NCBI GenBank assembly: GCA_031398365.1
Contig: JANNND010000012.1
Coordinates: 1 to 56,834, forward strand
Direction: 5' to 3'
From: Blastocatellia bacterium
GTDB taxonomy: Bacteria; Acidobacteriota; Blastocatellia; RBC074
Length of the DNA stretch: 56,834 nt
Shown: piece by piece, positions 1 through 56,834 of the stretch
Layout of the letters: each line of letters opens with the position of its first letter
Numbering within the stretch: position 1 is the first letter of the stretch
Made by a program: the position numbers and the translations under genes
Notes under the pieces: generated by a model
Databases searched by the model: none
Seen by the model: only the letters and a program-made list of their open reading frames with translations
What the model was told of the DNA's origin: nothing

Positions 1-195
1 AGGCGCGTGCAGACCGTGTTGACGGGGATGAAACCCGCGCAGGCGCAACTGCTGATGTTGCGGCAAAGTGGGCTTTCCTATCAGGAGTTGGCGGAAATCT
101 TTGGCGTCAAAGCCAGTTCGATTGGTACGTTGCTGGCGCGCGCGGAAGCGGATTTTGAGAAGCGCTTTCGTGAACTCTATGGAGCGGTGAAATAG
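1..195 (+). CDS. ECF-type sigma-70 factor, C-terminal fragment (5' end lies outside the window)
   Basis: The frame is open from the window edge. LSYQELAEIFGVKASSIGTLLARAEADF looks like a sigma-70 region 4.2 HTH. A zf-HC2 anti-sigma gene follows 26 nt downstream. Confidence 0.8.
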   Translation, partial: RRVQTVLTGMKPAQAQLLMLRQSGLSYQELAEIFGVKASSIGTLLARAEADFEKRFRELYGAVK

Positions 196-221
196 CAGGT
201 ACTGCTCAGGAGTAGGAACTT

Positions 222-1682
222 ATGATTTGTCTTGACGAAGGAATTTTACGGTCTCATTTAGACGGCGAACTGACCGAATATGAAACGCTGTCGGTGAATC
301 GTCACTTGAGCTTGTGCGATCATTGTCGGCACAGCTACGAAATAATCGCGGCGCGCGCGCACAGCTTTAATGCCTTGCTGGCCGATTTGTCGCCGCTGCC
401 CAGCGAATTGCGTACGGATTCATTTGCCGCTCAATGTGCCTTCACGCGGTTCAAGGCGCAATACGAAGTGGATTTCGATACGGTCACGTTCGTTCGTCCC
501 GCGACTGCAAATTTGACTTTAATGATCCCTGAGGCGGGAAATTTGTGGGCGCGGCTGTTTTCTTCGGCCCAACAATTCGTGCGGGATTTCGGCAAGCGTG
601 TGCCACGCGTAAGCACAACAGGCGAGTTTCGTTTCCTGCTCTCGGATGAAGCTTTGTTCGCGCGTCTGCCCCGTGCGGCGCGCGCCAATTGGGAAGAGTT
701 TCGACGCAATCCGCAAGGTTTTCTCGCGCAACTGGTGCACGGTGAGGGAAGCAATCCGGTGCGCCGTCGCCGCTTGCAAACGGGTCTGGCAACCGCCATG
801 GCTTCATATGTCTTGGTGTTTACGACTTTAATCGTGGCTGGTGCCTTAAACTTCAACAAAAACGAAAAGCCTTCTGATTTGAAGGTGATCGAATTTATCA
901 AACTTTCGTCTCCGCCCCCGCTGACAACCAAAGCGGAAACAGGGCCGGATGAAGCTCCCACTGGAAAAGGGGGCTTTACGGGTGGCAGCAAAGCAAACGC
1001 GGATCCCGCGCGTGGCGGCGGCGGCGGTGGGCGTAATGAGGTGTTGCCCGCAACGCAAGGCGATCTGCCGCAAATGTCGCCCGTACCACAAGTGATGCCG
1101 CCGAATCCTGACCCAGTGACCATAGATTCGACCTTGGTGGTTTCAGAAACCACGGTAGGGGATGAAGCTTTGTCGAAACCTTTGCCACGTCCGACAGGCT
1201 TGAAAGATGGGGCGGATGCGCCGCCCGCGAGCGGCAATGGCAGCAATGCCGGTATTGGCAGCGGACAAGGCACGGGCGCGGGACAGGGTGTAGGAGCAGG
1301 GCAGGGCGCAGGCTACCTTAACAATCAAGGCAGTGGCGAAGCTCAGCAGGGAGGCGGGTTGAGCAGCAACAATGCGGGCTTGGGGAACGGGGTAGAAATC
1401 TTTGACGCGACCTATAATTTACAGCCCAAAATTTTAGCCAAAGAAAAAGCTGCTTACACGGAAGACGCGCGCAAACAAGGGATTCGCGGTTCTGTAATCC
1501 TGAGTGTGATATTTGGAGCAGATGGTCGTATGTACAATGTGCAAATCATTCGTGGCTTACCCGAAGGGTTAACCGAAACCGCGATTGCCGCCGCCCGCAA
1601 GATCAAATTCCGCCCAGCGATCAAAAACGGCACACCTGTGAATGTGCGGATGCAGGTGGTTTTTGAGTTCAATTTGCTCTAA
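222..1682 (+). CDS. Anti-sigma factor (zf-HC2) fused through a TM segment and a Gly/Pro-rich linker to a TonB C-terminal domain
   Basis: N-terminus HLSLCDHCRH (HxxxCxxC, zf-HC2). TM segment LATAMASYVLVFTTLIVAGAL. G/P/Q low-complexity linker. C-terminus GIRGSVILSVIF..GLPEGLTETAIAAARKIKFRPAIKNGTPVNV is TonB_C-like. Confidence 0.8.
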   Translation: MICLDEGILRSHLDGELTEYETLSVNRHLSLCDHCRHSYEIIAARAHSFNALLADLSPLPSELRTDSFAAQCAFTRFKAQYEVDFDTVTFVRPATANLTLMIPEAGNLWARLFSSAQQFVRDFGKRVPRVSTTGEFRFLLSDEALFARLPRAARANWEEFRRNPQGFLAQLVHGEGSNPVRRRRLQTGLATAMASYVLVFTTLIVAGALNFNKNEKPSDLKVIEFIKLSSPPPLTTKAETGPDEAPTGKGGFTGGSKANADPARGGGGGGRNEVLPATQGDLPQMSPVPQVMPPNPDPVTIDSTLVVSETTVGDEALSKPLPRPTGLKDGADAPPASGNGSNAGIGSGQGTGAGQGVGAGQGAGYLNNQGSGEAQQGGGLSSNNAGLGNGVEIFDATYNLQPKILAKEKAAYTEDARKQGIRGSVILSVIFGADGRMYNVQIIRGLPEGLTETAIAAARKIKFRPAIKNGTPVNVRMQVVFEFNLL

Positions 1683-1961
1683 GCATTGATCGTTTACTGC
1701 CAAATCAGCCGAGTAGAAAAATATCAGCTCAAAACGCAGTTCTGAATGGGTAGCGCGATTTGCCAAATCGCGTTAACCCCGGATTGTTTTTGCCCACTTA
1801 CTTATGCCTTTTGGTGTTATTTACGAACGAGATAACATCCTGGCGGTGAAGGCTGGGCAGGCTTACTCGATAGCAAGTAAATGAAAAACCAGATATTCGA
1901 AAAGCGGCAAAACTCGCCTCAATGCCATAAAAAACGAGACAGGCACAGCAAAGCCAGACAC

Positions 1962-1989
1962 AAAAAAAAGGCGATGGTTGCCCATCGCC
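1962..1989 (-). terminator. Rho-independent terminator of the glycine-zipper gene
   Basis: 8-bp GC stem ggcgatgg/ccatcgcc with a 4-nt loop, followed on the minus strand by a T8 tract (A8 at 1962-1969 on plus). Confidence 0.8.
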
Positions 1990-2049
1990 CTTAGTCAGAA
2001 AGTATTTGAGAGAGTCTGAAAGGTACTGATTACGAATCAGGAAATTTTG

Positions 2050-2451
2050 TTAGTAGCGACGATTCTTTTCTTTGTTGCGGTGATACAAGTAACCACCGAC
2101 TGCGCCCGCTACACCACCAATCACTGCGCCTTTGCGACCACCCATTAAAGCACCGCCACCTACACCAATCGCTGCGCCAATGCCAGTCCGCTTCAATCCA
2201 TCGTTACGGCTCCGGTTGCGATCATAATCATAGTTCGCATCGTCCTCATAACGATAATCGCGATTGCGACGGGACGCGCGGTCACGCTGATAATTATCGT
2301 CACGGTTGTCATAATTCACATACTGCGCATCACGATTGCGGGTACGACAATTACTTCTTCCTTGCGCAAACACGCTCGGCGCGACTGAGGTGAGCAGGAT
2401 TCCAGCCATTAACACAAATGCGAAAACTGATTTATGTATTGATCTAATCAT
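2050..2451 (-). CDS. Small secreted protein with a charged R/N/D/Y-rich region and a C-terminal glycine-zipper segment
   Basis: Signal peptide VFAFVLMAGILLTSVAPSVFAQG. Glycine zipper GIGAAIGVGGGALMGGRKGAVIGGVAGAVGG. SD GGAGGAAAAG upstream of the ATG. Confidence 0.65.
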   Translation of the reverse strand: MIRSIHKSVFAFVLMAGILLTSVAPSVFAQGRSNCRTRNRDAQYVNYDNRDDNYQRDRASRRNRDYRYEDDANYDYDRNRSRNDGLKRTGIGAAIGVGGGALMGGRKGAVIGGVAGAVGGYLYHRNKEKNRRY

Positions 2452-2827
2452 AAGTCTTTTCCTCCGAGAGTAGGGGTCTCTTCAGACCGCCTGTATTGCT
2501 TGTCAATTCTTGCTCGATCCTCCGTTGCCATTTCAACTTTGGGTCGTGACACCATAACTATAACAATCGTTGTGCCAAACCCTGGTCTCGCCTGCGGTAG
2601 AAGGCGCAAATAGCTTTAGACAACCAAGTTAGCTTCACAATAATGATATCAGTACCAATTCTAGAAAGGAGCAGCAAATCACCATCCCGTGTGCTGTAGT
2701 ACACCAAAGCGTTGAGTCCAGCACTGTGCATCTTCCTGGCAAAAGGGCGAAGGGATATTTGGAAATATAAACTTGAATCGGCAAATCGGGATGATCTTCT
2801 CAAATACTGTCAGGCCACCGTAAAAGA

Positions 2828-2861
2828 ACACGAAAATAGAAAAGGGAGTCGTTGGACTCCC
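2828..2861 (-). terminator. Rho-independent terminator downstream of the 2986-3537 gene
   Basis: Stem gggagtc/gactccc (2844-2850 / 2855-2861) with loop gttg, followed on the minus strand by ttttctattttcg. Confidence 0.6.
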
Positions 2862-2985
2862 TAGTTCGGCAGCGTCTCAGCCATAGAAATTAAGCTGCCA
2901 GTTGCGCCACATCTTATCACTCGTTTTATCAATTTCTCAAAATCTTTCCTGAATTTGTGCGTCTCCCACCACGAACGTAGCGGAT

Positions 2986-3537
2986 TTATTTTTTGCTGCC
3001 TTTGCACTTGGTCAAGGTGATGTCCTCAACATAAGCTTTAAGGTCGCCCTTATCGCGTTTGATAAGCAATTGATCAAGGAAATCAACTTTTACCTTGGGC
3101 TTGGTCTTAAGGATGGACTCATACATTCTGAGTGTGCCTGTTAGCCCTGCCAGACTCACGACCACGTTGTCTTTCGCCTGTTCGGGATGGGCAATGATAA
3201 AAGCCGCACTGGCGTAAGTCATTTGCGTGGCAAGCTCTGCCTCATTGTTTTTATTCTTTGTCCCGAACAAGGGCGACAGATAAGCAGGACAAATTTCTAA
3301 AGATATATCTGGCACCTCAATTAACTATAATAAAAGCCATTCTCGGGCTTTCTTGGCGTCTTTATGGAGAGGCTCTTCTTCAAGTAAGCGGGCGATCTTA
3401 ACCGCAGTGGAACGCTCCTCCGGGGTTGAAGGGCCTCGTTTGCTTTGGGCTATCCCGGTAAGGCAGAGAATAAGACAAAAAAGAGAAAGCGTAAGTATGC
3501 GTAACACGTTGGTCATATAAAATCCTTTCTGTTTCAT
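2986..3537 (-). pseudogene. Secreted hypothetical protein interrupted by a single in-frame TAG (alternatively two small adjacent genes)
   Basis: ORFs 3325-3537 and 2986-3315 are in the same frame, separated only by TAG at 3325-3327 plus 3 sense codons. The upstream part carries the signal peptide. The downstream ORF would have to start at GTG, and no SD is visible. Confidence 0.4.
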
Positions 3538-3540
3538 AGC

Positions 3541-4722
3541 TTAGGGGCCGTTTTTGTTGGTCTCTGTGCCATAGCAGCGCGGCACACGCGCCGAAATATT
3601 GCAGGCGATTTCATAGGAAATGGTGCCAATTTGGGCGGCTAAATCCTCGGCGGAAATACGCAAGCCTTTCTGCTTGCCCAATAAAATCACTTCGTCACCA
3701 AGTTCGACAGCGCCCACATCCGTCACATCCAAAATCGTCAAATCCATACTGATTCTGCCCACGATGGGGGCCAGATGGCCGCGCACGATCACCCCTCCAT
3801 TGTTGGAATGCGCGCGCTGGAAGCCATCAGCGTAGCCAATCGGGATAGTAGCAATGCGGCTGTCGCGTGTGGTGGTGAAGGTTCGCCCATAACCCAATGT
3901 CGTTCCGGGAGGAACCATCTTCAGATGGATAATACGCGAATGCAATGACAGCACCGGCTTGACCGCAAAGGCTTCCGGTTCAGACGCAATTACGTCGCGT
4001 GTGAAGCCATACATTGCCGCGCCAGCGCGGGCAAGATTTCCCCAAGCGGTCGGATGTGCATGGATGCCTGCGCTATTTGCCAGGTGTTTCCACGTGGGCG
4101 CAAATCCGGCTTCGCTTACGATGCGCAACGCTTCGTGAAAGCGTTCAATTTGTAAATTGGTGAACGCGTGATCCGACGCTTCAGCTTCGGCAAAATGCGT
4201 CAGCATCCCGTCCAGTTTAAGGTTGGGAAATTTTCGGAGCGCGCGCACAAAGGCTGATAGTTCTGCCAGGGGAATGCCAAGCCGGCCCATCCCGGTATCT
4301 ACTTTAAGGTGATAATCCACAATGCGCTGCGCTTGTGCGGCTTGCTCATGCAATTCTTCTGCTGCGTCCAACCGAAATAACACTGGCGTCAGATCTTGCC
4401 TGACAACCGCCTCTGCTTGTCCATGCCAAAAACCACCGAGACACAAAATCGGGCGTGTGATGCCAGCCTCTCGTAACTCCATTCCCTCTTCAACTAACGC
4501 AACGCCAAACCAGTCGCAGTAAGGTTCAAGCGCACGCGCGCATTCGACCGCACCGTGTCCGTAGGCATTGGCTTTGACGACCGCCATCAGTTGCGTCTGA
4601 GGCGGCAGCAGGCGTTTGATCAGGTTGTAGTTATGGGTGAGGTTGGGCAGCGAGATTTCAGCCCAGGTGGGACGCGCGGAGCGGGGAGTCGCGATTGGAG
4701 ATGGGAGGTTGGACATCACCAT
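3541..4722 (-). CDS. alr: Alanine racemase
   Basis: PLP-lysine motif [11 protein letters not shown] and full-length alr-like architecture. Its start ATG overlaps the dnaB stop (TAATG at 4720-4724). Confidence 0.9.
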
Positions 4723-7358
4723 TACTCTCGATATTTGTCTTCAAAGCGTGTGAGTTGTTTGAGGAAAACCAATTCAACATCGCCAATCGGCCCATTGCGC
4801 TGTTTGCCAATGATGATTTCCGCGACATTCTGTTTTTCAGTTTCGGGGTTGTAGACTTCGTCGCGGTAAATAAACATCACGATGTCGGCGTCTTGCTCAA
4901 TTGAATTATGGACTATAAACTCTTGTGAAATAAAGTTTTGCCGCTTCGGAACGGTCAAGTCAAAAACCTCTTCTTCTCTGTCCATCTCAATCGAAACGAT
5001 TTCGTCCCAGTAAATATCGCTTGCAGCTAAACACCGTAATGGTTCCGATTGAATCGTTTCCGCAATTCTAATTGCACGTTCGCGACTCACATTTTGACTG
5101 AAAAGATTGACTCCCGTGAGTCCACCATTTAGCCGCCGCAACATTTGTCGTGGCGATATGTTGGGTTGATTCAAAACCGGGCGGACATAAATTTCCCAGA
5201 AATCTCTTGGAATAACATCGCGATTTGTTTTCGCCAAGCGGGGGCGTAAGTATTCTTTGATTTGATTCAGGCTATCCGTTTTATATTTGCCTACCGCGCC
5301 AATTAAATTAGCAAAACGTTCTACGTCTCCTTTACCAGTGATTGAAACATGAAATTGGTCTCGCCCTTTTCCATTTTGCGACCTTCTTCTAAGCCAGGCA
5401 TTGATTCCGAGTCGTAGCAACAGCGCTTGTACATCTCTGGCCAGTTGCTCACTGCTCGACGCATAATAAACCGCAATTGGATAAAACCCTGGCTTCATCC
5501 GAATGCAGCCGTCCGTTGCCCACAAGTGCCTTAAAAACGTGGCAATTGCGTTTGCTGGTTGCATAAAGACTTTTTGCGGCACGCGCTTCTCATGCGAGCG
5601 CAAACCCCAAACGCCCAAATCCATCAACCATTCGGTCACAGCGCTGCGTACATTGTGTGTGTGATGACGATTGGAAGATAAGTAGACCTGATACCAGCTT
5701 CGCTCCTGTTTGACGCGCGGTGTGATTTCAGCACCGAAGACATCCACTGCCAGATTGGCAACCGTCTCCGCCAAATCATGTTCATTGGTTGTGTACTGAA
5801 TCGCGTGGCGCGGCAACGTACAACCATCGCCAATCAGATGCCCCAGCAACGCGAGTTCAGCGTTTGTCATAGTTTGTGTTGTGGGGCTGGAGACTTGGCG
5901 AGGTAAGGCCAAGCGTACTCCGATTTGCAACTCGTCTAACCGCTGCCAGCCGAGAAAGGTTCTGAACTTATGATTCGCCGTCGCGCGAATTGTGCGCCCC
6001 AGTTTCGTCGTCAATTTGAAGACGGACTTGACGCCAGTCGAAAAAGCATTGCTCACCAGGGCGCGTTCGACTTGCATGGTTTCTTCATTCAAAGCCCACA
6101 CTGCAAAGCCTGCTTGACCCACTAAATCTTTGATTGGCACGCGCTCGCCTGTATCTGCTAACGTCACCAAACTCTCGCCCGCCAAGCATCCCGATTCACG
6201 CAAGTCTGAAAGCATAGGTCGGTGATCAGAACGGGACTCAACCGCGCGGGAAAGCTGGGACAGGGCGATGACGGGGATATTCATTTCCTTCGCAATAGCT
6301 TTCAGGTCACGGGAAATTTGCGAGACTTCCTGTTGGCGCGATTCGGTGCGTCCCTTCCCACTCATGAGTTGCAGATAGTCCACAATAATCATGTCCAACC
6401 CGCGCTGTTCATTTTTGAGGCGGCGAATCTTGGCGCGCATTTCGAGCGAAGAAATCGCGGGCGTATCGTCAAGAAAAATTTGCGCTTCCGCCAATTCGCT
6501 GACGCCCATTGCCAGATGCCGCCAATCTTCTTTGCTGAGCATTCCGGTGCGCAAGCGATGCGCGTCAATGCGGGCTTGCGCACAAAGCATGCGCTGCACA
6601 AGCTGTTCCTTGCTCATTTCCAGCGAGAAGATGCCGACAATCGCTTTGCTGCCGTGATGTTGCTGTTTCATCGCCGCGTTCTGCGCGATATTAAGGCAGA
6701 ACGCGGTTTTGCCCATTGACGGTCTGGCAGCAATGATAATCAGATCACCGCGCTGCAACCCGGAGGTCATGTAATCCAGATCGCGGAAGCCAGTCGAAAT
6801 GCCAGTGACCAGTTGTTCGCGTCCGGCAATTTCTTCGATGTGTTGGAGTTGTTTGTGTGCGACTTCGCTGATGGGCACGAAGCCCTGGCGAATGCGGTCT
6901 TCGGCGATGGAGAGAATCGCGCGCTCGGCTTCGTCCAGCAATACGTCGGGTTCATCCTCGGCGTCGAAGCAGCGATTCATGATCTGATTCGACGTCGTGA
7001 TGAGCTTGCGCGTGATGGATTTGCCTTTGACGATGTGGCAGTACTCAAAGATGTTCGAGAAGCGCGGAACCCCATCAATTAACGCTCCGATGAATGCTGC
7101 GCCGCCGATCAAATCCAGATCGCCAGCTTGCTTAAGCGAATCCTGCAAGGTGATCGGGTCAATGGCGCGGCCCTGCTCCATCAGATAGAGCATTTTGTCG
7201 TAGATGCGGCGATGCGAGTCGAGGAAAAAATCATCGCGCCGCAGCATTTCGGCAGCCTGATTGATGGTTTGATTGTCGAGCAAAATTGCGCCGAGGATTG
7301 AGCGCTCGGCTTCGATGTTACTCGGTAAAGCTCTATCAAATGGGGAATCCTTCGCCAT
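4722..7358 (-). CDS. dnaB: Replicative DNA helicase DnaB, interrupted by an intein
   Basis: N-terminus [15 protein letters not shown]. Walker [12 protein letters not shown]. The exteins ...LSDLRESG / [16 protein letters not shown] rejoin into a canonical DnaB. I prefer the ATG at 7358 over the GTG at 7400. Confidence 0.92.
4905..6188 (-). mobile_element. DnaB intein (428 aa) with a LAGLIDADG homing-endonuclease insert
   Basis: Starts Cys405 ([22 protein letters not shown]) and ends ...EFIVHN, followed by Ser. Two LAGLIDADG-like blocks are present ([21 protein letters not shown]). The insertion point and block sequences match the Synechocystis DnaB intein as I recall it. Confidence 0.9.
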
Positions 7359-7427
7359 GTGGTTTTCGGGAGTAGGTGGCGTTGCGCCACAGCGTTTCAC
7401 AGCTTACAACGCAGAAAATAAGCTGCG

Positions 7428-7730
7428 CTAATCAGCGTCAATCTGCGGCTCAGCCGTTTTGTCTTTCAGTTTTTCGCCAGCGGTTTGCTGGTCGTCGGTT
7501 TGTCCGGTCATCTTATCTTTCTGGTATTCGATAGCGGCCTTGGCTTGCGGACGGAAGGCGATTTGATCGAAGGCCATCATGCCGCTGCTGATAAGTCCCG
7601 GCTCTTCTTTTGCGCGTTGTTTGTACTCTTCGTCCGTCATTTTTGCGCGTTTGCCCTGTTCGGCCAGCAACGACCAGAACATCAACACGACTAAGCCAAT
7701 TGCTGCTAGCCAAATGATTGCGTCGGTCAT
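7428..7730 (-). CDS. Small membrane-anchored hypothetical protein
   Basis: The ATG at 7730 is preceded by AGGAG. One TM segment (IIWLAAIGLVVLMFWSLL) and a charged C-terminus. The longer ORF start at 7781 would read through a terminator hairpin. Confidence 0.5.
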   Translation of the reverse strand: MTDAIIWLAAIGLVVLMFWSLLAEQGKRAKMTDEEYKQRAKEEPGLISSGMMAFDQIAFRPQAKAAIEYQKDKMTGQTDDQQTAGEKLKDKTAEPQIDAD

Positions 7731-7758
7731 TTTATTGCTCCTGAAAGGTGGGCCAAAG

Positions 7759-7802
7759 AAGAAAGCGGAGCTTGAACTCATACGCTCTCGCTCCGCTTTC
7801 TT
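7759..7802 (-). terminator. Hairpin terminator after rplI
   Basis: 13-bp perfect inverted repeat aagaaagcggagc / gctccgctttctt with an 18-nt loop. T-rich 3' side on the minus strand. Confidence 0.5.
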
Positions 7803-7834
7803 TATCTCAAAGACTGCCGGATTTGTACAGGCTT

Positions 7835-8293
7835 TTAGGCTTCTTCTTTTTTGACCACAACCTTGAGGTTCGCTGTTACCTCACGATGTAACTTGACCGG
7901 AATTTCAAATTCGCCTACTTCCTTGATTGGTTCGGCCAATTGAATTTTTCGACGATCAATCTCGAAACCTTTTCCTGCAATCGCTTCGGCAATATCCATC
8001 GAAGTCACTGAGCCATACAGCACGCCGTGTTCTCCGACCTTACGCGCGAATTCCAGCGAGAGGGATTGCAATAAGGCTGCTTGACCTTCTGCCGAGGATT
8101 TGTCGGCTGCCGCTTTTTTCAGCAAGGTTTCGCGCTGCTTGCTGATCGCTTTGACATTGGCGGCGGTTGCCTGCACTGCCAGTTTGCGCGGCAATAAAAA
8201 ATTGCGGCCATAACCAGGGCGCACTTTGACGAGTTCGCCGCGCAGCCCCAGAAATTCTACATCTTCACGTAACAAAAGCTCCATTTGTGCCAT
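7835..8293 (-). CDS. rplI: 50S ribosomal protein L9
   Basis: LLREDVEFLGLRGELVKVRPGYGRNFLLPRKLAV is the L9 N-domain signature. Position after rpsR fits. Confidence 0.92.
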   Translation of the reverse strand: MAQMELLLREDVEFLGLRGELVKVRPGYGRNFLLPRKLAVQATAANVKAISKQRETLLKKAAADKSSAEGQAALLQSLSLEFARKVGEHGVLYGSVTSMDIAEAIAGKGFEIDRRKIQLAEPIKEVGEFEIPVKLHREVTANLKVVVKKEEA

Positions 8294-8311
8294 AACAATA
8301 ACTCCTTCACT

Positions 8312-8602
8312 TTAGGCTTGAACGTAAGGCAATAAGGCAATCGTCCGCGCGCGTTTGATTGCTTCTGCGATTTTGCGCTGCTGCAACGCGCTGACACCCG
8401 ACAAACGGGCCGGCAAAATCTTGCCGTTTTCGGTCAGGAAGGATTGCAGCAATTTCACGTCCTTGTAATCAATATAATCAATTTTCTCGGCGGACAACTT
8501 GGATGAACGGCGACGGCGGCTGGAGGGCATGGGCGCATTCATCGGCCTTCTGGGTCCGTCATTGCGATCATTGCGATCATTTCTCTCATTTGGTCTTGGC
8601 AT
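8312..8602 (-). CDS. rpsR: 30S ribosomal protein S18
   Basis: [58 protein letters not shown] upstream. Confidence 0.92.
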
Positions 8603-8659
8603 AATTATCTCCTCAAAAAATCGTGCATCGAAGGCGGACTGACTTTGGCAGCCGACCGC

Positions 8660-9070
8660 TTACGAATCGAATTCGTCGCCTCCATCGTCATCATCATCAT
8701 CGGCTTCGCTATCCGCACCAGTGGCGGAAGCGGCCTTCACCGAGACGCGCCGCTTGGCTTTGAGTTTAGCCGCGCGTTTGATGTCTTCATCAGTGCGCAC
8801 TGTCATATGGCGAATGACCAAGTCATTCACGCGCAAGCGGCGTTCGACTTCGGCAATCTCTTTGCCACTGCCTTCAATGTACAAAACGACGTAGACGCCT
8901 TCTTCATATTTGCCAATTTTGTAGGCAAGTTTTTTGCGTCCCCAGTTGTCGGTTTTGGTGATGGTGCCGCCCAGATCGGTGACGACTTTATCCAGTTGGG
9001 AATTTAGTTTGGTGAGATCATCTTCGGTCGTGTTCGGTGCCGTGATGAAAACAATTTCGTAGGTTCTCAA
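8660..9070 (-). CDS. rpsF: 30S ribosomal protein S6 (start re-set to TTG at 9070)
   Basis: (M)RTYEIVFI... is the S6 N-terminus. A perfect SD AAGGAGG lies 7 nt upstream of TTG 9070-9068, so the track start at 9121 adds 17 unlikely residues. Acidic C-terminal tail DSEADDDDDDGGDEFDS. Confidence 0.88.
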   Translation of the reverse strand: MRTYEIVFITAPNTTEDDLTKLNSQLDKVVTDLGGTITKTDNWGRKKLAYKIGKYEEGVYVVLYIEGSGKEIAEVERRLRVNDLVIRHMTVRTDEDIKRAAKLKAKRRVSVKAASATGADSEADDDDDDGGDEFDS

Positions 9071-9145
9071 GAGAAATCCTCCTTGTGGATTTTGGTAAGC
9101 CCAAAGCAATTGTTTGAGCAAGGAGAAAGCCAGGTTAACTGACTT

Positions 9146-9703
9146 CTAGTTATATTTTGACATCGCCTCGGCAATGCCATCTTGCAAAAGAGCTTCGACT
9201 GCATCAGCAGCCTTCAGTATCACTTCATTCAATGTTTCGCGTTCGCTTTTACTAAACTCGCCTAACACGAAATCAGAAAGATTACGGATTAGATGATCGG
9301 GTGCGATGCCGATGCGCAAGCGCGCAAAGCTTTGCGTCCCGATTTCCTTGATGACGGATTTTAAGCCATTTTGCCCACCAGCGCTGCCATCTCGGCGAAT
9401 GCGTAGTTGACCCAGCGGCAAAGCCACATCATCACTAATTATCAAAATGCTCTCGGCCTTGATCTCATATTTCTTCATCAAGGCTGCAACTGCTACGCCG
9501 CTTAAATTCATGAACGTTTGCGGCTTGGTAAGTAAGGCTTCGACCGTCCCCACCTTGGCTTTCGTCGTCACTGACTGAGCTTCCGGCGTTCTCACTGCGC
9601 GTCCCGCGCGGCGCGCTAATTCGTCAATTACGAAAAAACCGCAGTTATGGCGCGTGCGCTCGTATTTGTCGCCCGGATTGCCTAAGCCAACGATCAAGAA
9701 CAT
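9146..9703 (-). CDS. pth: Peptidyl-tRNA hydrolase
   Basis: MFLIVGLGNPGDKYERTRHNCGF signature. The pth-ctc-prs neighbourhood fits. Confidence 0.92.
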   Translation of the reverse strand: MFLIVGLGNPGDKYERTRHNCGFFVIDELARRAGRAVRTPEAQSVTTKAKVGTVEALLTKPQTFMNLSGVAVAALMKKYEIKAESILIISDDVALPLGQLRIRRDGSAGGQNGLKSVIKEIGTQSFARLRIGIAPDHLIRNLSDFVLGEFSKSERETLNEVILKAADAVEALLQDGIAEAMSKYN

Positions 9704-9710
9704 AGCTCAA

Positions 9711-9803
9711 AGTCTATTGAGTCCGTAGGGCCTGTAGAGTCTTGAGAGTCTGAATTTCCAATGACTCATACAGACTTTATAGACTCTATGGACTTTACAG
9801 ACT
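9711..9803. repeat. Imperfect hairpin whose arms are tandem 9-mers (AGTCYNTWG x about 4.5 versus the complement x about 3.5)
   Basis: Arm 1 is agtctattg/agtccgtag/ggcctgtag/agtcttgag/agtctg. The reverse complement of arm 2 is agtctgtaa/agtccatag/agtctataa/agtctg. It fills the ctc-pth intergenic gap. Confidence 0.7.
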
Positions 9804-10445
9804 TCATTTCTTCTCTTCGACCTTGCCCTTCTTAATCACTTCCGGCTCCGCTGTGGTTACCTCAGCAACAGCCTCTTCTTCACGTGGCGCAACGACCGTA
9901 GCGATAACAGCATCGGCATCTGTAACGAGTTGGAACTTGTTCGTGTCGAGGTTCAAATCGCTGACGCGCAGGTGTTGTCCCAGCCCAAGTGATGTTACAT
10001 CTACATCCAGATGTTCCGGCAAATCATTGGGTAAACATCGAACCTTGATCGCGTGACTCACGACGTCCAAAATGCCGGCTGCCATTTTCACGCCTTCCGC
10101 TTCACCGATGATCTTTAGGGCAATTTCAAATTCAGATCGTTCTGTCAAAGAGATGCGCTGTAAATCCAAGTGCCAGACATTGCCCTTGATTGGGTTAAGC
10201 TGCATTTCAGCGATTTTCACCGTCGAGGTGCCGCCATCCAGATGCAAGGTGATAATCCCGTGCCGTCCGTGGGCGCGAACGAAAGTACCCAATTCTTTTT
10301 TCGTAACAGAGGCCGCAACGGCGTCCTGTCCGTCTCCGTAAATCGTTACGGGAATTAAGCCATCACGGCGCATTCGTCCGGCGGCTCCCTTACCACGTTC
10401 TGCGCGCGGCTGGGCATTCAGCAAAATACTTGTATCAATACTCAT
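9804..10445 (-). CDS. ctc: 50S ribosomal protein L25 / general stress protein Ctc
   Basis: RAERGKGAAGRMRRDGLIPVTIYG... plus a long C-terminal domain and an acidic/lysine tail, typical of Ctc-form L25. Confidence 0.88.
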   Translation of the reverse strand: MSIDTSILLNAQPRAERGKGAAGRMRRDGLIPVTIYGDGQDAVAASVTKKELGTFVRAHGRHGIITLHLDGGTSTVKIAEMQLNPIKGNVWHLDLQRISLTERSEFEIALKIIGEAEGVKMAAGILDVVSHAIKVRCLPNDLPEHLDVDVTSLGLGQHLRVSDLNLDTNKFQLVTDADAVIATVVAPREEEAVAEVTTAEPEVIKKGKVEEKK

Positions 10446-10469
10446 AAACTTACACTCCCAAACTAAATC

Positions 10470-11417
10470 TCAAATAAACAAGCGGCTTACCGAAGTCTCA
10501 TCGTGAATGGATTTGATGGCTTCAGCAAGAAGCGGCGCCACACTCAGGCATTCATACTGCGCCGAGGCGCGTGCTTTATCCGCCGGTACCGTGTTGGTAA
10601 TGACAACTTTTTCCAGTGGCGAATTGGCAATTCGTTCAATCGCATTGCCCGACAACACCGCGTGTACGCAACTGGCCACAATGCTTTTCGCGCCTTCTTT
10701 TTTCAGGGCTTCCGCCACTTTCGTCAACGTGCCAGCCGTATCGGCCATATCATCCACAACCAACACGTTGCGGCCTTCGACTTTGCCAATAACGTTCATC
10801 ACTTCGGCTTCCGCATGACCGGGTTTCGATTTGTCGCGGCGTTTGTCCACGATGGCAAAATCCGCATTCAGGCGTTTCGCATAGGCGCGGGCGCGTTCTG
10901 CGCCACCGGGATCGGGCGCAACCACCACCAGGTTTTCAATCTGTTGCTTCAGAAAATATTCAATGATGACAGGTGAAGCGAACAAGTGATCTACCGGAAT
11001 GTCAAAGAATCCTTGAATCTGTGGCGCGTGTAAATCCACTGCCAAAACCCGATCCGCGCCGGAAGTCGTAATCAGATTGGCCACCAACCGGGCCGAAATC
11101 GCAATTCGGGGCTTGTCCTTTTTGTCGCCGCGTCCGTATCCGTAATAAGGAATTACTGCCGTGATACGGTCGGCGGAAGAGCGCCGGAAAGCGTCAATCA
11201 TTAATAACAACTCAATCAGGCTGGTATCAACCGGCGGGCAAGTGGGTTGTATGATAAAGACGTCACTGCCACGCACGTTTTCAAGGATCTGAAAATTGAA
11301 TTCGCCATCAGGAAAACGCGTGGTGTTAGCGCGCCCCAGAGGGACTCCTAGATACTGGCAGATTTCCTCCGCCAGCGGGCGATTCGCGTTACCGGAGAAT
11401 ACTTGTAAACTATTCAC
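10470..11417 (-). CDS. prs: Ribose-phosphate pyrophosphokinase
   Basis: VFSGNANRPLAEEIC..., DLHAPQIQGFF and the VVDDMADTAGTL PRPP-binding loop. Confidence 0.93.
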   Translation of the reverse strand: MNSLQVFSGNANRPLAEEICQYLGVPLGRANTTRFPDGEFNFQILENVRGSDVFIIQPTCPPVDTSLIELLLMIDAFRRSSADRITAVIPYYGYGRGDKKDKPRIAISARLVANLITTSGADRVLAVDLHAPQIQGFFDIPVDHLFASPVIIEYFLKQQIENLVVVAPDPGGAERARAYAKRLNADFAIVDKRRDKSKPGHAEAEVMNVIGKVEGRNVLVVDDMADTAGTLTKVAEALKKEGAKSIVASCVHAVLSGNAIERIANSPLEKVVITNTVPADKARASAQYECLSVAPLLAEAIKSIHDETSVSRLFI

Positions 11418-11463
11418 GGGGTACTACAAACTTTTGAGCAGTTATTGGGGCCTGACAAAAAAA

Positions 11464-11539
<76 letters not shown>

Positions 11540-11546
11540 TAACTTT

Positions 11547-11625
11547 GATTGTGGATTGCTGAATGCGGATGGCGAAACTTGTGCGCCTAATATTAATCCG
11601 AAATCCGAAATCCGAAATCCGAAAT
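11547..11625. repeat. Heptad-armed hairpin: (ATCCGAA)x4 perfect tandem repeat opposite a degenerate complementary arm
   Basis: 11596-11623 is four exact ATCCGAA units. 11547-11572 (gattgtg gattgct gaatgcg gatgg) is its degenerate complement with the same 7-nt period. The perfect arm lies inside the last 10 codons of ispE. Confidence 0.75.
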
Positions 11626-12516
11626 TTTCGTGAGAGCGGCTTGATATTCACTCTGGCTCAGCGTGCGCGTTGGGGCGCACCACCAATCCGTTGCACTCAA
11701 TTCATTCATTGCCTGAGCGCGTGCCGCTTCACTTTCAAAGACCGCAAAAACTGTGGCGCCGCTTCCTGACATCAAAACAGCCGTTGCATTGAAAGCCTCT
11801 AACTGCTGTTTGACCTGACCGATGAGAGGATATTGCGCGAGTGCCGGACGTTCGAGATCATTCCGTAAGTTCCATTTCGCCCCTCGCATGCGCGCGTAAG
11901 CAGCCTCCAAAGAAAACGGCATCTTATTCACGGCGAGAGGGCTTGTCAACTCAGAAGATAAATTTCCATAGATTTCGCGGGTTGGTACATTTACCCTCGG
12001 ATTCACCAATAATATATGCTCTGCCGCAATATCCGCCATGGGATAAACTTCATCGCCGCGCCCGATGCCGATGCCCGTGCCACCGAAAAAAAAGAATGGC
12101 ACATCGGCTCCAAGCTGTGCGCCGAGCCGAAACAAATCACGCGCCCCAACGTCCACTTCCCAGAGTTTTGCGAGCGCGAGCAACGTGATCGCTGCATTGC
12201 TGCTGCCGCCGCCAAGTCCCGCGCCCAGGGGAATGTTTTTCTGCAAATCAATCCGCGCGCCCTTGTCACAACCCGTCAGTTTTTGGAGTAACACTGCCGC
12301 GCGATAAATCAGATTCGTTTCGTCACACGGCACTTCGGGATGATCGCAGGTTAAGACAATTTCTGACTCGGTCAACGCAAACTGCAACTGATCGCAGACA
12401 TTCACCGTTTGCAGAATCGTGCGCAGTTCGTGATAGCCGTCGGCGCGTCGCCCTAGAATTTCGAGCGTCCAATTGATTTTGGCAAAAGAGGGAACTGCAA
12501 AATTCATAAGGTTCAA
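11593..12516 (-). CDS. ispE: 4-diphosphocytidyl-2-C-methyl-D-erythritol kinase
   Basis: AKINWTLEILGRRADGYHEL and the GHMP-kinase motif PLGAGLGGGSSNAA. The C-terminal residues ISDFGFRISD are encoded by the heptad repeat. Confidence 0.9.
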   Translation of the reverse strand: MNLMNFAVPSFAKINWTLEILGRRADGYHELRTILQTVNVCDQLQFALTESEIVLTCDHPEVPCDETNLIYRAAVLLQKLTGCDKGARIDLQKNIPLGAGLGGGSSNAAITLLALAKLWEVDVGARDLFRLGAQLGADVPFFFFGGTGIGIGRGDEVYPMADIAAEHILLVNPRVNVPTREIYGNLSSELTSPLAVNKMPFSLEAAYARMRGAKWNLRNDLERPALAQYPLIGQVKQQLEAFNATAVLMSGSGATVFAVFESEAARAQAMNELSATDWWCAPTRTLSQSEYQAALTKISDFGFRISD

Positions 12517-12630
12517 ATACGTCGTTGCTGGCTTTTGTTCGGGAAATTCGTATCTTACACTAAAATGCCCGTCCTTCAGAGTAATGGCAAAGACGGGCTT
12601 AGTTCACCCGAAGGTGATGAGTGAAGCACA

Positions 12631-13287
12631 ATGACCAATTGGCAAGAACATAATGATGAGCGATATTTTGCCCAGTTAGCAGCCGCCTTTGTTCGCGGCA
12701 GAATTTCGGTTGCGCCGGAGTTATCCGACGAAGCAGTCATTGCCGCGGGACGGGCGGCGGGCTTACGGCTCCATAAGTTCAAAAGCCAAACAGAATTGCC
12801 GCGCGTTAAGAAAGTTTTAGGAATCTTGCAGGGCCTTGCGCCCGTAAGCTTGCTCGACATTGGCAGCGGACGCGGCACGTTTCTTTGGCCATTGCTGGAT
12901 GCCTTTCCCGACCTGGAGATTATGGCGATTGATACAAATCCGATTCGCGTAAATGATATCAACGCCGTGCGGCAAGGTGGATTTGCCAATTTACAGGCCC
13001 TGGAAATGGACGCTACAGCAATTCAGTTGGAGAGCAAAAGCGTTGATGTGGTGACGGCCTTGGAAGTGCTTGAGCATTTAGCCGCTCCTGCTCTGGCGGC
13101 GGCTGAGGCGGTCCGCTTGGCGCGCAAATTTGTGGTTACTTCTGTACCTTCCAAAGAAGACCATAACCCTGAGCATATCCAGCTTTTTGATCAGGCATCG
13201 TTTGAGAAATTGTGGCTGGATGCAGGCGCGCAAAGCGTCAAAATGGATTACGTGCTAAACCACCTCATTGCGGTCGTGAAAGTTTGA
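12631..13287 (+). CDS. Class I SAM-dependent methyltransferase
   Basis: Motif I LLDIGSGRGTF, post-I MAIDTN and VVTALEVLEHL. First gene of a tightly packed three-gene unit. Confidence 0.75.
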   Translation: MTNWQEHNDERYFAQLAAAFVRGRISVAPELSDEAVIAAGRAAGLRLHKFKSQTELPRVKKVLGILQGLAPVSLLDIGSGRGTFLWPLLDAFPDLEIMAIDTNPIRVNDINAVRQGGFANLQALEMDATAIQLESKSVDVVTALEVLEHLAAPALAAAEAVRLARKFVVTSVPSKEDHNPEHIQLFDQASFEKLWLDAGAQSVKMDYVLNHLIAVVKV

Positions 13288-13293
13288 TTACCA

Positions 13294-14079
13294 GTGACAA
13301 CGCTTTATAAATATCCACGCACACAACACATCGAAGGCTCGCGTTTGCAGCCCGGTGACGAGGACTTGGAGTCGGTCTCATTTAATCAAATCAAAGGCCG
13401 TTTTATTGTCATCGAGGAAAAGTTGGATGGCGCAAATTCTGGCATCAGCTTTAGCGCAGATGGAAGATTATTATTGCAAAGTCGCGGGCATTTTTTGGAT
13501 GGAGGCCCACGGGAAAAACAATTTGCGTTATTGAAAACCTGGGCCAGCACACACCAACAAAACCTGCAAGCTTTGTTAGGTGACAAGTATTTAATGTATG
13601 GCGAATGGCTCCATGCCAAGCACACGATTTTTAATGATGCTTTGCCACATTATTTTTTTGAGTTCGACATTTTGGATGTTAGCAAAGGCGAGTTTTTATC
13701 TACGGACAGAAGACATTCAATGTTAACGGGTTCACCAGTGGTTTCAGTGCCTGTGTTGTGGCAGGGCCGCGCAAAGTCATTGGAACAGCTTCAATCATTG
13801 GTGGCCCAGTCTTTGTACAAAAGCCAACAATGGTATGAAAACTTAGCCGTAGCCTGTGCTGAGCAAAAACAAAAATTTGAGATCGTAAAAAAGCAGTCTG
13901 ATAAGACCGCTCTGGCGGAAGGGCTTTACATCAAAGTTGAAGAGCAGGGGCGCGTGGTTGAACGTTATAAGTTTGTGCGCGCTGAATTTTTACAAGCCGT
14001 CTTTGATTCTGGTAGCCATTGGATGGATCGGCCTATTTTGGCAAACTGTCTGCGGGCTGACTGCGATATGTTTGCATGA
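13294..14079 (+). CDS. ATP-dependent RNA ligase family protein (nucleotidyltransferase-only)
   Basis: GTG start. N-terminus YPRTQHIEGS. Motif I EEK43LDGAN (KxDG). Later blocks LMYGEWL, FFEFDI and EGLYIKVE resemble ligase motifs III, IV and V. Confidence 0.75.
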   Translation: MTTLYKYPRTQHIEGSRLQPGDEDLESVSFNQIKGRFIVIEEKLDGANSGISFSADGRLLLQSRGHFLDGGPREKQFALLKTWASTHQQNLQALLGDKYLMYGEWLHAKHTIFNDALPHYFFEFDILDVSKGEFLSTDRRHSMLTGSPVVSVPVLWQGRAKSLEQLQSLVAQSLYKSQQWYENLAVACAEQKQKFEIVKKQSDKTALAEGLYIKVEEQGRVVERYKFVRAEFLQAVFDSGSHWMDRPILANCLRADCDMFA

Positions 14080-15188
14080 ATTTTCCTTACCTTCCACAAC
14101 CACCACATTATCACTTTGAGTGGGATTCGCTGCACGGCGAATTTGCCTGGGTGCGTGCGCTGCAAGGTTGCCCGCAAGACCCTATTCATCACGCGGAAGG
14201 CGATGTTTGGATTCACACCAAAATGGTTTGCGAAGCTGTTGTTGCAAATCAGGCTTGGCGCGCTTTAGCCGAGCCGGAACGCGCCATCGTGTTTGTGGCA
14301 GCACTAATGCACGATGTGGCCAAGCCTGTTTGCACGCGCCGGGAAGACGGTCGTATCACCAGTCGCGGGCATTCCAAGCGCGGCGAGATTATGGCGCGTG
14401 AGATTTTGTGGCAGATGGAAATCCCGCTACTGTGGCGCGAGCAAATTGTGAATTTGATCCGCTATCATCAAATTCCCTTTTTCCTGATTGAACGTCCAGA
14501 CGCGCAACGCAAGCTTTTTGAAGTCAGCCAAACAACCCGCAATGATTTGTTGGCGCAGGTAACTGAAGCCGATGCGCGTGGGCGAATTTGTGTTGATCAG
14601 CAAATGCTCTTCGACAATATTGCGCTTTTTACTGTTTTTGCCGAGGAGCAGCATTGTTTGAGAGTACCGCGAGCATTTCCGAGCGAACACAGCCGCTTTT
14701 TATATTTCCAAAAAGAAGACCGCGATCCAAATTACCTGGCATTTGATGATACGGGCAGTGAGGTGATCGTGATGTCCGGGTTGCCGGGGGCTGGCAAAGA
14801 TCATTGGATCAAAACGCAAGGTCCCGATTGGCCGGTAATTTCGCTGGATGCCTTGCGCGCAGAAATGAAGATCAAACCAACGGATAACCAAGGCGTAGTG
14901 ATTGCGCGTGCGCGCGACCTGGCCCGCGAACAGTTGCGGCGCAAACAGAATTTTATTTGGAATGCGACGAATTTAAGCCGTCAAATGCGGGAACGTTGTT
15001 TGAGCTTATGCGCTGCTTATAACGCAAGGATTCGGATTGTTTACCTGGAAACTTCAGAAAAGAATCTATGGGTACAAAACAAAGAGCGACATGCCAGCGT
15101 GCCAATATCCGTAATTCATAAATTGCTTTCGCGGTGGGAAGTACCCGATCTAACAGAAGCGCATGAAGTGCAATTAATTTGCACCTAA
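14076..15188 (+). CDS. HD phosphoesterase / P-loop polynucleotide-kinase fusion (HD-Pnk-like end-healing enzyme)
   Basis: N-terminal HD domain (HHAEGDVWIHT ... LMHDVAKP ... SRGHSKRGE). C-terminal P-loop VIVMSGLPGAGKDHW. The ATGA start/stop overlaps the ligase gene. Confidence 0.7.
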   Translation: MNFPYLPQPPHYHFEWDSLHGEFAWVRALQGCPQDPIHHAEGDVWIHTKMVCEAVVANQAWRALAEPERAIVFVAALMHDVAKPVCTRREDGRITSRGHSKRGEIMAREILWQMEIPLLWREQIVNLIRYHQIPFFLIERPDAQRKLFEVSQTTRNDLLAQVTEADARGRICVDQQMLFDNIALFTVFAEEQHCLRVPRAFPSEHSRFLYFQKEDRDPNYLAFDDTGSEVIVMSGLPGAGKDHWIKTQGPDWPVISLDALRAEMKIKPTDNQGVVIARARDLAREQLRRKQNFIWNATNLSRQMRERCLSLCAAYNARIRIVYLETSEKNLWVQNKERHASVPISVIHKLLSRWEVPDLTEAHEVQLICT

Positions 15189-15255
15189 AGATGCCGGGAA
15201 TCCCGCCCTTGATAGCGATGGAATAACCACTTCACGGCGGGACTCATAGATTTTC

Positions 15256-16035
15256 TTAACCCATTGGCGCCAGTGTCCCAAGAATATGGTAGCCACCATC
15301 CACATAAATCACTTCGCCTGTGATGCCACGTGACAAACTGCTGGCCAAAAATAATCCTGTGTCGCCAACTTCAGCTTGTTCCGTTGCCTTTCGGAGCGGC
15401 GCGACTTCGCGGTGATGCGCGACCATATTTGTGATACCAGACACACCACGTGCAGCCAGGGTGCGAATCGGGCCAGCCGAAATCGCATTGACGCGAATGC
15501 CTTTGGGGCCGAGATCGCTGGCAAGGTAGCGCACGGTGGCTTCCAGCGCGGCTTTGGCAACGCCCATCACGTTGTAATGCGGCACGACGCGCTCTGCGCC
15601 GAGGTACGTGAGCGTAATGATCGAAGCGTTTTCGCTCATGATCGGCAATGCCGCGCGGGTGAAGGCCACCAGCGAATAGGCGCTGACCTCCAGCGCGATT
15701 TTGAATGCGTCGCGGGAAGTATTGACGAATTCGCCCGTCAAGGCTTCGCGCGGTGCAAAAGCAATCGAATGCACCAGGAAATCAAGCTTGCCGTATTCTC
15801 CGGCAAAGCTGTTCATCAACGTGGCAATTTCTTCATCATTGCCCGCATCGCATTGATAACATTTCGCGTCGGGAATAGTCGCCGCCAGTTCTTCGACATT
15901 CTCTTTCAATCGTTCGGTTTGGTAATTGAATGCGAGTTTTGCGCCCGCGTTGGCGGTGGATTGAGCAATCGCCCACGCAATGCTTGCTTTGTTTGCGACC
16001 CCTAAAATCAGGCCGTTTTTGCCTTCCAGTAGCAT
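15256..16035 (-). CDS. fabI: Enoyl-[acyl-carrier-protein] reductase (NADH)
   Basis: LEGKNGLILGVANKASIAWAIA, the ...YNVMGVAKAALEA Tyr-Lys catalytic region and SAGPIRTLAA. Confidence 0.92.
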   Translation of the reverse strand: MLLEGKNGLILGVANKASIAWAIAQSTANAGAKLAFNYQTERLKENVEELAATIPDAKCYQCDAGNDEEIATLMNSFAGEYGKLDFLVHSIAFAPREALTGEFVNTSRDAFKIALEVSAYSLVAFTRAALPIMSENASIITLTYLGAERVVPHYNVMGVAKAALEATVRYLASDLGPKGIRVNAISAGPIRTLAARGVSGITNMVAHHREVAPLRKATEQAEVGDTGLFLASSLSRGITGEVIYVDGGYHILGTLAPMG

Positions 16036-16147
16036 GCTGAAATCTCCTCAAAGATTTGAGTCGGGAAAAATGAAATGCGAAGATACCACGATTCCCAAAT
16101 TCTTAAAATTGAGGCTCTGGAAGCAAAAGGAAGAGAGAAACGCTGCT

Positions 16148-16606
16148 ATGGCAAATATGATTACGAAACTTACCTGGAACCGCGACTTGCAATTCACCGG
16201 ACAAAACGTCAAAGGTTTTAGTACCACGATTGATGGCAACACCGAAGTCGGCCCTAGTCCAATGGAGCTTCTGCTCGAATCTGTAGGCGGTTGTTCGGCG
16301 ATTGATGTCGTGCTGATTTTGCAAAAGATGCGCGAACCGCTGGCACGCCTGGAAGTCGCGTTGGAGGGCGAACGCGCCGAATCGCAGTCGCGCTATTTCA
16401 CTTCGATCACGGCGCGCTTTGATGTGTGGGGCGATGGGTTGAGTACGGATAAAGTTGCGCGGTCTGTGAATCTGTCGTTCGCCCGTTATTGCAGTGTCTT
16501 TCACTCGCTCCGCAAAGATTTGCAACTCACGGCGCAGTACCGCCTGCACGCTGCCCAGGCTGAAGCAGCGGGGGAATACCAGACAGTTGAAATCACCGCA
16601 GAGTAG
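16148..16606 (+). CDS. OsmC/Ohr family peroxiredoxin-like protein
   Basis: The ATG at 16148 is preceded by [33 protein letters not shown] and [11 protein letters not shown] carry the two conserved Cys. The track start at 15980 would overlap fabI. Confidence 0.8.
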
Positions 16607-17042
16607 CTGTATCAAGCCAAATCGTGACTGGCCCATCGTTGTGAATTTCGACCATCATGTCCGCACCGAACTCACCCGTTTCGACCTGGTAGCCGAGCGC
16701 GCGCAATCTCTCGACAAACATCTCGCACATGGGCGCGGCCACTTCTGGTTGCGCGGCATCGGTAAAGCTCGGCCTGCGTCCTTTGCGACAATCGGCGTAC
16801 AGCGTGAATTGTGAGATGACTAATAAATCCGCTTTCACATCTGCCGCTGACAAATTGAATTTTCCTTCAGCGTCAGCAAAGATGCGCAGGTTGAGGATTT
16901 TATAAATGAGCAACTCCAGATCCGTTGCTGTGTCATCGTTGCCAATGCCCAATAAAATTACCAGCCCGCTTTTGATAGCGCCGCTTACGCGCCCGGCAAT
17001 CGTGACCTGGCCTTTCGTAACTCGTTGCAAAATAGCCCGCAT
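16593..17042 (-). CDS. dtd: D-aminoacyl-tRNA deacylase
   Basis: MRAILQRV..., [10 protein letters not shown] and [17 protein letters not shown] signatures. Confidence 0.92.
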
Positions 17043-17199
17043 CCCAAACTCCTTCAGCTTTAGTGGGCGCTTGCTTGCCCAATCTCGTCACCTGACAAAA
17101 AACGATTCTTGACTTTGCCAGGGTGGTTTGTCAGTATGCGCCCGATTTGACGCGCCGGCGGTGGCCTCGCTAATGGCAAGTTTCTGGAGGACACTAACT

Positions 17200-18201
17200 G
17201 TGCGCGAAAGTACCTACCGATTATTCTCTCTCAAATATTTTCTGGCAATTACGGCGCTGAGCGTGCCGTTCTTTTCAACCATCAGTTTGGCACAATCTCC
17301 GTCGTTGCCAGACAATTTCCCCGTGGCAGAATCTGCCAAGGAAGCGGCTCGTCCAGGCGTTGCAACACCGCAGGTCGCGACAGGTGATGACCTGTATTGC
17401 GCAGGGTACATTCGTACCCTGCAGCCCACCGGACTGGCCAAAATTATTGGTGCGGAAGAAGAAAATCGCGTCGTCCGCTTCGGCCAAGGCGATGTGGTTT
17501 ATCTGGACGCTGGGCGGGCGCAAAACATCCGCCCTGACATGCTGTTTGCGATTACGCGTCCGATGGGCAAATTCCGCTCTCCATATCAACGCGCCGGAGG
17601 CAAAGACCTCGGCACTTTTGTGCGTGAAGTCGGCATTTTGCGCGTGCTGGAAGTGCAGGGACAAACGGCGACGGCGCGCATTGTTGTTTCGTGCAGCGAT
17701 GTGCAATTGGGCGATTTGTTGGTTACCTTTGCCGCGCGCCGCGCGCCGGAAACTGACATCAGCCAACCACTTCCACGCTATCAACCGACGTCAGGACAAA
17801 AGCCCGGACGCATTGTGTTACAACGTGACCAGCATGAAAATATCGGTCCCCGCGATGTGGTCTATGTTGATCTCGGGACAGAAAACGGCGTGCGAGCAGG
17901 CGATAAATTCACCATCTTTCGCAATAAACCGGACGATGGCAACGTCTTCAATTTCAATGATGACGACATTGTTCTGCGCCAGAGCAGTGACTATGAAAGC
18001 GATAAGTTCAAGGGAGGGAAATTTTCCAATGGGCATCCCTATGAAAGCCGACAGAAAGTGAAAAACACGCGTCCCACGATCCCGCCCAAGATTGTCGGCG
18101 AGTTGGTTGTCATTGCCGTCGAAGGCAAGTCCGCCACCGCCATCGTCACGCGTACGACGCAGGAAGTTCATACCGGTGATCGCGTCGAAGCCTTACGCTA
18201 A
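17200..18201 (+). CDS. Secreted hypothetical protein with internally repeated beta-rich modules
   Basis: The GTG at 17200 lies 8 nt after GGAGGA. Signal peptide ...ITALSVPFFSTISLAQS. GDVVYLD/RDVVYVD...GD.F.I modules are repeated. No family was recognised. Confidence 0.55.
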   Translation: MRESTYRLFSLKYFLAITALSVPFFSTISLAQSPSLPDNFPVAESAKEAARPGVATPQVATGDDLYCAGYIRTLQPTGLAKIIGAEEENRVVRFGQGDVVYLDAGRAQNIRPDMLFAITRPMGKFRSPYQRAGGKDLGTFVREVGILRVLEVQGQTATARIVVSCSDVQLGDLLVTFAARRAPETDISQPLPRYQPTSGQKPGRIVLQRDQHENIGPRDVVYVDLGTENGVRAGDKFTIFRNKPDDGNVFNFNDDDIVLRQSSDYESDKFKGGKFSNGHPYESRQKVKNTRPTIPPKIVGELVVIAVEGKSATAIVTRTTQEVHTGDRVEALR

Positions 18202-18273
18202 AAAAATCCCAGCAAAATGAAAGGGGAGTCTTCCAGGCTCCCCTTTCATTTTGAAATGTCCAGAGAGAAATCC

Positions 18274-18888
18274 ATGAAACGTATTGCCATTCTGATTACG
18301 CTCCTGGTCTTGTTTGTCACAAGTCCTGTCGCGCAACGCCCGCCAACCTTAACAGACGATGATGTCGAATCCCCAAAAACGAAAACGGGGGAGAAAGGGA
18401 AACCAACTTCGGCCAGCCTTCCAGTGGGGAAAGCAGACTCGGCTTGGACAGAGTTCTCTTCGCCAGAGGGAGGCTTTAGTGCCAAATGGCCAGGAAAGCC
18501 CCTTGAGAAATCTCAAAAGGTAGAGACGGATTCAGGTCAACTTGATCAAAAAATGTTCGCCTTGGAAAAGAATGGCGTTGGGTATGGCGTAGTTTATTTT
18601 GATCTGCCTGCGCCCGTCAGATCGGCGGAAGAAATGGAGATGAGGTTTACCGGCATTCGCAATCAATTATTGAAAAACGATAAGGTGAAATTGCTCAGCG
18701 AGACGGCTATGACGCTGGCCGGTTATGCCGGAAAAGAGTTTCAATACGAACAAGGTGGCAGTCTTGTGATAATGAAAGTTTTTGCCTTTGAACAACGGGT
18801 GTATTCTGTTTTTCTCGCAGTGCAAAAAGGTCAACCTTACATTGGAACTGAGTCACCGTTTTTCTCATCGTTCAGAATTATCAGGTAG
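18274..18888 (+). CDS. Secreted hypothetical protein
   Basis: ATG at 18274 with signal peptide MKRIAILITLLVLFVTSPVAQ. No recognisable domain. Confidence 0.55.
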   Translation: MKRIAILITLLVLFVTSPVAQRPPTLTDDDVESPKTKTGEKGKPTSASLPVGKADSAWTEFSSPEGGFSAKWPGKPLEKSQKVETDSGQLDQKMFALEKNGVGYGVVYFDLPAPVRSAEEMEMRFTGIRNQLLKNDKVKLLSETAMTLAGYAGKEFQYEQGGSLVIMKVFAFEQRVYSVFLAVQKGQPYIGTESPFFSSFRIIR

Positions 18889-18913
18889 TCGCGCGGGGTA
18901 CATCCGAAGTTAC

Positions 18914-19642
18914 TTATTTGCCCACAACTGACAACTTCGCCGCCTCTTGTTTGGCTTTTTCCTCAATTCCCAACTTCTCGCGCGCATTCAAATAAAATTG
19001 GTAAAAGTAGCCATACATTGACCAGCAGGACGAAATCACCACGACCCACAACATCGCACGTCCCAAACCATAAAAAATCATCCTCACATCCTGTGCCGTC
19101 ACCGCGCCTTCGCCAAACATATGCGAAAGCGCAATCCCCATTTCCGGCACTGTCCAGAAGTCAATAATCGGAAACGCTTTGGTCTCGACGGGCGGCGCAC
19201 CGGCCACTGAAGCCATCATCAACAATGTAATCGCAATCACCTGCGAAACCATTTTGAATTTACCTGCGGTCGAGGCTGCAATGGCCCACCCTTCGGCTGC
19301 GGCAATAGAGCGCAAACCGGACACAGCAAATTCGCGTCCGACGATGATGACCACCGCCCAGGCAGGCGCAAGGCGATTTTCGACTAAGGAAATCAACGCG
19401 GAAGAAACCAACAGCTTGTCCGCAATTGGATCAAGTAAGATACCCAGACGCGAAACCTGTTTGCGTTTGCGCGCCAAATAACCGTCTAGCCAATCCGTAA
19501 TTGCTGCCGTCAGGAACAACGCGACAGCCCCGATATGCTGCGGCACGCCGAACCAGCTCTCCGAAAACTTCGTCAGCAACACCACCACCAATAACGGCGC
19601 GATGAAGATGCGAAGTAGCGTTAGAGAGTTTGGTAAATTCAT
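18914..19642 (-). CDS. pgsA: CDP-diacylglycerol--glycerol-3-phosphate 3-phosphatidyltransferase, with a roughly 50-aa C-terminal extension
   Basis: NSLTLLRIFIAPLL and the CDP-alcohol phosphatidyltransferase motif DWLDGYLARKRKQVSRLGILLDPIADKL. Confidence 0.85.
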   Translation of the reverse strand: MNLPNSLTLLRIFIAPLLVVVLLTKFSESWFGVPQHIGAVALFLTAAITDWLDGYLARKRKQVSRLGILLDPIADKLLVSSALISLVENRLAPAWAVVIIVGREFAVSGLRSIAAAEGWAIAASTAGKFKMVSQVIAITLLMMASVAGAPPVETKAFPIIDFWTVPEMGIALSHMFGEGAVTAQDVRMIFYGLGRAMLWVVVISSCWSMYGYFYQFYLNAREKLGIEEKAKQEAAKLSVVGK

Positions 19643-19651
19643 AGTCGTTAA

Positions 19652-19694
19652 GTGACTGGTAAGGGCTGCTGCCTTTTCTCCATTACCCCTTACC
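19652..19694. repeat. Short heptad-armed inverted repeat (GTAAGGG-type) filling the nadE-pgsA gap
   Basis: Units gtgactg gtaaggg ... ccattac cccttac. Perfect 8-bp IR ggtaaggg/cccttacc. It abuts the nadE stop codon. Confidence 0.55.
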
Positions 19695-21427
19695 TATCCG
19701 CGATACACATTCGTAATCGGCATGCGGCGATCCCGGCCAAAGGCGCGCGTTGTGACCTTAATGCCCGGCGCGGCTTGCCGCCGTTTGTATTCGTTGATGT
19801 CGACTGTGCGTACGACCCAGCGCACGGTTTCTGCGTCGTGGCCTTCAGCAATCATCGCATCAATGCTCATATCCTGCTCAACGTACATTTCCAGAATTGC
19901 GTCCAGAACTTCATAGGGCGGCAGCGAATCCTGATCCTTTTGGTCTTCGCGCAATTCGGCGGAAGGCGGGCGCGTAATAATATAATCAGGGATGATTTCC
20001 TGCTCACCGCGACGATTGACGTATTGGCAAAGTTCGTACACCAATAACTTCGGCACGTCTTTGATGACCGTCAAGCCGCCGCACATATCACCATACAGCG
20101 TGCAATAACCAACACTGGATTCGCTCTTGTTGCCAGTAGATAAAACCAGTGCGCCAAATTTATTCGACAGCGCCATCAGAATATTCCCGCGAATGCGCGC
20201 CTGAATATTTTCCTCCGCCACGCCCATCGCTGTGCCTGCAAAAACGGGCTTGAGCATTTCCAGATACTGCTTGAAGGTGTCCTCAATGGCAATGACGTCG
20301 TAAGGCACGCCCAGGTTTCGCGCTAAAGCCTCGGCATCGCGCGCACTTTCATCGGACGAATAACGCGTGGGCATAAATACGCACCGCACCTTGTCAGCAC
20401 CGAGCGCGTCCGCCGCGATACAGGCGACAAGCGCGGAATCTACGCCGCCTGATAAGCCAATCACGACGCGCTCGAAGCCATTTTTGCGCACATAATCACG
20501 CGTACCAAGGACGAGCGCTTTGTAAACCTCTTCGACTTTGGGGAGGCACGGCGCGATGACAGCGGGTATTTTTTCGCGCGATTTAGGTTCGTACGCCGCT
20601 GCCAATTCAATCTGTGGAGCGCGTATTTTTTCGCTGGTTAAGAACATCCGATCCTGGCGGCGACGCGGATCGTGCAAGCGTTCGCGGAACACCTTTTCGG
20701 TATTGATGTCTGCCAACAGCAAGTCTTCTTCAAACACTTTGCCGCGTGCAATCAACCGCCCACGTTCATCAAAAATCAAACTCGCCCCATCAAAGACGAG
20801 TTCGTCTTGCCCACCCACCAAATTCACGTAAGCAAGCGCGACAGCATTGTCTTCCGCCCGTGTGGCCAGCATTCGTTCGCGGTCATCACCTTTCGCGGAA
20901 TGATAAGGCGAGGCGGAAATGTTGATAATGATTTGTGCGCCCGCTAAGGCTTGAACTTGCGTTGGGCCGCCGGGATACCAGATGTCTTCACAAATGTTGA
21001 CGCCAATCAACACTTCGCCCAATTGAAACACGGGTGCCGTCTCGCCCGCTTTGAAATAGCGGTAATCATCAAACACGCCGTAATTGGGCAAATAGGTTTT
21101 GTGGTAGACACCCTTGAGTTCGCCGTTGTGAATCACCGCTGCCGCGTTGTGAATGTCCGTCGTTTTGTCCACAAACCCGACGACTGTCGTGATGCCTTGC
21201 GAGGCCGCTACGATTTCGTCAAGCGCTTTCAAATTGGCAGAGATGAATTGCGGTTTCAACAGCAAATCTTCAGGCGGATAGCCTGTGATTGCCAGTTCCG
21301 GCAGCGCGACGATGTCTGCGCCTTGCCCGCGAGCTTGCTCAATAGAGTTGATGATTTGGGCGGTGTTGCCCGCGAAATCGCCCATCTTCGGATTGATTTG
21401 CGCGAGCGCGATACGAATAGTAGTCAT
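19694..21427 (-). CDS. nadE: Glutamine-dependent NAD+ synthetase (nitrilase domain + NadE domain)
   Basis: N-terminal CN-hydrolase (ALPELAITGYPPEDL, ICEDIW) and C-terminal SGGVDSALVA PP-loop. 577 aa. Confidence 0.92.
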   Translation of the reverse strand: MTTIRIALAQINPKMGDFAGNTAQIINSIEQARGQGADIVALPELAITGYPPEDLLLKPQFISANLKALDEIVAASQGITTVVGFVDKTTDIHNAAAVIHNGELKGVYHKTYLPNYGVFDDYRYFKAGETAPVFQLGEVLIGVNICEDIWYPGGPTQVQALAGAQIIINISASPYHSAKGDDRERMLATRAEDNAVALAYVNLVGGQDELVFDGASLIFDERGRLIARGKVFEEDLLLADINTEKVFRERLHDPRRRQDRMFLTSEKIRAPQIELAAAYEPKSREKIPAVIAPCLPKVEEVYKALVLGTRDYVRKNGFERVVIGLSGGVDSALVACIAADALGADKVRCVFMPTRYSSDESARDAEALARNLGVPYDVIAIEDTFKQYLEMLKPVFAGTAMGVAEENIQARIRGNILMALSNKFGALVLSTGNKSESSVGYCTLYGDMCGGLTVIKDVPKLLVYELCQYVNRRGEQEIIPDYIITRPPSAELREDQKDQDSLPPYEVLDAILEMYVEQDMSIDAMIAEGHDAETVRWVVRTVDINEYKRRQAAPGIKVTTRAFGRDRRMPITNVYRG

Positions 21428-21436
21428 AACGAATTC

Positions 21437-22163
21437 TTATCCAGCATTTTGGCGCAACCAGAACTTCAAATCCTCAGCAGCTTGGAAATCCAACAGGTCT
21501 TCGCCGAGCATCGTCAGTTTCGGAATTGGCAACTTCGTGATGGTTTTCTTCTGCGCTGTAGTGACATGGCCCACACGCTTTTCTAATTGCCGCAACGTCA
21601 TTTGAGTAAAGCCTATATGTATTCCTTGCTCTACGCCTTCCTGCCGCCATTCTGAACAAACGGTGCCATAACTTTTTCTCCTCGTTTGGTAAACGCCTGC
21701 TTGATTGAATGCAGGACATCGCCTTTGGTCAGTGTCGCATTAGCTTCTGACGCATACTTCAGCAGCACGCGAATGTATTGTACCGCACTTTGATTTGCCA
21801 CTCTGCCAAAAGCTTCTCAGATGTTCAGCAATTGGGATTCTTCGTGCAAACGATGAATATTTTTCATTATCAACATGGCTGCGCGCACAATTGCCTGCCC
21901 GCGAATTTCCGCATCCTCCAGCGCCGATAAATCGCACAGGTAATACGAAAAATTTGGCGCGTATTATTGCTATTCGAGGAACTCATCTTTTGTAAGATTA
22001 TGACTTCAGGCGAAGCGAGGTCGAGCGAATTGACGATTACGGGCGGAAGATAGTTGCGAACGAAATCAGCGGCAAGTTCAGGCTTGCCAAAAATCTCTTT
22101 GAAAAATTTATCGGTCGGGTTGATGAGTTCTCCGGCTTCGCTTGTTTGAGGCTTTTTCGCCAT
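21437..22163 (-). pseudogene. Decayed Rpn-family (PD-(D/E)XK) recombination-promoting nuclease / putative transposase with a DUF4351-like tail
   Basis: Intact N-terminus MAKKPQTSEAGELINPTDKFFKEIFGKPELAADFVRNYLP. Homology then continues in other frames (..LCDLSALEDAEIRGQAIVRAAMLIMKNI..) with stops. The tail MTLRQLEKRVGHVTTAQKKTITKLPIPKLTMLGEDLLDFQAAEDLKFWL resembles DUF4351. The nuclease core appears to be missing. Confidence 0.65.
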
Positions 22164-22165
22164 AG

Positions 22166-22435
22166 TCAATCAGCGACTTCAACAGAATCAATAATGCCGA
22201 TGATCGCCGCATCTATTGGGCGGTCTTTCATTCCTTCGGCCAGTCGCGCGCTGCTGCCGGACACGACCAAAACCCGCTCCTGCACACCCGCACCGACCGT
22301 GTCTACCGCGACCAAATAATTATTTTCGTCTTCGCCTGTCAACGTGATCGGGCGCACGAGCAATAACTTAGTGCCCAGCAACCGATCATCTTTGCGGGTG
22401 GCGACGACTGTGCCAATAACTCGTCCAATAATCAT
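22166..22435 (-). CDS. Bacterial microcompartment vertex pentamer (BMC-P; EutN/CcmL/PduN family)
   Basis: MIIGRVIGTVVATRKDDRLLGTKLLLVRP ... VDTVGAGVQERVLVVSGSSAR ... DAAIIGIIDSV matches the EutN/CcmL pattern along its full length. Confidence 0.9.
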   Translation of the reverse strand: MIIGRVIGTVVATRKDDRLLGTKLLLVRPITLTGEDENNYLVAVDTVGAGVQERVLVVSGSSARLAEGMKDRPIDAAIIGIIDSVEVAD

Positions 22436-22440
22436 AGAAA

Positions 22441-22561
22441 TTGGTGGTTGGTGGTCGGTGGTCAGTGGTTGGTAGAATCCTGCTTCGCCCCAACTTGTCT
22501 TTGCCAGTTTTTACAGACGCGGCAATCTATACCGACCACCAGTCACCGACGACCGACTACT
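22441..22561. repeat. Heptad-armed inverted repeat (GGTGGTY x5 versus complement x5) between the BMC-H and BMC-P genes
   Basis: 22441-22475 is ttggtgg ttggtgg tcggtgg tcagtgg ttggtag. 22527-22561 is ctatacc gaccacc agtcacc gacgacc gactact. The perfect 11-bp core is tggtggtcggt (22449-22459) / accgaccacca (22531-22541). Confidence 0.8.
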
Positions 22562-22838
22562 ATTTTTTCATCATGACTGGCATCACTTCATCTACCGAAC
22601 CGTGCGGACGTGGGATGACGTGGACGCCGACCAATTCGCCAACGCGACGCGCGGCAGCGGCTCCAGCATCTGTGGCGGCTTTGACCGCCGCGACATCGCC
22701 GCGCACAATTGCGGTTACAAAACCGGCACCGATTTTTTCGTAGCCGACCAGCACGACGTTTGCCGCCTTCACCATCGCGTCTGCGGCTTCAATCGTCGCG
22801 ACCAAGCCTTTTGTTTCAATCATTCCGAGTGCTTCCAT
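22560..22838 (-). CDS. Bacterial microcompartment shell hexamer (BMC-H; PduA/EutM/CcmK family)
   Basis: [59 protein letters not shown] is a near-canonical Pfam00936 single-domain shell protein. Confidence 0.93.
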
Positions 22839-22864
22839 TGCTTCTCCTCATTCAGTTCTAAACT

Positions 22865-23650
22865 TTACTGATTTATCAATCTTGCCGTTTGGGACAATAA
22901 CTCGACCAATTCTTCGCGCGTCAACGTAATGGTTTCTGCCTCGTCGCTTTGCCCCTTCGCCCTGTCGCCCATTCCACAAGCCTGCCCGGTACGCGCTTCA
23001 ATCGGCATTACCCCCGCGCGTTCCCGAATCTCGAAAAGCTTGGGAATCGCGCGCTCTGGAATCGCATTTTCATTGCCGAGACTGCGGGCAATCGCGCTGA
23101 TTTTACAAGTGTGTTCCAGCGTTTCCAGTTTATTGAATGCTTTTTCCAGGGTGTCAGCATACGCGACTGCGCCGTGATTCGCCATCAGCAAGGCGTCGTG
23201 AAATGCTAAAAACGGCTCAATGGCATCCGTCAGTTCACGTGTCGAAGGTGTGCCATAATTGGTCAACGGGACGCAGCCGAGCGTCAATATAACCTCAGAC
23301 AAAATCGCCTTGTCGAGCGAAAGCCCGGCGACCGCAAAGCCCGTTGCATACGGCGGATGACAATGCACAACGGCGTGAATGTCGGCGCGATGTTGGTAAA
23401 TTGTGCGGTGCATGGGCCACTCGGATGACACTTTGTAATCGGAAGGTTCCAGCGCATTGCCGTCCAAATCTACGACAACCATCATCTCCGGTTTCATCCA
23501 ACCTTTGCTGACCGCCGATGGTGTGGCGATGCAGCGATTCGGGCCAACGCGCACACTGATGTTGCCATCACCCGCCACGATGTGACCGCGCTCATAACAA
23601 CGGCGCGCTGTGTCCACAATTTGTTCTTTGATAATTCGTTCGTCCATCAT
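22865..23650 (-). CDS. Class II aldolase/adducin-family protein (FucA-like) with a 45-aa C-terminal extension
   Basis: GDGNISVR, metal-binding HCHPPYATGFA and LMANHGAVAY. The tail ...GQSDEAETITLTREELVELLSQTARLINQ lies beyond the aldolase fold. Confidence 0.85.
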   Translation of the reverse strand: MMDERIIKEQIVDTARRCYERGHIVAGDGNISVRVGPNRCIATPSAVSKGWMKPEMMVVVDLDGNALEPSDYKVSSEWPMHRTIYQHRADIHAVVHCHPPYATGFAVAGLSLDKAILSEVILTLGCVPLTNYGTPSTRELTDAIEPFLAFHDALLMANHGAVAYADTLEKAFNKLETLEHTCKISAIARSLGNENAIPERAIPKLFEIRERAGVMPIEARTGQACGMGDRAKGQSDEAETITLTREELVELLSQTARLINQ

Positions 23651-24360
23651 TTTCCATTGCGCAGCAGGTCGCGAAAATCTGCGCCCATTCCCGTGGAAGT
23701 TTGCCCGGATGAATTTGGTTGCGCGAGAAAGTAGGAAAGGCTTTCGAGCGAGATGGCAAAATCTACGTGCTTGATTTTGACGCCGGGCTTGGGCTGTAGC
23801 CGCACCGGCGCAAAGTTCAGCACCGCTTTAATGCCCGCTGCCGTCACTTCGTCCAGCAACCTTTCCGCTGCGACTGCCGGGACGGCAAACACCACAATCT
23901 CAATGTTTTCACGTTGGATAAAGGCGGACAATTCTCGTGTATTCTGAATGATCAGGCCATCACGCGTTTCTGTTCCAATCTTGCGCGGATCGCTGTCAAA
24001 AATCGCTACCATCCGAAAGCCATTGACGTTGAATCCGCCATACGTCGCCAGCGCGATGCCCAAATTGCCTGCGCCCACAATCGCCACATTGCGCTCAGTA
24101 TTTAAGCCCAGAATTTGCCGCAATTGTTGTCGTAAATCATTGACTGAATAACCGACGCCGCGCACACCGAATTCACCAAAGTAGGCGAGGTCTTTGCGAA
24201 TCTGCGCGGAGTGCAAGGCGAACTGTTCGGCCATCGCTTTCGAGGAAATCCGCTCGACGCCTTCGCTTGCCAACTCCTCCAGGCAGCGCAAGTACAGGGA
24301 AAGCCGACTGGTTGTCAATTCGGAGATTTTCTCGGTTTTCATCTTTGCCATCTTGGGCAC
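23647..24360 (-). CDS. rex: Redox-sensing transcriptional repressor Rex
   Basis: TSRLSLYLRCLEEL..ISSKAMAEQF...IRKDLAYFGEFGVRGVGY winged helix plus a Rossmann domain VAIVGAGNLGIALA. Its stop overlaps the aldolase start (ATGA). Confidence 0.88.
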   Translation of the reverse strand: MPKMAKMKTEKISELTTSRLSLYLRCLEELASEGVERISSKAMAEQFALHSAQIRKDLAYFGEFGVRGVGYSVNDLRQQLRQILGLNTERNVAIVGAGNLGIALATYGGFNVNGFRMVAIFDSDPRKIGTETRDGLIIQNTRELSAFIQRENIEIVVFAVPAVAAERLLDEVTAAGIKAVLNFAPVRLQPKPGVKIKHVDFAISLESLSYFLAQPNSSGQTSTGMGADFRDLLRNGK

Positions 24361-24447
24361 AATCTGGGCCGCAGAGTTGATAGATAACTATTCGATTTCG
24401 CAAGACTTAATTCAACCAGCCGCCACGATAACGCAGCGTCTGCAACC

Positions 24448-24472
24448 GTGTCAATTCACACGAAATTGACAC
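24448..24472. promoter_or_regulatory. Candidate operator: 9-bp perfect palindrome GTGTCAATT-N7-AATTGACAC upstream of rex
   Basis: Perfect inverted repeat about 90 nt upstream of the rex start, in the rex/ruvA divergent region. It is not the canonical Rex box TTGTGAA-N4-TTCACAA. Confidence 0.3.
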
Positions 24473-24654
24473 TGCTTGCGGCTGTCTCGTACACTCCGGC
24501 TTTGCATTGGAAGAATTGAGAACGAGATGTTTTTACCGTAGAGACGCCGAGTCAGCGCCGAGGCTTGCAAAGGTTTTCTAATTACTCTTTGCGAACCGCT
24601 GCGTCCGCTGCGCCTCTACAGTGAAATCTCCTCTCCAACTAAGGAGCAAATGCT

Positions 24655-25266
24655 TTGATCGCTCACCTCTCAGGAACGCTGCTCAGCAAGCAACCGAATT
24701 TAGTGATCGTAGATGTTGGCGGCGTCGGCTATGAAGTCACGATTCCGCTTTCGACTTTTTACGATCTGGGCGAAGAGGCCAGCCCGGTCGCACTGCGCAT
24801 TCACACGCACGTGCGCGAAGACGCCTTGCAACTGTTCGGCTTTCGCACCGAACGCGAGAAGAAATTATTTCTGCAATTGCTCAGCGTCTCCGGCATCGGC
24901 CCAAAATTAGCGATCACGATTTTGTCCGGGATGAGCGCCGACGAATTGATCCCCGCAATTCGCAATAACGAACTCGCGCGGCTGGTGAACATTCCCGGCG
25001 TCGGCAAAAAAACGGCTGAGCGCATGATCGTCGAATTGAAAGACAAATTGTCTGTGCTGTCGTCGCCTGAACTGGAAGAGCAATTCCGCATCGCCGCAGG
25101 CACCGGCAGCACGACCGCGATGGTGGATGACATTATCTCCGCGCTCGTCAATTTAGGCTTCCAACGCGCCGCCGCCGAAAAAGCCGTAAAAGCGACGATG
25201 CAGGAAAACCCCGATGCAAACTTCTCGCAATTGACGAAACTCTCCATGCGAAAATTGGCGCGCTAG
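24655..25266 (+). CDS. ruvA: Holliday junction DNA helicase subunit RuvA
   Basis: TTG start 8 nt after AAGGAG. MIAHLSGTL..., VDVGGVGYEV and HhH motifs GIGPKLA / IPGVGKKTAERM. Confidence 0.92.
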   Translation: MIAHLSGTLLSKQPNLVIVDVGGVGYEVTIPLSTFYDLGEEASPVALRIHTHVREDALQLFGFRTEREKKLFLQLLSVSGIGPKLAITILSGMSADELIPAIRNNELARLVNIPGVGKKTAERMIVELKDKLSVLSSPELEEQFRIAAGTGSTTAMVDDIISALVNLGFQRAAAEKAVKATMQENPDANFSQLTKLSMRKLAR

Positions 25267-25270
25267 ATTT

Positions 25271-26743
25271 ATGGCAGATTACAAATGGAAGCCAATTGAA
25301 GACTTGCCGGAAGACTGGACAAAACTCGCGTCCAGCGAACTCGCAGGTCTGGCTTCCGTCTGGCGCGAGCATTACGAGACGATCAAAGATTCAAAAGCCC
25401 TCAAGCACTTCAACGAACGATTGCGCCGTGAGTGGGCAATTGAAACCGGCATCATCGAAAACCTCTACTACATTGATCGCGGCGTGACTTTGACCTTGAT
25501 CGAAAAAGGCATTGAGGCCAGTCTGATTCCGCACGGTTCGACGGACAGACCCGCCGAATTGATTGTGCCGATTCTGAAAGATCAGGAAGAAGTCGTGACC
25601 GGGCTGTTTGATTTCGTCGGGCAGCAGCGACAACTCTCAACTTCGTACATCAAGCAATTGCATCAAGCCCTGACGCAACATCAACGCACGACCGCCGCGA
25701 AAGACAGTTTCGGGCAAATGATCGAAGTCGAATTGCTGCGCGGCGATTGGAAGAAGCTGCCGAATAATCCGACCAAATCCGATGGCAGCGTTCACGAATA
25801 TTGCCCGCCCGAACAAGTCGCTTCGGAAATGGATCAGTTGATTGCACTTCATCAGGAGCATTTAGAAAAAAACGTTCCGCCCGAAGTCGAAGCCGCGTGG
25901 TTGCATCATCGCTTCACGCAAATTCATCCGTTCCAGGATGGAAACGGACGAATGGCGCGGACATTGGCGTCGTTGATTTTTTTGCGCGCAGGATTGTTCC
26001 CCTTTGTTGTACATAGAGATGAAAGAGATGAGTATCTGGACGTTTTATTGCAAGCCGATTTCGGTGACTTAAAGACTCTCGTGCAGTTTGTTTCTCGCGC
26101 GCAAAAGAAAGCAATCAATCAGGCGATAAATTCAGCCAAAAGCGTTTTGCTTGATGGAGCACCATTAGAAGAAATCATTGCAGCAGCAACAAGTCGTTTG
26201 AAGAAACGCAAAGAAAGTTTTTCTATTGAGCAGAGTATTGCAGAACCACAATTAAAGTTATATGCCATTGCTGAAGCTAAATTGAAAGAAGTCGCATCTC
26301 CATTACACGACCAACTACGGTCAATTGATTTGCTCTATTATTCTAAAGTAACTGAATATTTATCCGAGGGAGATGAAGACGCGGAGGTTGAAATAAATAG
26401 CTCTGCACAATTCATTGCCAAGGAGCTTGGTTATCATGCTAACTTTTCTGGATTTAGTGCATCACTAGCCTTAGAAATCCAAACCGATCAGTCATTCAAG
26501 ATGGCCTTTTCTTTTCATCAATACGGTGACTCTGTAGATAACATAATGGCTGTTTCTGCCTTTATCCCGATAGGATATAGAGTAGAGAACTTGACATTCT
26601 TTCAGGTTCCACCCAAGAGCCTGATAAGCGATGTCTTTCAATTTACAGATAGAGAACCCTTAGACAAGGTTGCTGAGCGGTTTCGTTATTGGTTAGAAGA
26701 TGTCATTTTGAACGGGCTGAATTATTGGCGAGAACAGTTATAA
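25271..26743 (+). CDS. Fic/DOC family protein (class II, N-terminal inhibitory motif) with an unknown C-terminal domain of about 190 aa
   Basis: Fic motif [12 protein letters not shown] (25925-25960). The (S/T)xxxE(G/N) inhibitory motif is TGIIEN (25445-25462). No family was recognised for residues from about 300 to 490. Confidence 0.85.
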
Positions 26744-26753
26744 AGCCACTTTT

Positions 26754-27809
26754 ATGGCGAAAAAGAACCTTATAAATCCTGACGATGAAGACAATCGCCT
26801 GATTGGTGGCGGAACAGCAGATGACGAGCAGCAAATTGAACTCAGCTTGCGCCCGCAATATTTGCGCGAATACATTGGGCAAAAGAAAGTCAAAGACAAT
26901 CTCAGCATCTTCGTCAAAGCAGCGTTGGCGCGCGGTGAATCGTTGGATCACGTGTTGCTGAATGGGCCGCCGGGGCTTGGGAAAACTACGTTGGCGCAGA
27001 TTGTGTCGCGTGAGATGGCGGCAAAGATTCAAGTTACGTCTGGCCCGGTGATTGAAAAGCCGGGTGACTTGGCGGCAATGCTCACAAACCTCGAAGAAGG
27101 CGATGTGTTGTTCATTGATGAAATCCATCGTTTGCATCCGGCGATTGAAGAGATTTTGTATCCGGCGATGGAAGACTTCGAGCTGGATTTGATTATTGGG
27201 CAGGGGCCTTCGGCGCGGTCGGTAAAACTGGATTTGCCGCGCTTTACGTTGATTGGGGCGACGACGCGGGCGGGGTTGATTACGGCTCCGTTGCGCGGGC
27301 GCTTTGGGATTAACTTTCACTTGGATTTTTATCCCATCGAAGACCTGCAAATTATCGTATTACGCTCAGCGGACATTTTGAAAGTAGAGATTGATGAAGC
27401 AGGCGCGCACGCGATTGCGCGCCGTTCGCGGGGGACGCCGCGCATTGCGAATCGGCTGTTGCGCCGCGTGCGCGATTTTGCTGAGGTGGAATATGAAGGC
27501 AAAATTACAGTCGAAGTAGCGGACGATGCGCTAAACCGTATGGAAGTGGATCGCTTTGGATTAGACGAAGTGGATCGCAAATTGCTTACGACGATTATTG
27601 AGAAATTTGGCGGTGGGCCGGTCGGTGTGAGTACGATTTCGGCGGCGATTCAGGAAGAGAAAGATGCGATTGAAGAGATTTATGAGCCGTACCTGATCCA
27701 AATCGGCTTCATCAATCGCACGCCGCGCGGCAGAGTTGTGATGCCTGCGGCGTATCATCACTTGGGAATTAACTTGCCGGGAGCAAGTGACCAACCCGGC
27801 TTATTCTGA
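26754..27809 (+). CDS. ruvB: Holliday junction DNA helicase RuvB
   Basis: [19 protein letters not shown], Walker [12 protein letters not shown], Walker [10 protein letters not shown] and [16 protein letters not shown]. Confidence 0.95.
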
Positions 27810-28736
27810 GTGCCTGTTTTGATGAAAGAACATATCCTCAAAATCCCAACACCGGGCCGCGTCTGGTTGCGCATTAAAAATCGCGCGACCAAGCGGCGGA
27901 TTCTCTTTCGCACGGTGCTGAGTTTTCTGGACAATGATCTGATTACTTCATCAGCAGCAATTACTTACTTTGGAATGCTTGTTTTGTTTCCGACTTTGCT
28001 CTTTGCGGTCAGTATCGCGCAAGGTTATTTCGGCGAAGCGATTCACCGCGAATTGATAAGCCGCATCCCGAACTTCATGCCTGGCTCCGAGCAGTTTGTG
28101 CAACGCAATCTGGAGGCCATCAGCAATGTTTCGCCCAGTTTATTAATTACGGCGTTCACGGTGATGTTGTGGGCGGGATCGTGGATTTTTACGGTGATCG
28201 AACGCGCGATGTGTCGGATGTGGGGAACACGACCACGCTCGTTTTGGCGCGGGCGATTATTGACTGTGGGCATGATTGGCGCGGTGGGATTGGTGTTGAT
28301 GGCTTCGCTACTGGTTACCTCAGGGGTGGTGATGGCGCAGGCGCTGCTGGAAAAATTTCCGATGCAAATGCCTATCCAACTTGCGTGGCTGGGATCAATG
28401 TTGTGGCAGGTTGTATTTGTCGTCGGGAGTTTATTGATTACGACGGCTTTATTCCTGGTGATTTATCGTGTGATGCCAAATACGCGAGTCACTATTATCG
28501 AAGTGCTGCCGGGCGCAATCGTGGCAGGAGTTTTATGGGAAATTGCGAAGTATGCTTTTGCCTGGTCAATTCCTTATTTTCATTATGATTTGTTATACGG
28601 CTCCATCGGCGCGGGTGTGGCGTTGTTGACGTGGGGCTATTTGTCGAGCTTGATTATGTTGTTTGGTGCGCAATTGACGGCGGTGCTGCATTGCCGCCAT
28701 ATGTTTGGCGAAGATATGGAGGACGAAGGCAAATGA
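27810..28736 (+). CDS. YihY/BrkB-family inner-membrane protein
   Basis: TSSAAITYFGMLVLFPTLLF and multiple TM segments in a YihY-like arrangement. The start may be the ATG at 27822. Confidence 0.75.
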   Translation: MPVLMKEHILKIPTPGRVWLRIKNRATKRRILFRTVLSFLDNDLITSSAAITYFGMLVLFPTLLFAVSIAQGYFGEAIHRELISRIPNFMPGSEQFVQRNLEAISNVSPSLLITAFTVMLWAGSWIFTVIERAMCRMWGTRPRSFWRGRLLTVGMIGAVGLVLMASLLVTSGVVMAQALLEKFPMQMPIQLAWLGSMLWQVVFVVGSLLITTALFLVIYRVMPNTRVTIIEVLPGAIVAGVLWEIAKYAFAWSIPYFHYDLLYGSIGAGVALLTWGYLSSLIMLFGAQLTAVLHCRHMFGEDMEDEGK

Positions 28737-29314
28737 AGCGAATCTGCGTGTTTTGTGGTTCCAGCAAAGGCGTACGCGCCGAATATGCTTTGGCCGCAAA
28801 AGCGCTGGGACAAGCCTTGGTCAAACGTGACATAGGCTTGGTTTATGGGGGCAGTAACATTGGATTGATGGGCGTAATCGCAGACACCATGTTGGCAGAA
28901 GGTGGCGAAGTCATCGGCGTTATTCCGCAAGCTTTAGTGACCAAAGAAGTCGCGCATCAGCACTTAACTGAGCAACGAATCGTCAGCACAATGCACGAAC
29001 GCAAAGCGTTGATGGCGGAATTGTCGGATGCGTTCATCGCGCTGCCCGGCGGGATGGGAACGTTTGATGAGTTCTGCGAAATCTTAACCTGGGCGCAACT
29101 TGGCATTCATCAAAAGCCGTGTGGGATTTTGAATGTCGAAAATTACTTCACGCCCTTGCTGACGATGTTCGATCACGCCGTGGCGGAAGGCTTTTTGCGC
29201 GACACGCACCGCGCGCTTGTGCTGAAGGCGAGCGAGCCGGAACAGTTGTTGGATGCGCTCGAAAAGTACCAGCCACAATTCGCTGAAAAATGGCTTGATC
29301 TGGACAAAGTGTAG
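28733..29314 (+). CDS. LOG family (TIGR00730) nucleotide 5'-monophosphate nucleosidase
   Basis: MKRICVFCGSSKG, LVYGGSNIGLMG and PGGMGTFDEF motifs. ATGA overlap with the preceding gene. The track start at 28631 is an upstream extension. Confidence 0.85.
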   Translation: MKRICVFCGSSKGVRAEYALAAKALGQALVKRDIGLVYGGSNIGLMGVIADTMLAEGGEVIGVIPQALVTKEVAHQHLTEQRIVSTMHERKALMAELSDAFIALPGGMGTFDEFCEILTWAQLGIHQKPCGILNVENYFTPLLTMFDHAVAEGFLRDTHRALVLKASEPEQLLDALEKYQPQFAEKWLDLDKV

Positions 29315-29319
29315 TTGTC

Positions 29320-30369
29320 ATGCACATTTCTGAATACGATTTTGAATTGCCTGCTGAACTGATTGCGCAGCAACCGCTGGCGGAGCGGGATCGCTCGCGG
29401 ATGCTGGTCATGGATCGTCAGGCGGGGCAGTGGCGCGACGGCTATTTTGCGGAATTGCCGACGATGCTTTCGGCCAAGGATGTGCTGGTCATTAACAACA
29501 CGCGTGTCTTTCCGGCGCGCCTGCTGGGACATCGAATTGTGAATGGTGAAGCGAGTGCGAAAGTCGAAGTTTTGCTGGTGCGGCGGTTGGCAGAGGATCA
29601 ATGGGAAGCGCTGGCGAAACCGGGACGCGCTCTGCCCCTGGGGGCGCAACTGGAGTTTGGGGCGGGCCAATTACAAGCAGAAGTCACTACCATTCTCAAT
29701 GACGGCAGACGCGTATTGCGGTTTGCCGCCCAGGGTAATTTCGATCAACTCCTTGATGAAGTCGGCAACACACCGCTGCCGCCCTATATCAAGCGCGCCT
29801 GCGATGAAACTGTGCGCTTGGATGAACCGCGCTATCAGACGATTTATGCGAAAGAGCGCGGCGCGATTGCGGCCCCAACGGCTGGGTTACATTTCACAGC
29901 TCGGGTATTTGCTGAGTTGCAAGCGCGCGGCGTCGAGATCGTTGAAATTACGCATCACGTTGGCGCGGCAACGTTTCAGCCGGTGCGCGTTGAGAATGTC
30001 GAAGAGCATCACGTCGAAGCTGAGAGCTACGAAATCAGCGAAGTGGCAGCAACATCAATTAACACGGCCAAAGCAGCGGGGAAGCGGATTATCGCGATTG
30101 GCACGACGACAACACGGGCGCTGGAGAGCGCCGTTGGTGCGACGGGCTTGATTGAGGCGGGAAACAAAAGCACTGAACTATTTATTCATCCTGGCTATCA
30201 ATTTCGCGTGATAAACGCCTTGATTACGAATTTTCATTTACCAAAGTCATCTTTATTGATCCTTGTGTCAGCGCTTGCCGGGCAGGAACTGCTACTTAAG
30301 GTTTACCGGCACGCAGTACAGGAGCGCTATCGTTTTTACAGCTACGGCGATTGCATGTTTATTGGTTGA
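29320..30369 (+). CDS. queA: S-adenosylmethionine:tRNA ribosyltransferase-isomerase
   Basis: YDFELPAELIAQQPLAERDRSRML, TPLPPYIKR, AAPTAGLHFT and ITNFHLPKSSLL. Confidence 0.93.
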   Translation: MHISEYDFELPAELIAQQPLAERDRSRMLVMDRQAGQWRDGYFAELPTMLSAKDVLVINNTRVFPARLLGHRIVNGEASAKVEVLLVRRLAEDQWEALAKPGRALPLGAQLEFGAGQLQAEVTTILNDGRRVLRFAAQGNFDQLLDEVGNTPLPPYIKRACDETVRLDEPRYQTIYAKERGAIAAPTAGLHFTARVFAELQARGVEIVEITHHVGAATFQPVRVENVEEHHVEAESYEISEVAATSINTAKAAGKRIIAIGTTTTRALESAVGATGLIEAGNKSTELFIHPGYQFRVINALITNFHLPKSSLLILVSALAGQELLLKVYRHAVQERYRFYSYGDCMFIG

Positions 30370-30388
30370 AAGCTCAACATAATCTTTT

Positions 30389-30901
30389 ATGAAAGCTGCT
30401 CACTCTATCTTTACCCCTTCCGAGACCACATTTAAGGGAACGCTGTGTCCATTAACCTTAATGGATTTGAATGAATTATGGTTGTTAGACTTGCGCGTGT
30501 TTACAGATGGAGAAGCGTACGAACGCGACACCTTTCGTCAGCTTTTATCTAATCCACAAGGAGTGGCCAGACAGATTCGTGGTGCGGATGGAAAGATGAG
30601 CGCCTTTGCCATCGGAGTCATTGAAGAGGATGGCGTCGGTCATGTCACGACAATAGGTGTTTCCCCAGAGTATCGGCGGCGTGGCTTGGCAAAAATAATG
30701 CTGCTTTCAATTGAGCAAGGGTTTGCAGTGCGAGGGGCAACAACGGTACGGCTTGAAGTACGCACTGATAATGCGGGAGCGCGCCAGCTTTATGAACAGA
30801 TTGGCTATACGATTACACAGCGGATGCGGCGCTATTATTCAACGGGGGATGATGGTTATTTAATGGTGAAGGCAATTAACGGCGTGAATTGGGGATTTTA
30901 G
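30389..30901 (+). CDS. GNAT-family N-acetyltransferase (RimI-like)
   Basis: Acetyl-CoA site [17 protein letters not shown] and [20 protein letters not shown]. The true start may be the ATG at 30461. Confidence 0.75.
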
Positions 30902-30987
30902 GCCTCCGCTGGACTGCCAACCAGAGGCATTTAGTGAGGCAGGTTGGGAATCTCTGGTGAGCGACTTTGCGAAGTAAGAAACTATTG

Positions 30988-31584
30988 TTAGCTGGCACCA
31001 GCGCTCTTCCGCAAATCCGTCAAAACCTGTTTGGCGACTGCTTTGAGCGTCTCGAAAACCCCCACACCTTTCGGGGCAACCGCTTCAATAATGGGTTCAT
31101 CCTTGCGCAGCAATTCTCGCTTCAAATCGTCAACCGACAGAACATCAGGCAAATCGCGCTTGTTAAGTTGCAACGCATAAGGAATTTTCGAGAAGTCATA
31201 GCCATGACTCTTCAGATTTTCCTCAAGGTTCCAAAGTGATTCCAGATTGGCGTCCATTCGTTCACGCTGGGAATCCGCTACAAAAACCACGCCATCCACA
31301 CCTTTCAAAATTAGTTTGCGACTGGCATCATAAAAGACCTGTCCAGGTACAGTGTATAGATGGAAGCGTGCTTTAAAGCCGCGCACCGTACCCAACTCCA
31401 ATGGCAGGAAGTCGAAAAACAAGGTACGCTCAGTTTCGGTTGCCAGGCTAATTAATTTACCTTTTTGCTGTGCCGCAGACGTATCGTAAATATATTGAAG
31501 GTTCGTCGTTTTGCCACCCAAGCCTGGTCCGTAATAAACGATTTTGCAATTGATCTCGCGCGATGCGTAATTGATGAACGTCAC
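30988..31584 (-). CDS. mglA: Ras-like small GTPase MglA
   Basis: [31 protein letters not shown] is nearly identical to the Myxococcus MglA N-terminus. Paired with mglB. Confidence 0.9.
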
Positions 31585-31679
31585 GTTCGCCGTCCTCTCT
31601 AAATTGGGGAGTTAATGTATCAATAAGTGGGAAGTTAAATAACGTTCCCGCATTGTTTGGAGGGTAACATCTCGGCCCG

Positions 31680-32186
31680 TTACAGACCCTCGTCGCTAAA
31701 AAGTTGGTCTATATCCTCGTCGCTAATTTCAGTAAAGGGAGTATTCCGTTTGCCTCCGCCAGCCTTTTCCTGCTCAGCCTTATTTACAATGCGTTCAAAC
31801 GCATCATTAAGCTCGGAAGATGCACGTTTGACACGCAGTCGAACCAATCCCAGACTGGAGCGTTCGTCGAAAATTACTACCAAAATTATCCGTCCGCCAA
31901 CGACCGAAGTATGAATGTTGTCACGTTCGCCCTCGTGCGAAAGAACCGGAAATTCTTTTTCGCCGATCAACCGCGCTAAGGCATCCGTCGCGGCAACATT
32001 ACCGGCGGTGAGGGATGCGAGACTGGTTATATCCAGGTTGCCGATGTCACCATGCGAGGCTATCTGCTGTCCGTTTTTGTCTATGAGGAAGACCATTTTT
32101 GCATTAGCGTCTGTCCGCAATTTGGACAGAATCGTCTTAATCTGTTGATACTCTTCCTCATACATAATCATGGTCGCTTCTGGCAT
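31680..32186 (-). CDS. mglB: Roadblock/LC7-domain GTPase-activating protein MglB
   Basis: MYEEEYQQIKTILSKLRTDANAKMVFLIDKNGQQI...TSLASLTAGNVAA...LGLVRLRVKRAS matches MglB. Confidence 0.88.
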   Translation of the reverse strand: MPEATMIMYEEEYQQIKTILSKLRTDANAKMVFLIDKNGQQIASHGDIGNLDITSLASLTAGNVAATDALARLIGEKEFPVLSHEGERDNIHTSVVGGRIILVVIFDERSSLGLVRLRVKRASSELNDAFERIVNKAEQEKAGGGKRNTPFTEISDEDIDQLFSDEGL

Positions 32187-32532
32187 GAGCTTGACCTCTT
32201 CTCGTAGCTATCAATTTTCATCGGCTAATTTTCATTGGCCAAATTTGATTGGGTTGATCGTTGCTAACTAATTTGCCATCAACAACGATCCGATGCAAAT
32301 TTTATTCATTAGTCAGGATTAAGCTGATAGATGTGGGCCGTATCAAGCTTCGTAGGGGGCCGGGCCAAGCGAATTTATAACACAACCTTGCACGTATTTC
32401 AACACGATTTAAACTCTGCTGTTTTTGCTGTTTCCCTTTTGTAATGGTTGATAAAGGCTCGTTCATACAACAATTTAGATTTTGTTCTGGAGCAATTTGC
32501 CGCGAAGCCGAAAAACTTTTCTTCAGCAGGAA

Positions 32533-32561
32533 TTGACAGATACACGCTAATCTGTTATTTA
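32533..32561 (+). promoter_or_regulatory. Candidate sigma-70 promoter for the TPR gene
   Basis: TTGACA (32533-32538), a 17-nt spacer, then TATTTA (an overlapping TATAAT would be at 21-nt spacing). About 85 nt upstream of the ATG. Confidence 0.3.
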
Positions 32562-32644
32562 TAATAGACTTATCGTTATTTGCCGAATTTGGCTTAACTT
32601 GATTTGCGGTGATAACCTTCTATTGAGAGAAAGAGTTTCTAGCA

Positions 32645-33565
32645 ATGAGAGAGTCACTCTCCAAACGTACAAAGTCGCCAAGCGCATCCCCGTTAGCGAC
32701 ACCAAAGCGATCTCGTAAAACACCCAGCCGTAAAGCTGCTAACGTTTCCTTGCGTCAGAAATCCACTAATAAATCTGTGCCACCTAAGACTTTGATAGAG
32801 GCTGCTACGCCTGCAAAGGTTCAGAAAAAGGCGACGGTTGCAAAGAAAAAATCTGTTGTGGGAAATACCAAGAAGGCCGTTCCTCAACCGACGCGAACAG
32901 TTCCTGAAAAGAAAGGATCAACCAAGGCACCAAGTAAATCCATTAAAGTCACTGAGCCGAAAATTAAAATCCAAACGAGCGCGCCGAAGAGTTCTCGCGC
33001 AACTCCAAAGCCAGCAATTAGGTCAGTTCGAATTCCTCGTCAGCAAGCGGCAACACAGGCATTACGAGCTTTTGAACGAGCCGTAAAAACTTTCAATCTG
33101 CGCCAATTTTCTGAAGCAAAAGCTTTGTTTGAGGAATTACAACATCGCTATCATCAGGAAGTAGAAATTATCTCGCGCTCACAAACGTACATTCAAGTGT
33201 GCAATGTTCGGTTAGCGGGCAACCGTACTCTCCCACGCAATGCGGATGAGTTTTATGATCGCGGTGTCGTCGCGCTAAATGTAGGGAATTTCGCACAAGC
33301 GCGCAGCTTCTTTGAAAAAGCTCTTAAGCTTCGTCCTGATGATTCACATACGTTGTATTCATTAGCTGCAACGCATGCGCAAACGGGTTCCCCTGATCAG
33401 GCGCTAACTTATTTGCAGCAGGCAGTGCAAAGGCAACCGCGCCTGCGCCAGCGAGCGCTTCAGGATACAGATTTTTCCACCTTGAAAGATGATCGTCGGT
33501 TTCTCGAATTGCTCGGTGCTGCTTCCCCTTTTGACTTACTCCCAACACGCCGTGAAATCTCCTGA
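32645..33565 (+). CDS. TPR-repeat protein with a roughly 130-aa lysine/proline-rich (histone H1-like) disordered N-terminus
   Basis: The N-terminus is rich in K, P, S, T and A ([17 protein letters not shown]...). The C-terminus has TPR-like helices ([31 protein letters not shown]..). Confidence 0.65.
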
Positions 33566-33594
33566 TTTCACTTCTGCAAGATTTTATAAAACAC

Positions 33595-33640
33595 GAAATG
33601 CCTGGAAGCCAAAGATACTTCCAGGCGTTTCGCTTTTCTG
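33595..33640. terminator. Bidirectional terminator between the TPR gene and the TlpA-like gene
   Basis: 14-bp stem gaaatgcctggaag / cttccaggcgtttc (one G-U pair) with a 9-nt loop. T-rich runs on both strands. Confidence 0.7.
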
Positions 33641-33656
33641 CGGTGTTAGGGTTGAG

Positions 33657-34247
33657 CTATTTTTTAGCCAGTTCGTCTTTTACCTTTTGCTCAATCTCCG
33701 TACCGACTTGTTGATTAAATCCTAGATAATGCGCTACCAAGCGTCCATCGCGCCCATAAATGAGTGTTTGCGGGACAGATACGTTGGTAGAATCAATAAA
33801 ATCAACAAAGTATTTATCTTCCACTTCGCCCACAATCGGGTAACTCACTTTTTGATCGGAGATAAATTGCTTCACGGCCTGAGAATTGGAACGAGGGTCT
33901 TTCACGGACATCCCCATAACCTGAAGGTCATCTGGCTGTAGGCCCTCTCGAAGTTTATTAATAGATTGAACCTGCCGTTTGGAAATGCCACACCACGTTC
34001 CGAGAAATTGCAGAACGACCACTTTGCCGCGCTTGGATTCCAGATTAAAGCGCTGCCCGTCGGTCGCTGTAAATGTTTGTCGTGCGATGGATGGTTTTGG
34101 TAGTTGCCCAGCCTTTACCTCAGCACGCCCTTGAATTACCTTAACACTGAGACAGATCACTAAAACGGTAGACGTTAGTGCGACCCACCACAGTATTTTT
34201 GCTTGCAGCTCGTTTTCACGAGAAAGTGCGATAGCGTTTAATTTCAC
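33657..34247 (-). CDS. Membrane-anchored thioredoxin-fold protein (TlpA/redoxin-like) with a CGIS active site
   Basis: N-terminal TM segment. VVLQFLGTWCGISKRQ occupies the position of the WCxxC motif, and the second Cys is replaced by Ser (checked at nucleotide level). Confidence 0.7.
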   Translation of the reverse strand: MKLNAIALSRENELQAKILWWVALTSTVLVICLSVKVIQGRAEVKAGQLPKPSIARQTFTATDGQRFNLESKRGKVVVLQFLGTWCGISKRQVQSINKLREGLQPDDLQVMGMSVKDPRSNSQAVKQFISDQKVSYPIVGEVEDKYFVDFIDSTNVSVPQTLIYGRDGRLVAHYLGFNQQVGTEIEQKVKDELAKK

Positions 34248-34373
34248 TTTAAATACTCCTAAATTAATTTTCGTTGTGGGTGGGACTCAACGAAGGACTT
34301 CGCAAGTTGTTCGATGGGAGAAAGGATAAAGAGGCCTTTCCGCAAAGTCAATGTCCATAACTCTGATAATTTT

Positions 34374-34970
34374 ATGACGAAGCATACCCTTGAGTGGCAG
34401 GACAGAAACACTGTCTATCGTGAAATCCGCAATTCGATTCACGGCGAGGAATTACGTTGGCTTATTAGTCGCGACCAAATTCTCAATCCGACAACAGGAC
34501 AGAACCTGACTCGCTCGTTTATTCGCCATCCAGGCATCGCTGTGATCGTGCCATTTTGGAATGCAAACAGTGTTATTTTGCTGCGACAGTATCGCTATGC
34601 GATCAATGATGAATTATGGGAGTTGCCAGCCGGAACCTTAACCGGGCGCGCGGAAGATCATCGGATCGTGACCACAGAAGAGCCTGAAGTTTGTGCCGCG
34701 CGTGAGTTAATTGAAGAAACAGGATTCGCCGCAAATCGTTTGGAAAAAGTTGCAGAATGCTATGCGATTCCAGGCAGTGGCGATGAATTGATGCACTTCT
34801 ATTTCGCCTTCGAGTTACAGCAGCGCGAGCAATCTTTAGATGTGGGCGAAATCATTAGCGAAGTAAAAGCCTTTAGTTTGGCAGAAGTTGAGGCAATGAT
34901 TACCGGCGGCGAAATTCGCGATGCAAAAACACTAATCGGCTTATTTTACGCGCTACGGCGAAGGATGTGA
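34374..34970 (+). CDS. NUDIX hydrolase (ADP-ribose pyrophosphatase-like)
   Basis: Nudix box AGTLTG...EPEVCAARELIEETGF. I prefer the ATG at 34374 over 34314. Confidence 0.8.
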   Translation: MTKHTLEWQDRNTVYREIRNSIHGEELRWLISRDQILNPTTGQNLTRSFIRHPGIAVIVPFWNANSVILLRQYRYAINDELWELPAGTLTGRAEDHRIVTTEEPEVCAARELIEETGFAANRLEKVAECYAIPGSGDELMHFYFAFELQQREQSLDVGEIISEVKAFSLAEVEAMITGGEIRDAKTLIGLFYALRRRM

Positions 34971-34971
34971 G

Positions 34972-36102
34972 CTAAGCGAAGCGAAGCCTTGCAAATGGTT
35001 TGATGTTGACCTTACTTTCGCCATGCAGTACCAGCTCGCTGATGGCTTTTGCTGTAATGGGTGTGAGCAGGATGCCGTTGCGATAATGACCGGTCGCATA
35101 GACTAGACCGCCGATGTGCGGATCGGTTCCGAGGATGGGCCAGTCATCAAATGTATGCGGACGTAGGCCCGCCCATATTTCAACAATAGCTTGCTTGGAC
35201 AAATTTGGTGCGATTTCACTGGCAAGATCAATAATCGTAGCTATTCCGTCCGCTGTATTCCGCTTGTCGTAACCCACTCTTTCTGTCGTTGAGCCTGCAA
35301 TGACAGTTCCACTCAAGCGCGGAATCAAATACCCTCTATTTGAATAAACGACGTGTTGTAACGCAGTTGTCGGCATTTCAAGCGCGATCATTTGCCCTCG
35401 CACCGGCTCCACCGAGAAATCCACTACAGACTCATTCGTAGTGCTTTTAAGCAAGCTTGACCAAGCGCCCGCCGCGATAATCACGGTGTCTGTTGAAATA
35501 TTCCTTTTGGTTGTTTCTACCCCAGAAATTTGTGCGTTTGAGATTTCCAGTGCGGTCGCTTCTGTAGCTGTCCAGAACTCGACCCCGGCTTTACGCGCAG
35601 CAGCTTCAATCGCTGTCATCAACAGGCGATTATTCACTTGATGATCGTCCGGGAATTTTAAGGCCCAACGCACCTTTGAATTCAGCGTCGGCTCCAGTTT
35701 TCTGACAGCATCAGGACTGAGTTTTTCGACCTTTAGCCCCGCTGCCCGTTGCCATTGCCATCGCTGCTCAAGTTCTTCTTCATCTTGATTCGTGAAGGCT
35801 AAGTATAAAGTGCCTTCCGTGCGATATTCGATGTCAATGCCAGTGACTTCGCGGAGTTCACGCGCCAAGTCCGCATACATCGCGCGACTCGCAACGGCAA
35901 GTTCAAAAAATGCGTCTTTCTGACTAGCTTCTGCAAACGGGGCCAGCATGCCGCCCGCAGCCCACGATGCTTCGCGACCAACGTCACCGCGCTCAATCAC
36001 CACGACACGCAAATCTGCCTGACCCAGTCGCCAGGCGATGGCACAGCCAACCACTCCACCACCAATAATAGCCACGTCAAATTGCGAATTGACTGAATTC
36101 AT
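34972..36102 (-). CDS. FAD-dependent oxidoreductase, glycine oxidase (ThiO)-like
   Basis: FDVAIIGGGVVGCAIAWRL dinucleotide fold and DAO-family layout. The ThiO assignment is tentative. Confidence 0.7.
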   Translation of the reverse strand: MNSVNSQFDVAIIGGGVVGCAIAWRLGQADLRVVVIERGDVGREASWAAGGMLAPFAEASQKDAFFELAVASRAMYADLARELREVTGIDIEYRTEGTLYLAFTNQDEEELEQRWQWQRAAGLKVEKLSPDAVRKLEPTLNSKVRWALKFPDDHQVNNRLLMTAIEAAARKAGVEFWTATEATALEISNAQISGVETTKRNISTDTVIIAAGAWSSLLKSTTNESVVDFSVEPVRGQMIALEMPTTALQHVVYSNRGYLIPRLSGTVIAGSTTERVGYDKRNTADGIATIIDLASEIAPNLSKQAIVEIWAGLRPHTFDDWPILGTDPHIGGLVYATGHYRNGILLTPITAKAISELVLHGESKVNIKPFARLRFA

Positions 36103-36110
36103 GCAAGAGA

Positions 36111-36362
36111 TTAAGCGGCTTCCACATCAGGCGGAGCGGATTTGCGGTTCCATTCTGCGCGCATATGGCGAGCGTTCTCAAGATTTCGTTCCAGACAGTT
36201 CAGATCATGATCAACGATGGAATCAATTGTGCTGCGCAGGCTCGTGAGCAAATCTTTTTTGATGCCCGCCACCGTATTTGCCATTTCTTCAGGCATCACG
36301 GCCCAAAACGAAGCTGCCAATTCATCCATAAAATTCAACTCAGGATTGGTTGTTTCTGACAT
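36111..36362 (-). CDS. Small hypothetical protein
   Basis: 83-aa ORF packed between queD and the oxidoreductase gene on the same strand. No recognisable motif. Confidence 0.4.
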   Translation of the reverse strand: MSETTNPELNFMDELAASFWAVMPEEMANTVAGIKKDLLTSLRSTIDSIVDHDLNCLERNLENARHMRAEWNRKSAPPDVEAA

Positions 36363-36376
36363 AACGCTATACTCCT

Positions 36377-36757
36377 TTAATCAACCTCGTACGTTGCCGC
36401 ACAAGTGTCTGTTTCCCAGATTCGTACCTTATAAACCTGCACGCGGTTGTTACTGATGTCGCGCCCAACTTCGGCCAAGAAATACTCCGCCATTCGTTCG
36501 GCAGTCGGATTCATTTCGTCGTCAAATGGCGGCAATTCGTTGATGTTTTTGTGATCCAGATAATCCACGACGCGCCGTGTGGCAGCTTTCAACGCCGCGA
36601 AATCTATCAGCATTTCTGCCTGATCTAATTCACGACCACGAACATAAACCTCAACGCGATAATTGTGTCCGTGCAGGTTCGCACATTTGCCCACATAATT
36701 GCGCAGCCAATGTGCCGAAGAGAAACTCATTTGAATCATTGCTTCACGCATAAACAT
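36377..36757 (-). CDS. queD: 6-carboxy-5,6,7,8-tetrahydropterin synthase
   Basis: CANLHGHNYRVEVYV and ETDTCAATY signatures. Start uncertain (Met candidates at 36757, 36751, 36739 and 36730). Confidence 0.85.
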   Translation of the reverse strand: MFMREAMIQMSFSSAHWLRNYVGKCANLHGHNYRVEVYVRGRELDQAEMLIDFAALKAATRRVVDYLDHKNINELPPFDDEMNPTAERMAEYFLAEVGRDISNNRVQVYKVRIWETDTCAATYEVD

Positions 36758-36856
36758 CCACGTAACGCCTTGTAGTATAGCATATGGCAAACTGAAACCG
36801 TCGCTTGACGGTTCCCCCACGTTCCGCTATCATCGCGCCCGTTGTTCCTTGAGAGT

Positions 36857-36933
36857 GGGGCTATAGCTCAGTTTGGAAGAGCGCTTGACTGGCAGTCAAG
36901 AGGTCAGGGGTTCGAGCCCCCTTAGCTCCACCA
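36857..36933 (+). tRNA. tRNA-Ala (anticodon GGC), CCA encoded
   Basis: Acceptor GGGGCTA/TAGCTCC with the G3:U70 identity pair. Anticodon stem CTTGA/TCAAG with loop CTGGCAG. T arm AGGGG-TTCGAGC-CCCCT. Confidence 0.9.
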
Positions 36934-36975
36934 AATCCTTCCCTGGATTTTTCAAAAACACTTCATCTCCCAAAC

Positions 36976-37431
36976 TTATTTGATTTCCAACCAATATTCT
37001 TTCTTCGTTAAAGCCAACAAGGCTTTGTTGTTTCCACCACCATCGCGCAGCGCATAGACCGTGACCTGATGTCGGCCTCGCGCAAGTTGTAATGTGGGGA
37101 TAGGGAACGTGAAGCCATGTGAAGCGTCGGCTGCTGCACTGGCTTGGACCAGATCATCGCGTTGTTCGTCGGCGCGGCGATTTGTCACCCACTGCCCATC
37201 AATGAAAAGCTGTACTTCCAAACGGGCATCTGGCGCGCGCGGGTCGTAGGCCCAACCAGCCACATGGGTCGCATCCGCTACATCAATTGCGCCGCGAATA
37301 GGAGGATTCAGATGAGAGTAGGCTGCCAAGGAAATCGCAATCAGGATGATGAGAAACTCCAGACCCGCTTTGGCAAGAATGGCCTTGAGCATTGTGGTCG
37401 CAATTGACGATTCGGCTTGCGAAGGTTGCAT
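36976..37431 (-). CDS. Membrane-anchored hypothetical protein
   Basis: TM segment LEFLIILIAISLAAY followed by a beta-rich ectodomain. Start at 37431 or 37392. The track start at 37473 overlaps the upstream kinase gene. Confidence 0.5.
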   Translation of the reverse strand: MQPSQAESSIATTMLKAILAKAGLEFLIILIAISLAAYSHLNPPIRGAIDVADATHVAGWAYDPRAPDARLEVQLFIDGQWVTNRRADEQRDDLVQASAAADASHGFTFPIPTLQLARGRHQVTVYALRDGGGNNKALLALTKKEYWLEIK

Positions 37432-37441
37432 GGATTTCAAG

Positions 37442-38578
37442 TTATGCCAGTTCTTGTTGTCGTCCGGCAACATTCAGGTTTAGGTAATCAGGCGTCGTCC
37501 CGGTCTGTGCCAACTCCCATCCTGTTTCCGCCAGTCCGGCGACACGCTTGCCAAAGTCCACGAAGCGTTCGTCCTGAGTCTGGCCGACGTGATAGCGATA
37601 GTAAATTTGCTGCAACACGACAGTAAGTTTGAAAAGCGCAAGAACCTCATAATACACAATGTTCGAGACATCGCTGCCGCTACGCGCGGCATAACGCTCA
37701 ATCAGTTCGGCACGACTCAACCAGCCGGGTAAAACGGTCAGCGAACTGATCGCCTCGCGCCGCGCCTCGGAGTCTCCCTTCTGCGACCAGTAACAAAGCA
37801 ACAAGCCGAGATCAACCAGCGGATCGCCGAGCGCGCACATTTCCCAGTCCAGAATAGCCACAAGGCGTGTTGGGTCATTCGCATCCAGCATTACGTTGTC
37901 CAGCTTGTAGTCGTTGTGCAGCAAAGTCGGGCGTGTCGCCTCCGGTGGCATGCGATCTTTCAGCCACTCGACTAAGCTGTCCATTTCCGGCACTTCGCTC
38001 GTTTTCGCGCGCTGCCAACGATCCGACCAACCTTTGACTTGGCGCGCGACGAAGCCTGCAGGTTTGCCTAAATTCATAAGGTTGTGCTTTTCGAGATCAA
38101 TCGAGTGTAAATCCGCCAACGCATCAATCAAGCTTTCGCTCACACGCCGTCGCCAGCTTAAATCTGTGCCGACGCCGGGTGGGAAATCACGCCGCACCAC
38201 AAGGCCGCGTCGCCGCTCCATCAGGTAAAATGGCACACCGATGACCGAAGTGTCTTCGCACAAAACATAGGGTTTGGGCGCGAGTGGAAAGACTGGATAG
38301 ATGGCCGCCAGCATACGGAATTCGCGCGGCATGTCATGCGCAGTCGGTGCGACAGGACCAACCGGAGGCCGACGCAGTACAAATTCCTGTGCGCCAAATT
38401 TTACGCAGTAGGTCAGATTGGAATGCCCACCAGGAAATTGCTCCAACGTCATTTCCCGGTCGGCGATCAGTTCCTCTGGTAAATGCTGGCGCAAGTAATC
38501 AGCCAGCGCTTTTTCGTTCAACTCTTCGCCCGCACGAATTGGCAGCGTATCAAGTGAAATGGGATGGATTGATTGCAT
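37442..38578 (-). CDS. Phosphotransferase (APH/choline-kinase-like) family protein
   Basis: Brenner-type catalytic loop [13 protein letters not shown] and [17 protein letters not shown]-terminus GGHSNLTY. Confidence 0.8.
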
Positions 38579-38784
38579 AGTTCCTCTTAGCTTGCCTAAT
38601 TCCTGATTGTATATGGAGCAAGAGTGTAAAGATCACCTGCCCTTTTGTCCAAAGATTCGCGCGCGAACTCTTGCCAGATAACCCCAAGAAGCCAATAATC
38701 AGCCCACAATTGCGGTACAAAGAGGACGCCTCAAAAACAAATTGCAGTACACCCAAAAGATCACTGAATTAAGCAGGAGAAAGC

Positions 38785-39561
38785 ATGACTGAAAATCCTA
38801 CCAATACTATCAACCCCGTTGCCGAAGCCATCGCCTTACTTAACAGTCTGACGGAAAGCCAATTGGACGAGGTCGGACAATCACTGAGCACCCACGCCAG
38901 CACTCGGCTGAGCCGCAAATCGCTCAACACAAACACCGGGGGCATATTTCGCAAGGTGGCTGTATTCGGTCTGGCACTCGCATTGATAGCCCTATTCGCA
39001 TTCATTTGGATGTATTTCAACTCCACCCAAAATATTGCGAGCGGCGAACGCAAAACCAAACAAGCAGATTGGGGCTATGCGGTCGATCAATATCGCTTTC
39101 GCAATCGCATGCGGCTAAATTTGTGGAGCGATTCCAGCCTGTTCAGTAGTTCCAGTAACGCCACGCTTGATCTAAGTAATGTAAGCGTGAACCAAATTAC
39201 GGAAGAGCGTTGGCTGGCCGATAGCCGCGCGATTTATTTGAATATGCTCGTCACGGTTGACGGCAAAGAACAACCGGCAAAAGTAATTTACGATTTTCAG
39301 CGCGGCGAGATGCAAACCACCTCACCTGCCGATTTGTGGCGTGTGCCGAACGAGCCGAACAAAAATGTGAAGCTCTCGGACGGCGAATTTCAGGCGGTGC
39401 TGAATCGTTATACGGGTCAAGCTCCGGCAGTACCAACGCCTAGTCCCTCCCCTTCGGTGGCCGCCGCGCCTAGTTTGACGCCCAGCCTTTCGCCTCCCGC
39501 GGTCTCGCCTTCACCTTCACCATCAGCTTCTGTTTTGCCTAGCGCCGAACAAAAGAACTGA
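38785..39561 (+). CDS. Membrane-anchored hypothetical protein with a Pro/Ser-rich tail
   Basis: TM segment VAVFGLALALIALFAFIWMYF. C-terminus PTPSPSPSVAAAPSLTPSLSPPAVSPSPSPS. Confidence 0.5.
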   Translation: MTENPTNTINPVAEAIALLNSLTESQLDEVGQSLSTHASTRLSRKSLNTNTGGIFRKVAVFGLALALIALFAFIWMYFNSTQNIASGERKTKQADWGYAVDQYRFRNRMRLNLWSDSSLFSSSSNATLDLSNVSVNQITEERWLADSRAIYLNMLVTVDGKEQPAKVIYDFQRGEMQTTSPADLWRVPNEPNKNVKLSDGEFQAVLNRYTGQAPAVPTPSPSPSVAAAPSLTPSLSPPAVSPSPSPSASVLPSAEQKN

Positions 39562-39585
39562 ATTAAAACGACAGGAGTTCAGTTT

Positions 39586-40188
39586 GTGAAAAAACTTGGG
39601 ATTCTGATTTCGCGACGTGGCTCGAACATGGTGGCCTTAGCGGATGCAGTGCAGGACGGACGCATTTCTGAAGCTGAAATTGCGCTTGTAATTAGTAATG
39701 TCGAAACGGCGGACGGCTTGGTCAAAGCACAAGAGCGGGGCATCTCCACAATTGTGCTGGATCATCGCGGTAAGACGCGCGAAGAACACGACCGCGCAAT
39801 GGCAGCGGAATTACGCAATTACGCTGTAGATTTGATTTGTCTGGCTGGGTATATGCGTTTGCTCTCGCCCTGGTTTATTCAGGAATTCCCGCAGCGCATT
39901 TTGAATATTCACCCGTCGCTCTTGCCTGCCTTCACCGGACTCAATGCGCAGAAGCAAGCGGTTGACTATGGGGTGAAATTTTCTGGTTGTACGGTGCACT
40001 TTGTGGATGAAGAGCTGGATCATGGCGCGATTATCAAACAGGCTATCGTGCCGATTCTTCCGCAAGATCACGAGGAGTCGCTCGCTGCCCGCATTTTAGC
40101 TGAAGAACATCGTATCTACGCGGAAGCTGTATCTTTCGTCTTAAGTGGTAAGTATAAAATAGATGGACGCCGAATAACTGAAGACTGA
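39586..40188 (+). CDS. purN: Phosphoribosylglycinamide formyltransferase
   Basis: GTG start. KLGILISRRGSNM and NIHPSLLPAFTGLNAQKQAVDYGVKFSGCTVHFVDEELDHGAII. Confidence 0.92.
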   Translation: MKKLGILISRRGSNMVALADAVQDGRISEAEIALVISNVETADGLVKAQERGISTIVLDHRGKTREEHDRAMAAELRNYAVDLICLAGYMRLLSPWFIQEFPQRILNIHPSLLPAFTGLNAQKQAVDYGVKFSGCTVHFVDEELDHGAIIKQAIVPILPQDHEESLAARILAEEHRIYAEAVSFVLSGKYKIDGRRITED

Positions 40189-40484
40189 GTCAGTCTGATA
40201 CTAGGAAGTATGAACCCACGTAAAATTGTCCAGTTGCAATTCCCACCCCGCAATGTTAAAAAATAAGCACCCCTAAAGTACGCAAGAGAATGTAAGTCCC
40301 TATAACAAAATCAAAACTATCCTCACTTTATAAGCTTGGCCATCAGGCCAGCAACTTTTTGAACGTTGAAGATAACTCTCTACGCTCGTAAACACCATCT
40401 TCAAGATTCTTGCTGATAGCTGATTAAGCTGTCGTCGGTCACTGTTCAGGTGACCCAACTCAAATTTTAAGGAGCAGTACGTCC

Positions 40485-41585
40485 ATGAAACCTAATTCCC
40501 TCTTCACATCTTTGTGTGTCCGTGTGTCTCGGAATCGCGCGTCAATGCTGGCGTTGTTTTTTGCCCTGACACTGGCCTTTAATTTTATTTATTCAACTCC
40601 GCAGCAGGCGCAATCCGTAACTTTGGACGCGGAAGAGCAGGCCTTCTTAACCCTGATCAATAACTATCGTCAGCAAAATGGATTAGCTACGTTGCAAGCT
40701 TCTGTCTCTATTACCACTGCCGCCAAGTGGATGAGCGGAGATATGGCGCAGAAGAATTATTTCAGCCATACTGATAGTTTAGGGCGCGATCCATTTACGC
40801 GCATGCGCGCCTTTGGATATAACTACAACACCTATATGGGCGAAAACATCGCCGCCGGATACAGCGACGCAGCAAACACTTTCAATCAGTGGAAAAATTC
40901 GCCCGGTCATAACCAAAACATGCTCAATCCCAACTTTAGGGTCATTGGCATTGGGCGCGTAGCCAATCTGAATTCAACATATCGGTATTATTGGACGACA
41001 GGTTTCGGCGGTTATGTGGATCAGGTCATCTCTTCGGGAAATCCGACCCCGACCCCGACTCCGACCCCAACCCCAACTCCCACTCCCACCCCAACGCCAA
41101 CTCCGAGTCCAACTCCGACTCCGACTCCTAAACCAACGCCCACCCCAACGCCAACCCCGGCACCCACAACCGTAGCGTTGCTGAATCCAAGTTTTGAAAG
41201 TGGATTGGCCAATTGGACTACGAGTGGTTATGTGTATTACACGACCAGCTATGCCACTAATGGATCATACGCTGCGTTACTATATGCCAACGCGTCTACA
41301 CCCTCATCAATTTTCCAATGGGTGCAATTGACGCCCGGCGCTACCTATGAGGTAAGCGGAGATGTCCAGGCAGATTCTCGCGTGCAGGCTACTTTGGGCG
41401 TGCGCTGGGAGAATTATGCAGATGGGCCTGCCACACGTTTTGCAACGGCTGGTCAGCCCGTGAAGGTGCGCTTCACGGTTCCTGCGGGCAGTGGCAAAGT
41501 CGGTGTTTATTTCAAAGCAACGGGGACAACAGCCTCTTATTATTGGGCTGTGATTGATAATCTCAAGATCGTCCGCGTGAGTTAA
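40485..41585 (+). CDS. Secreted CAP/SCP/PR1-like domain protein with a (TP)n linker and a C-terminal beta-sandwich (CBM-like) domain
   Basis: Signal peptide. CAP motifs ([14 protein letters not shown]..., [29 protein letters not shown]). A roughly 40-residue Thr-Pro linker. Confidence 0.75.
41043..41170 (+). repeat. Degenerate hexanucleotide (ACNCCN) repeat encoding the Thr-Pro linker
   Basis: ccgaccccgaccccgactccgaccccaaccccaact... in frame inside the CAP-domain gene. Confidence 0.85.
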
Positions 41586-41609
41586 CCTTGCGCTTTGTAC
41601 AACACAAAA

Positions 41610-41650
41610 GGAGCCTGCTCACATTCAATGTGAGCAGGCTCCTTTATTTT
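41610..41650. terminator. Bidirectional rho-independent terminator
   Basis: 14-bp perfect stem ggagcctgctcaca/tgtgagcaggctcc with loop ttcaa and a tttatttt tail. An A-rich 5' flank serves the convergent gene. Confidence 0.85.
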
Positions 41651-41663
41651 GCGTTCGGAAGAT

Positions 41664-42950
41664 TTAGCCTAAGGTCGCATCGGCAGATTGCACCGTGAGC
41701 GTCTCAGTCGGCGGCAATAACCGCCATTGCTGCGGCATATAAAACATCCCGCGCACTGATTTGCCGGGCAACACTTTGAGAATGTACTGGCGTGGTTTCA
41801 AATCATACGGTGCTACTGAACCGCGCTTGCTCAGAATGCCGTCAATTTTGTATACGCCGGGCGACAAACCAAATTCGCTGCAATCGAATTGCACGATGCC
41901 CTCGCCCGGTAAGGAAGGGATTGCCGCACCATTAATTGCGGTCGTCAAATGCGAATACAGGCGATCATCAGGCGAATAAAACAACATCTCGAAGACAGGG
42001 TCAGTAATAGTGTTATAGGTGCGATAATGAATACGCGCGGTTAAATCATCACCGGTCGCAATCGTATCGGTTTCCTGCCCCTCACCGTTGTAAAACTTGA
42101 CGCTTAAAATCTCCGCTTCCCGCCCGTACAAGGAGGTCTTTGATTCAATCGCAAGGCCAGTCGTATTTTGTGCCAAATGCGTGCTGGATTTCTTCGCAAA
42201 AAGGACTTCATTGTAGTAGAGGCTGATGACCTCCTGTGGTTTGCCAATGGCACGCAGTTCCCCTTTAGAAATGAAGGCAACGCGATCACACAACCGTTCG
42301 ACCGCAGGCATGTCGTGCGAGACAAAGGCAATCGTCATGCCGCCGCGCCGCAACTCCTCAATGCGCTGCTGACATTTGCTTTGAAAGTTCGCATCGCCGA
42401 CGGCCAACACTTCGTCTACTAATAAAACTGCGGGGTTAATGTGAGCCGCAACCGCAAAGCCCAAGCGCACATACATTCCCGATGAGTAACGTTTCACGGG
42501 CGTATCAATGAATTTTTCCATTTCGGAAAATTCCACAATGCGGTCAAATTTCTTTGCCACTTCCGCCTTCTTCATACCCATGATTGAGCCATAAAGAAAG
42601 ATATTCTCGCGCCCCGTTAACTCCGGGTGAAACCCCGCCCCAACTTCAATTAAGGAGGCGACGGAACCGCTCACCATAATTTTGCCGTGATTGGGATAAA
42701 TGATGCGCGCCAGCAGTTTGAGAAGTGTACTTTTGCCCGATCCATTGGGACCGATAAAGCCGACGGTTTCGCCGCGTTCGATGGCGAGATCGACTTCCTT
42801 CAGCGCATAAAATTCATCGCTGCCTGCTTGCCCTTTAGAACTTGGCAGAAGGTTTTTCATCATCCGCGCCATCTCTTCCCGAATGGATTTCGAGCCGAGC
42901 CGACTGAGACGGTATGTCTTGGAAACTTTGTCTAAAACAACAATGCTCAT
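41664..42950 (-). CDS. Polysaccharide-export ABC transporter ATP-binding protein (Wzt/TagH-like) with a C-terminal substrate-binding domain
   Basis: Walker [10 protein letters not shown], signature YSSGM and Walker [12 protein letters not shown], plus a C-terminal beta domain of about 170 aa. Confidence 0.85.
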
Positions 42951-42962
42951 AAAAGAAGTGTC

Positions 42963-43042
42963 AGGTGACAGGTGCTGGGTGTTAGATACTTGATGTTAGA
43001 GAGAACCTTTGCCCTTAACCTAACACCCAGCACCTGTCATCT
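42963..43042. repeat. Long hairpin (19-bp perfect stem, about 23 bp extended) between the permease and ATPase genes, with a heptad-periodic 5' arm
   Basis: gacaggtgctgggtgttag (42967-42985) pairs with ctaacacccagcacctgtc (43020-38). The arm reads caggtga caggtgc tgggtgt tagatac ttgatgt tagagag. The stem overlaps the permease stop codon. Confidence 0.85.
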
Positions 43043-43964
43043 ACACCAAGTCTGCGAATTCGCGCTCCAAGTGCTTGAAGTATTTGTAGGAAGCCAAGAC
43101 CAGCAAAACAGAAATCGTGGCGGCAATGCCGAGGAATTTCAAATCCGGCGTGAGGCCCTGAATGATACATTTGCGATAGCTGTCAATAATGACGGCCATC
43201 GGATTCAAGGTCATGTAGACGGTGTACAACGTCTCGCTTTTCTCTTTCACCTTCGTCGCGGAGTAAAGAATCGGCGTTGCAAACATCCAAACTTGAATTA
43301 CCAGTGGCATCGCATAACGTACGTCTCGATACAACACTGTAAACGCCGAGAGGAAAAAGCTCACGCCAATTGTGAAGAGCAATTGAATTGCCATCAGTGG
43401 GATCACGAAAAAGATGTTCCAATTGATGGTGATTTCGTTGTGATAGAACAACAGCAAGCCCACAAAAATCACCGCCGCGACCAGAAAATCCACAAAGGCT
43501 GCCAACACGCACGACAGTGGCACAATTTCGCGCGGAAAGTAGATTTTCGTGATGACGTACGAATTTGTAATCAGGCTTGGGATCGCAAACGAAAGCGCGG
43601 TCGAAAAGAACGTCCACGACAACAATCCCGTGTACGAAAACAGCGCATATGGCATTCCGGCGTCGCCTTTCATCCCGGCAAAGTACGAGAAGAAAATCCC
43701 GAATACCAGCATCAACGAAAGCGGCTGTAGGACAGCCCATACGGCTCCCAGCGCAGTTTGTTTATAGCGGATTTTTAACTCACGTTGAGTCGTAAGTTGC
43801 AATAATTCCAGATGATGACCCAGTTCTTTGAGGTGGGAAAAAATGCTGTCGCTCCATTCCACGGAATTGCGCAATTCAGGTTCCTGACTTTGCGCTTCGT
43901 GGGGTGGAGGAGTTGTGAGGAGCGGATCTGGTTTGAGTTCTTTTTCAATTGCTGTCGCAGACAT
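43041..43964 (-). CDS. ABC-2 type polysaccharide-export permease (Wzm-like)
   Basis: Six predicted TM segments, ELKIRYKQTALGAVWAVLQP ABC-2 signature, adjacent to the ATPase gene. Confidence 0.85.
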   Translation of the reverse strand: MSATAIEKELKPDPLLTTPPPHEAQSQEPELRNSVEWSDSIFSHLKELGHHLELLQLTTQRELKIRYKQTALGAVWAVLQPLSLMLVFGIFFSYFAGMKGDAGMPYALFSYTGLLSWTFFSTALSFAIPSLITNSYVITKIYFPREIVPLSCVLAAFVDFLVAAVIFVGLLLFYHNEITINWNIFFVIPLMAIQLLFTIGVSFFLSAFTVLYRDVRYAMPLVIQVWMFATPILYSATKVKEKSETLYTVYMTLNPMAVIIDSYRKCIIQGLTPDLKFLGIAATISVLLVLASYKYFKHLEREFADLV

Positions 43965-44025
43965 GATTACAGTTTATAGCTCCTAACCTCTCTAAGCAGA
44001 TATAAGGCACCTAACTTGGAAGGAT

Positions 44026-45336
44026 TCAAATCTTGGTTTGGCTTTCTGACGGTTGACCCTCTTGCCAGGCCTGCCGTTCTTTTTCTGCTTCCGGGACTTC
44101 GATCCCGGTAAGCAGGCGAGTGCTTTTTAGCGACACTACGCGTTGATAAATGTCCGAATATTTCAACGCAATGGTGGCCCATTCTCTTTGTTTGACGACG
44201 TGCGCACGGGCCCGCTTCCCCATTTCTTTTCGTTCCTGCGGGTTATTCACCAGATACGAAATGGTTGCCCCTAAGGTCACGTTATCATCAGTCTCCACCA
44301 CAAAGCCAGTTTTGTTGTGACGAATCAATTCTGCGATGCCGCCGACATTGCTGCCCACCACGGCACGCTCCATAGACATCGCTTCCAAGGGGCGGATGGA
44401 GGTGGTCAATTCAGTCATGCGCGTACTCAAACGCGGATATACGCAGATGTCTATGACCGAGTAATAACGCAAAATATCTTCCTGTTCGATGCGTCCCGTA
44501 AAAATGAAATGATCATTCCATTCACGCGGAACGCGCGCGCGAAGTTGTGATTCCATTTCGCCGGAACCCGCGAGAATCAGCTTGAGATCGCGTCGTTCAC
44601 GCAGCAAATAACTCATTACGCTCATCAGGCGATCCAGCCCCTCGTACTTATAAAAAGAACCGATAAAGCCCATCACAGTTTTGCCTTCGAGATGATGTCG
44701 TTCGATCAACTCAGCATCAGGCGGACGCGGATGAAACATGCGCGTGTCTATGCCTTCTGGCACTTCCAATAGTTTGCGCGAACTAAAGCCCCGCGCCAGC
44801 AACTCCTTCTGCATGGAAGTTGAAGTCGTAATTGCTATATCTGCCTGCTTCAACGCGCGTTCTTCCATCCAACGAGCAATGTTATAACGCAGTGAGTAGT
44901 AGGTTGTCTGACCGCTATCCACTGCGGCATCCTGTTCATAGTAGCGCAACTCATAAATCCAGGGTTTCTTCAGTTGTTTGGCCGCGCGCCGTGCTGCCAA
45001 TCCATTGAGCGCGGGCGAGTGCGCGTGAATCAAATCTACTTCGGCGTCGCGCGCCACCTGCACAATCCGCTTCGCCAGTGCGGCAATGTAGGCTTCATGC
45101 CGTAATCCAGGAATGAAGCGCGGTTGCGGCAGGTAATGAAACTCTGACCATTTAGAGCGATGATGCTGCACGCCTTGCAGAATTTCACAACTTTCGTTAA
45201 CGCTTTCGTGGCTTGGTGAAGTCAATACCACGGGCATAATTCCCATTTGGCGCTGTTGCGAAATCAGGTACAGACTACGAAAACTGTAGGCGCTTAGATA
45301 AGGAAGTGAATGATCAAGAACGTGAAGAACTTTCAT
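44026..45336 (-). CDS. Glycosyltransferase family 4 (GT-B)
   Basis: MKVLHVLDHSLPYLSAYSFR N-terminus and C-terminal EX7E-type region (RPLEAMSMERAVVGSNVGGIAELI). Confidence 0.8.
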   Translation of the reverse strand: MKVLHVLDHSLPYLSAYSFRSLYLISQQRQMGIMPVVLTSPSHESVNESCEILQGVQHHRSKWSEFHYLPQPRFIPGLRHEAYIAALAKRIVQVARDAEVDLIHAHSPALNGLAARRAAKQLKKPWIYELRYYEQDAAVDSGQTTYYSLRYNIARWMEERALKQADIAITTSTSMQKELLARGFSSRKLLEVPEGIDTRMFHPRPPDAELIERHHLEGKTVMGFIGSFYKYEGLDRLMSVMSYLLRERRDLKLILAGSGEMESQLRARVPREWNDHFIFTGRIEQEDILRYYSVIDICVYPRLSTRMTELTTSIRPLEAMSMERAVVGSNVGGIAELIRHNKTGFVVETDDNVTLGATISYLVNNPQERKEMGKRARAHVVKQREWATIALKYSDIYQRVVSLKSTRLLTGIEVPEAEKERQAWQEGQPSESQTKI

Positions 45337-45443
45337 TACTTTTGTGGTTAGCTTAAGAAACCTTGATTGTGAGGAACCGAAAGAACTATGCGGATTTTAA
45401 GCTCCTACCTTGCAACTACAATAACTATTATACCGCCTATCTC

Positions 45444-46550
45444 CTAAGGTAAATATTTGACGATCCGTGGCCCCAGCATTTTGGTCACGCTGAGGGGGAG
45501 GCGCTTCCAAACATTGATCATCAACTCAAACTTCGGATTTGTGGGATTGAGATTTGGCATCTCTTTCCCCCGTACGAGGTAAAACTGGTATGGCAATGCG
45601 TTCATTTGCATGCCCCAGCCCCGCTTGAATTCATAAGCGCCCGTGCCGATTTTACTGCGTCCAAAATCGAAACGCGTAAAGCCTCTTGCGGCGGCGGAGC
45701 GCATCAACTCCCAGTACATAAAATTGTTAATGCCAGCGCGGTAAAACTCCACATATGCACCGCCATAATAGGGCATCACAGTGTCTCGGAAATAAAAGCT
45801 CAAGACGCCCCCCGCTACCTTGTTTCCCTGTCGAATTAATAAAATGTCGCTGTGGGCGGGGAACTCGCGCAGGAACTCAGCAAACAACCCCTTGGGAAAC
45901 ACGGGCGTACCAAGATTATGCACGCTGGTGGCGTAAACTTCATAAAACTCATCCAGCAATTCTTCGCGTCCTCGCTGTGCCGTCAAATCGTTTTTGCCGC
46001 CTTTGCGAATCATTGTGCGAACGTCACGCGGAAAGGACTTCATCAATGCGTCTTCATCGGTCGTAATGGGATGCTCAAAGGCATAATACAAATCCTTGCG
46101 ATGCAGATTGCTGTCATTTACCTTCTCTGTTTCAAACGCATCCCGCAATTCCAGAAAGTCCACCTGTAGGTTCGCTGCCAGGGTTTTGGCTTCGTCAAGC
46201 AAGGCCTGACGAGCCTCTGGATCATTTGCTGCAACACCACCATAAACCCCGTTTGGCGTCGAAATCAGCATGGAGCCGAACACGCGGCTTTTCACGTGAA
46301 AAAGCGGTAACACACCAGTGATGGTGCCAGAGTTTTCGGCGATTAAATGATGCGGCGCATGATGCCAGGTACGCTCAATTACTTGGCCCCAACCTGCGAG
46401 GTGACAAAAGGTGCCGGTTGTTGCGCCTTGCACGAAGGCATCCCATGCCGGGGCATCAGTTTTGCGATAGGTGCGAACACGAATCGCTTTTGGTTTTGAT
46501 TCTGCTTTTGCTGCTTGCAAGGTTGCTGTTTCCACAATTCGTAAATTCAA
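45444..46550 (-). CDS. FemAB-related (GNAT-fold) protein of the PEP-CTERM-locus type
   Basis: Layout and blocks (FCHLAGW..., [20 protein letters not shown]) resemble the TIGR03019 family. Its start overlaps the deacetylase gene stop. Confidence 0.7.
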
Positions 46551-47482
46551 TTCGCCGCCAACGCCAAATCCTGCGTCTGCAAGCCTAAATTTTTATGCGC
46601 CAAAACCTGTTGGATTGGAGCAAAGGTAAAGTCATTCAACAACCGCTCCAGCTTGTTTTGCGTTTGGCTCAGATTCACACGATGCCGCCAAATATTGAGC
46701 CGCGTGCCTTGGACTAAAGGCTGGTCAGGATCAACTTCCCAGGGATGCAAAAAGAAAATCCCTGGTTCCGCCTCGCTCCGATTAATTCTTTGCCACCCCA
46801 GGCGAAATAACCAATACGGATAGAGACGAAAATAGCCGCCTCCCGAAATTGGAAAATTTGTGCCACGCATTCTTACCGTGGATGGCGGAAACTCAATGAT
46901 TTCTCCTGTTGGGCGCTGGAGTACATGCGGGAAACGTTCGGCCTCCGGCATCCCATAACGGTCGTGATGGACGGGAAAAATCGAAGAGTCATAACTAAAC
47001 CCTTCCTCAATTAGGATATCCAAAGCCCACAGGCTCTGGGCGGTAATGGAATAGCTCGGGGCGCGATAACCACTCACCGGCGCGCCAATCAAATCTTCTA
47101 ACCGATGTTTGGCATTGCGCAAGTCAGCGCGGAACTCATCTGGTGTTTGCTCATAGACCAACCGATGATAGTAGCTGTGACAAGCAACTTCATGGCCTGC
47201 CCGCGCAATAGCCCGGATGAGTTCTGGATGCTGTTCAGCAACATAGCCAAGAGTGAAAAATGTTCCGCGCACATCGTGCCGCGCAAACATCTCTAATAAT
47301 AAAGTTGTATTGCGCTCCACCCGCGATTCCCAATTTCCCCAATCCTCACGCCGGACAACTTTCGCGAAGGCCTCGACCTGATAATAATCTTCTACATCTA
47401 CCGTTAACGCATTCAGCGGATATAATTCAGCAGATACGGTGCCTGGGGTACTGCGGGTGTTATGTTGTTGCGTTTTACTCAA
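46547..47482 (-). CDS. Polysaccharide deacetylase, PEP-CTERM-locus subfamily
   Basis: [71 protein letters not shown] and [10 protein letters not shown]. Confidence 0.8.
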
Positions 47483-47825
47483 TCTATTTTCACCTGACGG
47501 GCAAACCGTGACCTTTGCGGTTTGCTAGATTTCTAGGGAACCAATTCGGGCTTGTCGTAATTTTACAGCATTGGAGAATGCACTCACCCTTTTTACGTAA
47601 ACCCTACATCAAACACAGTTTAAGAGGTTTGAGAGCGAGGTCATCAAATCCTTCGCATAATAGCCTTAGATCAAGAATTAAGACAAGGATAATTTCGTTG
47701 CATCTTTATAGCAAAAACTTCTCCTTATCCCTCAGGGCGCACAACCCGCTAACATCCGAGCGCGCGTACTTCGTTATGAAAGTTGAGAGGAAATACAGCC
47801 TTAGTCACCGTCTTTGCTTTGGCTT

Positions 47826-49127
47826 TCAAACTACGGGCGCTGTTTCCAGCGCGGCTAGCGATGAGTAATTAAAGCGTGACCACGTGGTAAGTTCCTGTCG
47901 CCCCAAAGAAGGGACACGACGTGGTGTCTCGAGTCTGGCTAAGCGGCGCTTGAGTTGTACCGCAAGCTCTTCAGCAAAAGGACTCATCTGGTCTGGTCGC
48001 AAATCGGCCCGCAACAGCTTTTGCATTTGTTGTTCCGTTTTGCGGCGATAATCACTGACAGTCGAATCTGAAATCTCCAGCATTGCCGCAATGGCAAGTT
48101 GCGAAGGCTGGTCAGGATCAAAGTAGGTGTGCCAAAGGATGCGCCAAAACTTATGCATACGATCTCGTTGGGAGCGCGCTGCCTTTTCCAACTGATCGAG
48201 AAAATCATGTGCTGCCTGCCGGGCCAAAAAATCCTGCTCACGTTGTAGGTTGATTTGCTCGGGACAGGCGTGACTGGAAATTAGCATTTTTTCCCAACTA
48301 TGACTTTTCTCCTCACGCTCTATGACTTGTTCGATGGAGGACACAACCGCATCATAAACAGGCAGTTTGGATAAAGCCAAAGATCGCAACACGCGCAACG
48401 AGATGGGAGAGTCCACGGCCTGAAAAATTTCAACCAGCAAATCGCTCAATTCCTGATTCGTGACAATAAGTTGTGCGTCACCTTTACAGCCAACGCGCCG
48501 ACGGTTACGAACTCGCATCGGAACATGAGCGATCAAATCTTCAAATTTGCCATTGTCTTTAATCAATTTGTCAATTGTCCAATGACGCAGCCCATAAATC
48601 ACGTGAACGGCCTGCCGATAGCGCCCCGGTTGATGCGACTCCGGGTGGCGAATGACGCGAAAATCAGGTTCGGACTCTAAGACCATACTGATCCGCCGCA
48701 CAATTCGATAGTTTTCGGGTTGCCGCTGCCGCAATCGGCCAATTAACATATTGGTTAACTCCACCTGAAAGATTTCCCGTTCTATCTCCGCATCCGTCAG
48801 TTGTCCTTGTGCGTAGTGATTGAACCGTGATTTTTCTAATAGAAGTAGATATAGATCCTGCGTCAAATCCGGCAACGAGAGTAAGCAGGTTGTGGTTTTG
48901 GGATTATGTTGGTTGCGTTGAGCTGAGCGCACCAAGGGATGAATCGAAACCAGCCGATGAAGTGATTGCCACAATAAAGCAGCATCATTATTTTCTAGTA
49001 AAAATTTCCAAGACTTGTGAGGTACAAATTTCATTACAAAACCCGTGAGGTTCAGGTCTCTGAGAGGGGAGGGTAGACCTAAGGCATCGCAGCAAACAGA
49101 CAATTTCGCTCGACGCGAATTTGACAA
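47826..49127 (-). CDS. Orphan protein with sigma-70 region-2-like and region-4-like segments separated by a roughly 250-aa insert
   Basis: DLTQDLYLLLLEKSRFNHY is region-2-like. QLAIAAMLEISDSTVSDYRRKTEQQMQKLL is like a region 4.2 HTH. Start uncertain (TTG at 49127 or ATG at 49034), with no clear SD. Confidence 0.45.
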   Translation of the reverse strand: MSNSRRAKLSVCCDALGLPSPLRDLNLTGFVMKFVPHKSWKFLLENNDAALLWQSLHRLVSIHPLVRSAQRNQHNPKTTTCLLSLPDLTQDLYLLLLEKSRFNHYAQGQLTDAEIEREIFQVELTNMLIGRLRQRQPENYRIVRRISMVLESEPDFRVIRHPESHQPGRYRQAVHVIYGLRHWTIDKLIKDNGKFEDLIAHVPMRVRNRRRVGCKGDAQLIVTNQELSDLLVEIFQAVDSPISLRVLRSLALSKLPVYDAVVSSIEQVIEREEKSHSWEKMLISSHACPEQINLQREQDFLARQAAHDFLDQLEKAARSQRDRMHKFWRILWHTYFDPDQPSQLAIAAMLEISDSTVSDYRRKTEQQMQKLLRADLRPDQMSPFAEELAVQLKRRLARLETPRRVPSLGRQELTTWSRFNYSSLAALETAPVV

Positions 49128-49437
49128 ATAACTTAAATCAGTAATTGGGAGAGAAACCTAGCTTGAAGCGCACTAATACACGCCTCAATTAAGTTATAAC
49201 TAAGATATATAATGATGGCGAGGTGGTTTCCTGCCGGGGGAACAACCTATTAATCAACAAAGAGCTATCTATTCAACTTGATGCTGACAAGCTGAAATCT
49301 GGCACCAATAGCAACGGGCTGCAAGTCGACAAAAAGCATCTGGCAAATTCGGCTTTCTGTCCAGTGAGGGCAGTCACGCAATTGCAAAAGAATAGTAGAT
49401 AGAAAGGTCTATTTACTATCCGTATTCATCTGTAATC

Positions 49438-49536
49438 AAAAAACCTGCCCGATTCGGGCGAGACTCTAACAGCGCATAGTGGATTGCGCTGCCGAGCTTA
49501 ATTGAAAGTTTCATTAACTCAATGGCGCGCATTATA
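49438..49536 (-). ncRNA. Candidate small RNA (about 87 nt) in a 725-nt gene-free spacer
   Basis: On the minus strand: TATAAT at 49536-49531, a 7-bp hairpin cagcgca/tgcgctg, then GC stem gcccg-aat-cgggc followed by T6 (49460-49438). Only ORFs of 38 aa or less, none with an SD. Confidence 0.3.
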
Positions 49537-49864
49537 GTCAGAAGGTGGTTTTGTCGCCAGCTTTTTTTCGAGACTTCGGCAGTTTTTCAGCATCTGCGCT
49601 ATAAAGACCTGCGAAGATGATGATTTCTGCTTCTGAATTTATTAACGAGTCTATTTGTTCTAATTTCTTCGGTTGCCACCCGTATGTTATTTAGCCTCTG
49701 AAGTTTCTCCCGACGACAGTTTTAATTAGAAAGTGCTGGCGCGAATTATCAGAAAGGAATATGATCTCGGCGTCGTTTCCCTTTCAACCTAACGCTTCTT
49801 ACCATGGAGCAACGTTCTAGCAATAGCCCAAATAGTACGGTGTAGTTGCTAATTGGAGGTCGCC

Positions 49865-51094
49865 ATGCAAAACATAATTTCTCGGTTTGGATTTCTCGCG
49901 CTCACGCTGCTTTTGCTTGCCCCGCTGGCACAGGCGCAATACCTCGTTTCCAGCAAAGCCGGATTCGTCAATCGCGTTGAAGGCACAGTAAATCTGAAAT
50001 CATCAGACAGCGCCCTTGAGTCGCTAGGCAAAGCTTCGATGGGAACACAAATGAAAGAAGGGGATCGTCTTTCAACCAGCGTTGATAGTCACGCTGAATT
50101 GTTGCTTTCGCCCGGCTCATATTTGCGGCTGAATGAAAAAACGCAGATCGAAGCTGTACGCACGATGTTTGATAGTACCCGCTTTGATGTGATTCAAGGA
50201 TCAGTCATTCTGGAAATCGGAGAAATTGACAGGAAATTGCCGCTCGAAATCGGAACGCCACGAAGTGTTGTCGCGATCAATAAGATGGGGATTTATCGAA
50301 TTGATGTGGTGGGCCAAGACGTGGCGGTCAGCGTGCGTAAAGGCGAGGCTTATTTGGGTACGCGCGAGCAATTGCTTGCCAAGAGCGCGAGCAAGATAGG
50401 CGGCAACAAAGTGTATCGGTTGATCGGTGATGCCGCGCCGCAAACGGCTAAACTCAGTACCAAAGTTTTTGATGCATTCGATCAATGGAGCTTTTTACAA
50501 GCGGAATCCTTAGTCGCGGCAAATTATGGAACGCTGACCAGAGCGCGTTCGCGCGGCGCACTGCTTTCCGGCTGGATTTATGATCCGTTCAGCAATCGCT
50601 ACACCTTCATTCCCGGTTCGTGGCGCTACGCCACACCCTATGGTTTTGCCTACTATAGTCGGTATGGAGATTGTGATTGGTGCTGGGGCGGGATGAATTA
50701 TTATCCTTACTATGGCAGCAGTTATCCTACGGGTGGAAGCACCAACGCTAGTGGCAACACTCAACCCAGTGCGCCCGCACGTGTGACAATGGATGATCGT
50801 GTGGCTGGACGCACCTATACGCAGCGCGATGTTCCCAGCCGTCAAGTAGAACCCTATTCGCGTCCAAACGTATTTTATCCAGTTGAAAGGTCATCAGGAG
50901 ATAGCAGTAGAAGCGATGGCGGATCAGTTTTTGATTCGTCACGATCAACGAATAGTTCATCCCCTGGTTATTCATCACCAGCCCCTTCAGCGCCTAGCCG
51001 GGTTGATGTCAGCCCCTCGCCTTCAAGCGGCGGAGATCGTGGCGGTGGCGGACGTGGAGATACGGCAAGAACTCCCAGCAATCGCGGCAATTAA
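49865..51094 (+). CDS. Secreted FecR-domain protein with a Ser/Gly/Arg-rich low-complexity tail
   Basis: The ATG at 49865 follows GGAGG. Signal peptide ...LLLAPLAQAQ. FecR-like block VNRVEGTVNLKS...GDRLSTSVDSHAELLLSPGSYLRLNEKTQI. Confidence 0.7.
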   Translation: MQNIISRFGFLALTLLLLAPLAQAQYLVSSKAGFVNRVEGTVNLKSSDSALESLGKASMGTQMKEGDRLSTSVDSHAELLLSPGSYLRLNEKTQIEAVRTMFDSTRFDVIQGSVILEIGEIDRKLPLEIGTPRSVVAINKMGIYRIDVVGQDVAVSVRKGEAYLGTREQLLAKSASKIGGNKVYRLIGDAAPQTAKLSTKVFDAFDQWSFLQAESLVAANYGTLTRARSRGALLSGWIYDPFSNRYTFIPGSWRYATPYGFAYYSRYGDCDWCWGGMNYYPYYGSSYPTGGSTNASGNTQPSAPARVTMDDRVAGRTYTQRDVPSRQVEPYSRPNVFYPVERSSGDSSRSDGGSVFDSSRSTNSSSPGYSSPAPSAPSRVDVSPSPSSGGDRGGGGRGDTARTPSNRGN

Positions 51095-51119
51095 ATAGTC
51101 CTGAGAACATAGTCATTGC

Positions 51120-51171
51120 AAAAAGCTGAAGGGCCGAGTGAATTTTAGTTCACTCGGCCCTTCAGCTTTTT
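51120..51171. terminator. Bidirectional rho-independent terminator
   Basis: 18-bp perfect stem gctgaagggccgagtgaa/ttcactcggcccttcagc with loop ttttag, flanked by A5 and T5. Confidence 0.9.
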
Positions 51172-51205
51172 CGTCAACCTTAAGCCGACAATTTGTTCAT
51201 CGTTC

Positions 51206-51826
51206 CTATTGCTTGCCAGCAGTGGACGCTTCAAGCTTCTTTTCCTCAGGTTTTGTTGCACTGCTTGTTGGACTTGGAGTTGGACTTGCTTCTGGGTTCT
51301 TTTCTTCCCAATCCGCAATGGCTAAGCGTTCTGACTCACCAATCGTTTCCTTGACGAGCGTCAAAGGAATATAAATCGTTTCATTCTTCTCGAAATAATA
51401 CGTGACGCCTATCGTAACGCTATTGTCGGTTAGCGCCACAATATTTTCAGTCAATGGAACAGCTTCAATGACCTTTTCGTCCTTACCTTTGCGCTGGGCT
51501 AATAATGTTTCGCGGAAGGTTTTCTGGGAGTCTGTCAATTTCTTTTGCGCGTTAGCCGTGAGTAGCGCTTGAGCTTGATCGAAATTGCCTTCTTTAATGA
51601 GTTGATTGAATTTATAGAGCAACTCATTAACCTGCTTAGGATCATTCACCGCGATGGCTGGCGGCGGCGGCGCTACAATCCGATTGGAAACCTTGCGATA
51701 CACAGCAAATGCTCCAAATAGAAAAAGGATTGCCACGACCCATAAAAGGATTGGCAACGATTGACTTGATTTCGGAGTGTCAGGACTGAGCGCTTCGTTG
51801 GTATCTTCAAATACAGTTCTCATCAA
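51206..51826 (-). CDS. Membrane-anchored hypothetical protein
   Basis: TM segment LPILLWVVAILFLFGAFAVY, then a soluble domain and a PTPSPTSS tail. No family recognised. Confidence 0.5.
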   Translation of the reverse strand: MMRTVFEDTNEALSPDTPKSSQSLPILLWVVAILFLFGAFAVYRKVSNRIVAPPPPAIAVNDPKQVNELLYKFNQLIKEGNFDQAQALLTANAQKKLTDSQKTFRETLLAQRKGKDEKVIEAVPLTENIVALTDNSVTIGVTYYFEKNETIYIPLTLVKETIGESERLAIADWEEKNPEASPTPSPTSSATKPEEKKLEASTAGKQ

Positions 51827-52003
51827 AACCTCGGTTTCAGTAGGAGAAATTGGTTAATATCATTGACAACTCTCACGTTAGCGCAGCAGACAGGTTGTGT
51901 CAAATTAGATGTTTTTCATTGCATCAGACGCCCGAGACCGCTAAGCTTCGCTCTTTGCTTTTAGTCTGTAATCATTACGAAAAAAGTCCCTGAAACAAAA
52001 CTT

Positions 52004-53278
52004 ATGTCCACCAAAACAACGCTTGGCATTCTAGGTCTCGGCACAGTTGGTACCGGTGTCGTCAAACTGCTCCGCGACAATCCGCAATTTGAAATTCGCG
52101 CGATTGCGGTGCGCGATACAAACAAAGCACGCGAAGTTGACCTCGCTGGTTTTCACGTTACTGACAACGCTTTTGAATTGGCCGACGATCCAAATATTGA
52201 AATTATCGTCGAGGTCGCAGGCGGTATCGGGCAAGTTCATGAAGTAGTCAAGCGGGCCATCAACAACGGCAAGCATATTATTACGGCGAATAAAGAAATG
52301 ATCGCCAAACACGGCCCTGAGATTTTTGAGGCTGCCAATCGTCACAACGTTACTGTTTTTTTTGAAGCCGCAGTCGGTGGTGGCATCCCCCTTATCTCCA
52401 CAATGCAGCGTGGCTTACAGGCCAATCGGATTTTCAAGGTCGCCGGCATCGTCAACGGTACGACCAATTACATTTTGACGATGATGGAGCAGGAAAAGAA
52501 ACCATTTGCCGAAGCCTTACGCGAAGCTCAAACCAAAGGCTATGCCGAAGCTGACCCAACCGATGACATCGAAGGCAATGACGTTGTTTACAAGATTGCC
52601 ATTCTGGCTTCGCTCGCCTTTCAATCGCCCGTCGAAGTCGGCAAAATTTATAAACAAGGCATCACCCAAATCAGCGACCTCGACATTCAACTGGCGAAAG
52701 AATTCGGTTATCGCATCAAGATGATTGGCCTGGCGCAACCCGTCGGCGACACCGGGAAAATTGATGTGCGGGCGCATCCGATGCTGGTGCCGCTGCATCA
52801 CCCATTGGCCAGCATTGAGGGAGTCAACAATGCAATTTTTATTAATGGCAGCGCGGTCGGCGAAGTAATGTTGTCCGGCCCCGGCGCAGGCCAATTCCCC
52901 ACGGCGAGCGCGGTCGTCGGTGACATTTTTAATTTGACCAGCGCGCTCAAGCTGCCGGATTTCGCGCGCTATTTTCAGCCTGCGATGAATTCGACGACTT
53001 GTGATGTGTGTCCGATTGAAGAAACGACCAACGCGTATTACATTCGCCTGGAAACGTTGGATGTGCCGGGCGTGATTGGGCATCTTGGTTTGGCCTGTGG
53101 CGAACACGGCGTGAGTTTGCTAGGTCTGGTGCAAAAAGGCGTAACGGATGAAGGCATTGCCACGATTGTTTTGCTCACGCATAAGGTCAAAGAAAGCCAA
53201 TTGCAAGCGGCCTTGCGCGATATTCGCAAACAAAGTACGACCAAAGAAATCCCGGTTGTGTTGCGTGTCTTGAGCTGA
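52004..53278 (+). CDS. hom: Homoserine dehydrogenase (with C-terminal ACT domain)
   Basis: LGILGLGTVGTGV, ITANKEMIAKHG, GIVNGTTNYILT and AQTKGYAEADPTDDIEG. Confidence 0.93.
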   Translation: MSTKTTLGILGLGTVGTGVVKLLRDNPQFEIRAIAVRDTNKAREVDLAGFHVTDNAFELADDPNIEIIVEVAGGIGQVHEVVKRAINNGKHIITANKEMIAKHGPEIFEAANRHNVTVFFEAAVGGGIPLISTMQRGLQANRIFKVAGIVNGTTNYILTMMEQEKKPFAEALREAQTKGYAEADPTDDIEGNDVVYKIAILASLAFQSPVEVGKIYKQGITQISDLDIQLAKEFGYRIKMIGLAQPVGDTGKIDVRAHPMLVPLHHPLASIEGVNNAIFINGSAVGEVMLSGPGAGQFPTASAVVGDIFNLTSALKLPDFARYFQPAMNSTTCDVCPIEETTNAYYIRLETLDVPGVIGHLGLACGEHGVSLLGLVQKGVTDEGIATIVLLTHKVKESQLQAALRDIRKQSTTKEIPVVLRVLS

Positions 53279-53287
53279 TGTAAAATA

Positions 53288-53421
53288 AATCAAAAGGCAA
53301 AAGGCAAATCTCAAACAGTCGCAACTGGCGGCAAAAGGTCGGCACTTCGTTAATTATCAATTCTCAATTGACCATTGATAATTATTTTTGACATTTGCCT
53401 TTTGACATTTGCCCTTTGATT
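53288..53421. repeat. Nested inverted repeats: outer heptad-armed IR (RGCAAAA-type, 3-4 versus 5 units) enclosing an 11-bp perfect AT-rich hairpin
   Basis: Outer arms are aatcaaaaggcaaaaggcaaatctcaaa (53288-53315) and tttgaca tttgcct tttgaca tttgccc tttgatt (53387-53421). The inner hairpin is taattatcaat (53351-61) / attgataatta (53374-84) followed by T5. Confidence 0.8.
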
Positions 53422-53436
53422 TCAGTGTTTCGGTCT

Positions 53437-55041
53437 ATGCCCCAACTAAAACTCGAAAACAGTCTGGTGGATGAACGCTACGAAGTGCGCGAGCGGCTGA
53501 GTTTGGGCAGCTATGCGGAAATCTTTGTCGCGCGCGACCGTCAGGCGAACGGGCAGGAAGTTGTTATCAAAGCGCTCAATACGCATCTGCAAGGCACGCC
53601 GGACGCTGATCTCGAAAATACCCTGATCGAAAATTTTCAGAACGAAGCCGTCGCACTGGATGCTGTGCGCCATCCACACATTATTTTACGGCTTGGTCAT
53701 GGCACTGCCGCAGATTTGAATGGCGTGCCATTTCACTACCTCGTGCTGGAATATTTGCCGGGCGGCGATTTACTGAGACTCTGTAAATCGCGTCCCGGCA
53801 ATGCGCTGGATTTGCAGAGCGCGTTGTCTTACTTCAAGCAGGTGTGTGAAGGGTTAGCCTATGCGCACAGCAAAGGCGTGATTCACCGTGACCTTAAGCC
53901 GAATAATTTTTTGCTCACCCGCGACCATTCCATGCTCAAAGTAGCGGACTTCGGCGTCGCCAAAATTGCACACGAAGAAAATGCCGAGATCACACGCGTC
54001 GGGGCTGACATTTATGCGCCGCCCGAACATCACCCCGACGAAGTGCGTGGGCGCATTGGACGCTTGACCGCCTCTGCCGACATCTATTCCCTAGCAAAAA
54101 GTTTTTATACTTTGCTGAGCGGGCGCGCACCTGCGCAATTCAGTTGCTGTCCCATTACGTCGCTGCCAGCAACGATCAGCCAGCAGCCCTGGGCGCAAAG
54201 TTTGCTGCGCGTCTTACAACGGGCAACCGCCGAAAAGCCACAGGATCGCCATGCCACGATCATTGAATTTTGGAGCGAGTTGGCAAACGTGGCAACGCAC
54301 ACGCAACCTGCCCCGAGTTTTGTCGCCAATGAAGATGATGTGACGCGCGTGCGCGTCAAAGAAATTACCAGAGAAATTAAAGATGAATTAAAGGTTGTCC
54401 CGCCCAAGATGCCTGCGAAGCCGGAACAGCCGGAATTCGTTTCCTTGTTGGAGGGGCCACCCCCGGATATTACGACTTCGACTCCTACCTCATTACCCGC
54501 AGTAGCAGATCGGCGCAAGATCATCGTTGATTTTGCGCCGCATAAGTCGGAGCCGCCCGCTGCCGTAGCGAATCCCGCACCTGCCAAATCACCTGCTCCA
54601 CCAATCCAATCCCGTGCCTCGCAAAACGCAGAGATTCCTATTGAGTCCTTTATGGCTCCCATGTGGCGGCGTATCGCGGTGGCAGTATTGGCGGTCTTAT
54701 TTCTGGCCACGCTCGTCAGCGTTTATCGGTATGCGCGCGCGCGGCGCACGAATATTCCCACGGCAAACACTCCGAGTAATCCGCCCGGCAGATTTTTCGG
54801 CGAGCAACTCGAGGTGATTACTGACGGTCTAACGGTGCGCAGCGGCCCCGGCGCAAATTTTGATAAATTGGGTGAGATCACGCAAAATTCCAAGCATAAA
54901 GTGTTGAGTAAAAATGCCAATGGCTGGGTGCAAATTGAGGTGAGCGAATGGAGTTCCAAATATCCGGCTGCCGCGCAAAAGCAGGGCTGGGTCAACGGTA
55001 ATGCAAAATTTGTTAACATCACAGCGCGGGGCTGGTTCTAA
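53437..55041 (+). CDS. Hanks-type Ser/Thr protein kinase with a TM segment and an extracytoplasmic SH3b-like domain
   Basis: VIKAL (Lys), HRDLKPNNFLL, DFG and APE motifs. TM segment IAVAVLAVLFLATLVSVY. C-terminus LTVRSGPGANFDKLGEI...NGWVQIEV. Confidence 0.88.
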   Translation: MPQLKLENSLVDERYEVRERLSLGSYAEIFVARDRQANGQEVVIKALNTHLQGTPDADLENTLIENFQNEAVALDAVRHPHIILRLGHGTAADLNGVPFHYLVLEYLPGGDLLRLCKSRPGNALDLQSALSYFKQVCEGLAYAHSKGVIHRDLKPNNFLLTRDHSMLKVADFGVAKIAHEENAEITRVGADIYAPPEHHPDEVRGRIGRLTASADIYSLAKSFYTLLSGRAPAQFSCCPITSLPATISQQPWAQSLLRVLQRATAEKPQDRHATIIEFWSELANVATHTQPAPSFVANEDDVTRVRVKEITREIKDELKVVPPKMPAKPEQPEFVSLLEGPPPDITTSTPTSLPAVADRRKIIVDFAPHKSEPPAAVANPAPAKSPAPPIQSRASQNAEIPIESFMAPMWRRIAVAVLAVLFLATLVSVYRYARARRTNIPTANTPSNPPGRFFGEQLEVITDGLTVRSGPGANFDKLGEITQNSKHKVLSKNANGWVQIEVSEWSSKYPAAAQKQGWVNGNAKFVNITARGWF

Positions 55042-55062
55042 CAATTTCGGATCGGAGCAATT

Positions 55063-55932
55063 ATGGGACTAAAAAATTTAATTGGCGATTTTCGCAAATG
55101 GCTTGATGGCGAGGATGCGGCTTCGCTCGCCCCTGAAGCGCCTCCGGCCCGGCGCGAATGGGAAGAGTTTTTGGTCTCAGTTGCCCGCGAAGTCGAAACC
55201 GCGATGCAGCGCGAGATGTTTACGCCGCCCGGCGGGCCGACGTACATTCCCCGCGAATACTTAGTGTTTTTAAGCAAAGCGGATGATTCACAATGGCAGG
55301 GCGACAAACGCGAAGGCTTACAACGCGGCCTTTATCACGTGCTCTCTGAACGCGCCAAAGAATTGATTAGTGACAAAGACGTCCAGACCAAAAGCTTTGC
55401 CTTGGAATTGCGCGTGGACGGCACGCTCGAAAAAGGACAGTTCCGCGTGCAACCCGTGTGGGACAGCACCGCGCCCAAAACAGAAGTGAAGCCGCGCCAA
55501 AAAATCGCCCCGCCTCCAGCTTCGGTGGCAGATATTGAAGAAACAATCACTGCTCCGGTCAGCGACAGCCCCGCTACCCTGGTGCGTCCGCGCGCGCCGC
55601 TTTTTGTGTTGGAGTTTAGTCGGAATGAGGAAGCGCCTGAAACCTTCGCCTGTCACAAACCGCAGATCAGCATTGGGCGCGGCGCAAAAGATATTCAAGT
55701 GGATTTGCGCCTGGATGGCGACCTGGAAATCAGCCGCAAACAGGCGACAATTGAACGTCTGGCAGAGGGCCGCTTTGCCGTGACGTGTGAAGGTCGTAAT
55801 GCGTTGGAAGTGGGCAGGCGCGAAGTTGTGCAAGGCGACCGCGTGGAGTTTGAGTCCGGCGATGCCATTCGGATTGGCATCTATCGCGTGCGCTGTCAGC
55901 CGCTCACGAATGTCGCACCGCCGGAAGCGTAA
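55063..55932 (+). CDS. FhaA-like protein (DUF3662-type N-domain plus C-terminal FHA domain)
   Basis: The N-terminus MGLKNLIGDFRKWLDG...VETAMQREM resembles FhaA. The FHA core is ISIGRGAKDIQVDLRLDGDLEISRKQATIE...NALEVGRREV. Confidence 0.8.
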   Translation: MGLKNLIGDFRKWLDGEDAASLAPEAPPARREWEEFLVSVAREVETAMQREMFTPPGGPTYIPREYLVFLSKADDSQWQGDKREGLQRGLYHVLSERAKELISDKDVQTKSFALELRVDGTLEKGQFRVQPVWDSTAPKTEVKPRQKIAPPPASVADIEETITAPVSDSPATLVRPRAPLFVLEFSRNEEAPETFACHKPQISIGRGAKDIQVDLRLDGDLEISRKQATIERLAEGRFAVTCEGRNALEVGRREVVQGDRVEFESGDAIRIGIYRVRCQPLTNVAPPEA

Positions 55933-56004
55933 AGAATTCCTGGCAACTTCCTGCGCCGTGCGGCGTTGAACTTAGACGGCCCTCAAATCAAAAGGAATTT
56001 CGTG

Positions 56005-56834
56005 ATGCGTAGTTTTGGTCGTCACTTTATTGTTGTTCTCATTCTGCTAACTTTTGCTGTTGCTATCCTCGCTCAGGACAAGCCCAAAGAAGAAGAAGTC
56101 AAAGAAGAGGTCCTACGTTTGGACACCAATCTGGTTTCCATTGACGTCGTCGTGACCAGCAAGACAGGCGCAAGAAGTCCTGCAAATCTGAAGGCCGAAG
56201 ATTTCGTGGTACTCGAAGATGGCGTGCGGCAAAAGATCGAAAATTTTGCCGCCACCGATGTGCCGTTCAATGTAGTGCTGTTGATTGACACGTCCGGCAG
56301 TACAAAGGATGAAACTGATTTCCTGAAAAAAGCTGCGAAGCGGTTTCTCAACGAAATGCGTCCGCAGGATCGCATTGCCATCATCGAACTTAATCAACGC
56401 GTAAGTGTGTTGGAAGAACTCACGGCTGACCGCGATAAGCTTGAACACGCAATTGATTTTCTGCAACCGGGAACAGGCACAGCCTTCTATGACGCGCTGC
56501 AAGTTACGCTGGAAGATGTCTTGAAAAAAGTGGAGGGGCGCAAAGCCATCATCGCGTTGACCGATGGCGTAGATTCGACCGGTGGCGCAACCTATGACGA
56601 AATTCTGCCGGAGATCGAAAAGTCCAGAGTCACCGCCTACATCCTTGAAGTGAACACCGAGGGCATCACTGAAAAAGGCATGATGATGGATTGCAATGAT
56701 GCAAAAAGCTTTCATTTTTCCCGCAAGCAATTGAAAAAGTATTTGCGCGAATATGCCGATGGCGCTGACGATTCGCAATACCAGGATCATTGCGAGCTGT
56801 CGCGCTTGGAGCGCATGCAAATTAATCGGCGGTT
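56005..56834 (+). CDS. VWA-domain protein of the acidobacterial VWFA-related type (3' end lies outside the window)
   Basis: Not in the ORF track because no stop falls in the window. Translation gives MRSFGRHFIVVLILLTFAVAILAQ (signal), LRLDTNLVSIDVVVTSK, FVVLEDGVRQKIENF and the MIDAS-like LLIDTSGS. Confidence 0.8.
   Translation, partial: MRSFGRHFIVVLILLTFAVAILAQDKPKEEEVKEEVLRLDTNLVSIDVVVTSKTGARSPANLKAEDFVVLEDGVRQKIENFAATDVPFNVVLLIDTSGSTKDETDFLKKAAKRFLNEMRPQDRIAIIELNQRVSVLEELTADRDKLEHAIDFLQPGTGTAFYDALQVTLEDVLKKVEGRKAIIALTDGVDSTGGATYDEILPEIEKSRVTAYILEVNTEGITEKGMMMDCNDAKSFHFSRKQLKKYLREYADGADDSQYQDHCELSRLERMQINRR

Follow-up and report, generated by a model that had tools for sequence, protein, structure and literature searches.

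Three adjacent genes of a soil bacterium of the Blastocatellia (Acidobacteriota), encoding a methyltransferase (MT), a polynucleotide ligase (LIG) and a predicted fusion of an HD phosphoesterase with a polynucleotide kinase (HD-Pnk), most likely form a translationally coupled operon, which lies here between ispE and fabI. The family of MT is sharply defined and adjoins LIG/HD-Pnk almost exclusively, which makes MT a dedicated third component; the same arrangement turns up in several bacterial phyla and at dozens of independent loci, far more often than chance would produce. We lean towards the view that the operon heals broken RNA ends, 2′-O-methylates them and then seals them, so that a mark at the junction blocks re-cleavage. 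The analysis covered a window of 56,834 nucleotides, that is, the whole stretch of DNA that was analysed, and the features under study are listed in Table 1.

Table 1. Position of the cassette genes and of the adjacent features in the window.
Feature	Position	Strand	Description
ispE	11593-12516	-	divergent from the cassette
ispE/MT divergent intergenic region	12517-12630	+	114 nt; presumed operon promoter site
MT	12631-13287	+	218 aa; class I SAM-dependent methyltransferase (ORF and Pfam)
LIG	13294-14079	+	261 aa, GTG start; predicted minimal ATP-dependent polynucleotide ligase, nucleotidyltransferase domain only
HD-Pnk	14076-15188	+	370 aa; predicted fusion of HD phosphoesterase and P-loop polynucleotide kinase
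fabI	15256-16035	-	convergent with the cassette

The preliminary description of this DNA had presented the three genes as tightly packed, divergent from ispE and convergent with fabI, and the reading frames bear this out. All three are co-oriented, MT and LIG are separated by a 6-nt gap (...GTT TGA ttacca GTG...), and LIG and HD-Pnk share an ATGA overlap at 14076-14079 (...GCATGAAT...). In some 70 other loci the genes are typically spaced by about -4 to +20 nt. The spacer between ispE and MT is the sole non-coding stretch 5′ of the three genes; since a sigma-70 consensus scan of promoters, run together with a terminator scan, gave no signal over shuffled expectation, a promoter is placed there as a presumption. 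The cassette is set among housekeeping genes (tRNA-Gln, prs, ispE, fabI and dtd). No toxin or nuclease gene is adjacent to it, and Rfam returned two tRNAs only across the whole window, with no cognate non-coding RNA near the cassette. Membership of a catalogued defence system was considered and rejected, as the PADLOC models gave only weak methyltransferase matches (mad2, 4e-7) and none for LIG or HD-Pnk.

The third gene had been described as an HD phosphoesterase fused to a P-loop kinase, and Pfam assigned exactly these two domains to it, HD (residues 56-136, E 1.6e-6) and AAA_33 (residues 230-356, E 1e-22). The HD residues (H39, H47, H79-D80, H99 and D166) and the GxxGxGK of the P-loop (G235-LPGAGK241-D242) showed little or no variation among ten aligned sequences, Providencia and Bacteroidota homologues among them, and NCBIfam added weak matches to the CCA-enzyme HD domain, PSTK and the Pnkp kinase. 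Full-length identity to homologues of Blastocatellia, Nostocaceae, Providencia and Bacteroidota was 38-84%, with 38-41% for three Bacteroidota homologues; in a sample of that phylum HD-Pnk was found in 3 of 301 genomes. The Runella slithyformis enzyme heals 2′,3′-cyclic phosphate, 3′-phosphate, 2′-phosphate and 5′-OH ends (PMC6097658).

LIG matched PF09414 RNA_ligase (E 3e-34, 119 bits against a gathering threshold of 27) and no second domain. As had been noted from the letters, it carries motif I as K43-L-D-G, blocks like motifs III, IV and V (YGEWxYAKH, EGLYIKVE and RxKYVR) and nothing beyond the catalytic domain. In an alignment of 38 homologues these blocks and K43, D45 and G46 were invariant, and E104 and K226 invariant or nearly so; an N-terminal motif, K6-Y-P-R-T-x-H12 (KYPRTxHxxGS), precedes them. 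The protein does not qualify for the Rnl2 family proper, as Pfam detected no T4_Rnl2_C domain in it; NCBIfam gave no match at E 0.01, including the Rnl2 (TIGR02307) and DRB0094 models. Because a sequence search of the PDB returned no meaningful relative, the fold of LIG was taken from an AF2 model (pLDDT 94.8). Its best Foldseek matches were the RNA ligases NgrRnl, TbREL1, T4 Rnl2 and archaeal Rnl3 (E 1e-8 to 3e-7), at a TM of only about 0.5, whereas DNA ligases appeared in the list from E 8e-5 only, roughly 1000-fold worse. LIG thus models as an RNA-type rather than a DNA-type ligase, which answers in part, at the level of the fold, the earlier concern that it might be DNA-specific.

Gene 1 had been called a stand-alone class I methyltransferase, and its Pfam matches agree (Methyltransf_12, 11, 25 and 23; E 1e-12 to 4e-10). 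The AF2 model (pLDDT 91.4) shows a helical N-terminal extension of 65 residues; MT has no HIT domain. At E<1e-30 the family numbers 129 clusters in a set of 1.84 billion representatives, and conservation scored over 97 members outlined the motifs H48-K-F-K51...L56-P-R58-V, the SAM motif I L75-D-I-G-S-G-R-G82, L144-E-V-L-E-H149, S171-V-P-S...D177-x-N-P-E-H182 and H211. Profile alignment makes MT a distant homologue of the methyltransferase domain of Hen1, to which hhalign joined it with a probability of 96% (E 2e-9) in local mode and 98% (E 1.3e-12) in global mode; the earlier view that the two are unrelated was thereby overturned. In global mode E145, E148, H149 and H182, conserved at 89-96% in the 97 members, fall on Hen1 E367, E370, H371 and H419, the equivalents of plant HEN1 E796, E799, H800 and H860, which are Mg/Mn ligands (PMC10781085). 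The local alignment pairs E145, E148 and H149 with the EVIEH of Hen1, and the pairing of H182 with the DH of RHxDHRFEW is seen in global mode only.

Hen1 chains came at ranks 6, 8 and 9 when the MT profile was compared with all PDB sequences. A structural comparison with Hen1, proposed in the preliminary description, gave a divided answer: the MT model superposes on CthHen1 (TM 0.62/0.69), but Foldseek placed small-molecule O-methyltransferases above it, and the fold search was set aside as a discriminator between the two. On the curated Hen1 model MT scored 17.3 bits (E 1.3e-3), below the cut-off of 340, whereas true Hen1 proteins of Blastocatellia reached 660-725 bits; the N-terminal domain of Hen1, about 260 aa long, and its RHxDHxFEW signature are absent from the 218-aa MT, and the partner of MT scored 19 bits on the Pnkp model, whose cut-off is 750. 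The best curated NCBIfam match was MftM, a glycan O-methyltransferase (NF041255, mycofactocin oligosaccharide methyltransferase; 1e-17, 64 bits against a cut-off of 200), followed by BioC, TrmB and UbiG. This identity looked specific and was dropped, given that two unrelated UbiG-like enzymes from this genome come close to MT on that model (51 and 47 bits). Homologues of MT carry the public annotation 'UbiE/UbiG-type methylase'. The E-x-x-E-H motif with a downstream His also occurs in E. coli UbiG (EMLEH...THD), and DFLEH is present in the two UbiG-like proteins just mentioned. Because UbiG-type O-methyltransferases share this motif, the substrate of MT can only be inferred.

The association of MT with the other two genes, which the preliminary description had offered for checking, proved strong. 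Among 201 Blastocatellia genomes searched for MT and full-length HD-Pnk, MT was found in 26, HD-Pnk in 24 and both in 23, the pair lying within 4 kb on one contig in 19 of these; the three genomes with MT only carry fragments of it. LIG sat between MT and HD-Pnk in all eight Blastocatellia cassettes fetched. We also retrieved 80 unrelated metagenome loci through MT alone, using an 18-sequence MT alignment: where the contig runs on for at least 1 kb, LIG follows MT (53 of 56 loci), and where it runs on for at least 2.3 kb, HD-Pnk is present in 38 of 40. This recurrent synteny, together with the PF09414 domain of LIG and the HD and AAA_33 domains of HD-Pnk, sustains the claim of a healing-and-sealing module. 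The reverse frequency, that of MT given LIG-HD-Pnk, applies to the sets counted: 23/24 in Blastocatellia, and 0/5 in a few other loci (Providencia, Bacteroidota and Nostocaceae). In the Nostocaceae locus a gene related to photolyases is found downstream.

About 30 clusters consist of fusion proteins that join an Rnl2-type RNA ligase (PF09414 with T4_Rnl2_C) to MT. One such Myxococcota protein (P0125) scored 134 bits on TIGR02307 (cut-off 197) with T4_Rnl2_C present, and one Myxococcota locus reads [Rnl2-MT][LIG][HD-Pnk]. The dedicated place of MT in these operons, with its fusion to a bona fide Rnl2-type ligase in Myxococcota, is the strongest contextual argument so far that the system acts on RNA. 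An apparent MT-ligase protein of 832 aa (P0199) was not used as evidence, since it probably reflects a high-GC cassette that was miscalled or is frameshifted, and no true triple fusion. Enzymes near other LIG/HD-Pnk loci include an adjoining MJ1316-EEP-2H-PAP protein and, in metagenome loci, Tpt1/KptA, SAK phosphatase and ARH; ARH was present in 14 of the metagenome loci and Tpt1/KptA in some of those bearing MT. In the source genome the only Tpt1 found is a 40-residue fragment at a contig end, outside the cluster.

The cassette is accessory and is gained and lost as a unit. It was present in 2 of 10 genomes of the genus of the source genome; the closest relative is without it at the ispE/fabI site, another genome (G152) has it at a different locus, and the housekeeping neighbours are not conserved along with it. 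Carriage by mobile elements was rejected on a tblastn search of MT against 72,556 plasmids and 50,697 phages, which gave no match. A true Hen1 of the Pnkp/Hen1 type occurs alongside the cassette in four genomes (G039, G076, G084 and G100); because both systems coexist there, they are not simple substitutes for each other.

From these data we infer the following order of events on an RNA substrate. The HD domain would strip a 2′,3′-cyclic, 3′- or 2′-phosphate from the 3′ end to leave a 2′,3′-diol, and the P-loop domain of HD-Pnk would phosphorylate the 5′-OH end. A metal-dependent MT would then grip the terminal ribose diol through E145/E148/H149/H182 and pass the methyl group of SAM to the 2′-OH. 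Finally, LIG, adenylylated on K43, would join the 3′-OH to the 5′-PO4, and the 2′-O-methyl group at the junction would protect the repaired RNA from transesterifying ribonucleases.

The N-terminal domain of Hen1 activates the Pnkp ligase. A stricter version of the heal-methylate-seal scheme, which we regard as doubtful, holds that LIG is inactive alone and seals only with its dedicated MT, an obligatory 'mark, then seal' route in which MT could be a protein activator or LIG could accept only a 2′-O-methylated 3′ end. Such a route would account for the behaviour of the Runella LIG, which self-adenylylates and sealed none of the 3′-OH/5′-PO4 RNA or DNA substrates offered (PMC6097658), and for the frequent translational coupling or fusion of MT with a ligase.

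That the cassette repairs DNA or ribonucleotide-tipped DNA instead, with HD-Pnk cleaning 3′-phosphate/5′-OH breaks, LIG sealing them, and MT modifying a partner protein or the terminal ribonucleotide or playing another part, seems to us unlikely. In fold, LIG comes closest to RNA ligases, the fusion partner of MT is an Rnl2-family RNA ligase, the neighbours elsewhere are RNA-end enzymes (Tpt1, 2H, MJ1316), and a DNA 3′ end would offer no hydroxyl to an O-methyltransferase of the Hen1/UbiG type. Against this, Munir and Shuman are said to have found in 2017 that the Runella HD-Pnk removes DNA 3′-phosphate too, and the photolyase-related gene of the Nostocaceae locus also speaks for DNA. So does the Deinococcus radiodurans LIG-PARG-HD-Pnk operon, for which such a DNA role has been proposed, which is radiation-induced, whose HD-Pnk helps cells to withstand ionising radiation and mitomycin C, and in which DNA ligase activity of DR_B0100 is reported to need DR_B0098 and PprA (PMC6300522).

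Slightly less probable again is a programmed role, in which the trio heals, methylates and joins or circularises a specific cellular RNA during maturation or stress regulation. It would suit the housekeeping surroundings and the lack of an adjacent toxin or nuclease gene, and archaeal Rnl3 plays a similar part outside repair, in the circularisation of C/D sRNA (PMC9014305). Those neighbours, however, do not travel with the cassette, and its patchy accessory spread, with an empty site in the closest relative and another locus in G152, is more in keeping with a conflict or repair module than with a core pathway of maturation. We give very little credence to the view that MT is just an ordinary O-methyltransferase of small molecules or glycans (UbiG/MftM-like) which happens to lie beside LIG/HD-Pnk. 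The curated match to MftM, the natural-product O- and C-methyltransferases heading the Foldseek matches and the public label on its homologues would all agree with it, but the NCBIfam scores lie far under the family cut-offs and the MftM model is promiscuous, whereas MT adjoins LIG almost without exception in independent loci, is repeatedly fused to an RNA ligase, and has been lost or has decayed together with HD-Pnk in Blastocatellia.

The cassette is a variant of a partly known repair system whose LIG/HD-Pnk core is already published, and the methylase-bearing operon may already be listed in Burroughs & Aravind 2016 (NAR 44:8525). LIG/HD-Pnk operons are widespread; MT is their dedicated partner in a large multi-phylum subset and offers a concrete missing component for in-vitro reconstitution. 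The operon is predicted to be a second, independently assembled heal-seal-methylate system beside Pnkp/Hen1. If the methyl mark is real, immunising the junction would be a principle on which bacterial RNA repair is repeatedly designed and no peculiarity of Pnkp/Hen1.

The nearest published arrangement is that of Runella slithyformis, a cluster of Tpt1, MTase-HIT, LIG and HD-Pnk (PMC6097658). Because an AdoMet methyltransferase next to LIG/HD-Pnk is thus in print, the cassette cannot be called, as had been proposed, a wholly different solution. In both clusters the two HD-Pnk domains are fused in the same order, a minimal ligase ORF directly precedes HD-Pnk and overlaps its start, and the gene just before the ligase encodes an AdoMet methyltransferase. 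In our cassette, however, MT stands alone, 6 nt from LIG, whereas in Runella the methyltransferase is fused to HIT and a 152-nt spacer follows it, and no Tpt1 belongs to the cluster here. The Deinococcus radiodurans operon DR_B0100 (LigB)-DR_B0099 (PARG)-DR_B0098 (HD-Pnk) shares the ligase and HD-Pnk core and, as a recurrent extra, an ADP-ribose hydrolase (PARG there, ARH in our metagenome loci); unlike the present operon it has no reported methyltransferase, and its phenotypes concern DNA damage (PMC6300522). The nick-sealing RNA ligases T4 Rnl2, Naegleria Rnl5 and kinetoplastid REL1, the closest solved structures to LIG, have the PF09414 fold with motifs I, III, IV and V. LIG differs from all three in its own KYPRTxHxxGS motif, and has neither the C-terminal accessory domain of Rnl2 nor the N-terminal one of Rnl5. 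The bacterial Pnkp/Hen1 RNA repair system is known from Clostridium thermocellum and Anabaena. On paper the cassette, with its predicted activities, matches it step by step (5′ kinase, 2′,3′ phosphoesterase, ATP-dependent ligase and SAM methyltransferase), and MT is in all likelihood a distant relative of the Hen1 methyltransferase domain, with residues that fall on the metal ligands in the global alignment. MT differs from Hen1 in having neither the N-terminal domain that binds and activates Pnkp nor the RHxDHxFEW signature (17 against 340 bits), and each protein of the cassette comes from a different family, with an HD phosphatase in place of the calcineurin-type domain of Pnkp and a separate minimal PF09414 ligase in place of its Rnl4 domain.

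The window derives from a 7.07-Mb metagenome-assembled genome of Blastocatellia (Acidobacteriota). The preliminary description had reported here three packed plus-strand genes, encoding a class I methyltransferase (MT, 218 aa), a ligase (LIG, 261 aa) and a phosphoesterase-kinase fusion (HD-Pnk, 370 aa), and both the ORF coordinates and the junction sequences bore this out. The TGA stop of MT is followed by a 6-nt gap and the GTG start of LIG, and the ATG start of HD-Pnk shares bases with the TGA stop of LIG in an ATGA overlap. The cassette is flanked on the left by ispE (minus strand), tRNA-Gln, prs and the ribosomal protein L25 gene, and on the right by fabI (minus strand), an OsmC-like gene and dtd.

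Genes of the repair cassette in the window
Gene	Position	Strand	Evidence
MT	12631-13287	+	ORF; generic class I methyltransferase Pfam models, E about 1e-12
LIG	13294-14079	+	ORF; Pfam PF09414 RNA_ligase, E 3e-34, sole domain
HD-Pnk	14076-15188	+	ORF; Pfam HD, E 1.6e-6, and AAA_33, E 1e-22

Of 201 sampled Blastocatellia genomes, 26 contained MT and 24 full-length HD-Pnk; both occurred together in 23, and in 19 of these they lay at most 4 kb apart on one contig. Three others of the 23 carried the two genes on separate short contigs, probably owing to assembly breaks, and in the last, genome G009, they were truly apart. The three MT-only genomes contained fragments of MT only. LIG was located between MT and HD-Pnk in all eight Blastocatellia cassettes fetched. 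The trio is accessory, being found in two of ten genomes of the window's own genus. A scan of public metagenome contigs, performed with an alignment of distant MT members devoid of Blastocatellia sequence, returned 80 loci that were annotated with purpose-built HMMs. LIG followed MT in 53 of the 56 loci with at least 1 kb downstream, HD-Pnk was present in 38 of the 40 with at least 2.3 kb downstream, and intergenic gaps were typically -4 to +20 nt. The co-occurrence on which the preliminary description had staked its proposal thus held in other genomes. Among the variants, three loci had the gene order HD-Pnk-MT-LIG, two encoded HNH-ligase fusions, two paired MT with HD-Pnk but lacked LIG, and in one MT stood alone. 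At L085:3024-3976 and L091:1654-2676, the ligase beside MT is an HNH + PF09414 fusion, with the HNH nuclease domain at its N-terminus. In the Blastocatellia genomes G039 and G076 (L009:4597-6630, L010:4066-5446), LIG and HD-Pnk are separated by an insert of about 1.5 kb, in which a nucleoside 2-deoxyribosyltransferase-like gene (PF15891) is accompanied by an ORF of 291-498 aa that has no annotation; these genes lie mostly on the opposite strand.

About 30 clusters of 540-580-aa proteins unite a PF09414 ligase domain, T4_Rnl2_C and MT in one chain; several bear the annotation 'Rnl2 family RNA ligase', and Myxococcota MAGs are the source of two. Because LIG (240 aa) and HD-Pnk (372 aa) come directly after such a fusion in one Myxococcota MAG, MT is functionally tied to RNA ligation independently of Blastocatellia synteny. 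MT was absent from five HD-Pnk loci (Providencia, three Bacteroidota and one Nostocaceae), and the three of these genomes that were searched whole had no MT orthologue. LIG adjoins HD-Pnk in four of the five. In the HD-Pnk tree the Providencia and Bacteroidota forms branch apart, and the Nostocaceae form is nested among MT-bearing ones, which implies loss of MT. LIG/HD-Pnk accordingly represents the core and MT the mark of a large sub-type. Directly downstream of the MT-less Nostocaceae pair lie a 977-aa protein (L006:3167-6100) combining MJ1316 (RNA cyclic-end recognition), EEP nuclease/phosphatase, 2H phosphoesterase and poly(A)-polymerase-like domains, and then a photolyase-related gene.

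An alignment of 10 HD-Pnk sequences from four phyla showed that the columns of the HD residues (H39, H47, H79-D80, H99 and D166) and of the P-loop GLPGAGKD are invariant or nearly so. This Walker A motif (window 14778-14801) has Asp at the usual Ser/Thr position, and because G-K-D is kept in all 10 homologues, the Asp characterises the family as a whole rather than reflecting a defect of this locus. In the Blastocatellia genome G004 (L011:5210-6343) the HD residues are altered (LRDIAKP vs MHDVAKP, HAVNDDA vs HHAEGDV), suggesting a dead phosphoesterase half. In LIG, motif I (K43-L-D-G) and the motif III/IV/V-like blocks are invariant in 38 homologues, and no accessory domain was found. Sequence searches of the PDB found no relative of LIG. 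Its predicted model (pLDDT 94.8) best matched RNA ligases, namely Naegleria Rnl5, T. brucei REL1, T4 Rnl2 and archaeal Rnl3 (E 1e-8 to 3e-7), with DNA ligases matching only from E 8e-5. The published counterpart from Runella forms ligase-AMP, yet no substrate offered to it was sealed (PMC6097658).

The MT family is sharply bounded: among 1.84 billion representative proteins, 129 relatives match at E<1e-30, and these share the motifs HxFKR..LPRV, LLDxGSGRGxFLWPL, LEVLEH and SVPSKxDDNPEHxxLF. Structural comparison did not separate Hen1, the methyltransferase of the Pnkp/Hen1 RNA repair system, from small-molecule O-methyltransferases. The AF2 model (pLDDT 91.4) has a generic fold; Foldseek placed natural-product O-/C-methyltransferases on top (TM about 0.62) and the C. 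thermocellum Hen1 domain 50th, at equal TM (0.62/0.69). When the MT profile was run against all PDB sequences, Hen1 chains ranked 6th, 8th and 9th (28 bits vs 31 bits for the best match). Profile-profile comparison with true Hen1 proteins of the same class gave a probability of 96% (E 2e-9), and a 97-member MT profile in global mode reached 98% (E 1.3e-12). MT is accordingly a distant relative of Hen1, and not the unrelated enzyme that had been proposed. The global alignment pairs MT E145/E148/H149/H182 with Hen1 E367/E370/H371/H419, the equivalents of the four metal ligands of plant HEN1 (E796/E799/H800/H860), which grip the terminal nucleotide by its 2',3'-diol (PMC10781085). In the MT model, the first three of these residues are borne by a short helix after beta4, and a second short helix after beta5 lies just upstream of H182. 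As controls, E. coli UbiG has EMLEH, with THD after beta5, and two UbiG-like enzymes of the window's genome have DFLEH, so the ligand motif marks the Hen1/UbiG-type O-methyltransferase group and not Hen1 alone. A 64-bit match to MftM looked strong, but that model is unspecific and the assignment was rejected. In all probability, MT is an O-methyltransferase assisted by metal, and its context would make the 3'-terminal ribose its substrate.

Comparison with L108, L110, L111 and L112 showed that the ispE-fabI interval (window 12517-15255) is variable within the genus. It is empty in G137, with the two genes 23 nt apart, and is occupied by an 1130-aa GH18/polysaccharide deacetylase/GT2 gene in G185 and in G504, the closest relative, whose flanking proteins are 93-100% identical. 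In G152 the cassette and ispE-fabI lie on different contigs. LIG has the lowest G+C of the neighbourhood (0.46 vs about 0.52). This low G+C and the variable interval indicate that the cassette was acquired, or replaced another insert; a search of plasmids and phages with MT found no copies. True Hen1 (TIGR04074, above or near cut-off) occurs together with the trio in the Blastocatellia genomes G039, G076, G084 and G100, and the two systems therefore coexist. Just downstream of true Hen1, G100 encodes a 321-aa ORF that is not Pnkp (L021:2864-3829); in L022 a Pnkp-like kinase-phosphatase ORF comes next.

All in all, the cassette appears to be a version of the known LIG/HD-Pnk system that carries a methyltransferase and is widespread. 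The proposal that it heals and seals ends seems right in outline, and methyl-marking is a probable further role. It would not be a wholly different solution, as had been suggested, since a methyltransferase beside LIG/HD-Pnk was previously noted in Runella. ADP-ribosylglycohydrolase proteins, some fused to a 'Swiss-army-knife' phosphatase, are recurrent co-oriented neighbours in 14 metagenome loci (a DSP phosphatase fusion at L027:771-3335 among them), and T4 gp30.3-like proteins recur in nine, one being fused to Tpt1/KptA (L027:8230-9843). These neighbours suggest that the system has an NAD/ADP-ribose side branch. Such RNA-end and ADP-ribose neighbours echo the Tpt1/MTase-HIT cluster of Runella (PMC6097658). 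They also echo the LIG-PARG-HD-Pnk operon of Deinococcus, whose link to radiation and mitomycin resistance (PMC6300522) keeps open a role of the cassette in DNA repair.

Follow-up and report, generated by a model that had tools for sequence, protein, structure and literature searches.

A four-gene rex-aldolase-BMC-H-BMC-P module of Blastocatellia as an apparent single-pentamer derivative of the ACI microcompartment locus

How few genes can specify a bacterial microcompartment (BMC), and what kind of compartment would such a set encode? This question is raised by a locus in a Blastocatellia contig, in which a gene for the redox sensor Rex is followed by those for a class II aldolase, a shell hexamer (BMC-H) and a shell pentamer (BMC-P), all lying in a stretch of 56,834 nt (hereafter the window). 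The initial annotation of this DNA considered three readings, namely a shell whose only dedicated cargo is an aldolase, which would be a new organisational logic, a satellite of a main locus elsewhere, or a locus truncated by an adjacent Rpn-element event. We used sequence profile searches and comparative genomics to choose between these, and found that the locus is apparently a reduced single-pentamer derivative of the main locus of ACI, a catalogued BMC type of Acidobacteria, and not a new kind of organelle. The features on which this argument draws are as follows (coordinates are those of the window; related loci are given by L numbers).

24449..24471, minus strand: palindrome TGTCAATT-N7-AATTGACA, two back-to-back sigma-70-like -35 boxes of predicted divergent rex/ruvA promoters
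24454-24449 (TTGACA), 18 nt, 24430-24425 (TATCGT), minus strand: predicted rex promoter, from a promoter scan
24383..24404, minus strand: 5'-UTR block CTTGCGAAATCGAATAGTTATC, conserved in an alignment of 11 close relatives; candidate degenerate Rex operator
24360..23647, minus strand: rex (PF06971 and PF02629; NCBIfam Rex NF003995), likely true start ATG 24342 (231 aa)
23650..22865, minus strand: class II aldolase, FucA-like and Zn-dependent, the signature enzyme (PF00596, E=1.4e-48)
22868..23008, minus strand: C-terminal extension of the aldolase (residues 215-261), a variable linker and then a conserved helix, ITLTREELVELLSQTARLI, the putative encapsulation peptide (EP)
22838..22560, minus strand: BMC-H, basal-type shell hexamer (PF00936, E=1.3e-29), with KAAN and PRPH interface motifs
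22436..22559, minus strand: H-P hairpin whose 5' arm is GGT-rich and whose 3' arm is ACC-rich, from folding
22435..22166, minus strand: BMC-P, the sole shell pentamer (PF03319, E=3e-32)
22169..21428, minus strand: Rpn/YhgA-like pseudogene (PF04754, partial), outside the compartment unit
21427..19694: nadE, flanking gene
24655..25266: ruvA, flanking gene, divergent from rex

The layout of four co-directional genes, with an ATGA overlap between the rex stop and the aldolase start (23647-23650), a gap of 26 nt between aldolase and BMC-H and a spacer of 124 nt between BMC-H and BMC-P (22436-22559), agrees to the base with the initial annotation. Its statement that nothing else BMC-related lies nearby was also borne out: tblastn across the 56.8 kb window, with the four operon proteins as queries, recovered neither a further BMC-H nor a further BMC-P at E-values up to 10, and a Pfam scan of 20 larger window ORFs detected no PF00171, PF06130, PF00389 or PF02826 domain, with no gene for an aldehyde dehydrogenase (AldDh), PTAC or hydroxyacid dehydrogenase among the scanned ORFs. 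A tblastn search of plasmid records gave no acidobacterial match.

The 80 closest genome loci almost all carry the label Blastocatellia, Blastocatellales, Acidobacteria or Acidobacteriota; about 15 bear the labels Heliomicrobium, Heliobacteriaceae or Clostridia and are probably mislabelled, and the protein names agree with an acidobacterial assignment. The order rex-aldolase-BMC-H-BMC-P, the synteny of which the initial annotation had singled out for comparison, is kept in about 70 of the 80 related species-representative genomes, and dN/dS lies between 0.00 and 0.09 for all four genes against close relatives; therefore, the four-gene arrangement is not a chance juxtaposition. Rather, the rex gene, the EP-tagged aldolase, one hexamer and one pentamer form a real co-directional unit that is probably co-transcribed, and the module is under strong purifying selection. 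BMC-H shows 85-100% identity among relatives and a dN/dS of 0.00-0.04, and its protein is unchanged at dS = 0.27; its exact sequence occurs in the same module context only, which argues against a satellite copy. Loci with a single pentamer span lineages with aldolases as low as 52-55% identical to that of the window, and the module has moved whole into other chromosomal neighbourhoods (L083, L084). Large sequences that carry the single-pentamer module include OY969418.1 (9.5 Mb; module at 7,350,968-7,371,747), CAWCKY010000006.1 (2.9 Mb), CAVUPU010000004.1 (1.15 Mb) and JAXLQP010000003.1 (889 kb).

Two degenerative explanations of the small gene content can be weighed against these data. The single pentamer might be the outcome of truncation, with downstream BMC genes deleted at the insertion or recombination of the Rpn element, and it is true that the Rpn remnant begins exactly at the BMC-P stop codon. 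PF04754 matches just residues 17-55 of this remnant, which, compared with L001, keeps N-terminal residues 1-58 and a frame-shifted DUF4351 part. However, intact Rpn genes of 338-346 aa stand directly after BMC-P at the same place, beside the same four-gene module, in L166, L170 and L173, and the Rpn-free L004 (74% aldolase identity) ends at BMC-P likewise, as do L031 and many other Rpn-free loci, in which BMC-P is followed straight by housekeeping genes, without further pentamers or AldDh. Relatives did not, in the neighbouring ORFs scanned, continue into AldDh or PTAC genes where the Rpn remnant sits. In L033 and L039 an MNT/HepT toxin-antitoxin pair is inserted downstream of the module instead, and the occurrence of different inserts at one place marks the site as a hot-spot for insertions, lying downstream of a module that was already complete. 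Since Rpn-less relatives also stop at BMC-P, and the single-pentamer state extends to the most distant aldolases mentioned above, truncation is refuted, and we regard it as the least probable of all the readings, with next to no chance of being right. Scarcely more credible is a decaying remnant, that is, leftovers of an ACI locus under loss from which no compartment is made: the gene content is indeed reduced in comparison with the Pyrinomonadaceae and Type I loci described below, but the low dN/dS of all four genes, the identity of the BMC-H protein at appreciable dS, the order kept in some 70 species genomes and the invariance of the EP motif all speak against decay.

The aldolase, as the signature enzyme, provides the first link to known compartments. 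Its catalytic core comprises residues 1-214, in which E77, H96, H98 and H159 are invariant in the homologue alignment. Among solved structures, L-fuculose-phosphate aldolases come closest; no NCBIfam equivalog scored above its cutoff, and an exact-sequence look-up returned no record. Beyond the core, the linker varies in length and sequence, and is followed by a helix in which 25 homologues all share L243, E247, L248, L251 and L252; the ITLTRxELxEL motif is shared with aldolase clades that are just 37-50% identical. An AF2 model, poor overall (pLDDT 57), has a disordered stretch at 221-240 and then a helix at 245-260 (pLDDT of about 82). As a caveat on this putative EP, the Eisenberg hydrophobic moment of the helix is not above that of shuffled sequences. 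A PF00596 aldolase with such a C-terminal EP is precisely what has been described for ACI (PMC8217296).

ACI is an Acidobacteria-specific BMC type with 125 loci from Subdivisions 4 and 6 (Sutter 2021, Nat Commun 12:3809; PMC8217296). Its main locus combines a PF00596 aldolase bearing a C-terminal EP with a pentamer triplet, a hydroxyacid dehydrogenase and a small Cys protein with an N-terminal EP; the aldolase is most similar to those of the HO and MIC3 types, triplet pentamers are almost always adjacent, and the AldDh is consistently placed on a satellite locus, an EP-bearing satellite AldDh being present in most ACI genomes (PMC8217296). Blastocatellia pentamers carry the label ACI(main) in the portions of the catalogue covered here (PMC8217296). 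The initial annotation had left open whether published catalogues list an Acidobacteria-specific aldolase type: such a type exists, and the window shares with it the acidobacterial host, the EP-tagged aldolase and a BMC-H with standard interface motifs, but it departs from it in lacking the triplet, the hydroxyacid dehydrogenase and the Cys-rich protein. Exactly one BMC-P match was found in the window and within 10 kb on either side in the 80 related genomes, where the contig reaches that far, and searches seeded with the second and third pentamers of the triplet (P_b and P_c) detected no second pentamer in the window or the related loci. The 2-hydroxyacid dehydrogenase (PF00389/PF02826) is absent from the scanned window ORFs and conserved neighbours, and is present in the Type I metagenome loci; a homologue of the small Cys-rich EP protein was sought by tblastn and found neither in the window nor in 85 single-pentamer loci. 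The protein is present in L092, L115, L163 and L165, which are of Type II.

These two forms of ACI differ in their relation to the window. In the Pyrinomonadaceae form (Type II: L092, L163, L165, L176), the arrangement ruvB-ruvA | rex-aldolase-H-P-P-P-small Cys-rich protein with an N-terminal helix, also seen in L158, occupies the same chromosomal site as ruvB-ruvA | rex-aldolase-H-P in the window; the family name comes from the source names of P_b homologues. Shared between the two are phylum and class, the order rex-aldolase-BMC-H-BMC-P_a, a basal BMC-H, the C-terminal ITLTRxEL helix of the aldolase and the lack of an AldDh in the locus. In contrast, Type II has several features that the window lacks: the specialised pentamers P_b and P_c, a protein of about 107 aa that has a helix at its N terminus and a Cys motif at its C terminus, and small ORFs in the vicinity of the aldolase. 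The window BMC-P is 63% identical to P_a of L092 and 40% identical to P_b and P_c, which identifies it as orthologous to the first member of the ACI triplet. Type I (folP-ybbR-glmM-pdxJ-TPR-YHS-ALD-H-P-P-P-HDH), for which the full ACI architecture YHS-ALD-H-P-P-P-HDH was recovered in metagenome loci, likewise has BMC-H and a standard pentamer after an EP-tagged PF00596 aldolase, is also restricted to Acidobacteria and has its AldDh outside the main locus; it differs in lacking rex, in its pentamer triplet, 2-hydroxyacid dehydrogenase and small YHS/Cys protein, and in its chromosomal neighbourhood. ORFs of about 430-500 aa beside Type I loci were considered as AldDh candidates and rejected, being peptidases, HhH-GPD proteins or unknowns. 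Because the window shares its ruvB-ruvA site with a Pyrinomonadaceae locus bearing the ACI hallmarks of three pentamers and a Cys-rich protein, its reading as a reduced ACI main locus appears sound, and the suggestion of a new organisational logic arising from scratch has to be given up.

Other small or aldolase-based systems are less similar. The PVM and PVM-like fucose-rhamnose metabolosomes of Planctomycetes and Verrucomicrobia share a class II EP aldolase as signature enzyme, together with a standard pentamer and hexamers, and by comparison with them the window aldolase likely cleaves a ketose-1-phosphate to DHAP and an aldehyde. PVM loci carry AldDh, PTAC, acetate kinase, lactaldehyde reductase and a pentamer triplet all together, whereas the window has the aldolase, one hexamer and one pentamer only; to our knowledge, PVM loci are without Rex. 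No PTAC or cofactor-recycling dehydrogenase was found in the scanned window ORFs or in Pfam-scanned neighbours of related loci, nor was an AldDh found within 10 kb among the Pfam-scanned neighbouring genes of related loci (conserved families and selected ORFs), and the locus itself is thus without the AldDh core of a metabolosome. The satellite locus of HO type I, an aldolase with two BMC-P genes (PMC8217296), is a comparably small stand-alone module pairing an aldolase with pentamer genes, but it is a satellite of a large main locus with AldDh, BMC-T and hexamer, while the window module carries its own hexamer and regulator.

There remain two readings of what the module makes. The one that we hold, with somewhat better than even confidence, is that it is the main-locus module of an ACI-type BMC, pared to four genes in this Blastocatellia lineage, with the AldDh encoded elsewhere. 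The conserved C-terminal helix of the FucA-like, DHAP-dependent aldolase would bring the enzyme into the lumen of a shell made of a single basal hexamer and a single standard pentamer, and the aldehyde that the enzyme releases would be handled by the distant AldDh, an assumption taken from the ACI loci of the catalogue. The competing reading is a minimal compartment of one hexamer and one pentamer type, with the aldolase as its sole dedicated cargo and no encapsulated AldDh, which may segregate aldol cleavage or condensation under redox control by Rex. In its favour, purifying selection acts on all four genes, the module transfers as a unit to other neighbourhoods, and shells can close in vitro with just a hexamer and a pentamer. 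Compared with the Pyrinomonadaceae version, the window lineage has neither the two specialised pentamers nor the small Cys-rich EP protein at the locus, and these are missing from all 60-odd loci with adequate flanks; as triplet pentamers are almost always adjacent according to the catalogue, the absence of P_b and P_c beside P_a looks like loss and not relocation. The contigs of the best 120 P_b homologues show no overlap in length with those of the single-pentamer modules, which is a weak pointer in the same direction. On the other hand, a shell releasing an aldehyde without an internal consumer has no obvious benefit, and most ACI genomes have an EP-bearing AldDh on a satellite locus. As the catalogue puts the ACI AldDh consistently on such a locus, we favour partner enzymes elsewhere in the genome over the aldolase as sole cargo, and regard the minimal compartment as unlikely, if well ahead of truncation or decay. 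Slightly more doubtful is its fullest form, in which the Blastocatellia organelle has been reduced to a self-sufficient compartment with the aldolase as sole cargo and no encapsulated AldDh genome-wide, switched by Rex and with its hexamer:pentamer ratio set by a hairpin. If this form proved real, no smaller enzyme-filled BMC would be known in nature, and it would be the first to have no aldehyde-consuming core; the lack of a distal AldDh would challenge the aldehyde-dehydrogenase-core model of metabolosomes. On the preferred reading of a pared ACI main locus, the module still bears on one of the larger new BMC types, found in very abundant soil bacteria: the single-pentamer variant defines the smallest gene set held together by selection (aldolase-EP, one H and one P), and these three genes offer a construct for shell and cargo expression.

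The regulator of the module, Rex, scores 255 bits against the NF003995 cutoff of 126, with both the winged-helix (PF06971) and the NAD(H)-binding Rossmann domain (PF02629) matched, and carries the GAGNLG Rossmann motif and a canonical recognition helix, QIRKDLAYFGEFG; alignment with relatives favours a start at ATG 24342. Where a locus has sequence upstream of the aldolase, the gene almost always lies there in the same direction, being absent in 7 loci, and the link is kept where the module occupies a different neighbourhood, as in L083 and L084. The association is thus conserved and not accidental. In L083, frdAB precedes rex. The palindrome TGTCAATT-N7-AATTGACA is perfectly kept in 14 close loci, where it lies at about -90 to -110 relative to the rex start given by tblastn or the longest ORF. 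It was considered as a Rex operator and rejected: its spacing varies from N5 to N7 and it also occurs in loci without rex, which points to promoter elements. The predicted sigma-70-like promoter upstream of rex would drive rex, the aldolase, BMC-H and, past the hairpin, BMC-P. Rex recognizes the ROP operator, TTGTGAA-N4-TTCACAA, and governs genes of fermentation and respiration. No site with three or fewer mismatches to a canonical Rex box was found near the window operon, and it is in this that the locus differs from known Rex regulons, to which it is akin in its winged-helix recognition sequence, Rossmann fold and the near-canonical boxes of some related loci. Such boxes (three or fewer mismatches) lie upstream of rex in 9 of 75 related loci against 1% of background windows, and those of other lineages sit at the homologous position, about -31 to -35. 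The CTTGCGAAATCGAATAGTTATC block of the window keeps only the left half-site TTG(C/T)GAA and may be a degenerate Rex operator. From what is known of the family, the co-transcribed Rex most likely represses the operon until the NADH/NAD+ ratio rises, although the operator is as yet a candidate; such control would tie the locus to this ratio and hint at when the organelle is made. Our literature search on Blastocatellia BMCs or Rex-linked BMCs turned up the 2021 catalogue alone, whose text and examined supplements make no mention of Rex (PMC8217296). The rex linkage is specific to the class Blastocatellia and seems to be absent from the catalogue.

A further feature that seems to be absent from the catalogue is a lineage-variable, repeat-armed hairpin recurring at the H-P junction. 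In agreement with the structured spacer of the initial annotation, folding of the window H-P spacer gives a long-range stem (MFE -45.6 kcal/mol, z = -3.2), with 1 of 200 shuffles as good; Rfam has no match in 21400-24700, and the spacer sequence is not repeated elsewhere within the window. In relatives the hairpins differ in sequence, their arms being tandem repeats of about 7 nt at the same junction. Perfect stems of at least 10 bp are present in 32 of 74 H-P spacers, as against 7 of 78 aldolase-H spacers and 7 of 77 regions downstream of P, and a long H-P hairpin such as that of the window is rare in triplet loci (3/48). Few pentamers are needed per shell, and the strong hairpin could therefore serve to uncouple pentamer from hexamer expression, making it a testable candidate for setting shell stoichiometry. 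Hairpins of this class are also present in other intergenic spacers of the window, and hence their role may be a generic one.

The locus is made up of four co-directional genes identifiable by their domains: rex by PF06971 and PF02629 (and by the NCBIfam Rex model NF003995, which it matches at 255 bits, the cutoff being 126), a class II aldolase by PF00596, the shell hexamer BMC-H by PF00936 along with KAAN and PRPH interface motifs, and the shell pentamer BMC-P by PF03319. The layout is as follows:

24360-22166, minus strand: rex, aldolase, BMC-H and BMC-P, in this order
24342, minus strand: ATG at which alignment with relatives places the probable real start of rex
23647-23650, minus strand: ATGA, overlap of the rex stop with the aldolase start
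22436-22559, minus strand: spacer of 124 nt between BMC-H and BMC-P

The aldolase and BMC-H are separated by 26 nt, and ruvA lies upstream in divergent orientation. The initial annotation had the gene order, the overlap and both gaps correct in all details. Its statement that nothing else in the window relates to microcompartments was likewise borne out: across the 56.8 kb of the window, tblastn with the four module proteins found no other shell gene, and Pfam scans of 20 of its larger ORFs found no aldehyde dehydrogenase (AldDh), phosphotransacylase or 2-hydroxyacid dehydrogenase.

When one genome per species was scanned with an aldolase alignment, 137 relatives emerged, of which the best 80 were retained, nearly all being Blastocatellia or Acidobacteriota MAGs by title. 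The rex-aldolase-H-P order is present in about 70 of these best 80 of 137, with exactly one BMC-H and one BMC-P within 10 kb on either side wherever the contig reaches that far, a degree of conservation beyond what could be known from the single sequence first read. The module is usually bordered by ruvB and ruvA at one end and by nadE and a CDP-alcohol phosphatidyltransferase gene at the other. Divergent relatives, whose aldolases are 52-55% identical, retain the same four genes elsewhere, with frdAB upstream and VWA genes downstream; the four genes thus move together as one unit. Comparison with five close relatives gave dN/dS values of 0.00-0.09 for all four genes, and the BMC-H protein is identical despite a dS of 0.27, which argues that the module is functional and leads us to reject a decaying remnant.

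In one divergent relative, genes for the flavoprotein and Fe-S subunits of fumarate reductase/succinate dehydrogenase immediately precede rex (L083, 6701-9241); such genes are a classical kind of Rex target. In some single-pentamer loci the aldolase and BMC-H genes are separated by a small conserved ORF of about 65 aa, which is absent from the window (L004 10829-11011; also L031, L032, L044, L047, L051, L054-L056, L061 and L080; consensus ...APxxG..SGQvlSVEL.eDEEViWqWTHrPDGtSaVTGYEivKK). Several module-bearing MAGs carry the title 'uncultured Heliomicrobium sp.', 'Heliobacteriaceae' or 'Clostridia' (L009, L015, L017, L019, L024-L026, L035, L036, L042, L043, L074, L075, L084, L085); since gene content and synteny match Blastocatellia, these labels are probably wrong.

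In the 2021 catalogue of bacterial microcompartments, the type ACI comprises 125 loci, confined to Acidobacteria and mainly found in Subdivisions 4 and 6 (PMC8217296). It is characterized by a PF00596 aldolase that bears an encapsulation peptide (EP) at its C-terminus, a hydroxyacid dehydrogenase, and a BMC-P triplet with at least one BMC-H; in the catalogue's tree, Blastocatellia pentamers are labelled ACI(main) (PMC8217296). ACI-like loci were sought by an aldolase search of a 50%-identity representative library, followed by a metagenome contig scan using aldolase clades that are 37-50% identical and share a terminal ITLTRxELxEL helix. Two triplet architectures were recovered from metagenome contigs. 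Type I, with the order folP-ybbR-glmM-pdxJ-TPR-YHS-aldolase-H-P-P-P-hydroxyacid DH and without rex, matches the catalogue's description of ACI. Type II has the order ruvB-ruvA / rex-aldolase-H-P-P-P, and next encodes a protein of about 107 aa; homologues of its second pentamer (P_b) are named Pyrinomonadaceae by source, and an NCBI Pyrinomonadaceae MAG with called genes (L176) has the same order. The trailing protein combines an N-terminal helix (e.g. LAEKIANLLQ) with a C-terminal ...GKPCDHCSMCSS.GF cysteine motif, and fits the short EP-bearing cysteine protein of ACI. In Pyrinomonadaceae-type loci it is about 107-114 aa long (L092 11979-12302, L115 4939-5259, L163 12224-12568, L165 13122-13460).

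The single-pentamer form seen in the window (Type III) has its chromosomal site and first four genes in common with Type II, and its pentamer is the orthologue of the first BMC-P of the triplet (P_a), with 63% identity as against only 40% to P_b and the third pentamer, P_c. From this shared site, gene set and orthology we infer that the locus derives from the ACI main locus by reduction; independent invention is rejected on the same sharing with Type II. It is not canonical ACI, because the pentamer triplet, the hydroxyacid dehydrogenase and the small Cys-rich EP protein that define the type in the catalogue are missing; homologues of P_b, P_c and the Cys-rich protein were found neither in the window nor in 85 single-pentamer loci. 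Thus, the locus belongs to a catalogued, Acidobacteria-specific type, and what is new is the reduced variant itself. In a midpoint-rooted neighbor-joining tree of the aldolases, 54 single-pentamer loci are sister to Type II loci, three lie outside this pair and three more are sister to Type I; these separate positions in the one tree suggest that pentamer reduction occurred more than once.

It had also been proposed that the locus might have been cut short by an Rpn element. A decayed Rpn/YhgA gene, retaining residues 1-58 and a frame-shifted C-terminal part, spans the interval from the BMC-P stop to nadE. Truncation by it is refuted by the relatives: L004 (74% aldolase identity) and most of the best 80 of 137 genomes lack Rpn and still end at BMC-P, and in three close relatives (L166, L170, L173) the same spot after the same module holds an Rpn gene that is intact, with 338-346 aa (PF04754 and DUF4351). 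The site 3' of BMC-P is an insertion hot-spot, behind a module that was already complete. In L033 (11442-12195) and L039 (7190-7943) an MNT/HepT-type toxin-antitoxin pair (PF18765 and PF20797) directly follows BMC-P, at the position of the Rpn remnant.

The extra pentamers, at least, appear to be really lost, as triplet members are almost always adjacent and none occurs near P_a in the 60-odd adequately flanked loci; the lengths of the contigs bearing the top P_b homologues also show no overlap with the lengths of single-pentamer contigs, a weak pointer in the same direction. However, most ACI genomes are reported to have an EP-bearing AldDh on a satellite locus (PMC8217296), and there would be little functional sense in enclosing an enzyme that releases an aldehyde on its own. 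We count both points as evidence for distal partners, and hence somewhat favor a reduced ACI main locus with its AldDh encoded elsewhere, and regard a truly aldolase-only compartment as unlikely. The finding as a whole would gain much in interest if no AldDh partner turned up in complete genomes.

The closest solved structures to the aldolase are L-fuculose-phosphate aldolases, at roughly 30% identity. E77, H96, H98 and H159, which we take to be the counterparts of the acid/base and Zn-coordinating residues in E. coli FucA, are invariant in the homologue alignment. DHAP-dependent aldol cleavage is the likely activity; no NCBIfam equivalog reached its cutoff for this protein. Residues 215-242 vary in length and sequence, and are followed by a conserved segment (243-259) with invariant L243, E247, L248, L251 and L252. 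AF2 predicts a disordered stretch and then, with confidence, a helix at 245-260, the remainder of the model being poor. As a simple test did not separate the hydrophobic moment of this helix from that of shuffled versions, its assignment as a putative EP is based on how it is conserved, where it lies and what the catalogue describes. Firmicutes aldolases aligning over 99% of the query, tail included, occur on two replicons listed as plasmids, namely NZ_CP154629.1 (Acetoanaerobium noterae, 2.6 Mb) and NZ_CP011076.1 (Brevibacillus laterosporus, 1.4 Mb), with no gene annotated under either match; these may be further EP-tagged microcompartment aldolases.

Linkage of rex to the aldolase is seen in Types II and III, both of the class Blastocatellia, and not in Type I; no rex precedes the aldolase in seven single-pentamer loci (L033, L034, L039, L041, L078, L081, L082). 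The catalogue's text, HMM table and the supplements covered mention neither Rex nor PF06971 or PF02629 (PMC8217296), and to that extent this Blastocatellia-specific linkage appears unreported so far. Promoter predictions gave TTGACA-18-TATCGT for rex and TTGACA-18-TACACT for ruvA, and a palindrome at 24449-24471, TGTCAATT-N7-AATTGACA, is best read as two predicted back-to-back -35 boxes; it is conserved with variable spacing and is present also in rex-less loci. No canonical Rex box was found near the operon in the window, and its clade has only a conserved block, CTTGCGAAATCGAATAGTTATC, which includes a left half-site, at 24383-24404. A Rex-like box with at most three mismatches lies about 31 to 35 nt upstream of the rex start in 9/75 related loci, versus 1% of background windows. 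Rex autoregulation is plausible for the family of loci; in the window it is no more than a possibility.

The H-P spacer folds into a long stem. In relatives, hairpins at the same junction differ widely in sequence and have arms made up of tandem repeats of about 7 bases. That of L032, formed by (CAGTGGT)n and (ACCACTG)n, folds at -69.7 kcal/mol, and the L080 hairpin reaches -93.6 kcal/mol. Perfect stems of at least 10 bp occur in 32 of 74 H-P spacers of single-pentamer loci. The corresponding counts are 7 of 78 for the aldolase-H spacers, which are similar in length, 7 of 77 for the regions 3' of BMC-P, and 3 of 48 for the H-P spacers of triplet loci, most of which measure about 20 nt. This class of hairpin is strongly enriched at the H-P junction. 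Such a hairpin might lower pentamer expression relative to the hexamer or uncouple the two. Its recurrence there appears unreported so far in the parts of the published record covered. Further intergenic hairpins in the window (9720-9803, 42963-43042, 51120-51171, 53287-53422), several with short-tandem-repeat arms, look, together with that of the H-P spacer, like one class of intercistronic or REP-like element found throughout the genome.

Among other genes in the window, one encoding a 490-aa Fic/DOC-domain protein (25271-26743, plus strand) is inserted between ruvA and ruvB, two genes that lie side by side in L001 and other relatives; its family is present in only 6/85 related loci. The DnaB replicative helicase gene (4722-7400, minus strand) is interrupted by an intein, which carries a LAGLIDADG homing-endonuclease domain (PF14890 and PF14528). 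Finally, an RNA ligase gene (PF09414) adjoins a gene combining HD and kinase-like AAA_33 domains (13294-15188, plus strand), and by their domain content the two look like an RNA repair cassette.
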